Shown: positions 1-64,000 of the stretch, in pieces
Layout: each line of letters begins with the position of its first letter
How positions within the stretch are numbered: the stretch's first letter is position 1
From: an uncultured Thermoplasmata archaeon
Lineage (GTDB): Archaea > Thermoplasmatota > Thermoplasmata > UBA10834
DNA length: 64,000 nucleotides
Reading direction: 5' to 3'
Assembly: GCA_963719945.1 (NCBI GenBank)
Contig: CAVRDX010000004.1
Span: 192,001 to 256,000, forward strand
Made by a program: the position numbers and the translations under genes
The notes under the pieces: generated by a model
Databases searched by the model: none
What the model was told of the DNA's origin: nothing
What the model saw: only the letters and a program-made list of their open reading frames with translations

Positions 1-1
1 C

Positions 2-199
2 GATGCCATACTCTCCGTCGTTCAGATGCCTCCAGGCATACCAGTGGCCGGTGTCGGTCTGGATAGGGGAGAGAACGCCGCATTGCTGGCAGCATCCATA
101 CTCGCGCTGAAGGACGACAGGATTTTGACCGCGTTGAAGGCGTATCGTCAGAAGCTCAAGGACAAGGTCATCCAGGATTCCAAGGAAGTTGAGATCTAG
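2..199 (+). CDS. purE: N5-CAIR mutase / AIR carboxylase PurE, 3' part (truncated by window edge)
   Basis: Manual translation [34 protein letters not shown]...EVEI*; the S-x-x-QMP-x-G-x-PV and NAALLA motifs are typical of PurE; TAG at 197-199 abuts the next ATG. Confidence 0.9.
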
Positions 200-1147
200 A
201 TGTTCGACTCACAGAAGTTCATCGATCAGCAGATCGCCAAATTGAAAGAGGAAGTGAAAGGCACAGCGATAATCGCAGCCTCCGGTGGAGTGGACAGCAC
301 GGTATGTGCAGGCATCGTCGGCAAGGCGATTGGCGACAGGCTGCTCGCAGTCTATGTCGACACCGGGTTCATGCGCAAGGGTGAGAACGATTCGGTCGAC
401 AAGATGCTCTCCCGCCTGGGTGTCAATCACATCATCGTGGATGCCAGTGACGAGTTCTATGAGGCGTTGAAAGGCGTCACGGACCCAGAGCGGAAGAGGA
501 AGATCATCGGTGAGAAGTTCATACGTGTCTTCGAGCGCGAGGCGAAGAAGTTCGACGCGGAGTACCTCGTGCAGGGAACAATCGCACCTGACTGGATCGA
601 GAGCGGTGGCGGTCTCAGGGACACCATCAAGTCTCATCATAATGTGGGTGGTCTCCCAGTCGATATGAACCTGAAATTGGTGGAGCCGCTCAGGGACCTC
701 TACAAGGACGAGGTCAGGAAGGTCGCACGCGCACTCAAGATCGAGGTCGCGGAGAAGCAGCCTTTCCCGGGTCCAGCACTGGCGATAAGGGTTCTCGGCG
801 AACCTACGCGCGAGTCCGTGGAGATCGTGCGCGAGGCATGCGCCATCACCGAGGAGGAGATCGAGAAAGCTGCGGCCGCTGGCAAGATGAAGTTGCCATG
901 GCAGTACTTCGCGGTCCTCCTCCCGATCAGGAGTGTCGGAGTCCAGGGCGACATACGAGCATATGGGTACACGATAGCCGTACGCGCTGTGGATTCCGTG
1001 GATGCCATGTCTGCCGTCTACTGCAAGATACCGCACGAAGTCCTCGAGACGATATCCACCAGGATATCGAACAAGATGAAGGATAAGGTCAACAGGGTCG
1101 TCTATGATATAACGGACAAGCCACCAGGCACAATTGAATGGGAGTGA
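200..1147 (+). CDS. guaAB: GMP synthase subunit B (ATP pyrophosphatase)
   Basis: SGGVDS PP-loop, [17 protein letters not shown]-terminal [14 protein letters not shown]. Confidence 0.97.
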
Positions 1148-1297
1148 TTGTCCCAAAAGAGGTCGGCAAGTCCAGTACCCTCCCCTTCGTTCTTTAAATA
1201 CTCTTCATGATCCTTCTACAGCACTGGCTGCGGCCTAGTGAGCACATTCTCTCGTTCCTCAGCAGAGGCTATATATCCACTCCATGTTCCCTCCTTC

Positions 1298-1873
1298 ATG
1301 CGCATATTGGTCGTTGATAATGGCGGTCAATGGACACACCGGGAGTGGAGGGTGCTCAGGGATCTGGGCACAGAGTGCGAGATTATACCGAACACGACCC
1401 CGGTCGAGAACATCAATGCAGACGGCTTGGTCCTATCTGGTGGATCGCCTCGCGTCGGCCTGAATCAGGAGAGCATGGGGAAGTGCGGGGATTACATAGA
1501 GAAGGCAGGCATACCCGTGCTCGGAATATGCGCTGGTCATCAATTCATGGCGTGGTTCCTTGGAGGCAAGGCTGGACCATCCAAGGTCCCTGAGTTCGGC
1601 AAGACCATGGTCTCCATAGATGACGAGGACGACCTATTCAAGGGACTGCCCGACACCTTGGTCGCATGGGAGTCTCACAACGATGAGGTGACGGAACTTC
1701 CTCCTGACTTCATCGCGCTCGCTCACTCGGACAATTGCCAGATCCAGGCCATGAGGCACAAGACGAAGCCGCTGTTCGGCGTGCAGTTCCACCCCGAAGT
1801 GGAGCACACAGACAACGGATACGACATCTTCCAGGCTTTCGTGGATGTCTGTCAGGCACACAAGAAGGATTGA
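1298..1873 (+). CDS. guaAA: GMP synthase subunit A (class I glutamine amidotransferase)
   Basis: ILVVDNGGQWTH, LGICAGHQ catalytic Cys, VQFHPEV; start moved to ATG 1298, about 29 nt after CTATATAT. Confidence 0.93.
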   Translation: MRILVVDNGGQWTHREWRVLRDLGTECEIIPNTTPVENINADGLVLSGGSPRVGLNQESMGKCGDYIEKAGIPVLGICAGHQFMAWFLGGKAGPSKVPEFGKTMVSIDDEDDLFKGLPDTLVAWESHNDEVTELPPDFIALAHSDNCQIQAMRHKTKPLFGVQFHPEVEHTDNGYDIFQAFVDVCQAHKKD

Positions 1874-1876
1874 GCG

Positions 1877-2101
1877 ATGGATGAAGAGGCTCTCGATATT
1901 TTGAAGGAAGCCATCGAAACGAAGTTGAGGAGCGAATCGGTCGATCGTTCGATCGGTCGCACCGTCCGCAGGCGAGGCCTCGATTTTTCCGTATATATCG
2001 GAATGATGAGCGATATCAGAGACTTTGCAGGGTCCAGAAAACTCTCTCTGGATGACGCCGCCGAAACCTTACTGGAAGAAGAATATCAGGGTCGCGAGTA
2101 G
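1877..2101 (+). CDS. small hypothetical protein (74 aa)
   Basis: ATG 3 nt after the guaAA stop; plausible composition; no family recognised. Confidence 0.65.
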   Translation: MDEEALDILKEAIETKLRSESVDRSIGRTVRRRGLDFSVYIGMMSDIRDFAGSRKLSLDDAAETLLEEEYQGRE

Positions 2102-2476
2102 GCAGCAGACTGCCAGGATCAAACCGATCAAGAACATCGCGAATGCCGTCTTTTTGTCAGATCCGAAGGCGATCGGAACTGGACCGATCATGACGACCCC
2201 TCCAAACTTCGTCTCCGCTGGGCGCGACGCGTTTTCCTCAACAGGATAGACACCTGGCTGCATGGTCTCCATCTGACTCCTTACCATCACGAAGAATCCA
2301 GTCATGAAGCTCATCACTATCAGCGCGGTTCCCAGCATGAACAGGCCACTGGAACCGGAGAATACCGGGAATATAAGGACGAGCGAGACCTCTCCTTCCC
2401 CAGACGCCACGGCTATGCCAATGACCACCAATCCCGTGACGAACATGAGCACAGGAATCATAATGCTCGTTCGCAT
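2069..2476 (-). CDS. DUF131 / TIGR00304-type membrane protein
   Basis: KFGGVVMIGPVPIAFGSD signature, hydrophobic helices. Confidence 0.85.
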   Translation of the reverse strand: MRTSIMIPVLMFVTGLVVIGIAVASGEGEVSLVLIFPVFSGSSGLFMLGTALIVMSFMTGFFVMVRSQMETMQPGVYPVEENASRPAETKFGGVVMIGPVPIAFGSDKKTAFAMFLIGLILAVCCLLATLIFFFQ

Positions 2477-2596
2477 CGTCGCTCCCTCGTCATTCTCTGG
2501 ATGGTCAAAGGTCCGCCCTGGACTATTTAACTTGCGTGAAGCCAGTCACGCAGAAGCCTTTTATTGACCCCTTGCGTTCCGGATTCGGGAACAGCA

Positions 2597-3544
2597 GTGG
2601 TCACACTAAGGGATCATCTCGTTGACATACTCAAATCGAAGGATTTCTCGGTCAGCGAGAAAGACGGATATCTCTACGGTTCGAGGGATGATATCTCGGT
2701 CGTGGTCCTCGCCGCCAGTGACATGTTGATGGAGGATGTCGAGGATTTCATCAATAATGTCTCAGATTTCCACGGTCGTAAGATAGTTGCATCTTTGTCG
2801 AAAGCGGATGACGGCGTTCAGGGATTCCTGCAGAAGAGAGGGGTCCATTATTGGGGGCGCGAGGAGCTCGAGCACGAGATAGGCAACCTGCAGCTCCAGA
2901 CAGTCAGTGGCGGTATCGGCAAGAGTCTCTTGGATGACATAATATCAGACGACTTCCCTCAGAGACTATCGGAACCGCCTGAGCAATCCGTCCCGATCAT
3001 TGTCGAGAGCGCCGGTGACCATGCAGAGCGGATTGTCAAACCGAACTTCATGCTAGAAGATATCAAACATCTGGCTCGACACGAGGTTCAGGGTTACAGG
3101 TTCGACCTGGACCTGGTTCCTCATTATCTGTTTCATTTTGTCCTGAACCTAGATGACGGTAAACAGCGCGCGGGTATCATCGCAGTCAACGCGTTGACGA
3201 GTCAGCTGGAGACCTGGCGTTGGGGCTTCGAACTCGTGGATTCGATCGATATACAGCACACGAAGCGGGAGCCCAAGATCGACCAGGAAATGGCAAATGA
3301 GCTGGCCCGAGAGGCGATTGCGAAGGAGTTCAGGTCGTTCACGGAAACGGTGAAGGATTACGGGCATTCTGAGATAATAGAACGCAAGAAATCCTCTAAG
3401 GACCCGATGATGATAGACCCCAAAGGACTCGTGTATCTTCCGGTCTGGTGCGTCGAAGGCAAGAACGGCGCGATGATCGTGAATTCGTCTAGTGGGAAGA
3501 TCATCAGCGAGCACTTGCACGGTGCGGAAACTAAGCAAGGTTGA
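2597..3544 (+). CDS. hypothetical protein; N-terminal region resembles a degenerate restriction-endonuclease (Mrr-like) fold
   Basis: Long ORF, probable GTG start at 2597; RGVHYWGREELE resembles the end of Mrr-type domains; two similar motifs LVPHYLF and LVYLPVW. Confidence 0.6.
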   Translation: MVTLRDHLVDILKSKDFSVSEKDGYLYGSRDDISVVVLAASDMLMEDVEDFINNVSDFHGRKIVASLSKADDGVQGFLQKRGVHYWGREELEHEIGNLQLQTVSGGIGKSLLDDIISDDFPQRLSEPPEQSVPIIVESAGDHAERIVKPNFMLEDIKHLARHEVQGYRFDLDLVPHYLFHFVLNLDDGKQRAGIIAVNALTSQLETWRWGFELVDSIDIQHTKREPKIDQEMANELAREAIAKEFRSFTETVKDYGHSEIIERKKSSKDPMMIDPKGLVYLPVWCVEGKNGAMIVNSSSGKIISEHLHGAETKQG

Positions 3545-3995
3545 GCTTTCGGAATCGCTCCATTATGCCGAGCCAGTGGGACCCGCGCCAATACACCTTA
3601 CCGCAACCTCCGCACTTCCAGAACTTGTCGTTGCTCGCAAACGCCCCTTCGGGTACGGAATCCTTCGCCTCCTCCTTGGGGAGGCTGACCAGCTCTCCGT
3701 TGCACTGTGTGCACCTGATGGTATCTTCGCTGAACTTCAAACCGAACTTCTCGCGGACCGCTGTCAATTGCGCCTCGAGATCCTCGGTTTCTATCAGCAT
3801 GGCTCCAGGTTCCTTGGATAGTTCCTTGTCCCTGGTCAGGACGAATCGGTTATCAGCTTTCGCGGCTGCTGCAATCTGTTTATCATCCATCGTCTTGTCG
3901 TAAACTGTATCGTATCCTAACATCCGGAGCCATTTCGCCAGGGATCCAAGCATTTGATCCACAGCGAACATCGGCTTCGGCGCATCTTCGCTCAT
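3531..3995 (-). CDS. Mut7-C RNase domain protein (PIN-like plus Zn ribbon)
   Basis: VDQMLGSLAKWLRMLGYDT, LTRD, RCTQCNGEL, CGGCGKVYWRGSH. Confidence 0.92.
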   Translation of the reverse strand: MSEDAPKPMFAVDQMLGSLAKWLRMLGYDTVYDKTMDDKQIAAAAKADNRFVLTRDKELSKEPGAMLIETEDLEAQLTAVREKFGLKFSEDTIRCTQCNGELVSLPKEEAKDSVPEGAFASNDKFWKCGGCGKVYWRGSHWLGIMERFRKLNLA

Positions 3996-4633
3996 TTGAC
4001 CACCTCATATCTCACGAGGACCCCGCTCCCGAGGACCTCTGCCCCCTTCAGTCTGAGCGGCACCATTTCCAATGTCTGAGAAGCGCCATCTCCTCCAGCG
4101 GGAGTCGGCGCCTGCTCACCTCCAATGACCATGCTTCCTATGAATATGTTTACCTCATCGGCTAGCTTACTTCTCAGGAATGACCATATGATGGTGGAGC
4201 CCCCCTCTACGAGCAGCTTCTCGATGCCCATCCTCTCCAGAATCGGAATAAGGCTTTGTATGTCCACTTCGTCTCTTCCGCATCGAATGATCTTTGCGTT
4301 GGGGAATGTCTTGGAGCAATTCTCATTCGTGACGATGATTGTCTCCGCCTTCCCGTCTAGGACCAACGAATCAGACGGCGTTCTCCCGTTGGAATCTAAC
4401 ACGATCCTGATCGGATGTCTGGGGTTCCTGACATACTTCTCCTTCACAGTCAGTTTAGGATCGTCCGAGATGACAGTCTCTACTCCGACGAGTATCGCGT
4501 CCGAGGAATTCCTCAACACGTGCACCCTCTTCTTGTCTTCCTCGTTGGAGATAGGGGTCTGCCTTCTGGTCTTCAATGCTATCTTGCCATCTGCAGACAT
4601 TGCGCAATTTATTGTTATCCGCAAGCGTACCAT
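3992..4633 (-). CDS. 2,5-diamino-6-ribosylamino-4(3H)-pyrimidinone 5'-phosphate reductase (RibD C-terminal family)
   Basis: AMSADGKIA, DAILVGVETVISDDPKLTV, LLVEGGST. Confidence 0.9.
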   Translation of the reverse strand: MVRLRITINCAMSADGKIALKTRRQTPISNEEDKKRVHVLRNSSDAILVGVETVISDDPKLTVKEKYVRNPRHPIRIVLDSNGRTPSDSLVLDGKAETIIVTNENCSKTFPNAKIIRCGRDEVDIQSLIPILERMGIEKLLVEGGSTIIWSFLRSKLADEVNIFIGSMVIGGEQAPTPAGGDGASQTLEMVPLRLKGAEVLGSGVLVRYEVVK

Positions 4634-4799
4634 CCAGAAGAACCGTTCGCACTGCTAATAACCTTTCGGAGCAGAGAGCCAGTGATCCCGAAGGCTATTC
4701 GTCGGGAAGCCATCAGTCTATCGGGTCAGTGCATGCATGGTTTCTGCCCAAGGCGATATTTCCCAACGCTTATATGCGGACTATCTCATCTGGGCACTG

Positions 4800-5570
4800 A
4801 TGGACGGAGACGATATCAAGATCTACGAGATCATGAAGAAGGACTTGCGAGGCGCAACCATCATAGATGGTTTTCCAAGCGTCGGCTTGGTGAGTTCCAT
4901 ATCTGCGAATTACCTGATCAAGGTGCTGAAGATGGAACATATCGGAATCATGGATTCACCTCAGTTCCCGACAGTCTCCCTGATACGCGACGCGCAACCG
5001 TTGAGCCCCGTCAGGATATATGCTGGCGATAAGGGCCCGCGCGGCGATCAGCTGGTGGCGTTCATCTCCGAGTTCCAGGCTCCCGCGAACCTCGTCCGAC
5101 CGATCTCAAGAGCGCTGGTGAATTGGGCCATCGAGCAACGATGCAAGATGATCGTGTCCCCTGAAGGGCTCGTGGTAGACCCCGAGATCCGGGACAGTGC
5201 GGATATCTCAGATGTCGTGTTTGGGATTGCCAGCACGTTGCGCTCGCGCGAAATGCTGAAAGAGCATGGCATACGCCCGTTCGAAGAAGGAGTCATATCC
5301 GGAGTCGCTGGAGTGCTCCTGAACGAAGGGAGGAAGAGGGATTTCGACGTAGTCACTCTTCTTGCAGAGGCTCATCCAGACTTTCCAGATGCAAAGGCAG
5401 CGGCACTCGTACTCGAAGCGATCGATGATATTCTCCTGGGCATTGATTTCGATGCAAAGCCGCTCTTCGAGGAAGCGCAGAGGATCGAAGCACATATACG
5501 GGAGATACAGAAGCAGGCTGTGGTCAAGAAGAGCGATAAGCCAGCTGCGAGACCGCCCATGTATGGCTAG
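4800..5570 (+). CDS. proteasome assembly chaperone (PAC2 family, PbaA/PbaB-like)
   Basis: IIDGFPSVGLVSSI, GVISGVAGVLL, PDAKAAA; ends in MYG (HbYX); TTATAT 30 nt before ATG 4800. Confidence 0.9.
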   Translation: MDGDDIKIYEIMKKDLRGATIIDGFPSVGLVSSISANYLIKVLKMEHIGIMDSPQFPTVSLIRDAQPLSPVRIYAGDKGPRGDQLVAFISEFQAPANLVRPISRALVNWAIEQRCKMIVSPEGLVVDPEIRDSADISDVVFGIASTLRSREMLKEHGIRPFEEGVISGVAGVLLNEGRKRDFDVVTLLAEAHPDFPDAKAAALVLEAIDDILLGIDFDAKPLFEEAQRIEAHIREIQKQAVVKKSDKPAARPPMYG

Positions 5571-6583
5571 GCCGTAGCGATCCTGACGAGCCCACCATCC
5601 TCGGAAGTGACGAACCTCCTTCCCAGGAATTTCTCTATGACCCAGATGTTGGTCTTCGCGTGCTCCGTCAATTCCTCAGCCAATACGGTCGACTTCCCCT
5701 CAGCAAGAGCCATGTATGGTAGCAGCTGATCAAGGCAATGCTCATCTACCGTAGCTCCAGAATCGATGGTTTCCATCAGATCGATCGCGCAGGATTCGCC
5801 GATCGTCTCGGCCCGCACACCCTTCTCCCCGAGAGACGATTCCCCTAATATCGAGTGTTCATATCTTGCAGCGAGGACTATCCCTGCACCGGTACTACTG
5901 CCAGAAGTGATCTGCGATTCAACCTTGACTCGATTGAAATTCACGAGGAACTTGAGGGCGGAGTGCTTCATCCTCGTGACCACATGTTCTGGGAGATTCT
6001 GCGCGAAAGCGATTCCAACGATATCCTTCAACTCTCCTCTCGTGCCGAGGTCGACTGCGTGCAAGCCTCCAGATGGGGCGCAGGTGGCAATGATCGTTCC
6101 TCCACCTTCTGGGTAGAACCCTCTCGATTCAACATCGAGCTCGCAGGTGATTCCAATTTTCTCCAGTAGTGGGATATGGACTCGGGTAATGTACTCTATG
6201 GGTGGAGACCATCGGACATCCGTGCCACCTTTGATTTTCATCCTGACGTCAGATTTAGACATGGATGCTGGCAACAGGCATGTTTGAAGGACAAGGGATA
6301 CGCTACCTGCTGTGCCGACATCGAATTCGAAATCCCCTCCGGTCAGCTGACCTGGCTCGAACGCGATCTCCTTCGAACCTACGTATAATCCTTCCACCTC
6401 GGCATCGCAGAGTTCGGCGACTGCTTCTATGCTGGTGAGATGTTGTGGTGATAGACCCGGGCTTGGACGACCCGCTCGGATATTCGAGACATGAACGCTC
6501 TGGTGTAGGACTGAAGCGAGCGAGACGGCCGTCCGCAGAATCTGTCCTCCACCCTCTCCATACGATCCATCGATCTCGATCAT
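5567..6583 (-). CDS. rtcA: RNA 3'-terminal phosphate cyclase
   Basis: IDGSYGEGGGQILRT, GTAGSVSLVLQ, GGTDV, RGFYPEGGG, TEHAKTN. Confidence 0.96.
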   Translation of the reverse strand: MIEIDGSYGEGGGQILRTAVSLASVLHQSVHVSNIRAGRPSPGLSPQHLTSIEAVAELCDAEVEGLYVGSKEIAFEPGQLTGGDFEFDVGTAGSVSLVLQTCLLPASMSKSDVRMKIKGGTDVRWSPPIEYITRVHIPLLEKIGITCELDVESRGFYPEGGGTIIATCAPSGGLHAVDLGTRGELKDIVGIAFAQNLPEHVVTRMKHSALKFLVNFNRVKVESQITSGSSTGAGIVLAARYEHSILGESSLGEKGVRAETIGESCAIDLMETIDSGATVDEHCLDQLLPYMALAEGKSTVLAEELTEHAKTNIWVIEKFLGRRFVTSEDGGLVRIATA

Positions 6584-7854
6584 GAGATCTCAGCCTTCTT
6601 CTTCGAGAACCTCTTGACGATCAAGTTCACGAGGAAGAACCAAGTCATCATGACGACTGCCAACCCAATGAGGCCCGCTGCGAAATACAGTAACCACGCA
6701 GGAGCGGTCTCATCCCCGCTAGCCACGATGATTGCAAGGCCCAACCCCTCGGCTATGAATGCACCGAATCCAAGCGCGAAGGAATACAACCCCATCGTTG
6801 CTCCATAGCATGTGTCCTTGGACGAATCGGCCATCAATGCGAGAGCTGCAGGTACGAACGCGCCGACTCCAAGGCCCATGATACCTAAAGGAATCATGCC
6901 GAGCAACTTGAATTCGATCTGCCCATCGACCATTTCATAGGCGTAGTCTGAGAAGAACAACATCATCACGACGATTCCGAATATGCTGAAGACGCCGTAG
7001 GCCATGACGGGTATCCTCCCGATTTTATCGGAAACCCTGCCCCAGAATGGTTGCAGGAGACAGAGCGCGACGCCGGCAGCCGCGAACATTATGCCTATGG
7101 TCGCTCCGGAGACATCCTCACTCAGCATGATTCTCGGTAGGTAGGTGATTGCGAGACCTAGCAGAACAGCTATTATCAACCAGATCGGAAACATCAGCCG
7201 GATCTCACGAATCTTGAAGACGATCTTCAGGCTCTGGAAACCTCCCAAGTGATCGGTCTTCTTTATCGCTCGTTCCTTCTTGACAAGTGATTGTAGAAGA
7301 ATAGCTGAAGAGGCAAGTAGCAGTGCGACGATAATGAATCCTGGAATCGGTCCCGCATAATCGATCATGAATCCGCCGATCACTGCACCGACTATGTATC
7401 CGCTGAAAGTGGCGTAATCAAACCACCCCATCTGTCTACCGCGATCACAACTTTCCGCATGGTCCGCGATCATCGCAATTGCGGGTGCTACTGTGGCAGC
7501 AGCTCCGATCCCGTGGATCCCGTGCAAGGTCGCAAGGTACCAGACGTTGTTCGACAGAGTGTATAGGGTTACTATGATGGCTGCAAGCGCGGTCCCGAGG
7601 ACGATTATCTTCTTGCGTCCAGTCCTATCACTCAAAATGCCGAAGTAGTTGGCAGTCAGCATCTCTGCCAATGGATATGGGACTGCGATGATCGCCACAT
7701 TGAGAAGCGCTTCGTAATCATTCTGGTACGGGACGTAACTCGCGATCAGCAGAAGGAGGGCTCCGAAAGCCGTCCGAAGGAAGAAAGTGGATAGGTAGAG
7801 CACCCTCAGATGCCAGGGCGTTCGTATCCCCTTTCCATTGAATATGCCGAACAT
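6580..7854 (-). CDS. MFS transporter
   Basis: About 12 TM segments; motif A GILSDRTGRK and GRVSDKIGR. Confidence 0.9.
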   Translation of the reverse strand: MFGIFNGKGIRTPWHLRVLYLSTFFLRTAFGALLLLIASYVPYQNDYEALLNVAIIAVPYPLAEMLTANYFGILSDRTGRKKIIVLGTALAAIIVTLYTLSNNVWYLATLHGIHGIGAAATVAPAIAMIADHAESCDRGRQMGWFDYATFSGYIVGAVIGGFMIDYAGPIPGFIIVALLLASSAILLQSLVKKERAIKKTDHLGGFQSLKIVFKIREIRLMFPIWLIIAVLLGLAITYLPRIMLSEDVSGATIGIMFAAAGVALCLLQPFWGRVSDKIGRIPVMAYGVFSIFGIVVMMLFFSDYAYEMVDGQIEFKLLGMIPLGIMGLGVGAFVPAALALMADSSKDTCYGATMGLYSFALGFGAFIAEGLGLAIIVASGDETAPAWLLYFAAGLIGLAVVMMTWFFLVNLIVKRFSKKKAEIS

Positions 7855-7984
7855 CTGAACTGAGGTCAGCTGATGTAATTACTTAACACTTATGCAGAAC
7901 GATTGATGCAATATCCTTGTCGAAAGGGTTACCTCAGAATGGTTTAAGTAAACGCTGGACATAATCCTGCGTCGGGTCCAATAC

Positions 7985-9040
7985 ATGGCGGTCGAGGCAA
8001 TCGGCGTCCTGATACTCATAGCCTCTCTGATCGTGATTCTGATCAGCTGCGAGGTCTTCGTGAATGGCATCGAATGGCTCGGATGTCGGCTTGGACTCGC
8101 GGAGACCGCCACCGGTAGTGTTCTAGCTGCAATCGGAACCGCAATGCCCGAGACGATAATACCGATCATCGCAATCTTCTTTGGAAGTGAGGCGGCCGGC
8201 GAGGAGATCGGCGAAGGTGCGATTCTCGGGGCACCATTCATGCTCGGAACGCTCGCCATGTTCATTGGCGGAGTGACGATATGGTATGCCTGCAGACGAG
8301 GAAAACGTGACCGGTGCCTCGTTCTGAAGAAGGGACATGCAGAGCGAGACCTCAAATTCTTCATGTCGATGTACATGATCGCGCTTCTAACCGGTATCCT
8401 TGGCATGCAGGATTCCTTCGATACTAAATACATCAATTGGTGTGCCGCCGCAGCTCTTCTGCTCGCCTATGTGCTGTATCTTCAGCGCACATTGAAAGAT
8501 GAGGCGGACATGAGCGAATCATCGTGCCCTGCGCTTTACCTGGGGCGCGCAATACGAAAGACCCCTCCCTCCGGAATCGCCGGCATGTCGATGATCCTAT
8601 TTCAGGTCGTGGCTGCACTTCTCGGAATAATCGTTGGCGCCAAATTCTTTGTGGGTGAGGTGGACATGATCTCCGAATCGATAGGAATCTCACCGATAAT
8701 CCTCGCCTTCCTCATTGCACCTATCGCCACAGAATTGCCTGAGAAATTCAATAGCATCATATGGTATTGGCGCGAGAAGGACACGCTCGCCCTTGGGAAC
8801 ATAACTGGCGCCATGGTGTTCCAGAGCAGCATCCCCGTAAGCATCGGCCTTCTCTTCACCAAGTGGTCTCTCGAACCGATCAACATAGCGAGCATGGTCA
8901 TCGCTCTCGTGGCGGCGGGTTGGATATTCTATTCGGTGACGGTCAAGAAGCGCGTGGAGTACAGGACCCTGATCGCATCGGGGTCCCTTTACATTCTGTA
9001 CATCATACTCCTGCTGATGTTTCCCATTCATTCGTCTTAG
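7985..9040 (+). CDS. sodium:calcium exchanger family (CaCA) antiporter
   Basis: Alpha repeats AIGTAMPE and PIATELPE, ALGNITGA. Confidence 0.9.
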   Translation: MAVEAIGVLILIASLIVILISCEVFVNGIEWLGCRLGLAETATGSVLAAIGTAMPETIIPIIAIFFGSEAAGEEIGEGAILGAPFMLGTLAMFIGGVTIWYACRRGKRDRCLVLKKGHAERDLKFFMSMYMIALLTGILGMQDSFDTKYINWCAAAALLLAYVLYLQRTLKDEADMSESSCPALYLGRAIRKTPPSGIAGMSMILFQVVAALLGIIVGAKFFVGEVDMISESIGISPIILAFLIAPIATELPEKFNSIIWYWREKDTLALGNITGAMVFQSSIPVSIGLLFTKWSLEPINIASMVIALVAAGWIFYSVTVKKRVEYRTLIASGSLYILYIILLLMFPIHSS

Positions 9041-9193
9041 TAGCTAGGCTACTAAACGTTTGAACATCTGGCCATTCTGCGTTCCGGATAAGTTATAAGT
9101 ACGCACCAGGCATATCCACGCCCGGATGGGATGCAGACCGATTCACTATGAGTTAGTTGGCATCTTCTTCTCAAGACGAGAAGGGAAGACGGG

Positions 9194-10999
9194 ATGAGTG
9201 CGGAGTCCGAGCTGCTGTTCCAGATGGGCGCCATCATGCTGCTTGCGTTCGTGGCTGCCACGCTCGCTGGCAAGCTGAACCAGTCGGTCATGATCGGATA
9301 CATAGTGATAGGTATCCTAATCGGTCCGAAGATGAGCTTCGAAATCTTCGGGTTCGAATACCGCGGTTTCATAAGTGACACGAGCCTGATCGAGATACTG
9401 TCTTTCGTCGGCCTCGTAATGCTGATGTTCTTCGTAGGTCTGGAATTTTCATTCTCTAAATTAAAGAAGACGCGCACGCCTGCGATAATCCTGGCCATCA
9501 TCGACGTTAGCGTGGGGTTGTTTGTGGGGTTCATCTTCGCGTCCTACCTCGGGTGGCCATTGATCGATTCGATCTTTCTCGCTGGCGTCATAGCGATGAG
9601 CAGTTCGAGCATAGCCATGAAGGTGCTGTTCGATCTAAAGCGGATGTCCAGCCCGGAGGTGGAGTTCCTCATAGGCTTGGTCATAGTCGAGACTTTCATA
9701 GCGATGCTAATACTCGCTGTAGCGAGCGGGATGGTCGTCAGACCAGACAGCAACCCGATGGAATATGGACAGTTGCTCCTCGGCATGGCCGCGTTCTATG
9801 CCTTCTTCATATGGGTCGCTATGTGGGCCGTTCCCAAGGTCGTTTCGTTCTTCAACAGCATAGAGAATGACGAACTCTTCATTCTGTTCGCGCTCGGAAT
9901 AGTCTTCCTCACGGCTGGGTTCGCTGCTGCGATGAACGTGCCCCCCATCATAGGCGCATTCTTCATCGGGATGATACTCGCGGAGACGAATGTGTCCGTG
10001 CGTATTCGCTCGAAACTGGAATCATTCAAGGACGCGTTTGTGGCGATATTCTTCACTTCCTTCGGGATGATGATCGACCCTGCGATGTTCTCCGATGTGA
10101 TCTGGATGGTGGCCATCGCCATCCCGCTCGTGCTGTTCTACGAGATATTCGTCATATCTTCGGTCACATATTTCCTCGGATTCTCGGCGAAGGCTGCCAC
10201 AACGATCGGTACCAGTGCTACTGGAAGAGGCGTCGAGTCCATTCTGTTCGCTAGTGTGGGTAGCAATGTCCAAGGTGCGACCATGGGCTCTCTGCTCAAT
10301 CCGTTCGCGGGCGCCTTCTGCTTCGGCATGAGCGCGGTCACTTCAGTATTCGTCAAGCACTCGACGACTCTGGCAAACGCGCTCTCGAAGGTGATTCCGG
10401 CCCCATTGAAATTCTCAGGCTCAGTCATATCCAGAACGCTGGGAAAGGCTGTGATGCCATCATCTATTCGGATATTCAAGGGCGCGAAGATGACGGGAGC
10501 ACTACTGCTGTCATTCGTGATACTCTCCACAATAATCCTGATGGTGAAGCCACCGCTGCACCTGCTGTTCGTGGGCTGTGGCATCATAATGACGTTCGTG
10601 ATATACTTCGTGATAAGGTTCGAAGTGACAGAGATTGTAAAGCATGTGAACTACTCCAATCTCGGCGTGAGATCAGAGCGCAAGAGCGCTATCGTGGATT
10701 TGGTGACTTGGCTGATATTCGGCTCAGTTCTCTCAGTCCTCATAGTGGTCTCGATATGGACATACCTGTGGCAACTGTCTCTGATAGTGGCTATCTCTTA
10801 TCTGGTCGGTCTATGCTACCTCATGTTTGCGACGCACAAGCACCTGTATGCCGAACAGGCCGCCTTCGTCCCACCCATATACACGATGCCTCGACCCGAG
10901 GCCAATGAAGAAGATGATGGCGGCAATGGCCATGCAAAACCTTTGCCGAAAGCAGTGTATGGCGTCGTGAAGACGCTTCCAAAGAACATGCGACTGTAG
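9194..10999 (+). CDS. cation:proton antiporter (CPA2/KefB-like) with extra C-terminal TM region
   Basis: GLVMLMFFVGLEFS, MSSSSIAMKVL, GAFFIGMILAET, FVAIFFTSFGMMIDP. Confidence 0.88.
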   Translation: MSAESELLFQMGAIMLLAFVAATLAGKLNQSVMIGYIVIGILIGPKMSFEIFGFEYRGFISDTSLIEILSFVGLVMLMFFVGLEFSFSKLKKTRTPAIILAIIDVSVGLFVGFIFASYLGWPLIDSIFLAGVIAMSSSSIAMKVLFDLKRMSSPEVEFLIGLVIVETFIAMLILAVASGMVVRPDSNPMEYGQLLLGMAAFYAFFIWVAMWAVPKVVSFFNSIENDELFILFALGIVFLTAGFAAAMNVPPIIGAFFIGMILAETNVSVRIRSKLESFKDAFVAIFFTSFGMMIDPAMFSDVIWMVAIAIPLVLFYEIFVISSVTYFLGFSAKAATTIGTSATGRGVESILFASVGSNVQGATMGSLLNPFAGAFCFGMSAVTSVFVKHSTTLANALSKVIPAPLKFSGSVISRTLGKAVMPSSIRIFKGAKMTGALLLSFVILSTIILMVKPPLHLLFVGCGIIMTFVIYFVIRFEVTEIVKHVNYSNLGVRSERKSAIVDLVTWLIFGSVLSVLIVVSIWTYLWQLSLIVAISYLVGLCYLMFATHKHLYAEQAAFVPPIYTMPRPEANEEDDGGNGHAKPLPKAVYGVVKTLPKNMRL

Positions 11000-11131
11000 C
11001 GCTCGGAGCGATACGTGGATCGCTGTTCATCCATGATGAAAAGAGCCCTCCCAGGTTCGCACTTGACCATCAAGGGACGATTGGGTCGAGTATGATAATC
11101 ATCATATCATCTACTGACCAATCGCCCTTCA

Positions 11132-11743
11132 ATGACCGAGAAGCCAAAGGGCAGTTATGTCGTAGGGTTGTACAGCGGCGTTCTCGCAATCATCACTTTC
11201 TGCGTGCTGTATCCAATTGCAGCTTACCAGGATCCAAACTATAGATTTCTCGACGACTATCTGAGCGACCTGGGTGTGGGCCCAGGTGCGTGGGCTTTCA
11301 ACTCTGCACTTATCGTGACCGGTTCTCTCTTGACAGTGTTCGCAATATTTGGGGTGTATCAAGCAATCGGAATTGGCATATGGTCTAGGCTGAGCTCGTC
11401 TGCGCTAGCACTATCTGGAGCATTCCTGGTGTGCATTGGAATATTCACCGAGGATTTCGACGAGATACACACATTCTTCTCGTTCGCCTTTTTCATCACA
11501 TTATTGATCACACTTGGGCTGATGTCCATCGCTATGTTCAGGACCAAGGCACTCGGCTCAATTGGCACTGGAGTTTCGATAAGTGCCTTCGTAGCAGGAG
11601 CGGCGTTGATCCCGCTGGGAGCGAATCCATTCACAGAGACCATTGCTGTCTTGACCATACTGGCATGGGGCTCTGCGATTACGATTCTTATGCTTCTGAA
11701 GAACCGTGTCCGGGGCTCAAATGAATCACATCTACGCCGTTAA
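11132..11743 (+). CDS. DUF998-like membrane protein
   Basis: YLSDLGVG, FNSALIVTG, IGIFTED..H pattern. Confidence 0.8.
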   Translation: MTEKPKGSYVVGLYSGVLAIITFCVLYPIAAYQDPNYRFLDDYLSDLGVGPGAWAFNSALIVTGSLLTVFAIFGVYQAIGIGIWSRLSSSALALSGAFLVCIGIFTEDFDEIHTFFSFAFFITLLITLGLMSIAMFRTKALGSIGTGVSISAFVAGAALIPLGANPFTETIAVLTILAWGSAITILMLLKNRVRGSNESHLRR

Positions 11744-11831
11744 GTGTGCCCTACAATCATTTTAAAACCGTAGAGCAATCAGCATCGCTAAGCAGGCCTG
11801 CATTCGCAGGCTGGAATAGAGGTCGAACGAA

Positions 11832-13037
11832 ATGAAAGCCAACGAGTACAGGGAACTTGAGGGGAAATACGGGGCGCACAACTACCACCCGTTGCCAGTT
11901 GTACTGTCCAAGGCCAAGGGCGTTTGGGTCTGGGATGTCGACGGCAACAAGTACATCGACATGCTGAGCTCATACTCCGCAATCAACCAGGGGCATCTTC
12001 ACCCTAAGATTGTCGCTGCGGCAATCGAACAGCTCAACAGGATTTCCCTTTCATCGAGAGCGTTCTCGAACGACAGGATGGGACCGTACCTGAAGAAGCT
12101 CTGCGACATCAGCGGTATGGAGATGGCTCTGCCAATGAACACTGGTGCAGAGGCTGTGGAGACTGCGCTGAAGCTAGCTCGCAGGTGGGCGTACCAGAAG
12201 AAAGGCGTTCCTGAGAACAAGGGCGAGCTGATAGTCTGCGAGAACAACTTCCATGGGAGGACTACGACTATCATCAGCTTCTCATCGGACCCGGATTCCA
12301 AGAAGGGCTTCGGTCCATACACGCCGGGCTTCGTAACCATTCCATACAACGATATCAAGAGCTTCGAGAATGCTATCACCCCGAACACGATCGGTATCAT
12401 GGTCGAGCCGATCCAAGGTGAGGCCGGTATTAACGTGCCATCTCCTGGCTACTTGAAGGAACTCAGAAGGATATGCACTGAGAAAGGTATTCTGCTCATA
12501 ATCGATGAGATCCAGACAGGGTTCGCCAGAACCGGCAAGATGTTCGCCTTCGAGCACGACGGAATCAAGCCGGATATCCTCTGTGTCGGAAAGGCACTCG
12601 GCGGAGGGTTGTATCCAGTATCGGCAGCACTCTCGACCAGGGAGATCATGAGTGTGTTCACACCTGGCTCGCACGGCAGCACATTCGGTGGTAACCCCCT
12701 CGCATGCGCTATCGCAGAGGCCGCTCTGGACGTGCTGATTGATGAGGAACTGACTGAGAGGTCCACTGAAATGGGTGCATACTTCGTCAAGAGGTTGAAG
12801 GAAATCAAGACCCCTAAGATCAAGGAGATCAGGGCGAAGGGATTGCTCATCGGTGTCGAGTTCCACCTCGGTCCAAAGGAGACGGTCAGACCGATATGCG
12901 AGAAGCTCATGCAGAACGGAGTTCTTGCGAAGGACACCCATGAGAAGACCATCAGGTTCGCACCTCCGCTCACAATCACAACGGATGAGATCGACTGGGC
13001 GATGGAGCGGGTCAAGAAGGTCTTTGAAGACTATTGA
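11832..13037 (+). CDS. rocD: ornithine aminotransferase
   Basis: AHNYHPLPVV, SYSAINQGH, NFHGRT, DEIQTG, GKALGGG (PLP Lys), HGSTFGGNPL. Confidence 0.95.
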   Translation: MKANEYRELEGKYGAHNYHPLPVVLSKAKGVWVWDVDGNKYIDMLSSYSAINQGHLHPKIVAAAIEQLNRISLSSRAFSNDRMGPYLKKLCDISGMEMALPMNTGAEAVETALKLARRWAYQKKGVPENKGELIVCENNFHGRTTTIISFSSDPDSKKGFGPYTPGFVTIPYNDIKSFENAITPNTIGIMVEPIQGEAGINVPSPGYLKELRRICTEKGILLIIDEIQTGFARTGKMFAFEHDGIKPDILCVGKALGGGLYPVSAALSTREIMSVFTPGSHGSTFGGNPLACAIAEAALDVLIDEELTERSTEMGAYFVKRLKEIKTPKIKEIRAKGLLIGVEFHLGPKETVRPICEKLMQNGVLAKDTHEKTIRFAPPLTITTDEIDWAMERVKKVFEDY

Positions 13038-13118
13038 TAAACATCACTGCACGGGGTTTTGAATCCCCGTGGCAATCTTATTTTTCTGAGTTGCATCATA
13101 TCCCTACTTGGAGTTTGT

Positions 13119-13535
13119 ATGGAAGTTGCGCGAAACGGCAACCTGATCTTTCTGCGTCTCGATCACGACGATGATATTCTGGCCAAGGTTCATGAAATCA
13201 TCGCATCTGAAAAGTCGACGATGGTCTTTACTACTGGACTGGGGATGATTCACGATTTCGAGTTGGGGTACTTCGATAAAGGACAATACCTGAAGAAACA
13301 CTACATTGAGCCACACGAGCTTCTCTCGGTCCAGGGTTCAGTGTCCTCCGATGGCGAATCGAGAATCCATATCCACATCACAGTAGCGGACAAGACACAT
13401 CAGGCCTTCGGAGGTCATCTGCTATCCGGACGGGTCTGGATGAGCAATGAGTTGGTGTTGTTGACGGTCGATGGTGTGCGGTCAAAGCGAGAAATCGATC
13501 CGGTCAAGAAAGTCGCAATCCTTCACTTCCAATGA
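13119..13535 (+). CDS. PPC domain (DUF296) protein
   Basis: ELLSVQGS, HIHITV, FGGHL. Confidence 0.88.
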   Translation: MEVARNGNLIFLRLDHDDDILAKVHEIIASEKSTMVFTTGLGMIHDFELGYFDKGQYLKKHYIEPHELLSVQGSVSSDGESRIHIHITVADKTHQAFGGHLLSGRVWMSNELVLLTVDGVRSKREIDPVKKVAILHFQ

Positions 13536-13547
13536 CCTGGATCTTCG

Positions 13548-14501
13548 TTAGGGCAGATCCTTGACCATCAATACTTCCACCGATTCGACCTTGAATCCGG
13601 CTGACTTGTACATGCCAAGAGCCTTCTCGTTCTCAGCATCGACCATTAGCAGAATCCGTTCGGCTCCTTGAGACTTCAGCCAATTCACACTATCGAGAAG
13701 GAGATTCCTACCCAACCCAAGCCTGCGATGTGATTTGACGACTCCCAGGATGGCCACCCATCCTTCCCTCACACCTTCGCCTTCGACCTTGGGAGGTCTA
13801 TCCTCACTCATTACGAACCCAACCGTTTTCCCATCGTCCACCGCGAATGTGACTGCAAACACATCGTTTGTAGCCTCGAAAAAATTCTTGAACCTGTCCA
13901 TTGTGACGGGCGCGTAGTTGAAATGATCTACAAACGATTCGTTTCGAACATCAACGATTCTCGACGACAGGTTTTCGATGTCATCCTCGATGAGTATGCG
14001 CTCGACCCGGATGTCTTTCAGGAACGCAGCTTCCTCTGATTCGCAATTCTCGTTTCGAACCATTTCGTAATACTTGCGAACTTCATGGAAACCCGCACTC
14101 TCCAACAATCTCTTCTTCCAGGTGTCAATCTGGTAGCACGGGATCTGTGTCGCAGATACGCCGCGACCTGCGAGATACTCGAGGGACTTCTCCAGAAGTA
14201 TTTCTTCGATTCCGTCACATCTATGGTTCCGCATGACCTCGATGTCGAAATAAGAATCTCTCAATCCATAGGCCAGTCTTGCTCGATCAACAAGTCCATT
14301 TGCATAACCGACAGCTTCTCCATCGATGATTGCCAGCCAGGCACCTTTCGGATCGTAATCGCTATCGAGAAAAGTCTCTGCCCTCATCTCATCCGGGTTG
14401 ACTGTTCTTTGTGAGGGTAGACCTGCTCTTGAATCGTTTGAAACCTTCGCCATCGATTCGACATCATTCTCAGTTGGATGTCGGTACTCTATTCCAGGCA
14501 T
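13548..14501 (-). CDS. tandem-domain GNAT acetyltransferase (MshD-like)
   Basis: LGVVKSHRRLGLGRNLL motif A, VDAENEKALGMYKSAGF; degenerate first GNAT domain. Confidence 0.85.
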   Translation of the reverse strand: MPGIEYRHPTENDVESMAKVSNDSRAGLPSQRTVNPDEMRAETFLDSDYDPKGAWLAIIDGEAVGYANGLVDRARLAYGLRDSYFDIEVMRNHRCDGIEEILLEKSLEYLAGRGVSATQIPCYQIDTWKKRLLESAGFHEVRKYYEMVRNENCESEEAAFLKDIRVERILIEDDIENLSSRIVDVRNESFVDHFNYAPVTMDRFKNFFEATNDVFAVTFAVDDGKTVGFVMSEDRPPKVEGEGVREGWVAILGVVKSHRRLGLGRNLLLDSVNWLKSQGAERILLMVDAENEKALGMYKSAGFKVESVEVLMVKDLP

Positions 14502-14632
14502 TATTCTCAACACGGATATGCTGGATCTTTTGGATATAGTCTTTGCAGGCATCTTGTTTGAATGATTAGGGATCCAATCTCGAAATCGGACTCTGTATCA
14601 ACAGCCATCGGTCCAGGCATCGTTATCATGGT

Positions 14633-15022
14633 TCATCTCTTGTTTCCGCATTTCAAACAAGTATCTCTATGAGCGCAAAGGATTCCTTCGCATTTGGGAC
14701 ATTTCCATCTTATTTTTTCATTCGCAACGAATTTTCTTATCCCATATTCTTGAATATTCTCAAGGTTCTCGATCATGCTCATCCCATATCTGGTCCTATA
14801 TCTCTTATCCAATTGTCTCATCCTTTTGCATGGGAACTCGTCGCATGAGAAACAGAATCTTGGGGTCTTCAGGTTCATGCACCTTCTAATAATGCATCTG
14901 GAATGATGAGGGGTTTTGTTCAGATTTTCATAGTTGCATCCCGGACATCTGTTTTTCACTCTCTGATGACCTAGGCAGATTGCACAATTCATTCCGCACG
15001 GAGCGATCAATTTCAGATTCAT
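14633..15022 (-). CDS. DUF3795 Cys-rich protein
   Basis: IAPCGMNCAIC, CPGC, CFSCDEFPC, WKCPKC; GAGGAG RBS before ATG 15022; visibly AT-richer than flanks. Confidence 0.82.
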   Translation of the reverse strand: MNLKLIAPCGMNCAICLGHQRVKNRCPGCNYENLNKTPHHSRCIIRRCMNLKTPRFCFSCDEFPCKRMRQLDKRYRTRYGMSMIENLENIQEYGIRKFVANEKIRWKCPKCEGILCAHRDTCLKCGNKR

Positions 15023-15316
15023 GGTAACTCCTCTAGAAATCTGGTCTGTCATTCCCCGCCCCTTTGACAGAGATATTCTCCTCATTGCTTGACTATTTAC
15101 TGGATATAATCGCTTTTCGATATGGCCGGCACCAGAAGTCATTCTTCCCGTTCAAGTTCTTGGCCAAGCCCGCATTGTCTTGTCGTGATGGCATTCAGGA
15201 GACGTGCGCGAATGGAATTCGGGCCAGTTCGAGAATCTGAAGGCTATCTGGAATGATATATGCAGAAGTCGTCAATAGCCTCGTCCTAGTGCAACTACTC
15301 CTCTGATAATTGAGAG

Positions 15317-15388
15317 TGCGGCTGCCGGGATTCGAACCCGGGCTTGAAGCTTGGGAAGCTTCAGTCCTAACCACTAGACTACAGCCGC
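15317..15388 (-). tRNA. tRNA-Gly(CCC), intronless, CCA not encoded
   Basis: Reverse complement GCGGCTGTAGTCTAGTGGTTAGGACTGAAGCTTCCCAAGCTTCAAGCCCGGGTTCGAATCCCGGCAGCCGCA folds as a cloverleaf; anticodon loop TTCCCAA. Confidence 0.96.
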
Positions 15389-15442
15389 TTGTCAAGCACG
15401 AATGTGGCATTTTGATTTAAACATATCCGAATCGGAGACAAC

Positions 15443-16147
15443 CTATGGCGTCTCGATCACTGACAGGAAATGGTAACCGTCCCTCGAGACAATCTCCTTC
15501 GAATCCAATATTATGGGGTGTGCGAGCATCGGCCCGTCCGTCACCACTGTATGATACTCTCCGTTCTCTCCTGCCGCATCTATGCCCAAGGTTTCCATCT
15601 CTCTGACGATATCAGGTGTCAGAGTCTTCCCGAGATAACTCTTATCCAATACGCCGTCCTTGACGGATACGATCATGGCCTTGAAACCCCTTTCGAAGAA
15701 CTCGGCCATCAGCTCTCGTCTTCCCGTCTTCCAGAGTGGAAGAGCCGCCTTCATCCCCATCTCCGAACTGACCCTCTCGACCCATTCCCTGTGACCTTCG
15801 AGGTCTATGTCACCGAAGACTCCATGGGTTATCCCTTGCTTCTTCAGTTCCTCCAGCGCATCTTTGAATTGCTCTTCATACCCTTCCCAGGAGGCGTTCC
15901 TGGTCATCAGTGGGATCCCCATCGCTCTGGCCTGGCTATCGATCACAGAGACGGGCAATCCATGTCCTCGCGATCTATCGCCAGTCTCGATCAACATGGT
16001 CAGAAGATTTCTCGGCGATGCTCCAAGCTCGATTGCATGGAACAATGCGAGTGCGGAGTCCTTACCTCCGCTCCAAGAACAAAAGAATGGTGTTTCGGGA
16101 ACCAGCGTCTCTACTTCACATTTTCGAGCTGGCTTATGATGTTCCAT
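15443..16147 (-). CDS. diphthine--ammonia ligase family ATP pyrophosphatase (start uncertain, possibly CTG 16105)
   Basis: SWSGGKDS, VFGDI, PLW, GENGEYHTVVTDGP. Confidence 0.88.
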   Translation of the reverse strand: MEHHKPARKCEVETLVPETPFFCSWSGGKDSALALFHAIELGASPRNLLTMLIETGDRSRGHGLPVSVIDSQARAMGIPLMTRNASWEGYEEQFKDALEELKKQGITHGVFGDIDLEGHREWVERVSSEMGMKAALPLWKTGRRELMAEFFERGFKAMIVSVKDGVLDKSYLGKTLTPDIVREMETLGIDAAGENGEYHTVVTDGPMLAHPIILDSKEIVSRDGYHFLSVIETP

Positions 16148-16365
16148 ATGAGCGTCCGCCCGTGGAGTGGTATGTTCGGATCATTGGCTAGTTCGTCGAG
16201 GATCATGATAGCGCTCGCGCTCCTGATGTCCAAAGCCTCCTCTTTGTGCGACAGTCTCTCCTTTGCTTGTGTCGCACCGCGCCGGATGTTCCTAGGGACC
16301 GAGTTGTCCTCGGCCAGCTGGTCCAACACCTCCATGATCTGTCTAAGCTTTGTTTCCATATCCAT
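16111..16365 (-). CDS. UPF0147 family protein
   Basis: DNSVPRNIRR, LDELANDPNIPLHGRTLIWNIISQLE. Confidence 0.92.
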   Translation of the reverse strand: MDMETKLRQIMEVLDQLAEDNSVPRNIRRGATQAKERLSHKEEALDIRSASAIMILDELANDPNIPLHGRTLIWNIISQLENVK

Positions 16366-16411
16366 AACGCTCACCTTCGAAAGTGATTTTTAATGAGGAA
16401 AGCGGAGAAAA

Positions 16412-16756
16412 CTATTCCTTCGGCTCTTCCTCAACTTCGACCTTGATCTTGCCTCTTTCCTTGAACGTCGTGACGACCATGAAAGTCTTGGTCTCCTTCA
16501 CGCCGTTTATGTCTGCGACATTGTCGACTATGAACCTCTTGAGGGCTCCATAATTAGGGAACCTTGCTTTTGCGAAGATATCCGTGTCCCCGGTGACCAG
16601 GAACACATCCTCGATATGGTCGTAGGATGCGATCTTCTCCGCGACCTCGTCGGACCCCTTCGTATCAATCTTGAAGCTGATTAGGGCCGTGACTTGTTCC
16701 TCACCATAGTACGTCGAGATGATCTCCTCGTACTCCTTCTTGTCCTTATCTTCCAT
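16412..16756 (-). CDS. Lrp/AsnC ligand-binding (RAM) domain protein lacking the HTH
   Basis: VFLVTGDTDIFAKARF, INGVKETKTFMV; no N-terminal HTH. Confidence 0.88.
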   Translation of the reverse strand: MEDKDKKEYEEIISTYYGEEQVTALISFKIDTKGSDEVAEKIASYDHIEDVFLVTGDTDIFAKARFPNYGALKRFIVDNVADINGVKETKTFMVVTTFKERGKIKVEVEEEPKE

Positions 16757-16894
16757 GTCTTCGCCCCCTGATTGAGGATGCCTCTATCCGCGTCGCGCGG
16801 TTATCCAAGCTCAGGCGCCCCTAGGGTCAACAAGAGCCTTATCCTATGCATTCCCGGAAGGGACTGCTTGATAAGGTTCGGTACGAGCCCGATG

Positions 16895-17065
16895 TTACAG
16901 GCGTGCGCCTTCGAATTCTTCTTGGAGGTCTATGATCACTTGTTCAAGGATCTCCTCCAAGCTGGCGCTCCTGTACTCTCGCATTCCACCAAGGTCACTC
17001 TGAACTCTTGCAACATACGATGCGTTGCTCTTCAGAAACTCAACGTTGCACAAGGGCTCTTCCAT
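16895..17065 (-). CDS. small acidic hypothetical protein (56 aa, absent from the ORF track)
   Basis: MEEPLCNVEFLKSNASYVARVQSDLGGMREYRSASLEEILEQVIIDLQEEFEGARL; GGGGTGA RBS 6 nt upstream. Confidence 0.75.
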   Translation of the reverse strand: MEEPLCNVEFLKSNASYVARVQSDLGGMREYRSASLEEILEQVIIDLQEEFEGARL

Positions 17066-17204
17066 CCGTGTTCACCCCATCTGGCCCAGGCACCACCCGA
17101 GGCCATGGTTAGCGCGCTGGTGCGCCATATATCCTCTATTATTTAGACCTTTCTTAAATTCCTTCCGGTGACCGGACGGGCCAGAATGCCGTCTGGCACG
17201 GGTC

Positions 17205-17263
17205 TGGGTCTGATGATGGGTGCCTTCAGGTCTGATCCATGCCCTCTAGCATACTCTACCTGA
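17205..17263 (+). ncRNA. candidate box C/D sRNA or K-turn element
   Basis: TGATGA 17211-17216, CTGA 17232-17235 and 17260-17263; no recognisable C' box; no target identified. Confidence 0.35.
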
Positions 17264-17305
17264 CGGGTTTACAATGTTCAAGTTCGGCCAATGCCAGCGA
17301 CCAAG

Positions 17306-17315
17306 TATTATATAT
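17306..17315 (+). promoter_or_regulatory. TATA box of the Ile-leader/ileS-like transcript
   Basis: TATTATATAT; TTATAT lies 32 nt before the uORF ATG, similar to the 30 nt spacing seen for the PAC2 gene and asnS. Confidence 0.7.
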
Positions 17316-17339
17316 CGCAGCAACAGTAATCCCAGATCG

Positions 17340-17381
17340 ATGAACTCGGCAGCCAATAGCCTTATCATAATTATAGGCTGA
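17340..17381 (+). CDS. Ile-rich leader peptide MNSAANSLIIIIG (putative attenuator uORF)
   Basis: ATG AAC TCG GCA GCC AAT AGC CTT ATC ATA ATT ATA GGC TGA, 55 nt upstream of an IleRS homologue. Confidence 0.75.
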   Translation: MNSAANSLIIIIG

Positions 17382-17436
17382 TTCTTGCCCCCATTGCCGA
17401 GTTTGTATTAGAGGCCTTTTGGAGGGATTTGTTGTT

Positions 17437-20400
17437 ATGAAGAAGTACTACCGAGAACCTGCCGGCGAGACCTTCTCCGGCATAGAAGAGGAGGTTCTCT
17501 CTCTCTGGGGACAGGAGAGCATGCTGCTCAAGGTCAAGGAGCGGATGCGCGACGGTGCCCCTCTGTACTTCTGCGAAGGTCCCCCGACCGCTAAGAGCCC
17601 GCCCCATTTCGGTGACGCCCTCACGCGCGCGGTCAAGGATGCGTTCCTCAGGTTCCACATAATGAACGGTAGGCAGGTCCTGCCCTACATAGGCGGCTGG
17701 GACTGTCATGGGCTCCCAGTCGAGCTGGAGGTCGAGCGGTCTCTGGGACTGGGGAGCAAGGCCGATATCGAGCGATACGGGATCGAACCCTTCAATTCTC
17801 GATGCCGCGAGAGCGTCCTCCGCTACAAGGGAGATTGGGAGGAGATGAGCCGGAGGGTCGGCTACTGGATCGATTTCGAGAATGCCTACATGACCATGTC
17901 CAACGAGTACATCGAGAGCGTATGGTGGTCAGTCAAGCAATTGCATTCGAAGGGCTTGCTGGTAAAGGACAAGCAGGTCGTCCCTTACTGCCCAAGGTGT
18001 GGAACCACCCTGAGCACTCACGAAGTGGCATTAGGTTTCGGCGAGGTCGAGACCAGATACGTCGTCGCCCGTTTCCGGATCGACGAGCTGGATGCCAGCG
18101 CCCTGGTCTACACCGAGACGCCATGGACCCTGGTGGCGAACGCCCTGCTCGCGGTCGACGGAAACCAACGCTATGTGCTCATGGAATCATCCGGTGAGAG
18201 GTTGCTTCTCAGCGAACCTAGCTCGAAGGTATGGTTGCCTTCGTGCAAGGTGCTTCGCACCTTCTCCGGAACAGAGCTGGTCGGTCTATCTTATGTTCCA
18301 CCGTTCAATTACTCGGGACGGCCAGGCGATTCGTTCAAGATTGTTCATTCTGACGAGGTAACCAAGGAGGAAGGCACCGGGATAATGCACGTGTGCCCCG
18401 CATGCAGCTCGATAGATTTCGAGATAGCAGCGGCCGAGGGTCTCGAATTGTTCGATCCGATCGACGAGACCGCGAGTTTCACGCAGGAAATCCCCGAACT
18501 CGCCGGCAAGCTGGTCACAGACTCAAGCACTGATGTTATACGGATGCTAGAGGGCTCAGGGTCTTTGTTCAAATGGGGTCTGATGAAACGGTCATCACCA
18601 TTTTGCTGGAGGTGTCAAACCCCGCTCATCTACAAGCTAAGAGACGCCTGGCTCATAAAGGCTTCAGATGTGAAGGACGAGATGTCCAGATTGAACCAGA
18701 AGATCCGATGGGTGCCTGAGACCTTCCGGGACCTGAGGTTCGGAAACTTCATCGCGGACGCTAAGGATTGGGCAGTCAGCCGGAGTCGATACTGGGGGAC
18801 GCCGCTACCTATCTGGAGATGCACGGAGGGCCACGAATACTGTGTGGGTTCGGTCCAGGAGCTAAGGGATTCGTCCGAGTCCCCGGTTCCAGATGGATCG
18901 GACCTGCACCGTCCTTTCGTGGATGCCGTCACCCTCAGATGCCCACAATGTGGTAGGAGCATGAAGCGTGAGGAATTCGTCCTCGACTGCTGGTACGATT
19001 CCGGGTGCGCGCCATTCGCCCAATACCACTACCCGTTCGAGAACAAGGATGTGTTCGATTCACACAGGTCATTGGATTTCATATCGGAATCAGTGGAGCA
19101 GACTCGCGGATGGTTCTACACACAGCATGTGTTGAGCACCCTGCTATTCGATGCTCCAGCGTTCACTTCCGTCCTTGTGATGGGTAACGTGCTCGGTGCC
19201 GATGGGAAGAAGATGAGGAACGTGCACAAGAACACGGTTTCACCGTCCGAGGTGTTCTCGTCCGTCGGTGCGGATGCATCAAGACTCTATCTCCTTGGAA
19301 GCCCGACGTGGGAGTCTGTTCAATTCTCGGAGGAGGATGTGAGGAAGACGATGGTCGGCACGCTCAAGACGCTCCTCAATGTCTACGCATTCTACGCATC
19401 CAATGCCAACGCTTACGGTTATACTGGCCAGGAGGCTGGAACCAAGACTCACGACCTGGACACCTGGATCCTATCCCGATTGAACACGACCATCGTTGAG
19501 GCCAGGAACGGATTCGACGACCTCGAGGTCCACCGGGCAGTGAACTCGGTAAGGGAGTTCGTGGAGGATTTGAGCAACTGGTATGTTCGCAGGTCCAGGC
19601 GCAGGTTCTGGGTCGAGAGCGATCCACTCGACCGCTTCTCCGCACATTCCACGCTCCATGAATGCCTCACGATATTGTCCAGAATAATGGCTCCGATCAC
19701 ACCTTTCTTCGCGGACTGGCTCTATAGAAACCTGAAAGGGGCCAAGGGAAGCGTGCATCTCGAGGACTATCCAATCGCTAACGAGGAACATTCCAACAAA
19801 CCGCTTGAGCTGCAGATGGCCATTGTTCGGAGGGCAGTCGAAGCCGGCCGTCTGGCCCGTCAGAACGCAAACATAAAGTTGAGACAGCCGCTCGAAGAGG
19901 TAGTGATAGCCGCCAGCAATGACGATGTATGGACGCTTCGCAGATATGAGAAGATGATCTCCGAGGAGCTGAATGTCCGATCAGTGAAGTGCATCGAATC
20001 CAGGGAGAGCATGGTGGAGTATACCATATCGGCGAACCTCAGGACCCTCGGTCCGAGGTTCAAGGAAGGGGCCGAGGAGGTCTCGAAACTGCTCGAGATG
20101 GTCGATGGTAGCGAACTGGTTAGACACCTGAAGACGAAGGGAAGGCTGCGTCTGGGAGGCTACGACCTCTACGAGGAGGATGTCATCATCAGCGAGACGC
20201 AGAAATCAGGATACACCCACGCATCGATGGATGACATGCATGTCTACTTCTCGACCAAGATGAATGCGAAGCTCAAGATGGATGGCCTCGCTAGAGAAGT
20301 CATCAGACGAGTACAGCACATGCGAAAGGAGCAGGGTCTGGCTTTCGATGACCTCGTCGTCGTGGAGTATTCGGCCCATCCGGACATCGAGGCGGCCATC

Positions 20401-20529
20401 GTCGCCCATAAGTCCCGTCTGGAGACGGAAACGCATGCGAAAACCTACTCGAAGTCCACCTCGCTCCAAGATGCCAAGAAGTGGACGGTCAACAAGATGC
20501 CGCTCGAGCTTGTGGTCAGGAGACTCTGA
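17437..20529 (+). CDS. ileS: isoleucyl-tRNA synthetase homologue with degenerate catalytic motifs
   Basis: EGPPT, GWDCHGLPVE, DWAVSRSRYWGTPLPIW, QTRGWFY, DLSNWYVRRSRRRFW, GLAREVIRRVQ; but HFGD for HIGH and KMRNV for KMSKS; GGAGGG RBS before ATG 17437. Confidence 0.85.
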   Translation: MKKYYREPAGETFSGIEEEVLSLWGQESMLLKVKERMRDGAPLYFCEGPPTAKSPPHFGDALTRAVKDAFLRFHIMNGRQVLPYIGGWDCHGLPVELEVERSLGLGSKADIERYGIEPFNSRCRESVLRYKGDWEEMSRRVGYWIDFENAYMTMSNEYIESVWWSVKQLHSKGLLVKDKQVVPYCPRCGTTLSTHEVALGFGEVETRYVVARFRIDELDASALVYTETPWTLVANALLAVDGNQRYVLMESSGERLLLSEPSSKVWLPSCKVLRTFSGTELVGLSYVPPFNYSGRPGDSFKIVHSDEVTKEEGTGIMHVCPACSSIDFEIAAAEGLELFDPIDETASFTQEIPELAGKLVTDSSTDVIRMLEGSGSLFKWGLMKRSSPFCWRCQTPLIYKLRDAWLIKASDVKDEMSRLNQKIRWVPETFRDLRFGNFIADAKDWAVSRSRYWGTPLPIWRCTEGHEYCVGSVQELRDSSESPVPDGSDLHRPFVDAVTLRCPQCGRSMKREEFVLDCWYDSGCAPFAQYHYPFENKDVFDSHRSLDFISESVEQTRGWFYTQHVLSTLLFDAPAFTSVLVMGNVLGADGKKMRNVHKNTVSPSEVFSSVGADASRLYLLGSPTWESVQFSEEDVRKTMVGTLKTLLNVYAFYASNANAYGYTGQEAGTKTHDLDTWILSRLNTTIVEARNGFDDLEVHRAVNSVREFVEDLSNWYVRRSRRRFWVESDPLDRFSAHSTLHECLTILSRIMAPITPFFADWLYRNLKGAKGSVHLEDYPIANEEHSNKPLELQMAIVRRAVEAGRLARQNANIKLRQPLEEVVIAASNDDVWTLRRYEKMISEELNVRSVKCIESRESMVEYTISANLRTLGPRFKEGAEEVSKLLEMVDGSELVRHLKTKGRLRLGGYDLYEEDVIISETQKSGYTHASMDDMHVYFSTKMNAKLKMDGLAREVIRRVQHMRKEQGLAFDDLVVVEYSAHPDIEAAIVAHKSRLETETHAKTYSKSTSLQDAKKWTVNKMPLELVVRRL

Positions 20530-20998
20530 CCTTCTTCTTCGGTCCCTTGGATATCGATTTCTCCATCAGGTATGCGTGCTTCTTGGCGCCGTAATAATCC
20601 TTCACCATGGTCTTCAGGACATACCCGTGTTTGAGGTATAGGTTGATGGCTGCGGTATTCTCTATGCCGACCTCGAGGCCACTCTTCCGAACCCCTAGGA
20701 TCGCCATCCTCTTCTCGCATTCAATCAAGAGGCGCGAACCAAGCCCCTTCTCGCGTCTGCCATCCATGACTGCTACGGAAGCTATGCGTCCTTCCCCGCA
20801 CCTCTTCGAGAACATGCACATGGCCGCCCCTATGATCGCCCGTTCGTCGACAGCGACCAACGCTATGGTATCGTTCCTGACGACGAATGCGGTGACGGTC
20901 TCCTGCTCGAACCGTCTCTCATCGAAACATTCCGCCTCCAAGCGCATGATGCCTGGCAGGTCCTTCATGGTGGCGACCCTAACCTTCACAGACGGCAT
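20516..20998 (-). CDS. RimI-like GNAT N-acetyltransferase
   Basis: IASVAV..RREKGLGSRLL, LEV..ENTAAINLYLKHGY, YY. Confidence 0.88.
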   Translation of the reverse strand: MPSVKVRVATMKDLPGIMRLEAECFDERRFEQETVTAFVVRNDTIALVAVDERAIIGAAMCMFSKRCGEGRIASVAVMDGRREKGLGSRLLIECEKRMAILGVRKSGLEVGIENTAAINLYLKHGYVLKTMVKDYYGAKKHAYLMEKSISKGPKKKVRVS

Positions 20999-21071
20999 AC
21001 GACGCCGCCATGATATGTTCGTTGCGCTTCATCCGAAGGGCTTATATTCGCCATGAGACTTCAGCATCTGG

Positions 21072-22361
21072 ATGGTCCCGATAAAGAACGCCGTCTCAAA
21101 AGAAATGGTGGGCAAGAACGTCCAGGTACGTGGATGGATCTACCGCACCAGGAGCAGCGGCGGAATAGCGTTCATAGTCATGCGCGATTCGACAGGCATA
21201 GTCCAGGTTACCGTCAAGAAGGGTTCTGTCCCGGACGAGGACTTCGTCTCAGCCACCGATAGCGGTATCGAATCCTCGGCAGTAGTCGAGGGCACAGTCG
21301 CGGAGGACAAGCGCGCACCAGGTGGTTACGAGATACGCGCGAGCCGATTCATTCTAGTGGGCAAGGCTGAACCATTCCCGATCACGGAATATCAAAGCAC
21401 CGAGCTTCTTCTGGATCTGAGACACCTATGGATAAGATCCAGGGAACAGACCGCGATCATGAGGATCAAGGATTCACTTCTAAGAGGGGCACGCAACTGG
21501 TTCCATGAGAACGATTACACTGAAGTAACGCCCCCTATCATCACAGGGGTCGCTCCGGAAGATAGTACCACCCTGTTCCAGATGAAATACTTCGACAGGA
21601 TAGCATATCTATCACAGAGTGCACAGTTCTACCTGGAATCGCTCATATTCTCGTGCGACAAGGTCTGGGCTCTCACTCCATCTTTCAGGGCGGAGAAGTC
21701 GAGGACTCCCAGACATCTGGCGGAATTTTGGCACCTTGAGATGGAAGCGGCCTGGCTTACAAACGAAGAGAACATGCAGGTGCAGGAGCAGATGGTGACC
21801 GCCATGCTGCACAATGCGGCTGATGAATGTCCCAGCGAGCTCGCGATGTTCAAGCGTGACCCCGCAGCCCTGAAGAAGATCGTGCCACCGTTCGAAAGAA
21901 TGCCCTATGGAGAGGCTATGCAGTACCTGCAGGGCAAAGGGTTCGACATGTCATGGGGAGACGACCTAGGCGCAGTCGAGGAGCGCGAGCTTACAAAGGA
22001 CCGCACCATCCCGATGTTCGTGGTGAACTATCCGAAGGAGCTCAAGCCGTTCTACATGAAGGAGAACCCGGACGACCCGCGCACATACAAGAATAGCGAC
22101 TTGCTGGCGCCGGAAGGCTTCGGCGAGATAATCGGCGGCAGCGAGAGGGAGACGGACAACGCACTCATTCTCGAGAGACTGCGCGAGAAGGGCGAGCCCT
22201 TGGAGAACTACAGTTGGTATCTGGATCTCAGAAGGTATGGGTCGGTCCCACACTCTGGGTTCGGTCTGGGAACGGAGAGGATCGTGACATGGATATGCGG
22301 TCTGGACCATATCCGCGACGCGATACCATTCCCGCGCACGGTCTCTAGGGTGTTCCCCTAG
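21072..22361 (+). CDS. asnS: asparaginyl-tRNA synthetase
   Basis: OB-fold RGWIYRTRSSG, YLSQSAQFYLE, FRAEKSRTPRHLAEFW, GSVPHSGFGLGTER. Confidence 0.95.
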   Translation: MVPIKNAVSKEMVGKNVQVRGWIYRTRSSGGIAFIVMRDSTGIVQVTVKKGSVPDEDFVSATDSGIESSAVVEGTVAEDKRAPGGYEIRASRFILVGKAEPFPITEYQSTELLLDLRHLWIRSREQTAIMRIKDSLLRGARNWFHENDYTEVTPPIITGVAPEDSTTLFQMKYFDRIAYLSQSAQFYLESLIFSCDKVWALTPSFRAEKSRTPRHLAEFWHLEMEAAWLTNEENMQVQEQMVTAMLHNAADECPSELAMFKRDPAALKKIVPPFERMPYGEAMQYLQGKGFDMSWGDDLGAVEERELTKDRTIPMFVVNYPKELKPFYMKENPDDPRTYKNSDLLAPEGFGEIIGGSERETDNALILERLREKGEPLENYSWYLDLRRYGSVPHSGFGLGTERIVTWICGLDHIRDAIPFPRTVSRVFP

Positions 22362-22373
22362 GACACCCTCAGG

Positions 22374-23438
22374 TCAGAGTCCGGCCATCTTGGCACAGTA
22401 ATCTACATAGATCCTTGCAGCTTTCGCAACATCCTCGACCTTGATCCATTCATCCGGGATATGACACGATGTCGGGTCGCCGGGTCCACATATCATGAGC
22501 TTGTCATTCGCTGACTTGAACATCACCATCTCAGTGGCGTAGGGCACCGCGAGCACCTTCGTATCCGGCCCTATGATCTCCTTGAGGATCGTGACAGCTT
22601 CTATCGAGGGATCAGTTCCGACAGGGTCGAGTTCGTGAAGTATCTTGATCTGGTATCCGTCATCGCCTATCCTCTTACGTACCTCGCTGAGCACTGCCGA
22701 TGTGTTCATTTCCGGTGGATATCTGACATCCACCTCGACGGTGCACTCTGCCGGTATCACGTTCGTCGCCGTGCCTCCTCTTATGACGTCCACGGTGAGG
22801 GTCATGTGCTCGACCGGGTCCTCAGGGGGCACCTGGAGGTCCTTCATCTTGTGCAGCAGGTCAACCATCTTCACGATCGCATTCTCACCAAGAGCTGGCA
22901 TGCTCGCATGGGCAGACTTGCCAAGCGTGCTGATCTCGAACTGCACGAGCCCTTTCTCCCGGATTACGATGTCGAAGTCAGTGGCCTCGGTGACCACAAC
23001 CGCCGGAGCGTTCTTCACCGCGGGGTCGACCGAAGCAGCCGCCGCACCAGCCATCGAAGATTCCTCGTCCGTCGTAAAACACAGCGAGAACGGTATCTTC
23101 GCCTTGACCATCTCCTCTGCTGCTAGCAGCATGGCAACACAGCCACCCTTCATGTCTCCTGTGCCGCGACCGTAGAGGATGCCGTCGATCATCTCTCCCT
23201 GCTTCTTCGTCCATCCAGTGCCTATGGGGACGGTATCGAGATGTCCTGACAACATCACACCGTCCTCCATGAACTGGCCTATCATCGCAGGGGTGTCTTT
23301 GGAACCGTAGTTCCTGATATGCATCCCCAGCTCCTTCATCACCTTCGTCACATAGTCCGCGACGGGCTGTAGGGGCTCGTTCTCCGCTGATCTGATCAGT
23401 ACTAGTTCTGTGAGCATCTTCTCCGCTTTGCTTATCAA
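22374..23438 (-). CDS. M20 family metallopeptidase (ArgE/DapE-like)
   Basis: GHLDTVP, YGRGTGDMKGG, DEE, GKSAHAS, HIPDE; probable TTG start. Confidence 0.9.
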   Translation of the reverse strand: MISKAEKMLTELVLIRSAENEPLQPVADYVTKVMKELGMHIRNYGSKDTPAMIGQFMEDGVMLSGHLDTVPIGTGWTKKQGEMIDGILYGRGTGDMKGGCVAMLLAAEEMVKAKIPFSLCFTTDEESSMAGAAAASVDPAVKNAPAVVVTEATDFDIVIREKGLVQFEISTLGKSAHASMPALGENAIVKMVDLLHKMKDLQVPPEDPVEHMTLTVDVIRGGTATNVIPAECTVEVDVRYPPEMNTSAVLSEVRKRIGDDGYQIKILHELDPVGTDPSIEAVTILKEIIGPDTKVLAVPYATEMVMFKSANDKLMICGPGDPTSCHIPDEWIKVEDVAKAARIYVDYCAKMAGL

Positions 23439-23442
23439 AGTA

Positions 23443-24480
23443 TCACCGTGTCTTCTTGCCCGCAATCCGTTCGGATATCGCGACGATGAGTTTGGACAGG
23501 TTCTGCAGGTCCTTCAGGCTGGCGCACTCGGTCGGAGAATGCGTGTACCTCATCGGTATCCCCAGTGGCATCATGAGCGCGCCGAAATCCTGCATGACCG
23601 CACCATCCGTGGCCCCTCCACCCGTGCCGTATTGCAGGGGTATCTTCTTCTCCTTGGCGATCCCCTCTATCATCTTGCGCAACTTGGGGGATGCGATGGC
23701 CGCGTGGTCGAGCATCCTCAGCGCAGGTCCGCTTCCGAGCAATATCCTCTCATAGGCGTCGCCCTGCATCGGCCCGTCCGTGGTCGTCATCGTGTCGACG
23801 GCGAAGACATAGTCGGGCCTCATGGAGAAACCGACGACCTTGGCTCCCTTGAGCCCTATCTCCTCTTGCACGCTCCAGACGAATATGAGCTTGACTGGCA
23901 GCTTCCTCTTCCTGAGGATTTCTATCGCATCCAAGAGGACGGCGCAACCGGCGCGGTTGTCTATGCCGCGCGCGCAGACGATGTCGTTTCCGATATACGA
24001 GACGTCTTTCTTGAATACCATCGGGTCCAGGACCCTTATCCCGAGCTTCTCGGTCTCTTTCCTGCTCCTAGTGCCGACATCTACCCTTACCTCCTCCCAG
24101 CTGACGACCTTCTTCTTGTCGTCGCTCTCGGTCATCAGATGGGGCGGTTTCAGGCCCAGCACTCCGTTGACGGTCCCTTTCTCCGTCTTGATTTCGACTA
24201 CCCTGCCTACGAGCGTGCGGTCGTCTATCCCGCCCAGCTTGCGTATCCTGAGGGATCCGTCGTTCTCCAATTTGCTGACGATTAGCCCAAGTTCGTCCAT
24301 GTGCGCAATGAGCACTACCTTGGGACCGGTGTCCCCGACCGTGCAGATCAGGTTCCCTATGTTGTCCTCTTCGGTCTTCAGCCCCATAGCCTCGACCTTG
24401 GACCTGATGAACTCCCTTATCTCGTCCTCGAACCCGGACACTCCGGGCACATGGATCATCTCTTCCAGTAGCTCCTTCAT
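23443..24480 (-). CDS. M42 family (TET) aminopeptidase
   Basis: GVSGFE, AHMDELG, DNRAG, VQEEIGLKGA, RYTHSPTE. Confidence 0.93.
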   Translation of the reverse strand: MKELLEEMIHVPGVSGFEDEIREFIRSKVEAMGLKTEEDNIGNLICTVGDTGPKVVLIAHMDELGLIVSKLENDGSLRIRKLGGIDDRTLVGRVVEIKTEKGTVNGVLGLKPPHLMTESDDKKKVVSWEEVRVDVGTRSRKETEKLGIRVLDPMVFKKDVSYIGNDIVCARGIDNRAGCAVLLDAIEILRKRKLPVKLIFVWSVQEEIGLKGAKVVGFSMRPDYVFAVDTMTTTDGPMQGDAYERILLGSGPALRMLDHAAIASPKLRKMIEGIAKEKKIPLQYGTGGGATDGAVMQDFGALMMPLGIPMRYTHSPTECASLKDLQNLSKLIVAISERIAGKKTR

Positions 24481-24481
24481 T

Positions 24482-25633
24482 CTAAACCCCCTTGACGAAC
24501 GGTGGTCTGACCACCTCTGCGGGGACGAACGTGTCCCGCACCTTTATCTCGACCTTAGTGCCAATCTTGGACATTCCGACGGGCACATATCCCATGGCGA
24601 TGCCCTTCCTGAGCACCGGGGACATCGTGCCGCTCGTGACCTTGCCTACCTTGCTCCCATCAATCATGATGTCGTAACCGTGTCTGGGTATACCCTTGTC
24701 CGTGACCATCATGCAGACCAGCTTGTCATACTCCTTGGACGCTCGCTGCTCCTCCAGCACGTTCTTGCCAAGGAAATCGTGCTTCCAATCGACTACCCAG
24801 GATGGTCCAGTCTGGAGGCTCGTCTGAGTCCCCTCGAAATCAGTGCCAGACAACAACAGCGCCTTCTCGAGTCTGAGCGTGTCCCTCGCGCCCAGACCGA
24901 TCGGCTCGATGCCGAACGCCTTGCCCTTTTCGAGCACCGCTTTCCAGACATCGACGGCGTCCGCATTCTCGCATATTATCTCGAATCCGTCCTCTCCAGT
25001 GTAACCGGTCCTTGAGACGAGCGCCTTTATCCCGTCCCCTGGACCGTTGCGATAGACCCTCCCCTTCAGGAGTTCCGTCTTTGGCTCCGAGCCACGAGCC
25101 TTGATGCGGTCCAGCCGCGCGAAGGCCGCCCAGAAGAAGCCGACCTTCGACAGGTCGACAGTGGTCAAGCTCGCGAGCACATCCTTAGCAGTCGGTCCCT
25201 GGACGGCGATGGCTGCCAGGTCCATTGACATGTCGACGAGCTCCTGATTCCGGAGATGGCTCTCGACCCACTTCCTCATCTTCGAGGTCGTCGCAGCGTT
25301 CGGTACCATGAAATATTCATCAGGCCCCAGAGGCGAGGCGATCGTGTCGTCCAGGATGTGGCCATGTTCGTCCAGCAGATGTGAGTAGACGCATTTGCCC
25401 TGAGGCGCCCTTCGGACATCGTTCGTCATGAGGGTGTCGATGAGATCTCCGGCACCCTCACCTCTGATTATGAAATCCCCCATGTGGGACACATCGAATG
25501 CACCACATGCTTTTCGGACGGTCAAGTGCTCCTCGATGATCGACCTGTACTGGATGGGCATCTCCCATCCCGCGAACCAGACCATCTTCCCTCCGAGCGC
25601 GACATGTTCTCCGTGAAGAGGCGTCCTGTTCAT
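24482..25633 (-). CDS. gcvT: glycine cleavage system aminomethyltransferase T
   Basis: RTPLH, FAGWEMPIQY, FDVSHMG, SRTGYTGEDGFE, GLGARDTLRLE. Confidence 0.96.
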   Translation of the reverse strand: MNRTPLHGEHVALGGKMVWFAGWEMPIQYRSIIEEHLTVRKACGAFDVSHMGDFIIRGEGAGDLIDTLMTNDVRRAPQGKCVYSHLLDEHGHILDDTIASPLGPDEYFMVPNAATTSKMRKWVESHLRNQELVDMSMDLAAIAVQGPTAKDVLASLTTVDLSKVGFFWAAFARLDRIKARGSEPKTELLKGRVYRNGPGDGIKALVSRTGYTGEDGFEIICENADAVDVWKAVLEKGKAFGIEPIGLGARDTLRLEKALLLSGTDFEGTQTSLQTGPSWVVDWKHDFLGKNVLEEQRASKEYDKLVCMMVTDKGIPRHGYDIMIDGSKVGKVTSGTMSPVLRKGIAMGYVPVGMSKIGTKVEIKVRDTFVPAEVVRPPFVKGV

Positions 25634-25701
25634 GCAACGGAATCGGACTAGTTATGCAAAAGCTTTGGGAACATAAGCAAAAGAATCGCCAGATAAACGG
25701 C

Positions 25702-26271
25702 TCAACGATACTGGTCGATCAGCTTCATCATATCCTTCTCGAGGCCGACGCTCATGGCTGGAGCCTCGATCACTTCCACGTTCCTCTCAAGAAGTGCCAG
25801 CTCCTTCTCGCTGAAGGCGTCTGGGCTTATCGGTATCAGGACCACTGACTTGCTCTGCATGACCTGCTCGTTTATGTGCTCGGCGAACCTGAGCACCTGC
25901 TGGAATCCGTTGTTGATCACCAGGTACTCGAGCCCGTCGATGATGACGACGCACTTCTCGTACCTCTCGATGAACGAGGAGATCATGGTCGCGAGCGTGC
26001 CTATGCTGGTCGGGTTGTGATGGTCCTTTCCCGGGGTGTGGCTCAACCACAGGATGCGCGTATCGCCCAGATCGAAAGCCTCTTTGACCTTCTCAGGGTA
26101 CTGACGGGTGACGCATAATCCCGGAATGCTGTCAGAAATCGCGTTCTCAAACAGTTTGTAGGATAGGAAAGGCTTCCGCTCCCTGACTACGTAACACATT
26201 CCCGCTTCGGGACGGATCAGCTCCATCTGGTTCGAGATCTTCTCTTCCGAACCGATGTCCTTATCCTCCAC
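25702..26271 (-). CDS. stand-alone DUF835 domain protein
   Basis: GLCVTRQYP, ILWLS, VVIIDGLEYLVINNGF, ELALLER. Confidence 0.88.
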   Translation of the reverse strand: MEDKDIGSEEKISNQMELIRPEAGMCYVVRERKPFLSYKLFENAISDSIPGLCVTRQYPEKVKEAFDLGDTRILWLSHTPGKDHHNPTSIGTLATMISSFIERYEKCVVIIDGLEYLVINNGFQQVLRFAEHINEQVMQSKSVVLIPISPDAFSEKELALLERNVEVIEAPAMSVGLEKDMMKLIDQYR

Positions 26272-26348
26272 GATGTCTGTGACTGAAACGGCCCTATTTA
26301 TATATTGCCATTTCCCGTAATATAACTGTCCAGTAATCGTCAGATAGA

Positions 26349-27509
26349 TTAATCTAGCATTTGTGTGACTTTCTGCTGAAGAACCTTGGCCGGGATGTCT
26401 AGAAGTGTTATGACCGTGGTCTTTCCCGATATTCCTGGGCCGCTCTTCTTGGCGCTTACGATGCCTAGCGTATCAAGGTCCTTCATCAATGTCCAGAACG
26501 CGGTGTGTGCTCGCGGCTTCTCGTCGTACTCCTCGCACGCGACGCTGTAGGCGGATTCCGCATCCTTGGTGGTTATGTACGCTTTGCCCTTGGACGCCCT
26601 GGCTATCCCCAGGAGTGCGAGTTTCTGATGCTTCTCGAGGACGCTCAGCTTCGATTCTGTTATGGAGCTGTAAGCCTCGGCCTTCGCGCCTCTCACGTGC
26701 TCCACGTTGATCATGCCCTGCCCTTCCTCATCCGCCAGCATGCCAGCTTTCTCCAGGATCTCGATGGCGAATCTGGCATCACCCCATTCGGAGGACACCT
26801 CCGCCATGAGGTCAATGGAATCATCGTCCACCGAGCCTTCGTGCAGCGCGAGTTCGGTCCTCTGGGCTATTATGTCCCTCAGTTCCTCGCAGGAGTATTT
26901 CCCGAACTCGACCACATTGGTCCGCTTGAATGTGCTGGCAGATGCCGAATCGATCATATCGAAGATGTTCTTCTGCGATATCAGTATGACCGACACGAGC
27001 GGTCTCGAGTCGACCTTCTCCTCTCCGAACCGCGTGAGTTTGTAGATTATGTCTGGGCCAGCCTTCTTCAGAAGCACGTCCGCCTCATCGAGTGCCACGA
27101 CCAGGTGTACCTTGCGCTTCTCGAGGTCCTTCCTCAGGATCCTGAGCATCTCAGTTATGCTGAAACCTCTGTCGGGGAAGTTGGGCTGGAAGTGGTTGAC
27201 TATCTGTAGGACCACCGCGGATTCGCTGTTCCTCTGCCTGCAGTTGACGATGGTCCAATCGATCGCCACCTGCTTCTTCTCGCCATGCTCCTTGAGGTCC
27301 ATGCAGAATCTCTTGGCAGTGGCCGTCTTGCCAGTGCCAACGCTGCCCGTCAGCACGGCGTTCTGCGAGGAATTCTCCTCGATCACGGGCCTGAAGAGCA
27401 TGACCAGCTTCCGCATTTGCGTCTCTCTGTGCACGAGTTTGGGCGGGACGTAGTCGAACGACAGAGTACGTTGATCCTTGAAGACGCTCTTACCAATAGA
27501 TTCCCACAT
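26349..27509 (-). CDS. cdc6: Orc1/Cdc6 replication initiator
   Basis: LSFDYVPPKLVHRE, GSVGTGKT Walker A, LDEAD Walker B, GDARFAI, C-terminal winged helix. Confidence 0.93.
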   Translation of the reverse strand: MWESIGKSVFKDQRTLSFDYVPPKLVHRETQMRKLVMLFRPVIEENSSQNAVLTGSVGTGKTATAKRFCMDLKEHGEKKQVAIDWTIVNCRQRNSESAVVLQIVNHFQPNFPDRGFSITEMLRILRKDLEKRKVHLVVALDEADVLLKKAGPDIIYKLTRFGEEKVDSRPLVSVILISQKNIFDMIDSASASTFKRTNVVEFGKYSCEELRDIIAQRTELALHEGSVDDDSIDLMAEVSSEWGDARFAIEILEKAGMLADEEGQGMINVEHVRGAKAEAYSSITESKLSVLEKHQKLALLGIARASKGKAYITTKDAESAYSVACEEYDEKPRAHTAFWTLMKDLDTLGIVSAKKSGPGISGKTTVITLLDIPAKVLQQKVTQMLD

Positions 27510-27627
27510 CTGACTCAGCCTGAGGACTTGGCTGGCTATCTACTTCGCCGTATTTTAAAGGATTCGCGTCCATGTCGCCCGGGGAAATGATTTTATGTCA
27601 TTACGCCGGTCGAAGGGCGGTGTGAGG

Positions 27628-27975
27628 ATGGCTTCGGAAGAGGATATCATCAGTTCGGTGTTGAAGAGCACGAAATCCCTGTTGCAGTCGGAGACGCTCA
27701 TCGTCGATGCTGTCCAGGAGCTCGTGAAGGACGAGATCAAGAGGCACATGAGGGAGAGGCTCGACGCGGACCCTGCCTTGAGGGCGGAGCTGAAGAAAGC
27801 CATCGAGGAGATGCTCGAGGCGAAGCTCCACGAGGCATACGCCCTGCTGAAGATCGGCAAGTGCGGTGCCAAGCTCGGCATCTCCATGGTGCCTCCCGAG
27901 ATGCGGAAGGAGATAGGGCACGAGCTGGCGTCGATATTCGAGAAGGAAATGTCGAAGATTCTCGAACAGGATTGA
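27628..27975 (+). CDS. helical hypothetical protein (115 aa)
   Basis: Host-like codon usage, divergent from cdc6; no family recognised. Confidence 0.7.
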   Translation: MASEEDIISSVLKSTKSLLQSETLIVDAVQELVKDEIKRHMRERLDADPALRAELKKAIEEMLEAKLHEAYALLKIGKCGAKLGISMVPPEMRKEIGHELASIFEKEMSKILEQD

Positions 27976-28093
27976 GAAAATCAGACGTTCGCACAGCTGT
28001 GACTCTGCCTGATATAGGATAATGACCCATCCAAATTGGATGGATTAAGGGATTCAAATAAGAGGTTTGAAAGAACAGTGGTGAAGGGGGGTT

Positions 28094-28399
28094 TCAGCCG
28101 AAGAGCGCGCTAAGACCAGCTGCTGCCTCTTCCTCAGAGACTCCCTTTTCCTCTTTCTCTTCTTTCTTTTCTTCCTTCTTGTCGGCGGGTCCAGCAGCTG
28201 GTGCCGCAGCGGCCATTGGTGCAGCGACTGCAGTTGCGATCGCTTCGTCTATGTTGACACCATCGAGGGCCGCGGTCAATGCCTTGACGCGTGTCGCGTC
28301 TGGCGTGACACCGGCGGCCTTCAGGACGCTTGTTATGTTCTCTTCGGTCACCGGCTTCTTCGCCGCGTGCAGGACCATCGCGCTGTACACATACTCCAT
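28094..28399 (-). CDS. rpl12: 50S ribosomal protein L12 (P1)
   Basis: [11 protein letters not shown], acidic tail ending [10 protein letters not shown]. Confidence 0.97.
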
Positions 28400-28420
28400 T
28401 CTTCTGCCTCCTTACATCGA

Positions 28421-29428
28421 TTATCCGAATAGTGCCCCGAGGCCGGCCGCAGCCTCATCCTCAGAGACCTTCTCTTCCTTCTTGTCCTCTTTCTTCTCCT
28501 TCTTGCCATCATCGGACTTCGGCTCTGATGGCTTAGGGGCTGCGCTCAGTATGCCCTTGAGCTCGTCGTCCAACCCCTCAGTGGGGACCTTGGACGCGAG
28601 GGACAACATCTGGGCGTTCGCCTTCGACAACATGAGCTTGATAGTCTCCTCATTCGCTATGTTCGCGTTGACTGCGAGGTTCAACGCGTTCATATGTGCC
28701 TTCGAAAGCATCGGTCTGATAGATACCGTAGTCGGGAAGGATACGAAGACTGCCAGGTTGAGGGCGCCGGCCGCAGCCTGCTTCACCATTGAAAGGTATG
28801 CCTCATCATCGATCGCGAGGACGTCCTTGCCGTATACAATACCGTTCTCGAATGCTGCGTGGAGATCGAGGCCCACAGTCATTGGGTATATCTCCAGCTT
28901 CGAGAGGACGAGTGCGACATCCCTGGATATCGTCTCGCCCTTCTTCACCAGTACCTTGTCCTTCTTGATGACCACTTTCCCCTGCTCGATTGCCGCAGGA
29001 AGTCCTGCCTTCTGCAGGTCTCCCACGATCGGGCCGGGCTTGAATGGCGTGTCGCCAGCCTTGATCTCGATGTCCTCTGGGGATATCTCCCCTCCCTTCG
29101 CGGGCATCTTGGTCTTGGTGGCGTCCAACTGCTTGAACAATTTGAATGGATTGAGTGAGGATATGACTACCGCGCACTGTCCGTCGACAGCATCGGTGAG
29201 CTTTTCGACCCCCTTGATCTGCTTCCCCACATCCTGCAGGGCCAGCTTCATCAAGGAGTTCTTGAGCATCATTATCTCGGCCGAGTCACGCAGGTTCGCC
29301 CTGATCGTCTGGAAAGCAGGCGCGGGAACCCCGTGTATGTCGACCACGCCGATGACCTTGCCCTTTGCTATCCTGGCGGATAGTTCGGCGACGGCCTGCT
29401 TCTTCTGACCTGCAACGTGCGCCGTCAT
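28421..29428 (-). CDS. rpl10: 50S ribosomal protein L10 (P0)
   Basis: KNSL, NPFKL, GDTPFKPGP, tail AAAGLGALFG. Confidence 0.96.
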   Translation of the reverse strand: MTAHVAGQKKQAVAELSARIAKGKVIGVVDIHGVPAPAFQTIRANLRDSAEIMMLKNSLMKLALQDVGKQIKGVEKLTDAVDGQCAVVISSLNPFKLFKQLDATKTKMPAKGGEISPEDIEIKAGDTPFKPGPIVGDLQKAGLPAAIEQGKVVIKKDKVLVKKGETISRDVALVLSKLEIYPMTVGLDLHAAFENGIVYGKDVLAIDDEAYLSMVKQAAAGALNLAVFVSFPTTVSIRPMLSKAHMNALNLAVNANIANEETIKLMLSKANAQMLSLASKVPTEGLDDELKGILSAAPKPSEPKSDDGKKEKKEDKKEEKVSEDEAAAGLGALFG

Positions 29429-29429
29429 C

Positions 29430-30068
29430 TCATATCACCTTGAATGAAGGGCCCATGGTCGTTTTGACATAGGCCGATCGGATGTTCATCTTGCCTCTCT
29501 CCAGCTTGGATGTCAGCCTCTTGATCACCGCATCGAGGTTCTCAGCGAGCTGTTCTGGAGTCATCTCCTTCGTTCCGATTGGCAGGTGAAAGGTCTTCTT
29601 GTCCCTCGTCCTGACGGTGACGCTCACCTTCAGCTTCTCTATGACCGTCTTCGGGTCCGAGCCTGGCGGGATCGGCTTCGGCATCTTGCCCCTGGGGGCG
29701 AGGATTATACCTAGCCTCTTACCGATCGTGGGCATCAGAGGTGCTTCGGCTACGAAGAAATCGTTCGCCCTGGCGAACTTCTTCGCCTTCGTCTTGTCCT
29801 TGGCTATCTCCTCGATCTCCTCTGGTTGTACGATTGCATCGGCGACGCCTTTGGCCTTCACTGCCATCTCAGAACCGCCGAATACGCCGACCTTGACCTC
29901 TCTCCCACGTCCGTGCGGGAGCATGACCTCCTCTTGTATCCTGTTCTTCGGATTGCTGAGGTCAATGTCCTTCAGGTTTATCGCGAGCTCGACCGATTCT
30001 ACAAAATTCCTTTTCTTGGACTCGGCCTGAAGCTTCTTCATGATTTCAATCAGATGTTGGTCTACCAC
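29430..30068 (-). CDS. rpl1: 50S ribosomal protein L1
   Basis: RNFVESVELAINLK, LAPRGKMPKP, YVKTTMGP. Confidence 0.97.
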   Translation of the reverse strand: MVDQHLIEIMKKLQAESKKRNFVESVELAINLKDIDLSNPKNRIQEEVMLPHGRGREVKVGVFGGSEMAVKAKGVADAIVQPEEIEEIAKDKTKAKKFARANDFFVAEAPLMPTIGKRLGIILAPRGKMPKPIPPGSDPKTVIEKLKVSVTVRTRDKKTFHLPIGTKEMTPEQLAENLDAVIKRLTSKLERGKMNIRSAYVKTTMGPSFKVI

Positions 30069-30082
30069 TGTGAACCCTCCGC

Positions 30083-30115
30083 TGTAGTCCCTGCGAGCAC
30101 GAAAGCTCTCCTACA
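30083..30115 (-). promoter_or_regulatory. putative L1-binding autoregulatory site in the rpl1 5' UTR
   Basis: mRNA UGUAG-GA-GAGC-UUUCGU-GCUC-GCAGGGA-CUACA: two stems with an asymmetric loop resembling the 23S L1 site, directly before the GGAGG RBS. Confidence 0.65.
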
Positions 30116-30281
30116 TGCCTAGGGAAATGAGCGAATGACGAATTGGTTTATAAGCCTTTCGTGTCCCCAATGTCGCCATCTGGCGACTGGCTAGAATCAG
30201 TCGGGGCTCTTCATGGCATCATCAGGCAAATGATTTAACGCTGCCGAGGCAATGCATAGCATGCCTTGGAGGGCGAGCAGG

Positions 30282-31685
30282 TTGGTTCGGAGGATAGTGA
30301 TAGTCGGCGCTGGTTGCGGCGGGGGTACGGCTGCCCAATTCGCGAGGAAGACGGACCGTGTGGCCGAGATTACAATGATAGAGCGAGAGAACTATCCACA
30401 GTATTCTCGTTGCGGTCTACCCTATGGCATATCCGGGGTCATACCGGAGCTTACGAACCTGATCGAGGCACCCGAGGAGCGATTGAAGAAGAACAGGATA
30501 GGTCTCATGCTCGGCACCGAGGTCACTTCCGTTGATCCAGGATCAAAAGTGGTCCACGCTAGGAAGTCCGATGGTGAGGGGGTCGAACTCCCTTACGACA
30601 GCCTGATCTTGGCGACGGGCGCGATGGCTTGGGTGCCAAACATCAAGGGCGCGTTCAAGGAAGGCAGCGAGGAGTTGAAGCAGGGCGTCTTCGTACTTCG
30701 GACGATCGAGGATGCCAGGGGGATACAATCCCTGGCGTCCAAAGGCAAGCGAGCAGTGGTCGTGGGTGCGGGCCTGGTCGGGTTGGAGGTGGCAGAGGCC
30801 CTCATGGTCCGCGGATGCAAGGTGACCATAATCGAGTACCTGTCAAACTGCATACTCGCGATGGTCGATGATGACATGGCCCAGATGATGGCCGATGCCA
30901 TCAGGCGACATGATGTGAAGATGTTCAACGAGTTCGAGGTCACCGAGATACTTGGCGATGACCACGCGAACTGTGTGGTCGCAGTCGACCGTAAGACCAA
31001 GGAGGAGCGGACGTTCTACGCCGATGTGATAGTCATAGCCACCGGCCAGAGGGGAGAGACCAAACTGGCCAAGCAGGTCGGGTGCGATGTCGGGGACACC
31101 AAGCAGATCGTCGTTGATGACAGGTGCGAGACATGCATGAAAGGCGTCTTCTCCGTTGGTGATTGCACGGAGTATCCTGATCTGATAACTGGAAAGCCGA
31201 CCGTGAGCGGATTGGGCACGATAGCCGTCAAGATGGCCATGGTGGCCGGCATCAACGCCGCGGGAGGGGACGAGAGGCTGCCGAAAGGTTTCCTGCAGAC
31301 TAGGGCAACGGAACCTTTCGGATGTCAGGTGGCTGCAGTTGGGCCAACATCCGCGCAGCTGGAGCAGCACGGCATCAAGCCGATCATCGGCAAGGTCCGA
31401 GGGTTCACGTTGCCAGACTACTATCCTGGCCGGAAGGAAATATACGTCAAAGTCCTCGCACACCCGGACGATGGGAAGATACTGGGCGCTCAGATAGTCG
31501 GGGAGGACAGGGTTCACATGCGGGTTAACGCGTACGCAGTCGCCCTACAGGCGGGCATGACGGTGCACGAGTTCGCGCAGCTGGAGACCGCATATTGTCC
31601 TCCCGCAGCGCCAACCATGGACGTGATCACGATCGCATGCGAGGCTGTCAGACTTAAGCTCGCCAGAGGCGCAGCTAAGAGTTGA
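30282..31685 (+). CDS. FAD-dependent pyridine nucleotide-disulfide oxidoreductase (NADH oxidase / CoA-disulfide reductase family)
   Basis: GAGCGG, YSRCGLPY redox Cys, LILATG, VGAGLVGLE, GDC, AYCPP; TTG start with GGAGG. Confidence 0.9.
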   Translation: MVRRIVIVGAGCGGGTAAQFARKTDRVAEITMIERENYPQYSRCGLPYGISGVIPELTNLIEAPEERLKKNRIGLMLGTEVTSVDPGSKVVHARKSDGEGVELPYDSLILATGAMAWVPNIKGAFKEGSEELKQGVFVLRTIEDARGIQSLASKGKRAVVVGAGLVGLEVAEALMVRGCKVTIIEYLSNCILAMVDDDMAQMMADAIRRHDVKMFNEFEVTEILGDDHANCVVAVDRKTKEERTFYADVIVIATGQRGETKLAKQVGCDVGDTKQIVVDDRCETCMKGVFSVGDCTEYPDLITGKPTVSGLGTIAVKMAMVAGINAAGGDERLPKGFLQTRATEPFGCQVAAVGPTSAQLEQHGIKPIIGKVRGFTLPDYYPGRKEIYVKVLAHPDDGKILGAQIVGEDRVHMRVNAYAVALQAGMTVHEFAQLETAYCPPAAPTMDVITIACEAVRLKLARGAAKS

Positions 31686-31710
31686 CACTCCCTACATGAG
31701 CCAGGTGGTC

Positions 31711-32184
31711 TTAGAAAACGCCCGCGTAGCCGCCAGCGTCCATTTCCTTAATGAGGTCCTTGGGGTCCTTGCCATCCACGGTCACTCCCATGGACACGCA
31801 TGTTCCGACGACCTCTCTGAACCTGGACTTCTTGTCCTTGCCCAGCATCGAGTCCTTCTTCATCTCTGCGATCTTCAGAGCCTGCTGGATGCTCAGGTTG
31901 CCGACCTTGGTCGACTTGGGGCTGCCGCTCCCCTTCTCGATCTTGATCTCCTTCAAGATCAGCGCGGTCGTGGGCGGCGTACCAACCTTGATCTCAAAAC
32001 CCTTCGTCTTGGGATCGACGGTGAGTGTGATTGGCACTTTCATGCCTGCGAAAGCCTTCGTCTTCTCGTTGATTGCGTTTACTACCTGTATCACGTTGAC
32101 TCCCATTGGACCGAGCGCCGGACCAAGTGGTGGTCCAGGTGTTGCTTTTCCCCCGTCCACTAGGACTTCGAGTTTCTCTGCCAT
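31711..32184 (-). CDS. rpl11: 50S ribosomal protein L11
   Basis: [23 protein letters not shown]. Confidence 0.97.
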
Positions 32185-32189
32185 TGAGC

Positions 32190-33107
32190 TCACTTCTCCT
32201 TTTCAAGAACTCGGACGTGGTCTCCCCGTATCGTCACCGGGATCGGGACCATCGCCTCGAATAGTTCGACTGTTATCTCTTCCTTGTTCTGATCGATCTG
32301 CTGGACCCTGGCCTTCTCACCCTTGAACGGTCCAGCTATGAGTTCGACTATGTCTCCCTCGACTATGCCGGCCACGATCGGCTTCGGCGTCAGGAAGTGC
32401 TCGATCTCGGCGAAGGTGGTCTCTCCCTTGACCATGCCTCTCGTACGCCTTACTCCCTTCACCACTTCCCTGAGGGCGTCCGTGTTCATCGCCTCGACGA
32501 AGACGTAGCCCCGGATAGTCGCCGGCGACAGGATCGCGAACACTCCCATCGGCTTCGGTTTCGCTCTGCTGGCGATGGAGTCTGCGACCGTCTTCTCGTG
32601 ACCTATGGATGTCTTGACTGCCAGGATCGACTGTCTGGCCGTGGCCTGAATCGTGACGACGTCGTTGACGCCAGGATCGTCCTTCAGAGCCGCGCTGATC
32701 AGCACGGTCACCTTGTCTCCGAACCTAGCACCAGAAGGCGAGTTGATCCTCAGGGTGAAGTTCTTCTCCTCGCCAGGCATGATGTCGAAAGAGGCTTCGT
32801 TGGTCTGATCGGCCGTTGGCGTGTTCTCCCAGACAACACCCACCGCGTCGTAGAGTTTGACGAACCATTCCGGTGAGCCTTCCTCGGTCGCGGAGAAGAC
32901 AGTATCGATCTTCAAAGAAACCGAATGAGTCTGCCCGTCGTCCATGATTTTCAGGTTCATCTCGCACTCGGTCGAATCGCCCGATGGGACCGACCTCTTG
33001 GTCTCCCCTTGGATGACGAACTGCAGATTCTTCGAGCCAGATGGTGCAGGGCGGTGCTCCTCCTTCTTCGGCTCCTGCTTTTTTGGATTTACATCAAACA
33101 ATCCCAA
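32190..33107 (-). CDS. spt5: transcription elongation factor Spt5 with a long N-terminal extension
   Basis: C-terminal NGN (RGYVFVEA) and KOW ([16 protein letters not shown]); probable TTG start at 33107. Confidence 0.92.
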
Positions 33108-33141
33108 AATAATCCCTCGTATCTCATAGTGTGCTGAAACC

Positions 33142-33381
33142 TCAGCTGAACGCCTTGACAATCATATCGGAACCGTATTCGAATATCCAATAGATCAGGA
33201 ACCCCAGCCCTCCGATCAGTACCAGTCCTATGGCGACTGTCTGAGTGACCTTGATGTACTCCTCACCTGTCGGCTTGCGCGCCATCTTCAGCACTCTGCC
33301 GTACTTGCCCTTTCCGACATGCTTGGTCTTCTCCTCGATCTTCCTCTGAAGATCCCAGGATTTGTCAACTATGTCTGCCAT
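33142..33381 (-). CDS. secE: protein translocase SecE / Sec61-gamma
   Basis: YGRVLKMARKPT.EEY plus one TM helix. Confidence 0.93.
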   Translation of the reverse strand: MADIVDKSWDLQRKIEEKTKHVGKGKYGRVLKMARKPTGEEYIKVTQTVAIGLVLIGGLGFLIYWIFEYGSDMIVKAFS

Positions 33382-33403
33382 CTTGTTCCTATCCTATTCA
33401 CAT

Positions 33404-34507
33404 CTACTTGATGAAATCCAGCCCCATCGCCTCGTTCTTCCTGTTCTTCTTGGGGCCCAGGATGTGCCTGGATTTCACTCCGGTTATGACGACCATGACC
33501 CTCACAGTCCTTTCGAGGGTCTCATCGATGGCCGCACCCCAGATGATCCTCGCACCCGGGCTGATCTTAGATTGGATGACTTCGGCGACCTGTTCGGCCT
33601 CGCTCACGGTCATGTCGGAGCCTCCCGTGACATTGACGAGCGCTGCGGTCGCTTCTGATATGTCCAGCTCTATCAACGGTGAGTTGATTGCTTCGGTGAC
33701 CGCTGCCACAGCCCTGTCGTCGTCGTCCGACTCGCCCAGTCCTATCATGGCGACTCCGCCAGCCTTCATGACGGTCTTGATATCGTTGAAATCCAGGTTT
33801 ACCAGTCCGGGTTTTGTGACTATTTCCGTGATGCCCTTTATGGACCTCATCAGGACCTCGTCCGCTACCTTGAACGCCGCGTTGAGGGATAGCTTGGGGA
33901 CGATCTCCAGTAGCTTGTCGTTAGGTATCACAATGACTGTGTCCGCGACGCTCCTGAGCCTGTCCAATCCCCATTCCGCATTCTCGGCCCTTATCGAGCC
34001 TTCCGCCTGGAACGGGTATGTGCATATTGCGATCGTGAGCGCTCCGCACTCCTTCGCCACCTGAGCGACGAACGGTGCAGAACCGGTCCCGGTACCGCCA
34101 CCGAGTCCGCATGTGATGAATACTATATCAGCTCCGACGACGGATTTCTTGATCTCTTCCTCCGCCTCCCTGGCAGCCTCCTCGCCGACCTGCGGCAAGG
34201 CGCCCGCCCCGAGCCCTCTGGTGACACGCCTTCCGAGGAGTATCTTGTGTGGTGCGCGCGTCATCAGGAGGTGCTGAGCGTCTGTGTTAGCAGCGTACAG
34301 TTCAGCTCCGATGATGCCCGCCTCGGCAAGCCTGTTTATCGTGTTGGAGCCGCCGCCACCGCAGCCGAAGATCCTGATTGTGGTCTTCAGACCTTGCAGT
34401 ATCTTCTGCAACTCCTCATCTTCCGCCGTGAAGGATTGGAAACCTTCCGGTCTCTTCATCTGATTTTCTTCAATTGCTATGAGGGCACTGTCGACGAGGG
34501 ACTTCAT
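33404..34507 (-). CDS. ftsZ: cell division protein FtsZ (FtsZ1-type, copy A)
   Basis: [33 protein letters not shown]. Confidence 0.96.
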
Positions 34508-34634
34508 CTCGGGCCTCCGTGGCATTGTACACGTATAGTGAACGTGACAAAGTGGCAACGGCGAGCCAAGCTCACCGGTTGAGTGGACCGTAGCTGATTG
34601 GGTATCTTAAACGTTTCGGAGATATTTTGGGGCG

Positions 34635-35756
34635 TCAGCGGACCAAATCCACCTCGCCGATGCCCTTGTATCTCTTCTCCGTCGGCTTCCCGAGTATCTG
34701 AGCCGACTTGACTCCCGTAGCAACTATCATGACCCGGACGGTCTTGTCCAAGGCAGGGTCCACCGCCGCTCCCCATATTATGCGGGCGTTCGGTCCCACA
34801 CGCGCCTGTATCTCTTCCGCGGCGCGCTCCGCCTCTGATATCGTCATGTCCGTTCCACCTATGACATCGATTAGCACGCCATTGGCCTCGCTTATGTCGA
34901 CATCGAGGAGCGGTGAGTTGATCGCTTGTTCTATCGCTTCCATGATCCTATCGTCGCCGGGGGCATCCGATTCTCCGAGCCCGATCATTGCGACTCCGGC
35001 ACCCTTCATTATGGTCTTGACATCGTTGAAGTCGAGGTTCACCAGACCCGGTCTCGTTATGACCTCGGTGAGTCCCTTTATGGATCTCATCAAAACCTCA
35101 TCTGCTACCTTGAACGCCGCGTTGAGTGAGAGTCTCGGGACGACCTCGAGCAGTTTGTCGTTGGGTATTACAATGACGGTGTCAGCGGCATCCCTGAGCT
35201 TGTCCAGCCCCCATTCCGCGTTCTCCATCCTCATCTTGCCTTCTCCCTTGAACGGGAGCGTGGCGACAGCGATGGTGAGTGCACCCATCTCCTTGGCCAT
35301 GCGCGCGACGACGGATGCCGCGCCCGTCCCGGTACCGCCACCGAGACCGCAGGTGATGAAGCAGATGTGAGTGTCGGTGAGGATCTTCTTGAGCTCGTCC
35401 TCCGCCTCTCTCGCAGCCTCTTCACCTATCTGTGGGAGTGCACCTGCACCCAAGCCCCTCGTGACCCTGCGGCCCAAGAGGATCTTATGAGGTACCCTGA
35501 GAACGAGGAGATGTTGAGCATCCGTGTTGGCTGCGTACAGCTCCGCACCTATGATACCTTCATCATGAATCCTTGCAACAGTGTTGGTTCCACCTCCACC
35601 AACACCTATGATCTTGATGTTTGTCTTGAGACTCCGCAATATCTGCTCGAGCTCTGCGTCCACTCTTTGATCCTGACCCAGCATCCCCGCTTCGGCGATA
35701 CCAGTCCCAGGGCTTGCCTCTCTTGCGATTGCGTCTTCGACGAGTGATCTCATCAT
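34635..35756 (-). CDS. ftsZ: cell division protein FtsZ (FtsZ1-type, copy B)
   Basis: Same motifs; tandem paralogue of the adjacent copy. Confidence 0.96.
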
Positions 35757-35963
35757 GTTGTTTCACCCCTATCAGAGGCGACAGCGTCTGTCTCGCTACG
35801 CCACTGGCTAGTGCATCCCACGCGCGCGTCGCGTACGTGATAAAATCGCGATGTGAGTATAAAAAATGTTCGCAAACTGATAGATGACCACAAGTGCCGA
35901 CGATTCTCTCGCGGAGGTATATCGCGCGCAATCTTTTTCCAGAGATACATAGATTTGATTTAA

Positions 35964-36239
35964 GTGAAGATACGCGCACACGTCGTTTTCGAAGGGCTCG
36001 TGCAGGGAGTGTTCTTCCGAGCGAACGCTCAGATATGCGCTCGACGCCACGGATTGACTGGATGGGTCAGGAACTTGTCCGATGGGAGGGTGGAGGCAGT
36101 GTTCGAGGGCGATGAGGGATCGGTCGATTCGGCGATAGAGTGGTGCTCCAACAGGCAGCCGCACGCGAAGGTTGAGCGGAGCACGGTCGACAAGTCAGAA
36201 CCGACCGGTGAGTACGGTGATTTCTCGATCACGCATTGA
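35964..36239 (+). CDS. acyP: acylphosphatase
   Basis: GLVQGVFFR, GWVRNLSDGRVE. Confidence 0.95.
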   Translation: MKIRAHVVFEGLVQGVFFRANAQICARRHGLTGWVRNLSDGRVEAVFEGDEGSVDSAIEWCSNRQPHAKVERSTVDKSEPTGEYGDFSITH

Positions 36240-36245
36240 ACCGGA

Positions 36246-37433
36246 TCACTTGACGATGATTATCGATGCGAGCGCGACCGCGGCGACGGTCATGCAGATC
36301 GAGGGGTCGGCCCCGACCAATAGCACTGCGATCAGGATCGCAATCCCGACACATTTGCCCGCGCTCAGATAGAATTCCCGGAGGAGCACACCCTTCTTCT
36401 TGAAACGCTCCAGCTTGTCGACCAGCATCGTGAATAGGAACGATGGTATCATGGCGATCCAGAAGTACGCCAAGCTCATGGCTGACAGGTACTCTCCGGG
36501 CCCGTTCGAGTAAGCAGCGTACAATGTGCTTATGGCTCCGAATGCCGCTCCTATCCTGACGATCGAAGTCCTGTCCTTCAGACGGTCCGACAGATAACCT
36601 AGCACTACGGTGGTCACCGCTCCCCAGAATGCAAACAGGGCGAGATAGCCGCTGAGAGTCACCTCGGATTTCGCGAACTCGAAGCTGATGAGCGGTACAA
36701 GCACCCAGAATATCCCGTCCTGTATCCCCTCGGCGAAGAGGGATGATTTGAGCCTCCAGCTCACCCCTTTCATGTCAAGGTCCACGTGCAGTTTCCCCAC
36801 CAAGTTGACCTTCATCGACTGGAGCAGTTCAGGTATGATGATCCGTTGCCTCAGCTCTGTGAATACGCCGAAGCCGGATATGTAGACCAAGTTGCAGATT
36901 ACGATGACCGCGGCAATGGCGAAGAGGACCTGGTACGAGCTGATCCCTATGATGAGTCCACCCGCGAGCGGAGCCGTGGTCGACACCAGCGGGAATATGA
37001 GGAAATATGCGCCCACTCCCGCACCTCTCTTCTTCCTCGAAGTTATGTGCATTATGAGCGCGTTGTAGGGTACCCAGAATGTGGCCATGTATGTCCCGAA
37101 GAAGATCGGTGGTATGAGTATCAGGTACCATCCTTCCAGGAACATTAGTAATATGTAGTATACGACGAGACAAACGAGCGCGGTCTCGATGGATGCAGGG
37201 AAACTGCGCATTATCGGTCTTGCCGCGAACGCTATCAAAGCGGTCGTCATGACCACGCTGACGAGGATGAACAGGGCGCATTGCTGATAGTCTGCCCCGC
37301 TCTTGTAGAGGTATATCAGGGCGAAGGCATTCGCCATCGTGTTGGATATGGCCACGAGAGTCTGCAGGATGATGAGCGAGCCATGCCTGTGAGACATCTC
37401 CAGGATGTAGTGTTTGAATTGAGAGCCCTGCAT
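36246..37433 (-). CDS. MFS-type transporter
   Basis: About 12 TM segments, GYLSDRLKDR; GGTGA RBS before ATG 37433. Confidence 0.8.
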   Translation of the reverse strand: MQGSQFKHYILEMSHRHGSLIILQTLVAISNTMANAFALIYLYKSGADYQQCALFILVSVVMTTALIAFAARPIMRSFPASIETALVCLVVYYILLMFLEGWYLILIPPIFFGTYMATFWVPYNALIMHITSRKKRGAGVGAYFLIFPLVSTTAPLAGGLIIGISSYQVLFAIAAVIVICNLVYISGFGVFTELRQRIIIPELLQSMKVNLVGKLHVDLDMKGVSWRLKSSLFAEGIQDGIFWVLVPLISFEFAKSEVTLSGYLALFAFWGAVTTVVLGYLSDRLKDRTSIVRIGAAFGAISTLYAAYSNGPGEYLSAMSLAYFWIAMIPSFLFTMLVDKLERFKKKGVLLREFYLSAGKCVGIAILIAVLLVGADPSICMTVAAVALASIIIVK

Positions 37434-37511
37434 GATATCACCTATCTCTCCGCCGACTGCCAATCGGTATCTGCCGCATGCTCAAATCAGTCTTTCTATC
37501 GCGACCCAACA

Positions 37512-38354
37512 TCACGCGAACGCTTTGCCATATACCTTGCGAGGGACATCGTTGTGTATCCGATGGGCCGCCTCCTCGCTCATGATCCCCTTATCCATGA
37601 GAGCCTTCGTCCGCTTGGGCACCGTTCCGATCGCAAGGACTGCGCCTGGTCGTGACGAGTCGTCCAAGAAGTCCGTCTCGAGCATGAACCGATCTCCCTT
37701 TGACAACGCCACCTGGACCGCAGATTTCCCTGCAAGCACCGAGGGTACGAGTCCGAAGTTCTCGTCCTCCTGGATCAGGGGAGGCGAATAGTGCTTCACG
37801 ACTCTGCCTGGTTCAAGGCCGACCGATTCCGCCATCTGGGCCAGCTCCTTCATGGATTCCGGGGTCGCTCCTTCCGTATGGAGTACGATCGCGCAGCCTG
37901 TGCGCCTAGCCAGCTGCATCCCATGGCGCAGGATATCGTTCGAGGCGTTCCAGACATCCGTGTCAACCGGGAAATGTGGTCGTCCAACCTCGCCTATCGC
38001 GAGGGCTTTTCCGTCGGCCACATATTCAGCGGCTATCTCCATGCCTTCCATCATGATCTGCTTGGCCGTCTCAAGCCCATATCTCCTCTGGAAACCAAGA
38101 AGCTCCACGGGATAGGGTCCGACCGTAGCGTACGCATGCAGCGAAGTCTCTTTGTTGACCCTGTCCTTGACGTTCACGGTCACATCGAAGGCGGTCCTGA
38201 AATCATCCGCCTTTGACACCTTGATGTGATCGTATGGAAGATGCGAGATTATCAGATGAGTGCCGCCGAGCTTCTCGAACTCCTTTGCCGAATCCACATT
38301 CCTTCCTTTGATAGGCTCCAAATGGACGTGGTTATCGAGTATTGGTATGGCCAT
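37512..38354 (-). CDS. TatD-like metal-dependent hydrolase
   Basis: DNHVH, AIGEVGRPH, LHTE, KHYSPP, FMLETDFLDD..RPGAVL. Confidence 0.9.
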   Translation of the reverse strand: MAIPILDNHVHLEPIKGRNVDSAKEFEKLGGTHLIISHLPYDHIKVSKADDFRTAFDVTVNVKDRVNKETSLHAYATVGPYPVELLGFQRRYGLETAKQIMMEGMEIAAEYVADGKALAIGEVGRPHFPVDTDVWNASNDILRHGMQLARRTGCAIVLHTEGATPESMKELAQMAESVGLEPGRVVKHYSPPLIQEDENFGLVPSVLAGKSAVQVALSKGDRFMLETDFLDDSSRPGAVLAIGTVPKRTKALMDKGIMSEEAAHRIHNDVPRKVYGKAFA

Positions 38355-38369
38355 AGTGTCTGCTCTCGG

Positions 38370-38594
38370 TCACTTGAAGAGTCCCGCAGATTTCAATTCT
38401 TCTGTTATCTTTTCGACAGCGGCTTCGACACCCTCAGGCTTCCTTGCCCCAGTGCAGATGAACTTGCCGCTTATGAAACGGGGTGTAGCTGTCTTTCGCG
38501 ACGATATCTGGCCTTCGTATCGTCTTTTGTCGGACCATGGGTCAGTTTGCGCACCCCATCGTGCCATGCTCAAGCCTTTTTGTTGGTGGTCCAT
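38370..38594 (-). pseudogene. TATA-binding protein remnant (single repeat)
   Basis: KTATPRFISGKFICTGARKPEGVEAAVEKITEELKSAGLFK matches the TBP F.SGK.VCTGA motif plus C-terminal helix; upstream part eroded. Confidence 0.75.
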
Positions 38595-38724
38595 CTTCGA
38601 CCGCGACGGGATCGCTGCTCATAGTCCTCGGGTCCATGCAACTTATTTATCAGCACACTCCGTTCCCATTCCCTGCAGTTGGCCAGTCTAGCCTGCTGCG
38701 TTCGGGCATCAGAGGTGTTCGTGG

Positions 38725-40377
38725 ATGGGAGATATCGATGCATCGCCAAGTGGTCCGGGTGTATTCCTCAGAGCGACCACTGGCATGGTCAGGGAGATGA
38801 AATGGCACGATGCCCTTTTCATCAACCTGCTCAACATGAGTCTAGGGGTTGGCGCAGCGTTTGTCATATTCCTAGGTCCAGGAATATTCCCGGGAGCTAA
38901 TGTCACACTTGGCCTGGTTCTGTGCGCGATTGGCTGCTTCTTCGGGATGTACTGTTTCTCGGCACTCACGGCTGCAATGCCACGTAGTGGAGGCGACTAT
39001 GTCTTCGTCAGCAGAGTCCTCCATCCATCAATCGGGTTCGGCTCCAGCTGGATGTGGGTCTTCTGGAACGTCGTCTGGTGCGCCATCCTCGGAACTTGGG
39101 TCGTGACTTGGGGCCTCAGGGACCTCTTCGGGATGCTGGGGGTCGTGAACAACGACCCGAATCTGCTCGACTGGGCCGACCGGTTGAGCCAGCCGGACCA
39201 TCCGATCACCTTCACGCTCACAGCCATGGTCGTCATACTATCCGGCGTGATGTTGGCGCTGGGGACCAAGTTATACCTGAGGGTGCAGGCAGTCTGTGCG
39301 ATAATCGGCCTCATCATGCTGGTCGTGGTCGCGGCCATCTTCCTCACGACCTCAAATCAGGAATTCTCATCGACCTGGGACCAATACGCGACCGGTCAGG
39401 GCGCTGCGGACTACAGTGAGACAGTGGCGGATGCCGCCTATGATTCCCCGTGGTACAATTACAGCGACTGGCAATTGACACTTGCCATCCTGCCAATAGG
39501 GTTATGGTCCCTCGCATATCCGTACTTCACGTCGTTCGTGGGCGGCGAGCTGAAGACTCCGAGAAGGACCGCATTGATCGGCAACATGGGCGCGTTGGTC
39601 ATCGGCGCGGCGTTCATCATCGGACTATGGTCGATAGTCACGAATACTCTGGGAGATACTTTCATACAGGGCACCTATGTACAGTTCTACGAATATGGCG
39701 CGACGAGCTATGGGATGCCCAGCGTATGGTTCGACTTCCATGCCGGCATCGCTTCGAAGAGCAGCGCAGCGGTCTATGTCATAGGTGTAGGTATGGTCGC
39801 ATGGCTGCTCATGTACCCGGCTCTGGCCTGTATCGGCCAGACAAGGGCCGCATTGGCATGGTCCATGGATAGGATAGTGCCGTCGTGGTTCGGGAAGGTT
39901 AGCGATAGATGGAATTCGCCCGTGAACGCGATCGTCTTCTTCACGATAATCAACATGATATACCTGGCATTCTACGCGAGATTCTCCGACTACCAGAGCG
40001 GCTTCACGGCAGTTCTCGGCCAAGCGCTCGCGACATTCACGCTCGTCGGTTTCGCTGCCATTCTCCTGCCATACAGGAAGAAGACAAAGAAGATCTACGA
40101 ATCCTCAGGGATGAATCACAAGATATTCGGAGTGCCGTTGATCACAATCTCTGGCATAATCTGGGTCGCATTCCTTTCGGTGAGCATCTGGTACTTCATG
40201 GTCGACCCCAACCTCGGAGCGACGGATTATTGGAGTCCAGTGACCAGATATTTCTCGCTCTATCTCACAGTGGCGATATTCTGTGCGGGGTTCGCGCTGT
40301 ACTGGGTGTCGAGATGGTATCGGAAGAAACATGGCGTGAACATCGACCTCGCCTTCGAACAGCTCCCGCCGGAGTGA
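38725..40377 (+). CDS. APC family amino acid permease
   Basis: FLRATTGMVRE, AMPRSGGDYVFVSR, GELKTP, AWSMDR, ends FEQLPPE. Confidence 0.92.
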   Translation: MGDIDASPSGPGVFLRATTGMVREMKWHDALFINLLNMSLGVGAAFVIFLGPGIFPGANVTLGLVLCAIGCFFGMYCFSALTAAMPRSGGDYVFVSRVLHPSIGFGSSWMWVFWNVVWCAILGTWVVTWGLRDLFGMLGVVNNDPNLLDWADRLSQPDHPITFTLTAMVVILSGVMLALGTKLYLRVQAVCAIIGLIMLVVVAAIFLTTSNQEFSSTWDQYATGQGAADYSETVADAAYDSPWYNYSDWQLTLAILPIGLWSLAYPYFTSFVGGELKTPRRTALIGNMGALVIGAAFIIGLWSIVTNTLGDTFIQGTYVQFYEYGATSYGMPSVWFDFHAGIASKSSAAVYVIGVGMVAWLLMYPALACIGQTRAALAWSMDRIVPSWFGKVSDRWNSPVNAIVFFTIINMIYLAFYARFSDYQSGFTAVLGQALATFTLVGFAAILLPYRKKTKKIYESSGMNHKIFGVPLITISGIIWVAFLSVSIWYFMVDPNLGATDYWSPVTRYFSLYLTVAIFCAGFALYWVSRWYRKKHGVNIDLAFEQLPPE

Positions 40378-40409
40378 GGCTCGCTCCTCATTCGATCGCG
40401 ACGAACGGT

Positions 40410-41462
40410 CTAGTATAGTCTGGCGTATCGTTTCAGGATGGCCACCGCTATGATGGTTATCCACTGGTCCTTCTCGGGGTTCGGTCTATCGGACACATGC
40501 CAGAAGCCGTCCTTGGATCTTGCCGAAATGAGCCATTTCATGGGTCTTTCGAGGCGTTCATCCTCGGGACCGTAGCCTATCCAGGTCAGCATGTTCAGGA
40601 CCGAAAGCCCGCTCCCGAGGTATGTGGGATATTTCAGTATGGTCCAGTTCTTTTCGGACTGGTAGAACGATGGGTGATGGTTCCGTTTGAAGAATCGGTC
40701 GAGTATGAAATCCACCCCCTTCTGCACAGCAGCTGTCTTATGTGTCGTGGCGCTGTATGTGAGTCCTCTGATGGCCATCACCGTGCTCCACACACAGCTA
40801 GGGATGTCGCTGTATTCCTTTGGATCATATGGCGGTGCATCTTCCCCCTCGATAAGGTCCAGGAACTTGCGTTTCTTCATGTGACTGTACTTCGGGAGGT
40901 TCCAGACGTCTTGGATGTATGGGATGTTCCAGCCGCCATCCGGACGCTGCACTTTCAGGATCCATCGCATCAATTTTCTGGCTCTCGGATCATCATCCAG
41001 GCCGAACTGCTGCATATTCCTTAGCGCGAAACCGTTGTAATACGGGAGCGGGAAAGCCTTCGTCCACGGTCCCGGGATGTACCCTTCCTTGGCTTGCCAC
41101 CCGAATATCTTCTCGAAAGATTCGCGCACATGCCCTTCCTCGATGACGGTCTTGTAGTCTCCGAGCATGTACTGATTCCTGAGGATCGTCACATAGGTCC
41201 AACCGATCGGAGGTCCAGGCCCTTTCTCCTCCTCGAGCCTCCTCTGTCTGGATATCGGCCAGGTGCCATCATCGTTCTGCGCGTTCAGAAGGCGCAGCTT
41301 CGGCACATACTCGTCGCACTCCCTCCTCGTCTGTCTCAGTATCGAATCATCTTTCGCCTTCTCCATGATCGAGTCGAGAAGCCAGTATTTGACCGGCGGA
41401 GACGATATCTGAAGCAGTTTCCTGGACGAATCTTCGATGATCCCGTTTATCTCAGCGAGCAT
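40410..41462 (-). CDS. QW-repeat (prenyltransferase/terpene cyclase-like toroid) hypothetical protein, paralogue 1
   Basis: QNDDGTW, QRPDGGW, RSKDGFW repeats. Confidence 0.75.
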   Translation of the reverse strand: MLAEINGIIEDSSRKLLQISSPPVKYWLLDSIMEKAKDDSILRQTRRECDEYVPKLRLLNAQNDDGTWPISRQRRLEEEKGPGPPIGWTYVTILRNQYMLGDYKTVIEEGHVRESFEKIFGWQAKEGYIPGPWTKAFPLPYYNGFALRNMQQFGLDDDPRARKLMRWILKVQRPDGGWNIPYIQDVWNLPKYSHMKKRKFLDLIEGEDAPPYDPKEYSDIPSCVWSTVMAIRGLTYSATTHKTAAVQKGVDFILDRFFKRNHHPSFYQSEKNWTILKYPTYLGSGLSVLNMLTWIGYGPEDERLERPMKWLISARSKDGFWHVSDRPNPEKDQWITIIAVAILKRYARLY

Positions 41463-41534
41463 TTCCTTTGAGCCATGAACATCATACCATCTGATATCTT
41501 TTCGGTCGGTGGTTGACCAGCACGAACTGCCCGC

Positions 41535-42587
41535 TCAGTACATGTTCGCGTATCTGGAGAGCGTGCTGATGGCTATCTCCGTGATCCATTGATTCTTCTC
41601 AGGGTCCGGCCTCTCGGACCTGTACCAGAAGCCATCCTTGGACCTCATCTTCAGAAGCCACCTCGCTGCCTTCTCCATGCGCTCATCCTCAGGACCGTAT
41701 CCCAATATGGCCAGGATTTCCAGAGCAGAGAGCCCGCTGCCGAGATACGTCGGATACTTCAAAGTCGTCCAGTTCTTCTCAGACTGCAGGAATGTCGAGT
41801 GATAGTTCCTTTTGAAGAAGCCGTCAATGAGAAAATCGGCGCCTCTCAGGATCTCCCTCCTCTTTATCATGCCTGGGTCCCAGACTGCCCCTCTTATGAC
41901 CGCGAGTGTGCTCCACAGGCAGCTCGGGATATGCTCGTACTCATCGGGGTCGTAAGCTGGCAGGTCCTCGCTCTCGATCAGTTTCATGAAATTCTTCATC
42001 TTCATGTGGGCATACTCTGGTCGGTAGCGCATATCCTGCAGATACGGAATGTTCCAACCGCCATCATGCCGTTGCATGCTCAACAGCCATTTCATGAGCT
42101 TTTTCACTCTCGGATCGTCCCGCAATCCGAACTCGAGCGAGTTCCTGAGGGCCAATCCGTTGTAGTGTGGTATCGGGAATGCGGCAGTGGTGGGGCCAGG
42201 AATGTACCCATCCTTGACCTGCCAGCCAAGCATCTTATCGAAGGAAGCTCGCACGTTGCCCTCGTCGATCTTGGTTGCGTACTCTCCGAGCATCAACTGG
42301 TTCCTCAACATGGTCGTGTACGTCCACCCGATCGGCGACCCAGACCCACGCTCTTCCTCCATCCTTCTCAATTTCGATATCGGCCATGTGCCGTCTTCGC
42401 GCAACGAACCCAGTAGGCGCAATCGAGGAGGATATATCTCGCACTCTTTGATTGCCTGCTTGAGGATCGGATCGTCAGTGTCCTTCTTCATCACGTCTGA
42501 AAGAAGCCAAAATCTCACAGGAGGGATCGATATCTGAAGGAGCTTCCTTGCAGATTCGTCAACTGCTCTTCGAATCTCTGTCAACAT
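41535..42587 (-). CDS. QW-repeat hypothetical protein, paralogue 2
   Basis: Same length (350 aa) and colinear with paralogue 1; QRHDGGW, RSKDGFW. Confidence 0.75.
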   Translation of the reverse strand: MLTEIRRAVDESARKLLQISIPPVRFWLLSDVMKKDTDDPILKQAIKECEIYPPRLRLLGSLREDGTWPISKLRRMEEERGSGSPIGWTYTTMLRNQLMLGEYATKIDEGNVRASFDKMLGWQVKDGYIPGPTTAAFPIPHYNGLALRNSLEFGLRDDPRVKKLMKWLLSMQRHDGGWNIPYLQDMRYRPEYAHMKMKNFMKLIESEDLPAYDPDEYEHIPSCLWSTLAVIRGAVWDPGMIKRREILRGADFLIDGFFKRNYHSTFLQSEKNWTTLKYPTYLGSGLSALEILAILGYGPEDERMEKAARWLLKMRSKDGFWYRSERPDPEKNQWITEIAISTLSRYANMY

Positions 42588-42676
42588 GGCTGTGCCGGAT
42601 GGTCAATGTCCTCGTGGGAAATCTCTTTTTCGTAGGTCGAATCCGAAGTTTTGATCATCCAAATTCAGCTCCATGA

Positions 42677-42973
42677 TCATGATCGAAGCCCGCATTCAAC
42701 CGCGAACTTGAAGTCCTTACCCTCTTCTTCTTGAACCTTCTTGTAGAAGTCGCAGTTCATGCAGATGATCACTTTGGGCACGAACGAACCAGTGGGTTCT
42801 CCTCCACAGAGTGTGCCAGCGATTGCCCAGCAGATCCGTCCGCCATTTTTTCCATGATTCATCCCGTCCGTTTGAGAGTACGTATATGCAGGGCATACTC
42901 CGCATTCGGATATCTTGATTCCATCGGGAAGTCGTTCGCAACCTTTGAACTCCCAGCAGTTCTGCACCCCCAT
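42677..42973 (-). CDS. two-CW domain Cys-rich protein
   Basis: NCWEFKGC...GVCPA...GGRICWAIAGTLC...CMNCDFY; GGTGAGG RBS before ATG 42973. Confidence 0.82.
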   Translation of the reverse strand: MGVQNCWEFKGCERLPDGIKISECGVCPAYTYSQTDGMNHGKNGGRICWAIAGTLCGGEPTGSFVPKVIICMNCDFYKKVQEEEGKDFKFAVECGLRS

Positions 42974-43157
42974 TTCCTCACCGCTCCTCACGCGCATCAG
43001 ATCGAGCACGATCTGGAGCACGGGATGACGGTACATTTCTGATAAGTCTTGCCATGACTTGGACCGGATTATTCGCTGAGATGTGCACGTGCAGATTCAA
43101 TGTGCTGGCATACCCAGATTCATCCTACTTAATGCAACAATACCGGGACCAAGAAAG

Positions 43158-43220
43158 GTATAAATACTCACGAGTTTATACTGACATTTGTCTGACAATT
43201 CGAACAATATCGTCCGACGA
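43158..43220 (+). promoter_or_regulatory. promoter with palindromic operators upstream of the RHH-ftsZ2 pair
   Basis: TATAAATA at 43159; TTGTCTGACAA (43188-43198) and TCGTCCGACGA (43210-43220), 22 bp apart. Confidence 0.55.
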
Positions 43221-43234
43221 CGGGAGACTTCCAA

Positions 43235-43549
43235 ATGGTCGAGTCAGAGCGGGTCACGATAAGACTACCGAATGAGCGCGTCCAGGCGCTCCAATCTCTA
43301 GTGGATCAGGGGAAGTTCTCCACGATATCCGATGCAATCAGAGCCGCTATCGACAAGTTCGTCGAGGGCGAGTTCACTCCGGAATATATAGAGAAGGTGA
43401 CGGTTGAGCTGCCTAAGGGCAACGTCGTGAACCTGAAGCAGCTGGTTCAGGACGGCGACTCCGTTTCTGTAGATGACGCCATCAGAAACGCTGTGCGCGA
43501 ATACATACGCAAGAGATTGTCACAAGCGATGCAAGAACTCGAAAGGTGA
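43235..43549 (+). CDS. double ribbon-helix-helix regulator (CdrS-like)
   Basis: Two RHH repeats: ERVTIRLP...SDAIRAAI and EKVTVELP...DDAIRNAVREY; directly upstream of ftsZ. Confidence 0.85.
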   Translation: MVESERVTIRLPNERVQALQSLVDQGKFSTISDAIRAAIDKFVEGEFTPEYIEKVTVELPKGNVVNLKQLVQDGDSVSVDDAIRNAVREYIRKRLSQAMQELER

Positions 43550-43644
43550 CGATCCCCAAAACGAGCGCAAAGGATGGGAATCAGATGGCCACGCACGCAT
43601 GTACGCATGAGCGAACGCCCTCTTCAGGGAGGTGCAATTAGCGC

Positions 43645-44694
43645 ATGCTCAACAAGTTGATCCAGGATGCCCTCGAGACGGAGCGTGACTTCGAGGCACA
43701 TCTTGCTCCGAAGATATGCGTCGTGGGCTGCGGTGGCGGCGGCTCTAACAGTGTGCACAGGATCAACAGGGTTGGACTAGAAGGCGTGGACACCATCGCC
43801 ATCAACACGGACAAGTTCCACTTGGCCAGAACCGATGCGATGAAGAGGATGCTCATTGGAGAGCATGCGACCTCCGGATATGGCACGGGCGGCGACCCGG
43901 AGATAGGCGAGAAGGTAGCGTATGACGCGATGGACAAGATAGAGGCGCTCGTGCGTGAATACGATATCGTGTTCGTCACAGCCGGCATGGGCGGCGGAAC
44001 GGGCACGGGAGTCGCTCCAGTCGTTGCGGAAGCAGCGCGCAGGCATGGCGCGATATCAGTCGCGCTCGTGACGATGCCCTTCGATATCGAGAAGGGAAGG
44101 TTGCGCGTAGCGTTCAACGGGATTGCGAAACTGAGAGAGAGAGCTCACAGCACGATCATACTCGACAACAACCGCCTGTTGAAGATCGTGCCCAAGTTGC
44201 CGGTCGAGCAGGCGTTCATGGTGATGGACCAGCTAATAGTCGAGGTCATCAAAGGCGTGACCGAGACGGTCTGCGAGACCAGCATGATCAATCTGGACTT
44301 CGCAGATTTCAGGAGCGTGATGCTCAAGGGTGGCGCGTCCACAGTGCTCTATGGTGAGAGCGAGGACGCCCAGAAGGTTGTCGCGGAGGCGATCAGCAAC
44401 CCGCTGCTGGATATCGACTTCGAAGGCGCAACAGGCGCGATGATCCACCTCACCGGTGGGCCATCGCTGTCCCTGCGGAAGGCGTACGAAGTCTTCAACG
44501 GAATCACGAACAAACTCGGTGATTGCGCTCACATCAAACTGGGTGCAAGAATAGATCCTGACATCGGCAACAGCATCAAGCTGATGGCGATAGTCACAGG
44601 CGTGCGGACGCCGGAAGATGCGGACGCGCTCAGACTCACAGGAATTGATGGGCTGAGCAGCACCCGGATCGCAATGGCAAACGTGTTAGGATGA
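43645..44694 (+). CDS. ftsZ: cell division protein FtsZ (FtsZ2-type)
   Basis: [34 protein letters not shown]; RHH gene upstream. Confidence 0.92.
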   Translation: MLNKLIQDALETERDFEAHLAPKICVVGCGGGGSNSVHRINRVGLEGVDTIAINTDKFHLARTDAMKRMLIGEHATSGYGTGGDPEIGEKVAYDAMDKIEALVREYDIVFVTAGMGGGTGTGVAPVVAEAARRHGAISVALVTMPFDIEKGRLRVAFNGIAKLRERAHSTIILDNNRLLKIVPKLPVEQAFMVMDQLIVEVIKGVTETVCETSMINLDFADFRSVMLKGGASTVLYGESEDAQKVVAEAISNPLLDIDFEGATGAMIHLTGGPSLSLRKAYEVFNGITNKLGDCAHIKLGARIDPDIGNSIKLMAIVTGVRTPEDADALRLTGIDGLSSTRIAMANVLG

Positions 44695-44725
44695 TATCCT
44701 CCCCCACATAAATAACACCAAAAAT

Positions 44726-44754
44726 GCGCCCCCTACCGTAACTTCGGGGGGCGC
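44726..44754. terminator. GC-rich hairpin between convergent ftsZ2 and trmJ
   Basis: GCGCCCCCT / GGGGGGCGC inverted repeat; T-tract follows on the minus strand. Confidence 0.45.
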
Positions 44755-44771
44755 CACAGACTTTTCCGATA

Positions 44772-45551
44772 TCACGGTTCAAGCTCAGTCTTCACATCGT
44801 CCTTCTTGGTCTTGGACGAGGTCTTCTTCGGTCTCTTCTTCTTTGGTAGCTCTCCCTGTGTCGCCTTCTTTATGGCGTTGTCCAGGACCCCCATGAGCGA
44901 ATGGAATTCCCAGGTCGATGGAACCGATCTCGACACGATCCGTCTGAACATGACCTTCGTCTTCGCCTTCTTGTGTTTGGGCCAATCGATGCAGTCGAGG
45001 AGCATGGCGAAGTACTCGTGCAGTTTCTCAGTCTCCATCTCCGAGGCCAGCTGCGGTTCCCATCTCTCCACACCTGTTGCGAAGAGCTCGTAGAACACTA
45101 TCGCTGCGGCATGGCTGATATTGAGTATTGTGTATTCTGGATTGGCCGGGATAGTGACGAGGAAGTCGCAACGCCTGAGGAGTTCCTTGTCGAGTCCGAA
45201 ATCCTCTCGGCCGAAAAGGATCGCGACGGTGCCATCGAACTCCTTGATCTTCGCAGAGAATTCCTTCGGCGTCATCGATATCCTTGCGAAGTGCTTCTCG
45301 TTGCAGGTGTCTATTCCCGAGGTGGCAACCACGAAGTCCACTCCCTGGAGAGCCTCCTCGTCGGTGAACACTCTCTTCGCGTTCTTCAGGATATCCGTGG
45401 CGTGCATCGCACGCTTGGTCGCCTCCTCGCCGATTGCACACGGTCTGACGAGCACCAATTCCTCGAGCCCGAAGTTCTTCATGGACCGCGCGATCGCCCC
45501 GACATTGCCGTCGTGCAACGGTTCCACCAGTACTACCCTGAAATGAGGCAC
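44772..45551 (-). CDS. trmJ: SPOUT tRNA methyltransferase, TrmJ family
   Basis: VVLVEP..GNVGAIARSMKNFG, LFGREDFGL, IPANPEY.ILNISHA. Confidence 0.9.
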   Translation of the reverse strand: MPHFRVVLVEPLHDGNVGAIARSMKNFGLEELVLVRPCAIGEEATKRAMHATDILKNAKRVFTDEEALQGVDFVVATSGIDTCNEKHFARISMTPKEFSAKIKEFDGTVAILFGREDFGLDKELLRRCDFLVTIPANPEYTILNISHAAAIVFYELFATGVERWEPQLASEMETEKLHEYFAMLLDCIDWPKHKKAKTKVMFRRIVSRSVPSTWEFHSLMGVLDNAIKKATQGELPKKKRPKKTSSKTKKDDVKTELEP

Positions 45552-45604
45552 GGCACCACGACAGATGCCCTAGGTATATAACTCTGTAGCAGATAATCTG
45601 GGGC

Positions 45605-46423
45605 GTGAGCAGCGAAGGGGAAATACGGGTCGCGCTTAAGGTCGCATACGATGGTACGAACTACTTCGGTTTCCAGAGACAGCCGGGCAGAGTGACAGTC
45701 GAAGGGGCACTCGTGACAGCGCTCGACAAGGTCGGTGCCATCAGCTCTCCGAGGGAGTGCGGGTACAGAAGTTCCAGCCGCACGGACCGAGGTGTGAGCG
45801 CCCTGGGAAACGTGATATCATTCCGCACATCATTCCCGCCGCGGTCCATATGCTCAGCGATCAACTCGGAGATGGAGGACATATGGGCGTATTCCATCGC
45901 TCGCGTCCCCGATGATTTCAATCCGCGGGCGGCAAGGCAACGATGGTATCGATATTATCTCCCCAAGGATGGGCAGAACCTTACAACAATGAAAGATCTG
46001 GCTGATAGATTCATCGGGATACATGATTTCTCGGCATATGCCACGAAGGCCGATAGGAATCCGATGAGGAAGATCGATTCGATCGACATCTCCGATGAGG
46101 GGATGTTCCATGCCATCGATTTCAGGGCGGAGAGTTTCCTTTGGAACATGATACGTCGGATCGTCTGGGTGATGAACGAGGGAAGCTCCGGCAGATTGGA
46201 CCTGGAGTCGATAGGGCCGGAGGCGAAGAAGAAGCTCATAAGGATCGGTCTTTCCCCACCCGAGTACCTCCTGTTAATGGATGTCGACTGTGGTGTGGAG
46301 TTCGAGCCGGACGAGCGCGCAAGGATACGCATAAGACGGATGGCAGAGCGGATGATGAAGAGCCATTCCATGAACCTGATATTCTCGAAGCATGTCCGCG
46401 ACCTATCTCTTCGCGGCTTGTGA
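45605..46423 (+). CDS. truA: tRNA pseudouridine(38-40) synthase
   Basis: AYDGTNYFGFQRQP, SRTDRGVSA, HDFS, SFLWNMIRRIV. Confidence 0.94.
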   Translation: MSSEGEIRVALKVAYDGTNYFGFQRQPGRVTVEGALVTALDKVGAISSPRECGYRSSSRTDRGVSALGNVISFRTSFPPRSICSAINSEMEDIWAYSIARVPDDFNPRAARQRWYRYYLPKDGQNLTTMKDLADRFIGIHDFSAYATKADRNPMRKIDSIDISDEGMFHAIDFRAESFLWNMIRRIVWVMNEGSSGRLDLESIGPEAKKKLIRIGLSPPEYLLLMDVDCGVEFEPDERARIRIRRMAERMMKSHSMNLIFSKHVRDLSLRGL

Positions 46424-46459
46424 AGGTTGATATGTGCGGAGACTCGTACGCACGTTAAG

Positions 46460-46975
46460 ATGAAAGTGGCAGTGACCGGGACTCCGGGAGTCGGGAAGAC
46501 CTCCGCGACCGCCCTCGTCCGCTCCATTCGCGTGATTCGGGTCAATGATCTAGTCGAAGAGTTCGACGCGGTCACGGGCATTGACGAGGAACGCGGTTCG
46601 AAGGAGGTGGATATCGATAAGCTCAAAGCCGCCGTATCGAAGATGGATGGGGATATGCTGCTTGAGGGACATCTCTCACACCTACTAGGGGTCGATATCG
46701 CCATCGTCCTGCGCTGCTCCCCGACAGTTCTATGCGAGCGCCTGGGAAGTCGAGGGTGGAGCGAAGACAAGGTACGAGAGAACATGGAAGCCGAAGCCGT
46801 CGATATCATCCTTGTCGAGGCGTTGGAGATCGTGCCGAAGGTATGCGAAATAGACGTCACCGACATGCCTTCCGAGGCTGTTGCCAAAGCAATCGAGGAA
46901 ATCATTGCCGGAGAAAGTGAAAAATATCCAGTTGGCAATGTTGATTGGAGCCAGGAGGTTCTTAGCTGGTTTTAG
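46460..46975 (+). CDS. adenylate kinase 6 / Fap7-like NMP kinase
   Basis: VTGTPGVGKT, EGHLSH, VLRC.P, KVRENMEAE. Confidence 0.9.
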   Translation: MKVAVTGTPGVGKTSATALVRSIRVIRVNDLVEEFDAVTGIDEERGSKEVDIDKLKAAVSKMDGDMLLEGHLSHLLGVDIAIVLRCSPTVLCERLGSRGWSEDKVRENMEAEAVDIILVEALEIVPKVCEIDVTDMPSEAVAKAIEEIIAGESEKYPVGNVDWSQEVLSWF

Positions 46976-47589
46976 AAAAGTATCGCACAGAGGCCGACAG
47001 AGTGCTGGCACCTGCCGCCCAACAGCTTACCTCAGTCAACCCCAACCACATATCTGTAGCATCTCTGGTCTGCGCGCTGTTCGCAGGAATATTCTTCGCG
47101 CAGCAGAGGCCGGAGCTGTTCCTCCTGCTCGCATCAGCGTTCGTCGCGTTGAACGGATTGCTCGATGCTCTTGATGGAAAGGTCGCCAGGCTGATGGCCA
47201 AGGAATCGAAACGAGGCGACTTCGTCGACCACATCATCGACCGATACGCGGACATGTTCATACTTGCCGGTATCGCCCTCGGCGCATACTGTTCGTTGTT
47301 CGTCGGATTGTTCGCGGTCATAGGTGTGATGCTGGCCAGCTACATGGGCACGCAGGCCCAGGCGCTAGGCCTACGTCGAGAGTACAGAGGCGTGCTCGGA
47401 CGGGCAGACCGACTGGTGCTTCTGATCCTGATCCCAATACTCCAATACATCCTGTTGTGGCTTGGCGGGGACTTCAGCAACGATATCATGGGATTGACCG
47501 TCATCGGATGGATGATGGTATACTTCGGCATCGCAGGCAACATCACAGCCATTCAGAGAGCCTGGATGATCTGGAAGTCACTTCCGTGA
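46966..47589 (+). CDS. CDP-alcohol phosphatidyltransferase (probable CTG start at 46966)
   Basis: PNHIS, DALDGKVAR...GDFVDHIIDRYAD signature; GGAGGT upstream of CTG GTT TTA. Confidence 0.9.
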   Translation: MVLEKYRTEADRVLAPAAQQLTSVNPNHISVASLVCALFAGIFFAQQRPELFLLLASAFVALNGLLDALDGKVARLMAKESKRGDFVDHIIDRYADMFILAGIALGAYCSLFVGLFAVIGVMLASYMGTQAQALGLRREYRGVLGRADRLVLLILIPILQYILLWLGGDFSNDIMGLTVIGWMMVYFGIAGNITAIQRAWMIWKSLP

Positions 47590-48609
47590 CCGAGGTTTGA
47601 ACCTCTTCCCTTTCAGTTTGTAGTAAGTCAATGGATGATTCATCCAATCCTTCTTGCACAGCGAATCAGGGTCGAAGCAGATGCCATAGCTCTTCATGGT
47701 GCTGCATTCGGGTGGAGTGTACTCCGTCCCTGAGATCTCCCCAGTGATGTGCTGTATCTGGTACCGGGACTTGCTCTCGTCGAAGTCAGGGGCCGATGAG
47801 AACGTCTCCAGGACCTCGTCCGAGTTCATTCCCAACGTGTGCAGGAACGACACCAATGCGAACCTCCCGGTGTGCGGGACGTTCTCTCCGCCCTGTATCA
47901 TGCTGAGGAGCTTCTTCATGCATGGTGGGAATCTTATGATGCTCACCTTCCCCATGCTCCTCGCCTTGAACTCTGCCCGTTTCTCCTCCATGATCTTGCT
48001 TATGATCGCGATATCCTGGGAGAATGCGTTCATGATGTCATCGTTGACTGCGAGCGGAAGCTCGGACGAGATCTTCTCCGTGAGCATCTGCTGGATGAGT
48101 CTTACCAGTCGCTGCTTTGTGACGATGACCCTACCTTCGTGCAGCCGCTGATTGATCAGCTTCCAATCCTTGCTCCTCATCGCTGCCGAGAACCTCAGGA
48201 AGTCGGTGAAATCGACGGAGATGACATCCTCATCCACCGAGACATTCAGTCCGAGCTCCTCAGCGACAGATTTGATGAATGTCAGCTCTTCTGTCCTCAG
48301 ATGCTTGTCCGCCTTCTTCGCCTCGGCGATTGCGTACCTGTTCACAAGCATCTGATCGGTCACGGCCGATACTATCATCCTCGCGACGGGATAGCTCAAT
48401 AATTCGTTGTTCGCATCTACTGCCGACGCCATCGGATGGTCCTCGATCATGCCATTCTCCAGCGCTTCCATGACCCGCTCCTTACCCATGAACCGGGCCC
48501 TTTCATATGCCACGCTGGTCGTGAGCTTATTGAGATCGACTCCAGTCTCCTTAAGGTATGCAGATGCACCCTTCAGGAACGGATACTTCGCCGCCAGCTT
48601 GACATCCAC
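47578..48609 (-). CDS. priL: DNA primase large subunit
   Basis: KYPFL, FPPCM, PHTGRF, PDFDE..RYQIQHI, YTPPEC, Fe-S Cys, HPLTYY. Confidence 0.95.
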   Translation of the reverse strand: MDVKLAAKYPFLKGASAYLKETGVDLNKLTTSVAYERARFMGKERVMEALENGMIEDHPMASAVDANNELLSYPVARMIVSAVTDQMLVNRYAIAEAKKADKHLRTEELTFIKSVAEELGLNVSVDEDVISVDFTDFLRFSAAMRSKDWKLINQRLHEGRVIVTKQRLVRLIQQMLTEKISSELPLAVNDDIMNAFSQDIAIISKIMEEKRAEFKARSMGKVSIIRFPPCMKKLLSMIQGGENVPHTGRFALVSFLHTLGMNSDEVLETFSSAPDFDESKSRYQIQHITGEISGTEYTPPECSTMKSYGICFDPDSLCKKDWMNHPLTYYKLKGKRFKPRSRK

Positions 48610-48664
48610 GCCGTCCTCTCTCCTCTCTACTCGAATCGCTGCTCTGATTACAATAACTTGACTG

Positions 48665-50329
48665 CTACGTTCTCTCTACATCTCCGCACACCAGATATGA
48701 TCGTGCCGATGCGAGGGCGGTCTCCTCATCGAATATCTGCCAGAGGTCCTGGGGATCATCGAAGGGCCGCTTCCTCATTATCGTCATGGCCCTCTTCCTG
48801 CCTATCCCAGGGATCGCTTCGAGCATCGCCATCGATGCGGTGTTCGCATTCGTCGGATATGCTATCCCTGTCACGCTCCTTGGGCCGCTTCCGATGATCG
48901 CGACATCGATGTCCGCTCCTATCTCGAATGCATATGGCAGACCGACCAAGAGCGGGTATGTGCCGATCTGTCTCCCGAAGGTCCTTCCACCCTCCCTCAG
49001 TTCCGTATGTACACTCCTGAGAACGGAACCACTCGGCAGGAGTCTCTCCAGCATGGGCTGGTCGATCTGTTCCCTCACATCTCTCTTGAACTTCTCGAAC
49101 TCCTTGCGATGCCTGACGCCGGGTGAATCTGCACGGTAGGGTACCACCTGCCGTATGTTTATGCGTCTGAGGAGGAGCCCTTCGTCCACGACTCTCCTCA
49201 GGAATTGGAAATTGAGTGCATAGGTCTGCTTGGATTCCCCGTCGAGGCCACATACGAAATTGATGCCTGGCAGAACATGAGGCAGACCGGACGGACCGAT
49301 CGCCCTTCCCAATTCGTTGACGATCCTTATCGCTTCGATCGCCTGTTCCGCGGATGCGTTCAGATTGTTCGCCTCCGCGACCTTCGGGTCCGCTGATTCC
49401 AATCCGAAGGCAAGGACATTGCCGCTCGTGCAGTTCTCCACGATCGCCCTCAAGATCTTTCGCGACTCATCTGGATGCGATGCTATCACTGCGGGGTTCG
49501 CATTATCGAGATGGAACACCCTCGGGCACATCGTCTCCTTGACCCCTTTCAATAGGGATTCGATCGCCGACACGTTCGGCTTCGGCGTCTCGCTCTTGCC
49601 GACTTCTTCTGATTTGTAACAGAATACGCAGGACTGTGCGCCCAGTCTGATGTTCCTGACGCCCGCATCGGACAGAGCCGCGACCTCTCTCAAGATGTCC
49701 TTCGGTTCGCGAAAGACGACTTCCCCAGACAATGGCTCGATGCAGAACTTGCACCCGCCGCTGATGTACCTTACGCAACCACGATACATCTGTACCTCGG
49801 CGATAAGTGGCCCTCCCGCATCCGGATGGATCGATGAGACCACCGCTCCAGCCTCAAGCCAGGAATTCCATTCCTTCTGGTCTCTGCGTCTATCCTCGAA
49901 AGCCCCACTCGTGGCAAGATCGAAGAGTGCGGCATCGAGGTCCCCTGTCACGATCCGATCGAAGGAATCCCTCAGTGCATCTGGTAGCCTGCGCTCGTCA
50001 ACCCCAAGACTAGCCACTTTCAGGCCCTTGAACGATCCGCAAATCGTGACGAGTTCCTTATCGCTCGCTGGCATGCCCCTGAGATACTTGCCAGGGACTG
50101 CCACCCTTCTGATCACAGCGAGCAGGTCGAAGCCACTGAGATCGTCCTCTCCATTCCTCCACTGGTCGACTGTCCTGTAGTGGGCCTGCGCTCCCGCCTT
50201 CGCGAGCGCGCCGAAAGCCAGTCTGGCATAGGGAGAGATGTACGGCGGGACACCAAGGCACGCAGGCTCATCGGTGTACCCGTCGAGGACGAGGGCTCTC
50301 ATCGTCGCTGTGAACGATTCCGTCCACAT
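48665..50329 (-). CDS. radical SAM protein with C-terminal TRAM and HhH domains
   Basis: LDGYTDEPACLGVPPY, RGCVRYISGGCKFC, FGRQIGTYP, IPGIGRKRA. Confidence 0.9.
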   Translation of the reverse strand: MWTESFTATMRALVLDGYTDEPACLGVPPYISPYARLAFGALAKAGAQAHYRTVDQWRNGEDDLSGFDLLAVIRRVAVPGKYLRGMPASDKELVTICGSFKGLKVASLGVDERRLPDALRDSFDRIVTGDLDAALFDLATSGAFEDRRRDQKEWNSWLEAGAVVSSIHPDAGGPLIAEVQMYRGCVRYISGGCKFCIEPLSGEVVFREPKDILREVAALSDAGVRNIRLGAQSCVFCYKSEEVGKSETPKPNVSAIESLLKGVKETMCPRVFHLDNANPAVIASHPDESRKILRAIVENCTSGNVLAFGLESADPKVAEANNLNASAEQAIEAIRIVNELGRAIGPSGLPHVLPGINFVCGLDGESKQTYALNFQFLRRVVDEGLLLRRINIRQVVPYRADSPGVRHRKEFEKFKRDVREQIDQPMLERLLPSGSVLRSVHTELREGGRTFGRQIGTYPLLVGLPYAFEIGADIDVAIIGSGPRSVTGIAYPTNANTASMAMLEAIPGIGRKRAMTIMRKRPFDDPQDLWQIFDEETALASARSYLVCGDVERT

Positions 50330-50525
50330 AATATGTTCCTATTTCGTCGGCCATGTCTGACCCGTTCCACCAAGCGCCCTCGTGTAACATGATAATCTAT
50401 TAATCCGTCGAAATAATCATGTCTTCATAGCAATAACCGTAACAAACGACCATATCGGTTGTTCGAAATCGGAAAGTCAACCAACGAGTTTCGACATTAA
50501 CACAGACATAAAGGGGTAGAATCGA

Positions 50526-51962
50526 ATGGCAAAGAAATCCAAACCGGCCAGTAGGAAGGCCGTGAAGAAGGCGCCCGCCAAGAAGAAGGCGGTCAAGTCC
50601 AAGGCGAAGGCAAAGCCCGCGAAACCGGTATCCGTTGAAGACATGCTGAAGAAGGCATACGAACCGGCCAGACTCGCGATGATCTACCACCCGTTCTACG
50701 AGGGTAAGATCGAGATCACGCCCAAGTGTTGCGTGAGAGACTTCAACGACTTCGCCATCTGGTACACGCCAGGTGTGGCAGAGCCATGCAAGGCGATCAA
50801 CAAGGACAAGGAACTGTCGTACGTCCACACGAACAGATGGAACACGGTCGCTGTCGTATCCGACGGCACGAGGGTTCTGGGTCTCGGCGACATCGGCCCC
50901 GAGGCTGGAATGCCAGTCATGGAGGGCAAGTCTCTCCTGTTCAAGTACCTCGGCGGCGTCGACGCATATCCGCTATGCCTCGGTACGAAGGATCCAGAGG
51001 AGATCATAAACACGGTCAAGCTGCTGCAGCCATCCCTCGGTGGAGTCAACCTCGAGGATATCTCACAGCCAAAGTGCTTCTACATACTCGAGCGCTTGAG
51101 GAAGGAGTGCGAAATCCCAGTCTGGCACGATGACCAGCAGGGTACCGGCACGATCGTCGCTGCCGGTGCAGTGAACGCCGCGAAGATGGTGGGCAAGAAG
51201 CCATCCCAGATGAAGGCGGTCTTCATCGGCGCGGGTGCTGCGAACATCGCCATATCCAGGATCATGCAGGTCTCCGGATTCAAGTGGGAGAACATGATCA
51301 TGTGTGATTCGAAGGGAACCCTCCACCTCGGCAGAGAGGAAGTCAAGGCCGAGTTCAAGGAGAAGTGGTTCATGTGCGAGAACTCCAACAAGGAAGGAGT
51401 CGTCGGTACGCCACAGGATGCGATGAAGGGTGCCGATATCGTCGTCGCAGCTTCGAAGCCAGGCCCCGGCACAGTCAAGCCGGAGTGGATCAAGGGCATG
51501 GCAGACGACTCGATCGTGTTCGCCACAGCCAACCCGATACCTGAGATATGGCCATGGGAGGCGAAGGAGGCCGGCGCGAAGATCGTCGCGACTGGCAGGT
51601 CAGACTTCCCGAACCAGGTCAACAACTCTCTAGGGTTCCCAGGCATATTCAGAGGAACTCTCGATGTCAGGGCCAAGACCATCTCCGACACGATGTGTCT
51701 GGCAGCCGTCCTTGAGATCGCGAAGACCGCGGAGGACAAAGGCCTCACCGAGGAATACATCGTCCCGACCATGGACGAATGGGAAGTGTTCCCGAGAGAG
51801 GCGGCGGCCGTCGGTAGGGCAGCCATCAAGGAAGGCATCGCGAGGGTCAAGCTCAGCAGACAGGAACTCTACGAAAAGGCGGAGAATATCATCAGACGCG
51901 CAAGGAACCAGACCAAGTACCTGATGAAGGGCGGATACATCCTCCCGCCACCTAAGGCGTAG
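50526..51962 (+). CDS. NAD(P)-dependent malic enzyme with a Lys/Ala-rich N-terminal tail
   Basis: YTPGVAEPC, VLGLGDIGP, PVMEGK, NLEDI, HDDQQGT, ATGRSDFPNQVNN. Confidence 0.94.
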   Translation: MAKKSKPASRKAVKKAPAKKKAVKSKAKAKPAKPVSVEDMLKKAYEPARLAMIYHPFYEGKIEITPKCCVRDFNDFAIWYTPGVAEPCKAINKDKELSYVHTNRWNTVAVVSDGTRVLGLGDIGPEAGMPVMEGKSLLFKYLGGVDAYPLCLGTKDPEEIINTVKLLQPSLGGVNLEDISQPKCFYILERLRKECEIPVWHDDQQGTGTIVAAGAVNAAKMVGKKPSQMKAVFIGAGAANIAISRIMQVSGFKWENMIMCDSKGTLHLGREEVKAEFKEKWFMCENSNKEGVVGTPQDAMKGADIVVAASKPGPGTVKPEWIKGMADDSIVFATANPIPEIWPWEAKEAGAKIVATGRSDFPNQVNNSLGFPGIFRGTLDVRAKTISDTMCLAAVLEIAKTAEDKGLTEEYIVPTMDEWEVFPREAAAVGRAAIKEGIARVKLSRQELYEKAENIIRRARNQTKYLMKGGYILPPPKA

Positions 51963-52079
51963 GATCCTGGCCAACGGGCCCTTAAACCCTTTCAGAAAAC
52001 CCTTATTCTTTCAATTTCTGAACCGATAGATCTTCTGCAGAGCATCCGCTATCTTCTAAACTGCGCAAGAATCTGATCT

Positions 52080-52346
52080 TCAGAGCAGTCCCATCTGGAC
52101 GATCTCCACGCTCTGGACGCCGTCGACTTCGGATATAGCTGCTTCCACCTGGTCGGCGCCGCCCTTCTTGTCGTCCAGGACGATGAGCACGTGCAACGCC
52201 TTCAGGCCGAATGCGACAGGTTTCGCTTCAGAAGTCTTGAAGATAGCTCCTTCTGGAAGTACCTTCTGGATCTCCTTCACCAGATTGTCCAGGTCGACCT
52301 CGACACTCTCCGGAAGGATCCTGTACTGTAGACCTACTTCTCCCAT
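52080..52346 (-). CDS. ef1b: translation elongation factor 1-beta
   Basis: ILPESVEVDL, PVAFGLKAL, GVQSVE. Confidence 0.94.
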   Translation of the reverse strand: MGEVGLQYRILPESVEVDLDNLVKEIQKVLPEGAIFKTSEAKPVAFGLKALHVLIVLDDKKGGADQVEAAISEVDGVQSVEIVQMGLL

Positions 52347-52356
52347 GAAAGGCACC

Positions 52357-52527
52357 TCAAGGTCCGGTGAATCCACATTCGGGACACTTGTACTTGACAC
52401 TCTGGTCCCTGCAGTTCATGCATCTGCCGATGACAGCGTTCCCGCACTTCGGGCATGGGAAAGTGGTCTCGGTCTTCCTAACGAGGCGGATGCCGCAAGA
52501 GGAGCATTTCTTTTCCTGGTCGCTCAA
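52357..52527 (-). CDS. small double Zn-ribbon protein (DUF1610 / HVO_2753-like)
   Basis: CSSCG, FPCPKCG, RCMNCR, YKCPECGFTGP; usual position before ef1b; TTG start. Confidence 0.9.
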   Translation of the reverse strand: MSDQEKKCSSCGIRLVRKTETTFPCPKCGNAVIGRCMNCRDQSVKYKCPECGFTGP

Positions 52528-52635
52528 AATTTTCGACCTCGGCGCTGAGGTATAAGCTATCTGTATATAACCCTTAGTGAGCTGGACAATGGTGTTAAAT
52601 CTCTTGGATACCATTTATGCCAGGGGCCGACGACT

Positions 52636-53103
52636 ATGAAGGGATTGGTCGTTTACGATAGCTACTACGGGAATACGAAGGCGGTGGCCGAAGCGATTGC
52701 CGAGGAGATCCGTGCGATGGGGCACGAGGCGGTGATGCAATCCGCAAGGGATGGCTTTCCGAAGGAGATGGATTTTGGTTTCGTGTTCATCGGATCGCCA
52801 ACGCGCATGACCAAGATGACGGGCCGCACGAAGAAGTTCGTGACGAAGCTCGGAAAGAGCTCTTGGGGATCCAAACCCGTGTACACATATGATACTATAA
52901 TGGCCGGAGTGATGGATAACAAAGGCCGTTGGGGTGGAACGGCAGCTCAGAAGCTGCACGATCTAGCCAGGGATGTCGGCCTCAATCCAGAGTCACCAGT
53001 CCTGCACACAGATGTGACCGAAATGAGGGGGCCGTTGGCAAAGGACGCTCTAGACAAGGCGAGAGCATATGTACGCGATAGGTTGTCGAAGCTCGACAAA
53101 TGA
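52636..53103 (+). CDS. flavodoxin-like protein
   Basis: VVYDSYYGNTKAVAEAI, IGSPT. Confidence 0.88.
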   Translation: MKGLVVYDSYYGNTKAVAEAIAEEIRAMGHEAVMQSARDGFPKEMDFGFVFIGSPTRMTKMTGRTKKFVTKLGKSSWGSKPVYTYDTIMAGVMDNKGRWGGTAAQKLHDLARDVGLNPESPVLHTDVTEMRGPLAKDALDKARAYVRDRLSKLDK

Positions 53104-53363
53104 CGATGCACCCACAATCTGATCATCTGGCTATGTGTAGAGTCGATGTCAGTCTTGTCAGCATGTCAAGTCGTGACAATGGTGCAGTTAATAATGTTTG
53201 CCCAAGAACACGATTATTATATTCCTATTATTATAGGGCGATACATCAAATATATGCCGTTCGGTGGAGGAGTCGGCTCAAACCAGTTGATGGGTGAAAG
53301 TCATTAAATACTTGAACGAACTACACGGCCTGCTAACGCAGCCTAGGGTATCTACGCCGCCCA

Positions 53364-53507
53364 GGGCCCGTAGCTCAGCTAGGTAGGAATCTCATGCATT
53401 CTCGATGTTATGGTTTCCCTAGAAAGAGCATCTGCCTTTTAAGCAGGTGGCCCGGGGTTCGAATGACTAAGCCATACAGACTAGTCTCGGAAATCCCCGC
53501 GGGCCCG
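53364..53507 (+). tRNA. tRNA-Lys(UUU) with two non-canonical introns (about 53385-53424 at 20/21; about 53464-53493 at 59/60)
   Basis: Spliced GGGCCCGTAGCTCAGCTAGGT|AGAGCATCTGCCTTTTAAGCAGGTGGCCCGGGGTTCGAA|TCCCCGCGGGCCCG folds as a complete cloverleaf; relaxed BHB-like motifs at both junctions. Confidence 0.88.
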
Positions 53508-53593
53508 CCGGGCGTCGAATGCGGACCGATGGAGAAACGGAACGAATCCCACGGTTTCCATGTGGAATACCCTTCGCCAGTATGGTGATTTGG

Positions 53594-53851
53594 ATGGCCG
53601 GAGAATTTAACGTCTTGGAGCATGAGCTCGTACCCGAGCATCATCTTCTGTCGGAGAAGGAGGCCGAGAAGGTCCTTAAGCAGCTGAAGCTTACGAAGGA
53701 CCAGCTTCCGAAGACAAGGATAACTGACCCATGCATCCGCACGCTCGATGCGATTGCTGGGCCAGTCGAAGAGGGAATGGTAGTCAAGATCGTTAGGCGC
53801 AGCTCAACGAGCGGCGTGTCGATCTGTTATAGACTTGTAGTGCGGGGGTGA
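53594..53851 (+). CDS. rpoH: RNA polymerase subunit H (Rpo5)
   Basis: HELVPEH, QLPK...[14 protein letters not shown]; GGTGA RBS. Confidence 0.95.
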
Positions 53852-53855
53852 ACCC

Positions 53856-56800
53856 TTGAGGGAACTTGTTGAAACCTATTTCAGGGAAAGAAGTATAGTC
53901 AACCATCACACAGCGTCGTACAATGATTTCCTGCCGACGATAGACCATCCGAACAGCAGGATGCAGACGATCGTGGATAACGTCCGCGCATCTCCCGACG
54001 AGGCCGACAGGGGGATAATCCGGCTCGACCCAGACCGAACCGAGGGCAAGATCATCGAGATCAGGATCGGTCGCAGAAGGGACGAGAAGACTGGACTCGT
54101 TGACCCGAGTGCCAGGCCGACGGTATCTGTCGGAAGGCCCGTGATCAAGGAGGCAAACGGTGCCACCCACGACCTCTATCCGATGGAGGCTAGGTTGAGG
54201 AACCTCAACTACTCCGCACCGATATATCTCGAATTCACAATCGTAGAGGACGGGATCGAACGTGAGCCAGAGAAGGTCCACATCGGCGACCTGCCCGTCA
54301 TGATACAGTCCAAGAAGTGCAACCTGCACAAGGACAACATCGACATGGATCGCGAGCCGACCGACGAGGACGTCCGCGCGTTCCACGTTAAGATGGGCGA
54401 AGACCTGTGCGACCCAGGCGGCTATTTCATCATAGGTGGGACTGAGAGGGCGCTGATATCCCTCGAGGACCTCGCGCCGAACAGGGTCATGGTCGAGATG
54501 AACGAGCGCTACGGCACCAGCCTGCACGTGGCGAAGGTCTTCTCGCAGAAGGAAGGTTACAGGGCGCTCACGCTGATGGAGAAGAAGAAGGACGGTATAC
54601 TGGTAGTATCAGTACCCGCTGCCTCTGGTCAGATCCCGCTCATAGTCCTCATGAAGTCTCTCGGGATGGAGAGCGATGAGGAGATCTACAAATCGATAGT
54701 GTCCGACCCACAGATGGCGAACATCGTGTACGCCAACATCGAGGAGTGTCAGAACAAGAAGCTGTATCCTCCGAACGGCATCTACACGACCGAGGACGCG
54801 ATACTGTTCCTCGAGAGGAAGTTCGCGACTGGCCAGGCGAAGGAATACAGGGCGAAGAAGGTCGAGAGCATAATCGACCGGTCCCTGCTGCCGCACCTTG
54901 GTGACACCGCAGATGCGAGGATGAAGAAGTCCATATTCCTCGGCCGTGTCGCAAGGACCATACTCGAACTCGAGCTCGGCAAGCGTAAGGAGGACGACAA
55001 GGACCACTACGCCAACAAGAGGCTGAAGCTCGCAGGCGATCTGATGGAGGACCTCTATAGGGTCGCTTTCACCAACCTCATCAAGGATCTGAAGTACCAG
55101 CTGGAGAGAGGGTACACGAGGAAGAAGGGCCTGAGGATCTCCTCGGCCATAAGACCGGATCTTCTCACCCACAGGCTGCTCCACGCATTCGCGACCGGTA
55201 ACTGGGTCGGCGGAAGGGCAGGTGTATCACAATTGCTGGACAGGACGTCCAACATGAGCGCGCTGTCCCACCTGAGGAGGGTGACATCGCCGCTCACCAG
55301 GAGCCAGCCTCACTTCGAGGCGAGAGACCTGCACCCCACTCAATGGGGCAGATTGTGTCCGAACGAGACTCCTGAGGGTCAGAATTGCGGTCTGGTCAAG
55401 AACTGCGCTCTCATCGTCGATGTGAGCGAGGGAACGGATGACAAGGAGGTCATCTGGCTCTTGCGCGACCTTGGCGTGAAGGAGGTCAGCGAGCAGCAGA
55501 CGACCGAGACCCGTGTCTACGTCAACGGTGACCTGATAGGTCTCCATGACAAGCCCAAGGAGCTGGTCGAGGAGATACGCCAGAGGCGCAGGTCTGGCCT
55601 GTTGTCGCACGAGGTCAACATACGTTTCGACAACAACATGAATGAGATCATTATCAACTGCGACGAGGGCAGGCTGAGGAGGCCTCTGCTCGTCGTCCGC
55701 CACGGCAAGACACTCCTGACGCGGAGGCACATCGAGGACATGCGTTCGCATAAGGCGAAGTGGTCCGACCTCATACGCGAGGGAGTCGTCGAGTGGATCG
55801 ATGCGGAAGAGGAAGAGGATTCGTATATCGCCGTGTTCGCACACGAGACGCCCCAGAAGTGTGAGCACTGCGGCAAGTTCCTGTCCGCACTCGATGTGGA
55901 GTGGCGCAACCCAGGAGAGGAGGGCAAGACCGTCCTGGAGTGCAAGACCTGCGGCGGCACGATGCAGATCGAATCGCAACTGAAGGACAACCACACTCAC
56001 CTGGAGATCGACCCGATGGTCATCCTGGGAGTATGTTCAGGTATGGTTCCATACCCAGAGCACAACTCCAGTCCGAGAGTCACCATGGGTGCGGGTATGG
56101 CCAAGCAGTCTCTGGGCCTGAGTTCGTCCAACTACCGCATAAGGCCGGACACCAGGAGCCACGTTATGCACTATCCGCAGCGGTCGTTGACTACCACGAA
56201 GACGATGGAGTTCGTCAATTTCATGCACAGACCCGCGGGACAGAACTTCGTTGTCGCGATAATGTCGTATCAGGGTTACAACATGGAAGATGCGATCGTC
56301 ATGAACAGATCCTCCGTCGAGAGGGGACTGGGACGCTCGACCTTCATGAGGACCTACAGGGCGGAGGAGCGCAGGTATCCAGGAGGTCAGGAGGACCACT
56401 TCGAGATACCGAGCCCAGATGTAAGGGGCGCCAGAGCCGATCTGTCCTACAGCAACCTAGGCGAGGACGGCCTCATAGGCCCGGAGACCAGGGTCGAGGG
56501 CGGGGACGTGCTCATAGGCAAGACATCGCCTCCGAGGTTCCTGGAGGAGGAAGCTGATTTCCTCACACCTCAGAAGAGGAGGGAGACATCCGTCACGGTA
56601 CGTCCAGGCGAGAGCGGCTGGGTCGACTCCGTCATGCTGACGGAGTCCGAGAACGGCTCGAGGCTCGTCAAGGTCAAGGTCAGAGATGAGAGGATCCCCG
56701 AGCTTGGGGACAAGTTCGCTTCCAGACACGGGCAGAAGGGTGTCGTCGGATTGCTGGTGCACCAGGAGGACATGCCGTTCACTGGTGATGGATTGATACC

Positions 56801-57442
56801 AGACTTGATCATCAACCCACACGCCATCCCATCCCGTATGACCGTCGCCCACGTGCTGGAGATGGTCGGCGGCAAGGTCGGCTCGATGGAAGGCCGGTTC
56901 ATGGATGGTACCGGGTTCAGCGGCGAGACGGAAGAGGCGATCAGGGACGCACTCGTAAGGAACGGATTCAAGCACAACGGCAACGAGGTCATGTATGACG
57001 GTGTGACTGGTCGTAAGATCGAGGCGGAGATATTCATCGGCGTGATCTACTACCAGAAGCTGCACCACATGGTGTCTGGGAAATTGCATGTCAGAAGCAG
57101 AGGGCCGGTCCAGATACTCACCAGACAGCCGACGGAGGGTCGCTCGAGACAGGGTGGTCTGAGGTTCGGTGAGATGGAGAGGGATTGTCTGATCGGTCAC
57201 GGGGCCGCGATGGTCATCAAGGACAGGCTCTTGGATGAATCGGACGGTACGCTGCAATACGTCTGTGGCAACTCGAGCTGCGGGCACATCGCAATCCTTG
57301 ATAGGAGAGGCACACTGAGGTGCCCGGTCTGTGGCAATAACTCGAAGATATACCAGGTCCAGACATCGTACGCATTCAAGCTGTTGCTCGATGAGCTGCT
57401 GTCGCTTGGTGTCGCCATGCGTCTTCAACTGGAGGACTTGAA

Positions 57443-57446
<4 letters not shown>
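53856..57446 (+). CDS. rpoB: RNA polymerase subunit B (Rpo2, unsplit)
   Basis: [40 protein letters not shown]. Confidence 0.98.
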
Positions 57447-61674
<4,228 letters not shown>

Positions 61675-61676
61675 AC

Positions 61677-61955
61677 ATGATAGATATCGCGAGAGCTCTG
61701 AAGACAGCGGCTGCATCGGGAGACGTCAGGTTCGGCCTCGCAGAGACAAAGAAATCACTGAAGAACGGCGAAGCTAAGATGGTCGTCGTGGCAAGCAACT
61801 GTCCCGAGAAGGACGCGTTGCAGACGACCTCGAGCGTCAAGGTGATCGCATTCCCTGGCTCGAACCTCGAACTTGGTTCGGCATGCGGGAAGCCCTATCC
61901 GATCTCCGCGCTCGCTGTAATCAGCCCTGGAGAATCGAACATACTATCCGCCTGA
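61677..61955 (+). CDS. rpl30e: 50S ribosomal protein L30e
   Basis: VVVASNCP, ELGSACGKPY, PGESNI; operon position. Confidence 0.94.
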   Translation: MIDIARALKTAAASGDVRFGLAETKKSLKNGEAKMVVVASNCPEKDALQTTSSVKVIAFPGSNLELGSACGKPYPISALAVISPGESNILSA

Positions 61956-61967
61956 AGAGTTGGTCCA

Positions 61968-62393
61968 ATGGGAGACATCACCTTTACGGAGGACACCCTC
62001 CGGTACATTTCTCTTTTCGAGAAGATAACTGGCACCCAGGTCAAGGACTGTCTGGAGACTGAGGAGAAACTCGTCTTCGTGGTCGAGAAGGGTCAGGGGT
62101 CCAGGGCCGTTGGTAAGAAGGGCGAGAATGTCATCCGCCTGAAGAACCTCACGAGCAAGAACATACACGTGATCGAGTACTCGGAAGATCCCGAGACCTT
62201 CGTGAAGAACGTGTTCCACACTTACAGTGTGCAGTCCGTCGCGATCGAGGACCGCGGGAACATCGTGCACGCAACGGTCACGGTGGACCCCAAGGTCAAG
62301 GGGAAGGCGATAGGCAAGAACGGCCGCAACCTCAGGATCGCTCGGGAGATAGTCAGCAGGCATCACAACATACAGAGCATCAGCGTCGCTTGA
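61968..62393 (+). CDS. nusA: archaeal NusA
   Basis: KH motifs AVGKKGEN and AIGKNGRN. Confidence 0.95.
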   Translation: MGDITFTEDTLRYISLFEKITGTQVKDCLETEEKLVFVVEKGQGSRAVGKKGENVIRLKNLTSKNIHVIEYSEDPETFVKNVFHTYSVQSVAIEDRGNIVHATVTVDPKVKGKAIGKNGRNLRIAREIVSRHHNIQSISVA

Positions 62394-63441
62394 GCGGCGA
62401 GCGCTCGACCTCGAGCCTGTCCGCGGTCGGATATTCTTCGACGATGAATGATTCCAGCTCGAGCTCTCCCGCGATCTCTTCCAGCACCCACGGGGCGACC
62501 TCGAGCCTCTTCTTCTCGAGGTCGATGAACATGAGTCTTCTGGGCACCTCGAACCTCTGCCTCAGCATCTCCATGGTCCCGGCGATGTCTTTCGTCTCTA
62601 TGACGCCCTTGAGCAGGGTCGAATCGTGAGTTATTATCTCGTGAGGCTTCCGGACGTTCCGTGCCCTCCTCGCTATCCTGTTCCGGAGCTGGACGCCGTC
62701 CTTGAACGCGGACGAGCAGTAATGTATCGGAACCGATACGTCCAGTCTCAACAACTCGAGTGCGGACTCCTCGCTTCCGGCGACCCCGGAAGACACATCG
62801 TCCTTGACATCGAACCCGCGAGCTCTGAGCGCCTGCCAGTTGGTCTCGGAGAACTCCAGTTCGTTGAGGTTGACGAAATCGAGCCCGGAATCATCGGCAA
62901 ACATTATCGCAGCTTCCAACCCGTCCGCGCATGTCGGCAGTGACGGGATCTCGAGCCCGGTGACCATGCCTCTCTTCATGGCTAGTTTCGTCGCGGAGAC
63001 GAACATTGATCGGTCCAACTGCTTCCAGATCACCGGGGTGGGATGGAATCGTATCTCATCGAGTCCGGCCCTGGCAACCTTGTCGATCCTCTTCGTATCG
63101 GTCGTAGAGGTGTACAGATGTATCTGGTGGTCGTCTCCGAAATGCTTCTTCAGCATCCGGATGGCGTCCACGGTCCTGTCGATGGACAGTAAAGGGTCCC
63201 CTCCAGTGATTCCCGTTCCAAGAGCGTCGATGAGTTCTGCCTCTCCTATCATTTCATCGAGGGACCTGATCTTCCTCTCGTTCGCGAAGATGAAGTCCTT
63301 CCCCTTCTTCTTGATCGACAGAGGGCAGTAGTAACATCTCTTCATGCACCTGCCAGTTATCAGAAGCACGAGCTTGGCACCTTTCTGGCACATGATGCAG
63401 CCAGGCGCAAGCTTCCCAGTATATGCCGAACCTTTCTGCAT
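62380..63441 (-). CDS. uncharacterised archaeal radical SAM protein
   Basis: GCIMCQKGAKLVLLITGRCMKRCYYCP, ITGGDPL, GLDEIRFH, HYCSS.FKD.VQ. Confidence 0.88.
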   Translation of the reverse strand: MQKGSAYTGKLAPGCIMCQKGAKLVLLITGRCMKRCYYCPLSIKKKGKDFIFANERKIRSLDEMIGEAELIDALGTGITGGDPLLSIDRTVDAIRMLKKHFGDDHQIHLYTSTTDTKRIDKVARAGLDEIRFHPTPVIWKQLDRSMFVSATKLAMKRGMVTGLEIPSLPTCADGLEAAIMFADDSGLDFVNLNELEFSETNWQALRARGFDVKDDVSSGVAGSEESALELLRLDVSVPIHYCSSAFKDGVQLRNRIARRARNVRKPHEIITHDSTLLKGVIETKDIAGTMEMLRQRFEVPRRLMFIDLEKKRLEVAPWVLEEIAGELELESFIVEEYPTADRLEVERSPLKRR

Positions 63442-63554
63442 GCGTCGGATCCTTGTCACGTCCACTGATATCGGGGTTTTGGTAATTGAATGGATGCTGT
63501 AGCCATCCGGTCGTTTGCAAAGGATTAACGGCACGGTCGACGATTCGCAGACCC

Positions 63555-64000
63555 ATGGAGAAGAACACTAGGATAATTCTGGCGCTAGATGTCACTTCCA
63601 GAGACGATGCCATGCGCGTGGTCAGGGCAGTCAAGGACCATGTCGACGGGATCAAGATAAACTGGCCATTGATCCTTGCAGCAGGTCCGGATATAATACG
63701 TGAAATGTCAGCCGTCAAGGACGTCATATGCGACATGAAGATCGCGGACATACCGAACACCAACCGTCTGATCGTAGAGCAAGCCATGAGCCTGGGGGCG
63801 TCCGCCGTCATCGCCCATGGCTTCACTGGTGACGACTCCGTGAGGGCATGCGTGGAGGCCGCGAATGGTCAGGTGTTCGTCGTGACTGAGATGAGCCATC
63901 CTGGTGGGAAGCAGTTCACAGCGCCTTTGGCAGACAAGCTGGCATCTCTTGCCAAGACTGCAGGTGCAAGGGGCATCGTCGCACCAGCTACGAGGCCGGA
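63555..64000 (+). CDS. pyrF: orotidine 5'-phosphate decarboxylase, 5' part (runs off window)
   Basis: Manual translation MEKNTRIILALDV...IKIN...DMKIADIPNT...EMSHPG. Confidence 0.93.
   Translation, partial: MEKNTRIILALDVTSRDDAMRVVRAVKDHVDGIKINWPLILAAGPDIIREMSAVKDVICDMKIADIPNTNRLIVEQAMSLGASAVIAHGFTGDDSVRACVEAANGQVFVVTEMSHPGGKQFTAPLADKLASLAKTAGARGIVAPATRP

Follow-up and report, generated by a model that had tools for sequence, protein, structure and literature searches.

A conserved isoleucine-codon leader upstream of a second isoleucyl-tRNA synthetase gene in Thermoplasmata

Layout of the leader locus

The window analysed here is a stretch of 64,000 nucleotides from an uncultured Thermoplasmata archaeon. 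It contains a gene for an isoleucyl-tRNA synthetase (IleRS), here called ileS-B, and a short upstream open reading frame (uORF) lies between this gene and its promoter. The leader as a whole is under 100 nt long. The parts of the locus are the following:

17301..17315, plus strand: archaeal promoter with BRE-like purines and TATA box, seen in the sequence
17306-17315, plus strand: the TATA-like TATTATATAT
17340..17381, plus strand: 13-codon uORF, probably leaderless, supported by conservation
17340..17351, plus strand: 5' strand of stem P1, i.e., the uORF start and codons 2-4, 93-94% paired
17364..17375, plus strand: run of four Ile codons, ATC ATA ATT ATA (putative sensor), one codon before the stop
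17379..17393, plus strand: stop codon and post-stop pyrimidine strand, potentially pairing with the SD region or with P1 strands
17395..17406, plus strand: 3' strand of P1 (switch strand), whose alternative partner in two other families is the ileS start codon
17405..17436, plus strand: RBS hairpin P2, with T4 at 17417-17420 and the SD GGAGGG at 17421-17426
17437..20529, plus strand: ileS-B, the putatively regulated gene, a second IleRS of 1030 aa with its ATG at 17437, matching TIGR00392 above the cut-off

The original prediction was an isoleucine-sensing attenuator. The TATA box (17306-17315), the uORF (17340-17381), the Ile codons, the outer and inner stems, the GGAGGG motif and the IleRS start that it described are all present in the sequence. 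From its T-rich tracts, only a single one is found, the T4 at 17417-17420 in the RBS hairpin.

The best TATA 8-mer starts 30-34 nt 5' of the uORF ATG in 47 of 58 leaders. Given the usual TATA-to-TSS spacing in archaea, this places the uORF AUG at approximately the expected transcription start. Transcription therefore probably starts at or just before 17340, and the uORF is probably translated leaderless.

A divergent cluster on the minus strand (window positions 16111-16756) adjoins the ileS-B promoter and encodes a stand-alone Lrp/AsnC ligand-binding-domain protein together with a PRK04330 protein. The cluster is a possible second amino-acid-sensing input.

The uORF is conserved and under selection

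The Ile-run uORF is intact before the ileS-B orthologue in 40 of the 41 genomes of the host family (f1), and it also stands in each of the 18 genomes sampled from three further families of Thermoplasmata (f9 8/8, f18 3/3, f16 7/7). A looser form exists in f12 (1/1) and f22 (1/2). Before ileS in 34 genomes of nine other Thermoplasmata families no Ile-run uORF was found, and in these families a TATA box often lies directly 5' of ileS. Two automatic matches in f19 and f31 were dropped, as neither a correctly spaced TATA box nor P1 was seen. A pattern scan of contig DNA was also left out; it was too loose, with mostly chance bacterial matches.

The 41st genome of the host family (L146, G329 C81) carries an insertion of about 300 nt that splits the uORF inside the Ile run. 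Read on the opposite strand, its end is GTCAACTACC, which we take to resemble the ends of IS200/IS605 (IscB-type) elements.

Across 53 distinct uORFs, counting back from the stop, Ile stands at position -2 in 45, at -3 in 45, at -4 in 39 and at -5 in 38. All three codons are used (ATT 76, ATA 61, ATC 56), while ATG accounts for only 5 of the 189 ATN codons near the stop. The uORFs are 9 to 17 codons long, their indels comprise whole codons and their middle residues vary. The Ile run keeps a constant distance from the stop and from the strand that follows it, but not from the start. Because the Ile codons vary synonymously, ATG is avoided and indels are whole-codon, selection acts on the decoding of Ile.

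In the long ORFs of the host genome, Ile makes up 6.8% of codons, and from this value the chance of such a run is roughly 2e-4 per 12-codon ORF. A genome-wide scan of the host found 106 TATA-associated candidate short ORFs upstream of genes. In four of these, one residue occurs four times within six codons; the ileS-B leader is the only perfect run, and another of the four precedes ilvB. As the run is rare per ORF, the only perfect one among these candidates and conserved with synonymous variation across families, it is beyond chance. The uORF is thus real and under selection.

It had been suggested that the AUA codons, which depend on an agmatidine-modified tRNA, make the modification state part of what is sensed. 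The leaders do not bear this out as a design feature: AUA is missing from 6 of the 53 distinct ones, and its share of their Ile codons (32%) is not above that in the genome (35%). At the last Ile position (-2), 37 of the 45 Ile codons are AUU, although the host genome uses this codon least of the three (13%), a figure for this one genome, while the leaders come from many.

One stem is shared by all four families

The minimum free energy fold of the leader contains both the outer stem (P1) and the inner stem. The 121-nt leader region folds no better than its shuffles (z = -0.29), so that the hairpin alone is not beyond chance. In an unbiased search for conserved helices, P1 is the sole helix conserved across f1, f9, f16 and f18. 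It pairs the uORF start with a strand 11-25 nt beyond the stop; in the host genome it covers 17343-17351/17395-17403 and extends to 17340-17351/17395-17406. In f1, P1 is 93-94% paired with 3-4 pairs changed on both sides, and compensated swaps are seen both within and between families; these counts, as well as those for P2 below, are inflated by the relatedness of the sequences. The comparison of related Thermoplasmata that the original prediction had proposed thus finds both the uORF and a covarying stem, i.e., a selected Ile-codon uORF coupled to a conserved stem directly before ileS. The inner stem AGCCT/AGGCT is present in the host genome, but it is lineage-specific and does not belong to the conserved device.

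Several mutually exclusive helices overlap the uORF. P1 covaries, while the alternatives to it are conserved without compensatory changes in the family alignments. In f9 and f18, the 3' P1 strand has the ileS start codon as an alternative partner, with a predicted helix of 7-8 bp that is 100% paired in 11 leaders. In 88-93% of the leaders in f1 subgroups, the stop-codon strand GAUUC can pair with an SD-proximal GAGUC or with a P1 strand. The RBS hairpin P2 is 89-90% paired in f1, with 3 pairs changed on both sides. Its mean z is -2.2 in f1; at -3.3 kcal/mol it is weak in the host genome, while it is strong in most of f1.

Tracts of four or more U follow P1 on its 3' side in 7/7 f16 and 3/3 f18 leaders, but only in about half of those from f1 and f9. 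The T4 of the host leader sits inside the RBS hairpin, and the U4 tracts of f1 are offset from P1. No bacterial-type terminator, i.e., a GC-rich hairpin directly followed by a U-tract, was found on the plus strand; the f16 leaders come closest to this arrangement. A scan of 16500-18000 against Rfam, including the T-box model, gave no match at E<=1.

The downstream gene is a second, degenerate IleRS in the host family

The downstream gene is indeed an IleRS homologue, as predicted from the DNA; however, it is the second of two copies, and both its HIGH and its KMSKS motif are degenerate. The host genome has two IleRS genes that are 33% identical. In ileS-B, HIGH reads HFGD, KMSKS reads KMRNV and the editing motifs are eroded, and the protein is full-length and keeps the motifs of the Ile pocket and of the anticodon domain. 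None of the 25 aligned ileS-B members from f1 has retained KMSKS. The other gene, ileS-A (contig C1; L200:317-4435, minus strand), is intact, has HIGT and AMSKS, encodes about 1370 aa including a long non-synthetase C-terminal extension, and has no Ile uORF. From class I enzymology, an enzyme that lacks the second lysine of KMSKS is expected to be severely impaired in adenylation. On these motifs, the f1 ileS-B is therefore probably a non-charging copy of IleRS that binds tRNA and Ile.

In f9, f16 and f18 the same leader precedes an ileS-B with intact KMSKS, and in two f18 genomes ileS-B is the only IleRS found. In the protein tree the f1 ileS-B proteins form one long-branched clade, and labels of missing KMSKS outside f1 may be truncation artefacts. 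Because the deep nodes are open, we do not claim an order of leader gains and losses. The level of ileS-B appears to be tied to the supply of Ile-tRNA, which gives a clue to the role of the pseudo-enzyme.

The reverse degeneracy is seen in single genomes of three other families (G034, G035 and G037; L201-L203), where ileS-A lacks KMSKS and ileS-B is intact.

A sister leader precedes ilvB

An Ile/Leu/Val-rich uORF of 26 codons precedes ilvB in the host genome (G000 C1:553807-553887; L204:308-388, plus strand). This leader is present in 30/30 f1 genomes with a TATA spacing similar to that of the ileS-B leader, and its uORF is probably also translated leaderless. It has a set of 1:2, 2:3 and 3:4 helices, and the inner stem of 3:4 contains six compensated pairs. 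The 3:4 hairpin has no U tail and leaves the SD free, which suggests an output other than SD occlusion. The ilvB leader adds support to the view that control by cognate codons is a principle at work in these archaea.

Proposed mechanism and alternatives

Judged from the pattern of conservation, it is very likely that the uORF senses Ile-tRNA by stalling of the ribosome on its Ile codons. We consider a ribosome-based Ile gauge the best explanation and a fairly probable one, i.e., leader-peptide control of ileS-B in which P1 is the OFF fold. It is equally probable that a stall blocks P1 and derepresses ileS-B. Among the possible outputs we narrowly favour termination, a tentative proposal on which we are somewhat doubtful.

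Derepression on starvation is the likely sign, because the same leader precedes intact synthetases and f18 has one IleRS found. With this sign, P1 would be the OFF fold and the stalled state the route to ON. Transcription would start at or just before the uORF AUG, as the TATA spacing suggests, and the ribosome would presumably load leaderless. When Ile-tRNA is ample, the ribosome would run off and P1 could form, joining the start of the uORF to the strand beyond its stop. The pyrimidine/U-rich stretch that follows P1 would then be the site of premature termination or of 3' cleavage, either of the aCPSF1/FttA type or hairpin-assisted. When Ile-tRNA is scarce, the ribosome would wait on the Ile run and block P1, and the post-stop strand is then predicted to pair with the ileS initiation region, a helix that is conserved in f9 and f18. 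The stall would give read-through, and once the ribosome leaves, P1 would re-form and free the ileS start codon.

The termination reading matches the sign of derepression as well as the archaeal use of U4 tracts, which drive aCPSF1 termination (PMC13675443). In f1 it is weakly supported, as a U4 tract is found in about half of the leaders and lies inside P2. In the folding models the U-rich stretch is no less exposed during the stall and is more exposed in f1, f9 and f16, which is the wrong direction for a simple masking of the aCPSF1 site. The covariation of P2 points to selection on translation initiation and argues against a termination output.

The effect of a stalled ribosome was modelled using the footprint geometry from Haloferax (PMC7261190). 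A footprint of 27-28 nt was placed on the last Ile codon and the cost of opening the RBS was computed, with nested structures only. On average this cost rises with the stall, from 9.4 to 10.9 kcal/mol in f1, 7.7 to 11.6 in f9, 8.1 to 11.0 in f18 and 3.8 to 5.7 in f16, and the rise is seen in 26/34, 8/8, 3/3 and 5/7 leaders of the four families. In the host genome it is unchanged at 7.0 kcal/mol, a value that depends on how much coding sequence is in the folded segment. When the uORF is masked there, the post-stop pyrimidine strand pairs with the SD, so that the pairing between the pyrimidine stretch and the RBS envisaged in the original prediction is recovered in the host genome by the folding model. 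The idea that the stall opens the RBS was not reproduced with two masking models and several choices of folded segment; the opening cost is equal or higher in the four families, and much of the effect is non-specific. As shuffled switch strands reproduce much of the rise, the models give no trustworthy sign.

The same Ile sensor could act on translation initiation with the usual sign, if a pseudoknot or kinetic fold hides the RBS and the stall covers the anti-SD, in the manner of the mycobacterial poly-Cys leaders or the LEU element. The conserved P2 would fit this, as would GAUUC:GAGUC, which is found in 88-93% of f1 leaders and whose GAUUC is just reached by the 27-nt footprint of a ribosome on the last Ile codon, and the folding used leaves out pseudoknots. 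However, in the nested models the RBS is on average no easier to open in the stalled state, with no change in the host genome, and inspection of the alignments places the anti-SD past the footprint in f9, f16 and f18, so that we regard this variant as rather unlikely. If the folding models are instead taken literally, the switch is inverted, i.e., a ribosome sitting on the uORF would leave the switch strand free to lock the ileS start, and Ile starvation would lower translation. The 8-bp helix between the switch strand and the start codon in f9/f18 agrees with this sign, which would also be fitting for a pseudo-synthetase that binds tRNA/Ile and is best kept off while Ile is scarce. Yet most of the effect is reproduced by shuffled switch strands, and the leader precedes an intact IleRS in f9, f16 and f18, the only one found in f18, which makes the inverse switch improbable.

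It can also be asked whether charging is sensed at all. The peptide or the stem might have another role, for example in protecting the mRNA 5' end or as a site for the IleRS-like protein, which keeps its tRNA-binding motifs, and P1 does constrain codons 2-4 at the nucleotide level. Against this stand the synonymous freedom of the Ile codons, the avoidance of ATG, the variable length and middle residues of the peptide, the agreement between the codon run and its ileS target, and the presence of an ILV leader before ilvB, and we consider such a role very improbable. In the other direction, the Ile gauge could be one part of a Thermoplasmata attenuation regulon containing at least ileS-B and ilvB. 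This would be leaderless and ribosome-gated and would use neither a hairpin-U terminator nor simple RBS unmasking; an archaeal termination or processing factor would read the fold, and in f1 it would also dose a dead IleRS with its own role in Ile starvation. This wider picture is speculative and, in our view, on the unlikely side.

Relation to known systems

The locus holds a real, conserved Ile-codon leader. It is very probably a form of leader-peptide control that is new for archaea, and its target is unusual. No description of ribosome-mediated attenuation of archaeal genes was found in the literature searched, whose coverage leaves out most subscription papers. The Met-Trp minigene reported for the trp region of Methanothermobacter may be an earlier hint of archaeal attenuation, and the Rfam motif leuA-Halobacteria may be another.

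The leader resembles the bacterial aaRS attenuators, such as pheM-pheST and the predicted leuS and trpS leaders of Streptomyces (PMC1262725), in having a short uORF with a cognate run and competing helices before a synthetase gene. It differs in its archaeal TATA promoter, the probably leaderless uORF, the use of the uORF start in the main stem and the target gene ileS, and no GC hairpin is directly followed by a U-tract. The actinobacterial LEU element and the terminator-less cys leaders (PMC1262725) likewise combine a cognate uORF with conserved structure and lack classical attenuator parts, but they are found before biosynthetic genes in Bacteria, with a different sequence and fold. The leaderless poly-Cys sORF of mycobacteria (Ms5788A; bioRxiv 10.1101/834739) also has the cognate run at the 3' end, a paired RBS and no intrinsic terminator, and it starts at the TSS, as the uORF described here probably does. 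In the mycobacterial leader, the stall releases the SD from its pairing with the cognate codons (bioRxiv 10.1101/834739), whereas no conserved Ile-codon:SD pairing was found here and the models show no stall-driven RBS opening. T-box riboswitches of ileS, known from Firmicutes and in a translational type from Actinobacteria, share the presumed uncharged tRNA-Ile logic and an SD-sequestering hairpin; in contrast, the leader described here has no Rfam match, is shorter than 100 nt and would sense by a translated codon run. The target itself recalls LeuRS-I of Sulfolobus, reportedly a full-length second synthetase with eroded HIGH/KMSKS next to an intact copy. The differences are that the gene here encodes an IleRS with a cognate-codon leader and that some sister families show the degeneracy in the other copy instead.

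At less than 100 nt, conserved in several families and with a sister at ilvB, the leader should be portable to an archaeal reporter. Its working would reveal how leaderless translation is linked to the control of termination or initiation in archaea, and its retention before an IleRS without KMSKS is a physiological clue to that pseudo-enzyme.

Other short ORFs

Two further TATA-associated short ORFs were noted in the host genome, the downstream genes being named by eye. One, with Thr, Ile and Met codons, lies before an isopropylmalate/homocitrate synthase-like gene (G000 C4:72868, minus strand), and a Met-rich one lies before a transporter-like gene (G000 C1:532281, plus strand). Asgard-type ileS genes (L008, L009, L011, L012, L027 and L032) have an SD-led uORF of 6-9 codons with one or two Ile codons about 105-125 nt upstream, unrelated in sequence to the Thermoplasmata leader.

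Follow-up and report, generated by a model that had tools for sequence, protein, structure and literature searches.

The window, a 64,000-nucleotide stretch of DNA from an uncultured Thermoplasmata archaeon that probably belongs to Ca. Gimiplasmatales, carries a gene for a homologue of isoleucyl-tRNA synthetase (IleRS), preceded by a TATA-like box, a short isoleucine leader ORF and a conserved helix (Table 1). As stated in the initial annotation, the reading frame is uninterrupted and encodes the full set of IleRS domains (Pfam). The protein scored 746.9 bits against TIGR00392 (cut-off 621.4) and is therefore called an IleRS by annotation pipelines. Its AlphaFold model (pLDDT 91) matched the IleRS2 of P. 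megaterium (PDB 8c8v) with a TM-score of 0.93 at 36% identity. The protein falls into the HUP-2 clade, possesses the type-2 C-terminus (ARD2, INS and ARD3, with the zinc-binding domain absent) and nests among Thermoplasmata IleRS2 in the phylogenetic tree. IleRS-A and IleRS2 form an old pair, of which it represents the IleRS2 side, and a recent duplication was ruled out as its origin by the tree. Assignment to the mupirocin-resistance enzymes MupA/MupB was rejected (720-724 bits against an NCBIfam cut-off of 1900). The plus-strand ORFs 15470-16393, 16772-17146 and 20607-21056 gave no family hits and were discarded as shadows of minus-strand genes.

Table 1. Features of the locus; positions refer to the window, residue numbers to the encoded protein.
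Feature	Position	Strand	Details
TATA-like box	17306-17314	+	about 25 nt before leader ATG; similar box and spacing in relatives
Leader ORF	17340-17381	+	13 codons; four consecutive Ile codons (ATC ATA ATT ATA)
Leader helix, 5' arm	17343-17351	+	leader codons 2-4
Leader helix, 3' arm	17395-17403	+	about 14 nt past leader stop
Shine-Dalgarno GGAGG of main gene	17421-17425	+	within a weaker predicted hairpin
Putative pseudo-IleRS2 gene	17437-20529	+	1030 aa; normal IleRS2 fold (Pfam, AlphaFold, structure comparison)
HIGH position	17605-17616	+	HFGD, residues 57-60; final His absent here, present in 70% of clade
Amino-acid pocket motif GWDCHG	17695-17712	+	intact; W88, D89 and H91 100% across clade
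CP1 editing domain	18046-18606	+	residues 204-390; relaxed; catalytic Asp327 98% in clade
WTTTPWT position	18109-18129	+	YTETPWT
Second CP1 motif	18373-18417	+	
DQTRGWF position	19096-19116	+	EQTRGWF
KMSKS position	19210-19224	+	KMRNV, residues 592-596; Asn in place of catalytic second Lys
Anticodon-reading span	19378-20340	+	N648, F652, S713, R721, Q960, R963, K964, L968; 96-100% retained in clade
ARD2 plus INS	19867-20271	+	residues 811-945; conserved above working IleRS2 at matched divergence

The altered HIGH, KMSKS, DQTRGWF and CP1 motifs named in the initial annotation were all confirmed, HFGD and KMRNV at the positions it had given. HFGD corresponds neither to an HXGH nor to a GXHH signature, and it differs from the known swapped GXHH variant of IleRS2, which retains two His. 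The same HFGD and KMRNV were present in three genomes at 92-93% identity, demonstrating that they are neither chance nor a sequencing effect. In a clade series of 115 sequence clusters, KMSK[ST] was found in 0 sequences, as compared to 118 of 120 canonical relatives, and the KMSKS loop was nearly unconstrained (identity 0.31-0.35 versus 0.82-0.83). HIGH was partly relaxed: the first His is kept in 86% of the clade, and the last His, which is 100% conserved in canonical relatives, less often (Table 1). The Ile and ribose pocket (GPP, GWDxHG, W519, E551, DQTRGWF) was retained at 93-100%, and 189 of 271 canonical-invariant sites, including the Ile pocket and the eight anticodon residues, were kept in at least 90% of the clade. 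The EQTRGWF sequence had been listed as a further degenerate motif; it is present in the window protein, but the exchange (D554 to Glu) is nearly private to it, as 93% of the clade keep D. From the motifs we infer that synthetase activity was lost, which agrees with the proposed catalytically impaired or repurposed paralogue, and the protein is best explained as a pseudo-synthetase derived from Thermoplasmata IleRS2 (pseudo-IleRS2). A literature search found no paper describing this clade. Genes of this type score above the IleRS threshold, and annotation lists them as active enzymes.

The paralogue was also expected to be kept under selection. Consistent with this, dN/dS between the window genome and three close relatives was 0.076-0.086, far below 1, and 0.08-0.13 in the seven closest genome pairs. 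That the gene is a decaying relic without function is barely conceivable: its roughly 1.7-fold faster evolution than IleRS-A of the same genomes and its split over two frames in one genome (G019) would fit decay, but the clade was present in 37 of 37 family genomes searched, down to 57% identity, every match was free of internal stops, losses are limited to two functional sites, dN/dS is about 0.1 and the leader is intact. Distribution, leader conservation and dN/dS together refute this explanation.

A canonical ileS had been predicted elsewhere in the genome, and an intact IleRS-A that carries HhH and DUF835 as fused domains was identified on the minus strand at G000:C1:497616-501734, with the motifs HIGT, GYDMHG, WTTTPWT, DQTRGWF and AMSKS. 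Intact IleRS-A was detected in 20 further family genomes and accompanied pseudo-IleRS2 wherever the assembly permits checking. One genome (G004) that seemed to have pseudo-IleRS2 as its only ileS was rejected as such, its IleRS-A being truncated by the end of a contig, shortly before the DUF835 tail. Charging of tRNA-Ile is best explained as the task of the IleRS-A-HhH-DUF835 fusion. In nine other families the roles were swapped, with an intact IleRS2 and a degenerate IleRS-A, and class-wide 40 of 45 two-copy genomes had one intact and one degenerate copy. IleRS-A alone was found in sixteen other families, and thus the function of pseudo-IleRS2 is not generally needed.

The two-copy pattern would also suit a regulatory role, in which the protein is a subunit attached to the IleRS-A-DUF835 fusion or to a KaiC-like partner whose signalling it modulates, tRNA binding being secondary. 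Conservation of the INS is unusually high in the two proteins, with 0.94 in the IleRS-A of the family, and the genome encodes 14 DUF835 proteins. However, the INS of IleRS-A is equally recognisable in families without IleRS2, so that its conservation is independent of pseudo-IleRS2, and the two genes are unlinked; we consider this role quite improbable. Copies of IleRS-A that are dead or truncated still have a recognisable INS. A complex prediction for residues 636-1030 of the window protein with the IleRS-A tail (829-1372) gave a score of 0.00, which weighs neither way.

The eight anticodon-reading residues of Table 1 were mapped from P. megaterium IleRS2 (PMC13752280). At matched core divergence, identity in ARD2/INS was 0.61-0.66 in the clade and 0.31-0.39 in working IleRS2. 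The INS raises tRNA affinity and is dispensable for catalysis (PMC13752280). The extra conservation could reflect a protein partner instead of tRNA, which would speak against a tRNA-holding function.

The editing motifs had been described as degenerate as well, which holds only in part. With E. coli residues mapped onto the window protein by motif position, the equivalent of T242 is lost, but those of T241, T243, T246, H333 and D342 are kept. Such a site could belong to a trans-editing deacylase. Its substrates would be Val- or norvalyl-tRNA-Ile, both expected to increase at low Ile, and induction at Ile shortage would fit this. Across the clade, equivalents of T241 and D342, the hydrolytic residues of E. 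coli IleRS (PMC9023258), were retained at 86% and 98%, whereas T246 and H333, which serve only to exclude Ile, were retained at 44% and 17%; the window protein has all four. Nevertheless, CP1 was the most relaxed large domain, with 16 of 46 canonical-invariant sites lost versus 17 of 218 elsewhere (Fisher p 8e-6), T242 was kept in only 8% of the clade, the same editing Asp persists in fully degenerate IleRS-A copies and the editing site of the partner IleRS-A is intact. In addition, Natrialba magadii LeuRS2 keeps the editing Asp yet does not edit (PMC4005665). A trans-editing function is therefore improbable.

The leader supports the earlier suggestion of Ile-codon control. It is a real ORF, conserved at 30 of 30 loci; its Ile codons number 2-4, codon changes are synonymous and its length differs by whole codons. 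Of the 1308 long ORFs in the genome, only this one had such a leader. The spacing of the TATA-like box would fit an archaeal transcript that is leaderless or nearly so. The helix overlaps the short ORF, contains 3 pairs with compensatory changes and was the sole helix retained by RNAalifold, while its shuffle control was inflated by the relatedness of the sequences. No plus-strand terminator-like site was found. Folding with a stalled-ribosome block left the Shine-Dalgarno site unopened, and a pairing by the segment after the leader stop as an anti-anti-Shine-Dalgarno element was dropped for this reason. With its run of cognate codons in a short 5' ORF and pairing downstream RNA before the ribosome-binding site, the leader resembles classical leader peptides and the leaderless polycysteine short-ORF attenuators of mycobacteria (10.1101/834739). 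In contrast to the latter, the host is archaeal, the codons are Ile codons, the target is a putative pseudo-enzyme, an Rfam search gave no real match and folding did not reproduce a switch. The leader suggests that amino-acid leaders read by the ribosome exist in archaea; a literature search found no published example of these.

The same leader was found upstream of working IleRS2 in other families and upstream of no IleRS-A. The simplest product to expect behind an Ile-starvation leader is one that makes Ile-tRNA, which argues against a non-charging protein. A rival reading is a backup synthetase that is slow but genuine, is induced when Ile runs short and works without the KMSKS lysine. Eukaryotic TyrRS lacks the second Lys of KMSKS. 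Conservation of the two halves of the catalytic fold matches that in canonical relatives (0.72 and 0.76 versus 0.71 and 0.74), about half of the clade has Arg or Lys at the catalytic position (25 of 115 sequences combine HxGH with a basic residue there), and one 97% complete genome (G238) has a single IleRS, with Arg at this position. Further, AMSAS mutants of LeuRS retain some activity (10.1101/2023.04.26.538376). On the other hand, motifs were lost or damaged in 18 of 18 sequences from the genus of the window protein, several of the loops being without any basic residue; the near-motif KMSKS state changed at least 10 times on the clade tree and flips among near-identical relatives; the editing site is relaxed as well; and an intact IleRS-A is at hand. 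We regard a backup synthetase as unlikely.

An ATP-free transferase moving Ile from Ile-tRNA to another acceptor, similar to SbzA or cyclodipeptide synthases, would explain why losses affect only ATP-handling residues while D89, W519, E551, Q555, R449 and R451 (Ile, ribose and acceptor end) are 100% conserved. SbzA, an IleRS homologue, transfers Ile from Ile-tRNA, and the review PMC9437257 lists no other IleRS paralogue with a different function. SbzA belongs to a Streptomyces antibiotic pathway, whereas the pseudo-IleRS2 locus has no such biosynthetic cluster, and it would make no sense to induce a consumer of Ile-tRNA just when Ile-tRNA is in short supply, which leaves this option very improbable. 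An inhibitor sink, also suggested initially, found no supporting evidence.

Since the loop for ATP use is lost and the Ile pocket, the tRNA-reading residues and the Ile-sensing leader are kept, the window protein is probably a tRNA-binding protein switched on at Ile shortage. We favour, at slightly better than even confidence, a non-charging, starvation-induced holder of tRNA-Ile. Weighing against this are the largely preserved HIGH, the 25 sequences that combine HxGH with a basic residue, the families with IleRS-A alone and the Shine-Dalgarno site that stayed closed in the folding. When Ile-tRNA is short, the ribosome would pause on the Ile codons of the leader and block the helix, and expression would rise; the helix itself is drawn from conservation. 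The protein would bind tRNA-Ile via its intact anticodon pockets and the strongly conserved D-loop contact of the INS, and its pocket may be occupied by the tRNA 3' end, Ile or an adenosine. Without the KMSKS loop, Ile activation would be poor or nil, so that uncharged tRNA-Ile might be held, shielded from mischarging or decay, and released or handed to IleRS-A once Ile returns. Alternatively, the state of tRNA-Ile might be reported to a partner via the newly conserved ARD2/INS and N-terminal surfaces.

Compared with known IleRS2 (PMC10485003, PMC13752280), pseudo-IleRS2 shares the ARD1-3 plus INS architecture, the fold, the Ile pocket and all anticodon-reading residues, but KMSKS is lost clade-wide, CP1 is relaxed and ARD2/INS is more conserved. 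Further parallels are full-length LeuRS duplicates. In N. magadii LeuRS2 a Ser replaces one Lys of KMSKS, the measured activity is low and tRNA affinity is retained (PMC4005665). Halobacteria LeuRS2 and the window protein are each a second full-length class Ia archaeal copy with a KMSKS Lys replaced, the editing Asp kept and an active partner in the cell; they differ in amino acid and lineage, and the low activity of N. magadii LeuRS2 was measured. A cognate-codon leader and a reciprocal live/dead pattern are present here and are not reported for N. magadii LeuRS2 in the passages of PMC4005665 covered. LeuRS-I of Sulfolobaceae binds tRNA, cannot aminoacylate and matters for growth (Weitzel 2020, as summarised in PMC9437257); the window protein is likewise a full-length duplicate and may also bind tRNA without aminoacylation. 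LeuRS-I still forms the adenylate, its CP1 is disrupted and its C-terminus divergent, whereas the window protein lacks the ATP loop and is best kept at its C-terminus. Common to pseudo-IleRS2 and the LeuRS2/LeuRS-I type are a coexisting intact synthetase of the same specificity and catalytic substitutions under purifying selection.

Pseudo-IleRS2 thereby bears on why cells retain full-length non-charging synthetases such as LeuRS2 and LeuRS-I. As it comes as a large natural series (115 clusters) together with an active partner for comparison, the mirror-image arrangement of other families and a named inducing condition (Ile-tRNA shortage), the question is directly testable. A broader scheme is put forward tentatively and with considerable doubt: Thermoplasmata may operate two IleRS copies with divided labour, one for charging and one kept for a non-catalytic tRNA-Ile job, with interchangeable roles, the present case being an Ile-starvation-induced tRNA-Ile sensor or holder under a ribosome-read leader peptide, i.e. 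an archaeal starvation module built from a dead synthetase.

The neighbourhood, assessed by tblastn, comprises as conserved genes an Lrp ligand-binding domain protein, a 56-aa ORF, a GNAT protein on the other strand and asnS. The 56-aa ORF was considered as a family-specific partner and rejected, because it occurs class-wide in 198 of 201 genomes.

The window protein is encoded by an uninterrupted frame of 1030 aa (17437-20529, forward strand), in which every motif quoted in the initial annotation was found at the position assigned to it. Pfam IleRS domains are present, the score lies above the TIGR00392 cut-off and the closest solved relative is P. megaterium IleRS2. The AlphaFold model (pLDDT 91; 77, among the lowest values, for the KMSKS-loop block) matches PDB 8c8v with a TM-score of 0.93. 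As judged from its sequence, the protein is a descendant of IleRS2 that fails both signature tests of an active member (HIGH and KMSKS), and in the terms of PMC13752280 we read it as IleRS2 and its partner as IleRS-A. This partner, the canonical ileS expected elsewhere in the genome, was located on another contig (C1:497616-501734) and is 33% identical to the window protein. It comprises 1372 aa with HIGT, GYDMHG, WTTTPWT, DQTRGWF, AMSKS and an intact second editing motif, and carries two HhH modules and then DUF835 on its C-terminal side; that the window protein acts as a regulatory subunit of this fusion is very unlikely. In a tree calculated without any characterised IleRS-A, the two proteins fell on opposite sides. 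Intact IleRS-A was retrieved from 20 further genomes of the family, and one relative (G004) was rejected as a genome without IleRS-A because its contig stops ~100 nt upstream of the DUF835 tail. The window's genome (1.78 Mb) encodes 14 DUF835 proteins, one of them inside the window (G000:C4:217783-218160, window ~25783-26160). Within the fusion (L001:5617-9735, reverse strand), the INS segment (residues ~874-937) is 94% identical across the family; INS is recognisable in dead and truncated IleRS-A copies and missing from a tail-less copy (G043).

Close homologues of the window protein are labelled Thermoplasmata, RBG_16_62_10 or RBG_19FT_COMBO_56_21. MAGs of the latter two names belong to order UBA10834 (10.1101/2020.03.09.984617), an alias of Ca. 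Gimiplasmatales (PMC11264602), and we infer that the window genome belongs there as well. The pseudo-IleRS2 gene was present in all 37 family genomes searched (57-100% identity), broken at contig ends in a few and without internal stops in any match; in G019 (C1:584601-587686) it appears as two overlapping frames at residue 689, through either an assembly error or a real frameshift. A protein search gave 114 clusters besides the window protein, and in a quick-method tree with SH-aLRT support only, this clade came out as one group with a support of 100, its long stem arising within the Thermoplasmata IleRS2 group.

The 115 clade sequences were compared with 120 canonical IleRS2 relatives, a site being called invariant at ≥95% in the latter. 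Among 271 such sites, 189 are still conserved at ≥90% in the clade and 37 fall below 50%, the losses clustering in the KMSKS loop and the editing domain. Of the degenerate motifs initially described, KMSKS is absent clade-wide (KMSK[ST] 0/115 versus 118/120; pairwise loop identity 0.35 versus 0.82), whereas HIGH has been relaxed in part, with its first His at 86% and its last at 70%. PMC10485003 describes both motifs as indispensable for binding ATP and stabilising the transition state. HxGH is retained alongside loops like KITR and KITK in 25 clade sequences; this state requires at least 10 changes on the tree, varies between near-identical relatives and is absent from the 18 sequences closest to the window protein. 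A function of the window protein as slow backup synthetase is unlikely. The editing domain has lost 16/46 invariant sites versus 17/218 elsewhere (p 8e-6), yet Asp327 (98%) and Thr226 (86%) mostly survive; the Ile-excluding residues are down (Thr231 44%, His318 17%). A trans-editor is distinctly unlikely: NmLeuRS2 retains the editing Asp yet does not edit (PMC4005665). Retention of 93-100% was found for the Ile and ribose pocket, R449, R451 and the eight anticodon-reading residues defined by mutagenesis or structure in P. megaterium IleRS2 (PMC13752280), which map to N648, F652, S713, R721, Q960, R963, K964 and L968. An Ile transferase is a highly improbable reading of the protein. Residue 554 is Glu in the window protein and Asp in 93% of the clade, so that D554E is no clade feature.

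Recent decay, which a dN/dS near 1 would indicate, is contradicted by Nei-Gojobori values of 0.076-0.086 between the window genome and three close relatives, and a mere relic is barely credible. In the seven closest pairs dN/dS is 0.08-0.13 for pseudo-IleRS2 and 0.04-0.08 for IleRS-A; distant pairs rise to 0.2-0.35 with synonymous saturation. When the clade and working IleRS2 are matched for core divergence, identity over residues 811-925 (ARD2 plus INS) is 0.61-0.66 in the former and 0.31-0.39 in the latter; the first 40 residues show 0.55 versus 0.38. INS raises tRNA affinity without helping catalysis (PMC13752280); the identity patterns of ATP loop and ARD2/INS thus point to constraint lost at the former and gained at a tRNA-affinity part.

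The Ile-codon element claimed ahead of the gene was recovered as a leader ORF in all 30 loci with upstream DNA, its switching being predicted from sequence. Distance is constant and 2-4 Ile codons are present, with free synonymous and whole-codon length changes; of 1308 long ORFs in the genome, only pseudo-IleRS2 has such an Ile ORF ahead of it. Codons 2-4 pair with a segment ~14 nt past the leader stop, with compensatory change in three pairs, and this is the only leader helix retained by RNAalifold. In folding with the stalled-ribosome region blocked, the Shine-Dalgarno site was not released; the plus strand showed no terminator pattern, and no Rfam entry resembles the leader. Since leaders of like design with other paired sequences precede working IleRS2 in families f9, f16, f18 and f21, and none was found ahead of IleRS-A, it is probably the long-standing autoregulatory leader of ileS2, which the pseudo-enzyme has retained. 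Among experimentally tested systems, the leaderless polycysteine attenuator of mycobacteria (10.1101/834739) comes closest; a literature search covering few subscription papers gave no archaeal leader-peptide attenuator. Elsewhere in the genome (G000:C3 near 118037, forward strand), a long ORF is preceded by a short one whose last codons encode three Phe and one Tyr, a possible aromatic-amino-acid leader.

An intact partner, a lost ATP loop, retained Ile and tRNA residues, purifying selection and a conserved Ile leader whose helix covaries occur together. We somewhat favour a protein that would be induced by shortage of Ile-tRNA, bind tRNA-Ile with weak or no charging, hold the uncharged tRNA during the shortage and then release it, hand it on or report it. 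Its way of working may be likened to that of LeuRS2/LeuRS-I, full-length archaeal pseudo-synthetases being on record for LeuRS (PMC9437257, PMC4005665). The same literature search found no published full-length archaeal pseudo-IleRS, and the accessible part of a 2026 IleRS phylogeny paper mentions neither Thermoplasmata, DUF835 nor inactive copies.

Features adjoining the pseudo-IleRS2 gene
Feature	Position	Strand	Remarks
Diphthamide-synthase-family gene	15443-16147	-	
Stand-alone Lrp/AsnC ligand-binding domain, no DNA-binding domain	16412-16756	-	77-98% identity
Unannotated 56-aa ORF	16895-17065	-	88-100% identity across family; 198/201 Thermoplasmata genomes
Leader ORF, 13 codons, four Ile	17340-17381	+	~25 nt downstream of TATA-like box
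RimI-like GNAT	20516-20998	-	convergent with pseudo-IleRS2 gene; syntenic across family
asnS	21072-22361	+	syntenic across family

The Lrp/AsnC gene adjoins the pseudo-IleRS2 gene in nearly all family loci, and stand-alone proteins of this kind can bind Ile. The 56-aa ORF matches no Pfam family, its Atlas clusters are named 'hypothetical', and it seems to be a small protein essential to the Thermoplasmata class.

Both IleRS copies were retrieved from 45 genomes, none with two fully canonical copies; being related and picked for having two, they give a pattern and no statistic. Intact IleRS-A accompanies a degenerate IleRS2 in 15, all from the window protein's family, intact IleRS2 accompanies an IleRS-A without KMSKS motif in 25 from nine families (f9, f10, f11, f12, f14, f16, f24, f28, f32), and five are intermediate (f21, f22). 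Many families, including the order's other one (3 genomes, 86-89% complete), have IleRS-A only, which makes keeping a dead IleRS2 special to the window protein's family among those searched. In family f21 (L258-L260), a distant IleRS of 970 aa (motifs GVHH and MHRS) has a five-Ile leader upstream and a partly eroded IleRS-A beside it, and the sole IleRS found in G238 (f27, 97% complete; L268) reads MHRH at the KMSKS position. Degenerate IleRS-A frames in f9 (L046, L250) reach 2335 and 2921 aa with long tails, and a 1017-aa remnant (L261, G051:C1:807500-814500) has lost the catalytic half and retained INS, ARD3 and DUF835. Genome G048 holds a ValRS-like frame of 1438 aa (L163/L173, C16) and a strongly eroded IleRS-A-like frame of 1410 aa with a weak DUF835-like tail (L271, C3).

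Follow-up and report, generated by a model that had tools for sequence, protein, structure and literature searches.

A tRNA-Lys(UUU) gene with two non-canonical introns and a two-unit splicing endonuclease without specificity loops in Thermoplasmata

How can a gene interrupted in both its D-loop and its T-loop give a working lysine tRNA in a lineage of Thermoplasmata, and which kind of splicing endonuclease would remove the interruptions? This question is raised by positions 53364–53507 of the stretch of contig C4 analysed here (the window, 64,000 nt in its full length). When 53385–53424 and 53464–53493 are taken out, a flawless 74-nt tRNA-Lys(UUU) cloverleaf remains, which ARAGORN draws as tRNA-Lys(ttt). 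All five segments lie on the plus strand and can be read directly from the sequence. Exon 1 (53364–53384, 21 nt, GGGCCCG UA GCUC AGCUAGGU), confirmed by ARAGORN and by the scan described below, comprises the acceptor 5' strand, U8 and A9, the D-stem 5' strand, and the D-loop up to U20. Intron 1 (53385–53424, 40 nt) is located at position 20/21 and belongs to the relaxed HBh' type; the blind scan, the fold, and the pairing in orthologues agree on it. Exon 2 (53425–53463, 39 nt, A GAGC A UCUGC CUUUUAA GCAGG UGGCC CGGGG UUCGAA), also drawn by ARAGORN, contains A21, the D-stem 3' strand, the anticodon arm with UUU, the variable loop, the T-stem 5' strand, and the T-loop bases U54–A59. Intron 2 (53464–53493, 30 nt), located at position 59/60, is of a near-strict hBHBh' type and is indicated by stem covariation and by the scans. 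Exon 3 (53494–53507, 14 nt, U CCCCG CGGGCCC G), again with ARAGORN in agreement, consists of U60, the 3' strands of the T-stem and acceptor stem, and the discriminator G73. CCA is not encoded in the gene; CCG follows directly after exon 3.

The sequence-only reading of the window had proposed exactly this gene, with introns at 20/21 and 59/60, and the spliced cloverleaf and the independent scan indicate that its cut sites are exact. It was also right in assigning no intron to position 37/38, the anticodon loop being uninterrupted. The minimum-free-energy fold of the 144-mer (−56.9 kcal/mol, z = −3.2, with 0 of 200 shuffles equally good) recovers the acceptor, D, anticodon, and T stems together with the central helices of both introns. 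Folding also gives neighbouring registers with one bulge base paired, so there are several nearly equal conformers, the BHB form among them.

Each intron is built around a BHB-type core, with a central helix of 4 bp and, on either side, a 3-nt strand in which the cut follows the second base. Neither has the strict hBHBh' arrangement, in which helices flank the motif at both ends and nothing lies opposite either 3-nt strand. In intron 1, the central helix H1 is formed by the D-loop bases C16, U17, A17a, and G18 (CUAG, 53379–53382) and the CUAG at the 3' end of the intron (53419–53422). Its 5' site is a true 3-nt bulge, GU^A (53383–53385), followed by the intron stem h', GGAA (53386–53389)/UUCC (53415–53418), while A14 and G15 face the 3' site, AA^A (53423–53425), and form with it a 2x3 internal loop that the D-stem closes. 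In intron 2, the T-stem CGGGG/CCCCG provides the outer helix, UUCG (53458–53461) and CGGA (53488–53491) form the central helix H2, and both sites are bulges, AA^U (53462–53464) and AA^U (53492–53494). The stem h' of this intron is GACUA (53465–53469)/UAGUC (53482–53486), and its sole departure from the canonical hBHBh' form is an extra U (53487) opposite the 5' bulge. All the helices that had been named earlier for the two introns are present in the sequence, and thermodynamic folding recovers them. The description of both motifs as relaxed holds for intron 1, an HBh' motif with its 3' site in a 2x3 loop, and is overstated for intron 2, which has both 3-nt bulges, the 4-bp helix, and both flanking helices.

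Inspection of intron 1 by eye showed no C or D boxes of a box C/D guide. Most members of the same family keep the heptamer AUGCAUU (53394–53400) of this intron unchanged, whereas the surrounding bases and its apparent pairing partners vary; the heptamer is absent from more distant orthologues.

The introns were also sought without the use of the previously proposed coordinates. Both strands of the 1.78-Mb genome were scanned for helices of 4 bp with a 3-nt strand on each side, the motifs being sorted into strict and relaxed classes; every candidate intron was spliced out singly and in pairs, and the products were passed to ARAGORN. Among 673,307 candidate pairs, C4:245385–245424 with C4:245464–245493 (window positions 53385–53424 and 53464–53493) was spliced to tRNA-Lys(ttt), the exons meeting after bases 21 and 60 (20/21 and 59/60 in Sprinzl numbering). 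Outside real tRNA loci, the whole genome yielded no more than three paired-splice matches. As the independent scan gave the same intron pair and just these three other matches, the coordinates of the sequence-only reading are not a chance reading. The three matches themselves (C1:126244, called 'Pyl', C3:340836, and C4:787) could be spliced only with very long additional 'introns' and were set aside as chance matches. A strict BHB scan of the genome recovered Arg-CCG, Arg-UCU, and Thr-CGU and did not recover tRNA-Lys(UUU); the gene needed the relaxed classes, and thus its motifs are relaxed.

The expectation that standard tRNA scans may miss such a gene was borne out for ARAGORN, Rfam cmscan, and an Infernal whole-genome tRNA search, which leaves the gene unlisted even at E ≤ 10. 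Over the whole 64-kb window, ARAGORN and Rfam report tRNA-Gly(CCC) alone. Two mechanically called ORFs overlapping the locus (53394–53588 on the plus strand and 53408–53644 on the minus strand) are without support.

The tRNA set of the genome comprises 44 genes, of which 16 are interrupted; 13 canonical and 5 non-canonical introns correspond to 0.41 introns per gene. The tRNAscan-SE 2.0 census gives 0.078 introns per gene for Euryarchaeota and 0.14 for Methanomassiliicoccales (PMC8450103 Table S7). Strict BHB introns are found at 59/60 in Arg(CCG) (C1:495577–495602), at 59/60 in Arg(UCU), which has a canonical intron as well (C3:13658–13679 and 13702–13725), and at 20/21 in Thr(CGU) (C4:108157–108185). 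Three tRNA genes of the genome were missed outright by the finders, and two more were given a wrong anticodon owing to misplaced introns: ARAGORN calls Thr(CGU), with its D-loop intron, Gly(GCC) (C4:108101–108204) and Leu(UAA), with a canonical intron, Ser(UGA) (C1:832711–832818). In addition, Gln(CUG) (C3:110214–110308) is called by ARAGORN as a 95-nt intron-less gene, yet a 21-nt canonical intron is present. Genes for tRNA-Asp(GUC) and the initiator tRNA-Met were not found in the 87%-complete assembly by an nhmmer profile of its own tRNAs, single or paired intron removal, or anticodon-arm patterns; perhaps they belong to the 13% that is not assembled, or are disrupted more severely. Both CAU-anticodon genes that are present carry canonical introns.

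As for lysine, the assembly contains a single Lys(UUU) gene, with no second match to the spliced sequence, and the only other lysine tRNA is Lys(CUU), which cannot read AAA. The segment 53364–53507 is a real and probably indispensable lysine tRNA gene, the sole reader of AAA codons in the assembly.

The conservation of the gene was observed in relatives, as the sequence-only reading had recommended. With RpoH as bait, 49 loci from different species were collected, all of them from uncultured Thermoplasmata or Thermoplasmatota, several labelled Methanomassiliicoccales and one UBA10834. A complete tRNA-Lys(UUU) gene is located directly upstream of rpoH in 45 of the 49 loci. Both introns are present in 40 of these 45 orthologues, including those of Methanomassiliicoccaceae (L035–L040); four have the D-loop intron and a canonical 37/38 intron without the T-loop intron, and one is intron-free (74 nt). 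Of 401 genomes sampled across the class, 120, from 35 of 105 genera, match an exact pattern combining the D-loop intron with the UUU anticodon arm; the reversed control gave 0 matches. The distribution is uneven, and in some large families the pattern does not occur (0/48 and 0/43). Such introns are thus routine in the clade, a circumstance that had been expected to lower their novelty.

In the more distant Thermoplasmata L041, L042, L043, and L045, the D-loop intron is accompanied by a 50–60-nt canonical 37/38 intron (about positions 1269–1426 of each locus), and the tRNA-Lys(UUU) gene of L046 has no intron at all. As the distant loci with a D-loop intron keep it alone of the two, it looks older than the T-loop intron. 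Intron gain or loss has thus affected three positions of this one gene.

The exons are almost invariant in the 33 distinct two-intron sequences, all 21 columns of exon 1 being invariant, although RpoH identity across the orthologue species is only 60–98%. The introns (31–41 nt for intron 1 and 21–33 nt for intron 2) diverge freely except in the strands that pair with exons: the intron strands of H1 and H2 are either invariant or show G-U/A-U changes only. The intron 1 tail CCCUAGAA is conserved in the orthologues while the interior varies, and the 2x3 loop at the 3' site of this intron is invariant in nearly all of them. Over the 33 distinct sequences, 97.1% of cells pair in the specified structure, compared with 33–52% in slid controls, and the covariation score was reached by 0 of 500 shuffles. 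All five pairs of the intron-2 stem have changes on both sides, i.e., compensatory ones, and one pair of the anticodon stem is compensatory as well, with G-C in place of C-G in nine sequences. In this alignment, the BHB motif is maintained in evolution while the intron interiors drift.

A putative archaeal promoter, assigned by its position and conservation, is located on the plus strand at 53296–53310; it consists of a BRE-like GAAAG and the TATA box UUAAAUA (53304–53310). It lies about 55 nt upstream of the tRNA 5' end, and this position implies a 5' leader of about 25–30 nt. A WTTAWATA box is found at the same distance in 17 diverse orthologous loci, with diverged flanks. The region between the TATA box and the tRNA (53311–53363) is unusually conserved in the family (ACUACACGSCCUGCUAACGCAGCCUAGGGUAUCC...). 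It includes a small hairpin, CUGC-UAAC-GCAG, and the sequence CAGCCUAGGGUA, resembling the exon 1/intron 1 junction CAGCUAGGUA; pairing would be possible between its CUAGGG and the CCCUAG of the intron-1 tail. Distant lineages likewise have a GCUAAY motif close to where transcription should start.

On the other side, the gene is followed by the conserved neighbour rpoH (RNA polymerase subunit H; 53594–53851, plus strand), which served as the bait, and then by unsplit rpoB from 53856. No AT-rich box was seen in the 86-nt spacer 53508–53593, and the order of tRNA and rpoH is kept in 45 species. The tRNA-Lys(UUU) may be co-transcribed with the RNA polymerase operon.

Among sequencing runs, only two RNA libraries were found, with 5–6% of the sampled words, and the contigs obtained from four runs come from relatives. 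No splice joints were found in these low-share contigs, and some of them still contain the introns. One contig of a relative starts exactly at 53425 and runs into rpoH (53425–53694); contig ends carry no meaning.

The lack of spliced RNA in the contigs of relatives, the failure of standard finders to detect the gene, and the 13% of the genome that is missing would all fit a decaying pseudogene or inserts that are never removed, with the Lys(UUU) function supplied by an unassembled copy or by another AAA-reading tRNA. Against this stand the exons, which stay invariant at the RpoH divergence given above, and the introns, which diverge yet keep their pairing, as well as the synteny with rpoH. A separate, intact Lys(UUU) gene, which would have marked the present one as a pseudogene according to the sequence-only reading, does not occur in the 87%-complete assembly, where Lys(CUU) is the only companion. 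Moreover, inserts of 30–40 nt retained in the tRNA would break the contact between the D-loop and the T-loop. We consider the pseudogene explanation extremely improbable; a real gene with removable introns is the reading followed below.

The enzyme repertoire of the genome was observed directly by a profile search. EndA is encoded by a single 351-aa frame (C4:182534–183589) located 62 kb upstream of the tRNA-Lys(UUU) gene on the same contig. Two matches to PF01974 and two to PF02778 are all inside this frame, in the order N-C-N-C (residues 1–67, 77–162, 184–248, and 260–343), and no other match to either family, as would be expected if alpha and beta were encoded separately or if the protomer were a three-unit epsilon, was found in the genome. 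Of 25 relatives, 23 have this same fused gene as their sole full match, among them every one of the 10 with a completeness of 90% or more, and the closest database homologues of the protein are nearly all 351 aa in length. Residues Y290, H298, and K329 align with the catalytic triad of the M. jannaschii enzyme, in unit 2 only. The first unit is full-length (PF01974, 70.8 bits) and contains DFRVF instead of HFRAY; it lacks the catalytic Tyr and His. By its sequence, EndA is a two-unit enzyme of the alpha'2 type with the catalytic Tyr-His-Lys in the C-terminal unit only. The RtcB ligase is encoded at C1:636868–638175 (605 bits).

The specificity loops were compared at the sequence level, using pairwise HMMER alignments to 1a79, 1r0v, and 3p1z_B (the M. 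jannaschii, A. fulgidus, and A. pernix enzymes). The L1/L2 region of the catalytic unit is FGKMIGAALQLSL, compared with YGNVEGNFLSLSL in M. jannaschii (a one-residue length difference) and YGSEKGDLVTLSL in A. fulgidus. These alignments contain no CSL/L1 or ASL/L2 insert in EndA: the 11-residue CSL of A. pernix, with K44, has no counterpart, and neither has the ARMAN loop at the site where it was grafted into the A. fulgidus enzyme (E174–G176; PMC3488258). An L3 insert is absent too: M. jannaschii has two residues more between the catalytic Tyr and His. Among solved structures, the engineered M. kandleri beta-alpha fusion 5x89 (E 3.8e-36, residues 3–344) matches EndA best, followed by the M. 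jannaschii, A. pernix alpha, and A. fulgidus enzymes; the T. acidophilum enzyme (2ohc) matches at the C-terminus only.

It had been supposed from the introns that both are removed by a broad-specificity endonuclease of the lineage, an (alpha-beta)2 or epsilon2 enzyme bearing a specificity loop, and a classification of endA had been suggested. Genomes rich in non-canonical or multiple introns usually do have such enzymes (PMC4090602, PMC5829648), and in a genome that is 87% complete, a second endonuclease gene could be unassembled. However, the profiles match one fused frame, which recurs in the relatives, and the alignments place no insertion in L1/L2 and a shortened L3 region. The classification obtained is the alpha'2 type with the specificity loops absent; at the sequence level, the supposition of an (alpha-beta)2 or epsilon2 enzyme is largely refuted, and we regard it as very improbable.

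The gene is thus very probably functional, the only assembled Lys(UUU) gene, and its precursor would be cut by the alpha'2-type EndA and joined by RtcB. We infer that splicing occurs and that the 351-aa EndA performs it. Transcription from the conserved TATA promoter would give a precursor of about 170 nt, the ends of which would be trimmed. The conserved bases of the tRNA loops would supply the exon strand of each 4-bp central helix (C16–G18 with CUAG and U54–G57 with CGGA). Homodimeric EndA would dock on each motif of a helix plus two strands and make four cuts, after the second base of each 3-nt strand; RtcB would then join the three exons, and CCA would be added post-transcriptionally. Archaeal EndA recognises the motif and not the mature domain (PMC4090602), and an alpha'2 enzyme would be expected to accept the strict introns of the Arg and Thr genes and the near-strict intron 2 at any position.

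Intron 1 is the difficult substrate. Its 3' site is no true bulge, so either the loop-less EndA tolerates this geometry or the pre-tRNA offers a bulge-like form, in which, speculatively, the customary tertiary pairing of A14 and G15 with U8 and C48 would take them out of the loop. In published assays, relaxed motifs are hardly cut by the alpha'2 enzyme of A. fulgidus (PMC3488258, PMC5829648), so there is no guarantee that the 351-aa EndA removes intron 1 efficiently. A 3' site of this type is cut poorly in vitro by the A. fulgidus enzyme and by the loop-less M. kandleri enzyme (PMC5829648). The Thermoplasmata lineage must cope with this site, since it is kept across the class as a 2x3 loop in an essential gene; possible routes are slow but sufficient cleavage, a tRNA fold that removes A14/G15 from the loop, or some feature of the enzyme.

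An alternative that also takes the introns as real is that intron 1 needs a protein cofactor, an ordered pathway (e.g., with intron 2 or the ends processed first), or a lineage-specific change of EndA outside the known loops. In its favour, the 2x3 loop is nearly invariant, such sites are handled poorly in vitro by the loop-less A. fulgidus and M. kandleri enzymes (PMC5829648), and the full-length first unit of EndA, together with its best solved match being 5x89 over the full length and not the Thermoplasma enzyme 2ohc, can be read in the same sense. On the other hand, nothing positive points to a cofactor; the proper bulge, the central helix, and the closing D-stem may suffice on physiological time scales, and M. 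kandleri evidently manages, splicing a D-loop intron in vivo late in maturation (PMC3695527). We think a special requirement of this kind rather unlikely, though worth consideration, and retain direct cleavage of the precursor by EndA as the preferred reading.

The closest parallel is the pre-tRNA-Glu of M. kandleri, in which two isoacceptors have a D-loop HBh' intron before A21 and a canonical intron, processed with a loop-less EndA (PMC5829648; RNA-seq PMC3695527). As in that case, the D-loop intron of tRNA-Lys(UUU) is at position 20/21 and of a relaxed type with one proper bulge, the other site not being a bulge; the lineage is likewise euryarchaeal with an EndA lacking L1, L2, and L3, and it is the M. 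kandleri beta-alpha fusion that is the best solved match. There are three differences. The M. kandleri enzyme is a heterotetramer of separate alpha and beta gene products, whereas a single natural polypeptide with two units takes its place here; in M. kandleri the other intron is canonical, whereas here it is in the T-loop and position 37/38 is uninterrupted; and a single species is concerned there, whereas here the arrangement is inherited across much of a class.

The multi-intron tRNA genes of Thermoproteales and Thaumarchaeota resemble the present gene in having several BHB-type introns, at sites including 20/21 and 59/60 and with relaxed motifs (PMC4090602, PMC8450103 Table S7), but these archaea have (alpha-beta)2 enzymes with the Crenarchaea-specific loop, and the intron density of Thermoproteales is 0.84 per gene versus 0.41 here. 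In the pre-tRNA-Cys of ARMAN-2 (Ca. Micrarchaeum), which has a relaxed T-loop intron and an epsilon2 EndA (PMC3239211, PMC3488258), T-loop bases also form one strand of the central helix of the intron. However, the three-unit enzyme of ARMAN-2 requires its ASL loop (K161) for the substrate, no such loop is found in the EndA described here, and the T-loop intron of tRNA-Lys(UUU) keeps both bulges.

Both sites, 20/21 and 59/60, have been listed before as non-canonical intron positions (PMC4090602), and tRNAscan-SE 2.0 reports 25 non-canonical introns in 144 euryarchaeal genomes; for three Methanomassiliicoccales genomes, it lists 13 canonical and 6 non-canonical introns, with one gene having 2 introns (PMC8450103 Table S7). 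The phenomenon has thus already been catalogued in the same class, but the table gives counts only, without positions, motif types, or a link to the enzyme. No discussion of non-canonical introns in Methanomassiliicoccales or Thermoplasmata was found in the literature searched beyond this table.

The introns of tRNA-Lys(UUU) are therefore non-canonical BHB introns of a kind already known, and the feature of the clade is a mismatch between the type of its introns and the type of its endonuclease, which is the one usually described as accepting standard introns only. According to the model of co-evolution between tRNA introns and EndA architecture, euryarchaea bearing alpha'2 enzymes should have single canonical introns (PMC4090602, PMC5829648). 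In contrast, 16 of the 44 tRNA genes are interrupted here, five introns are non-canonical, and an essential gene has long kept two of them, one relaxed. A practical consequence is that, because the common finders miss the gene, the genomes of a large archaeal class look as if they had no AAA-reading tRNA.

We suggest, as a possibility that we consider rather less likely than not, that a branch of Thermoplasmata comprising at least 35 genera depends on a loop-less two-unit EndA for the removal of a relaxed D-loop intron from an essential tRNA. As the clade includes the cultivable Methanomassiliicoccus, it is a natural test of what the specificity loops are needed for. If the suggestion is true, the accepted rule by which the processing of non-canonical or relaxed introns is reserved for loop-bearing (alpha-beta)2 or epsilon2 enzymes would not be general, and specificity would have been broadened in another way: by a feature of the full-length two-unit enzyme, by use of the tertiary fold of the tRNA, or by a helper factor.
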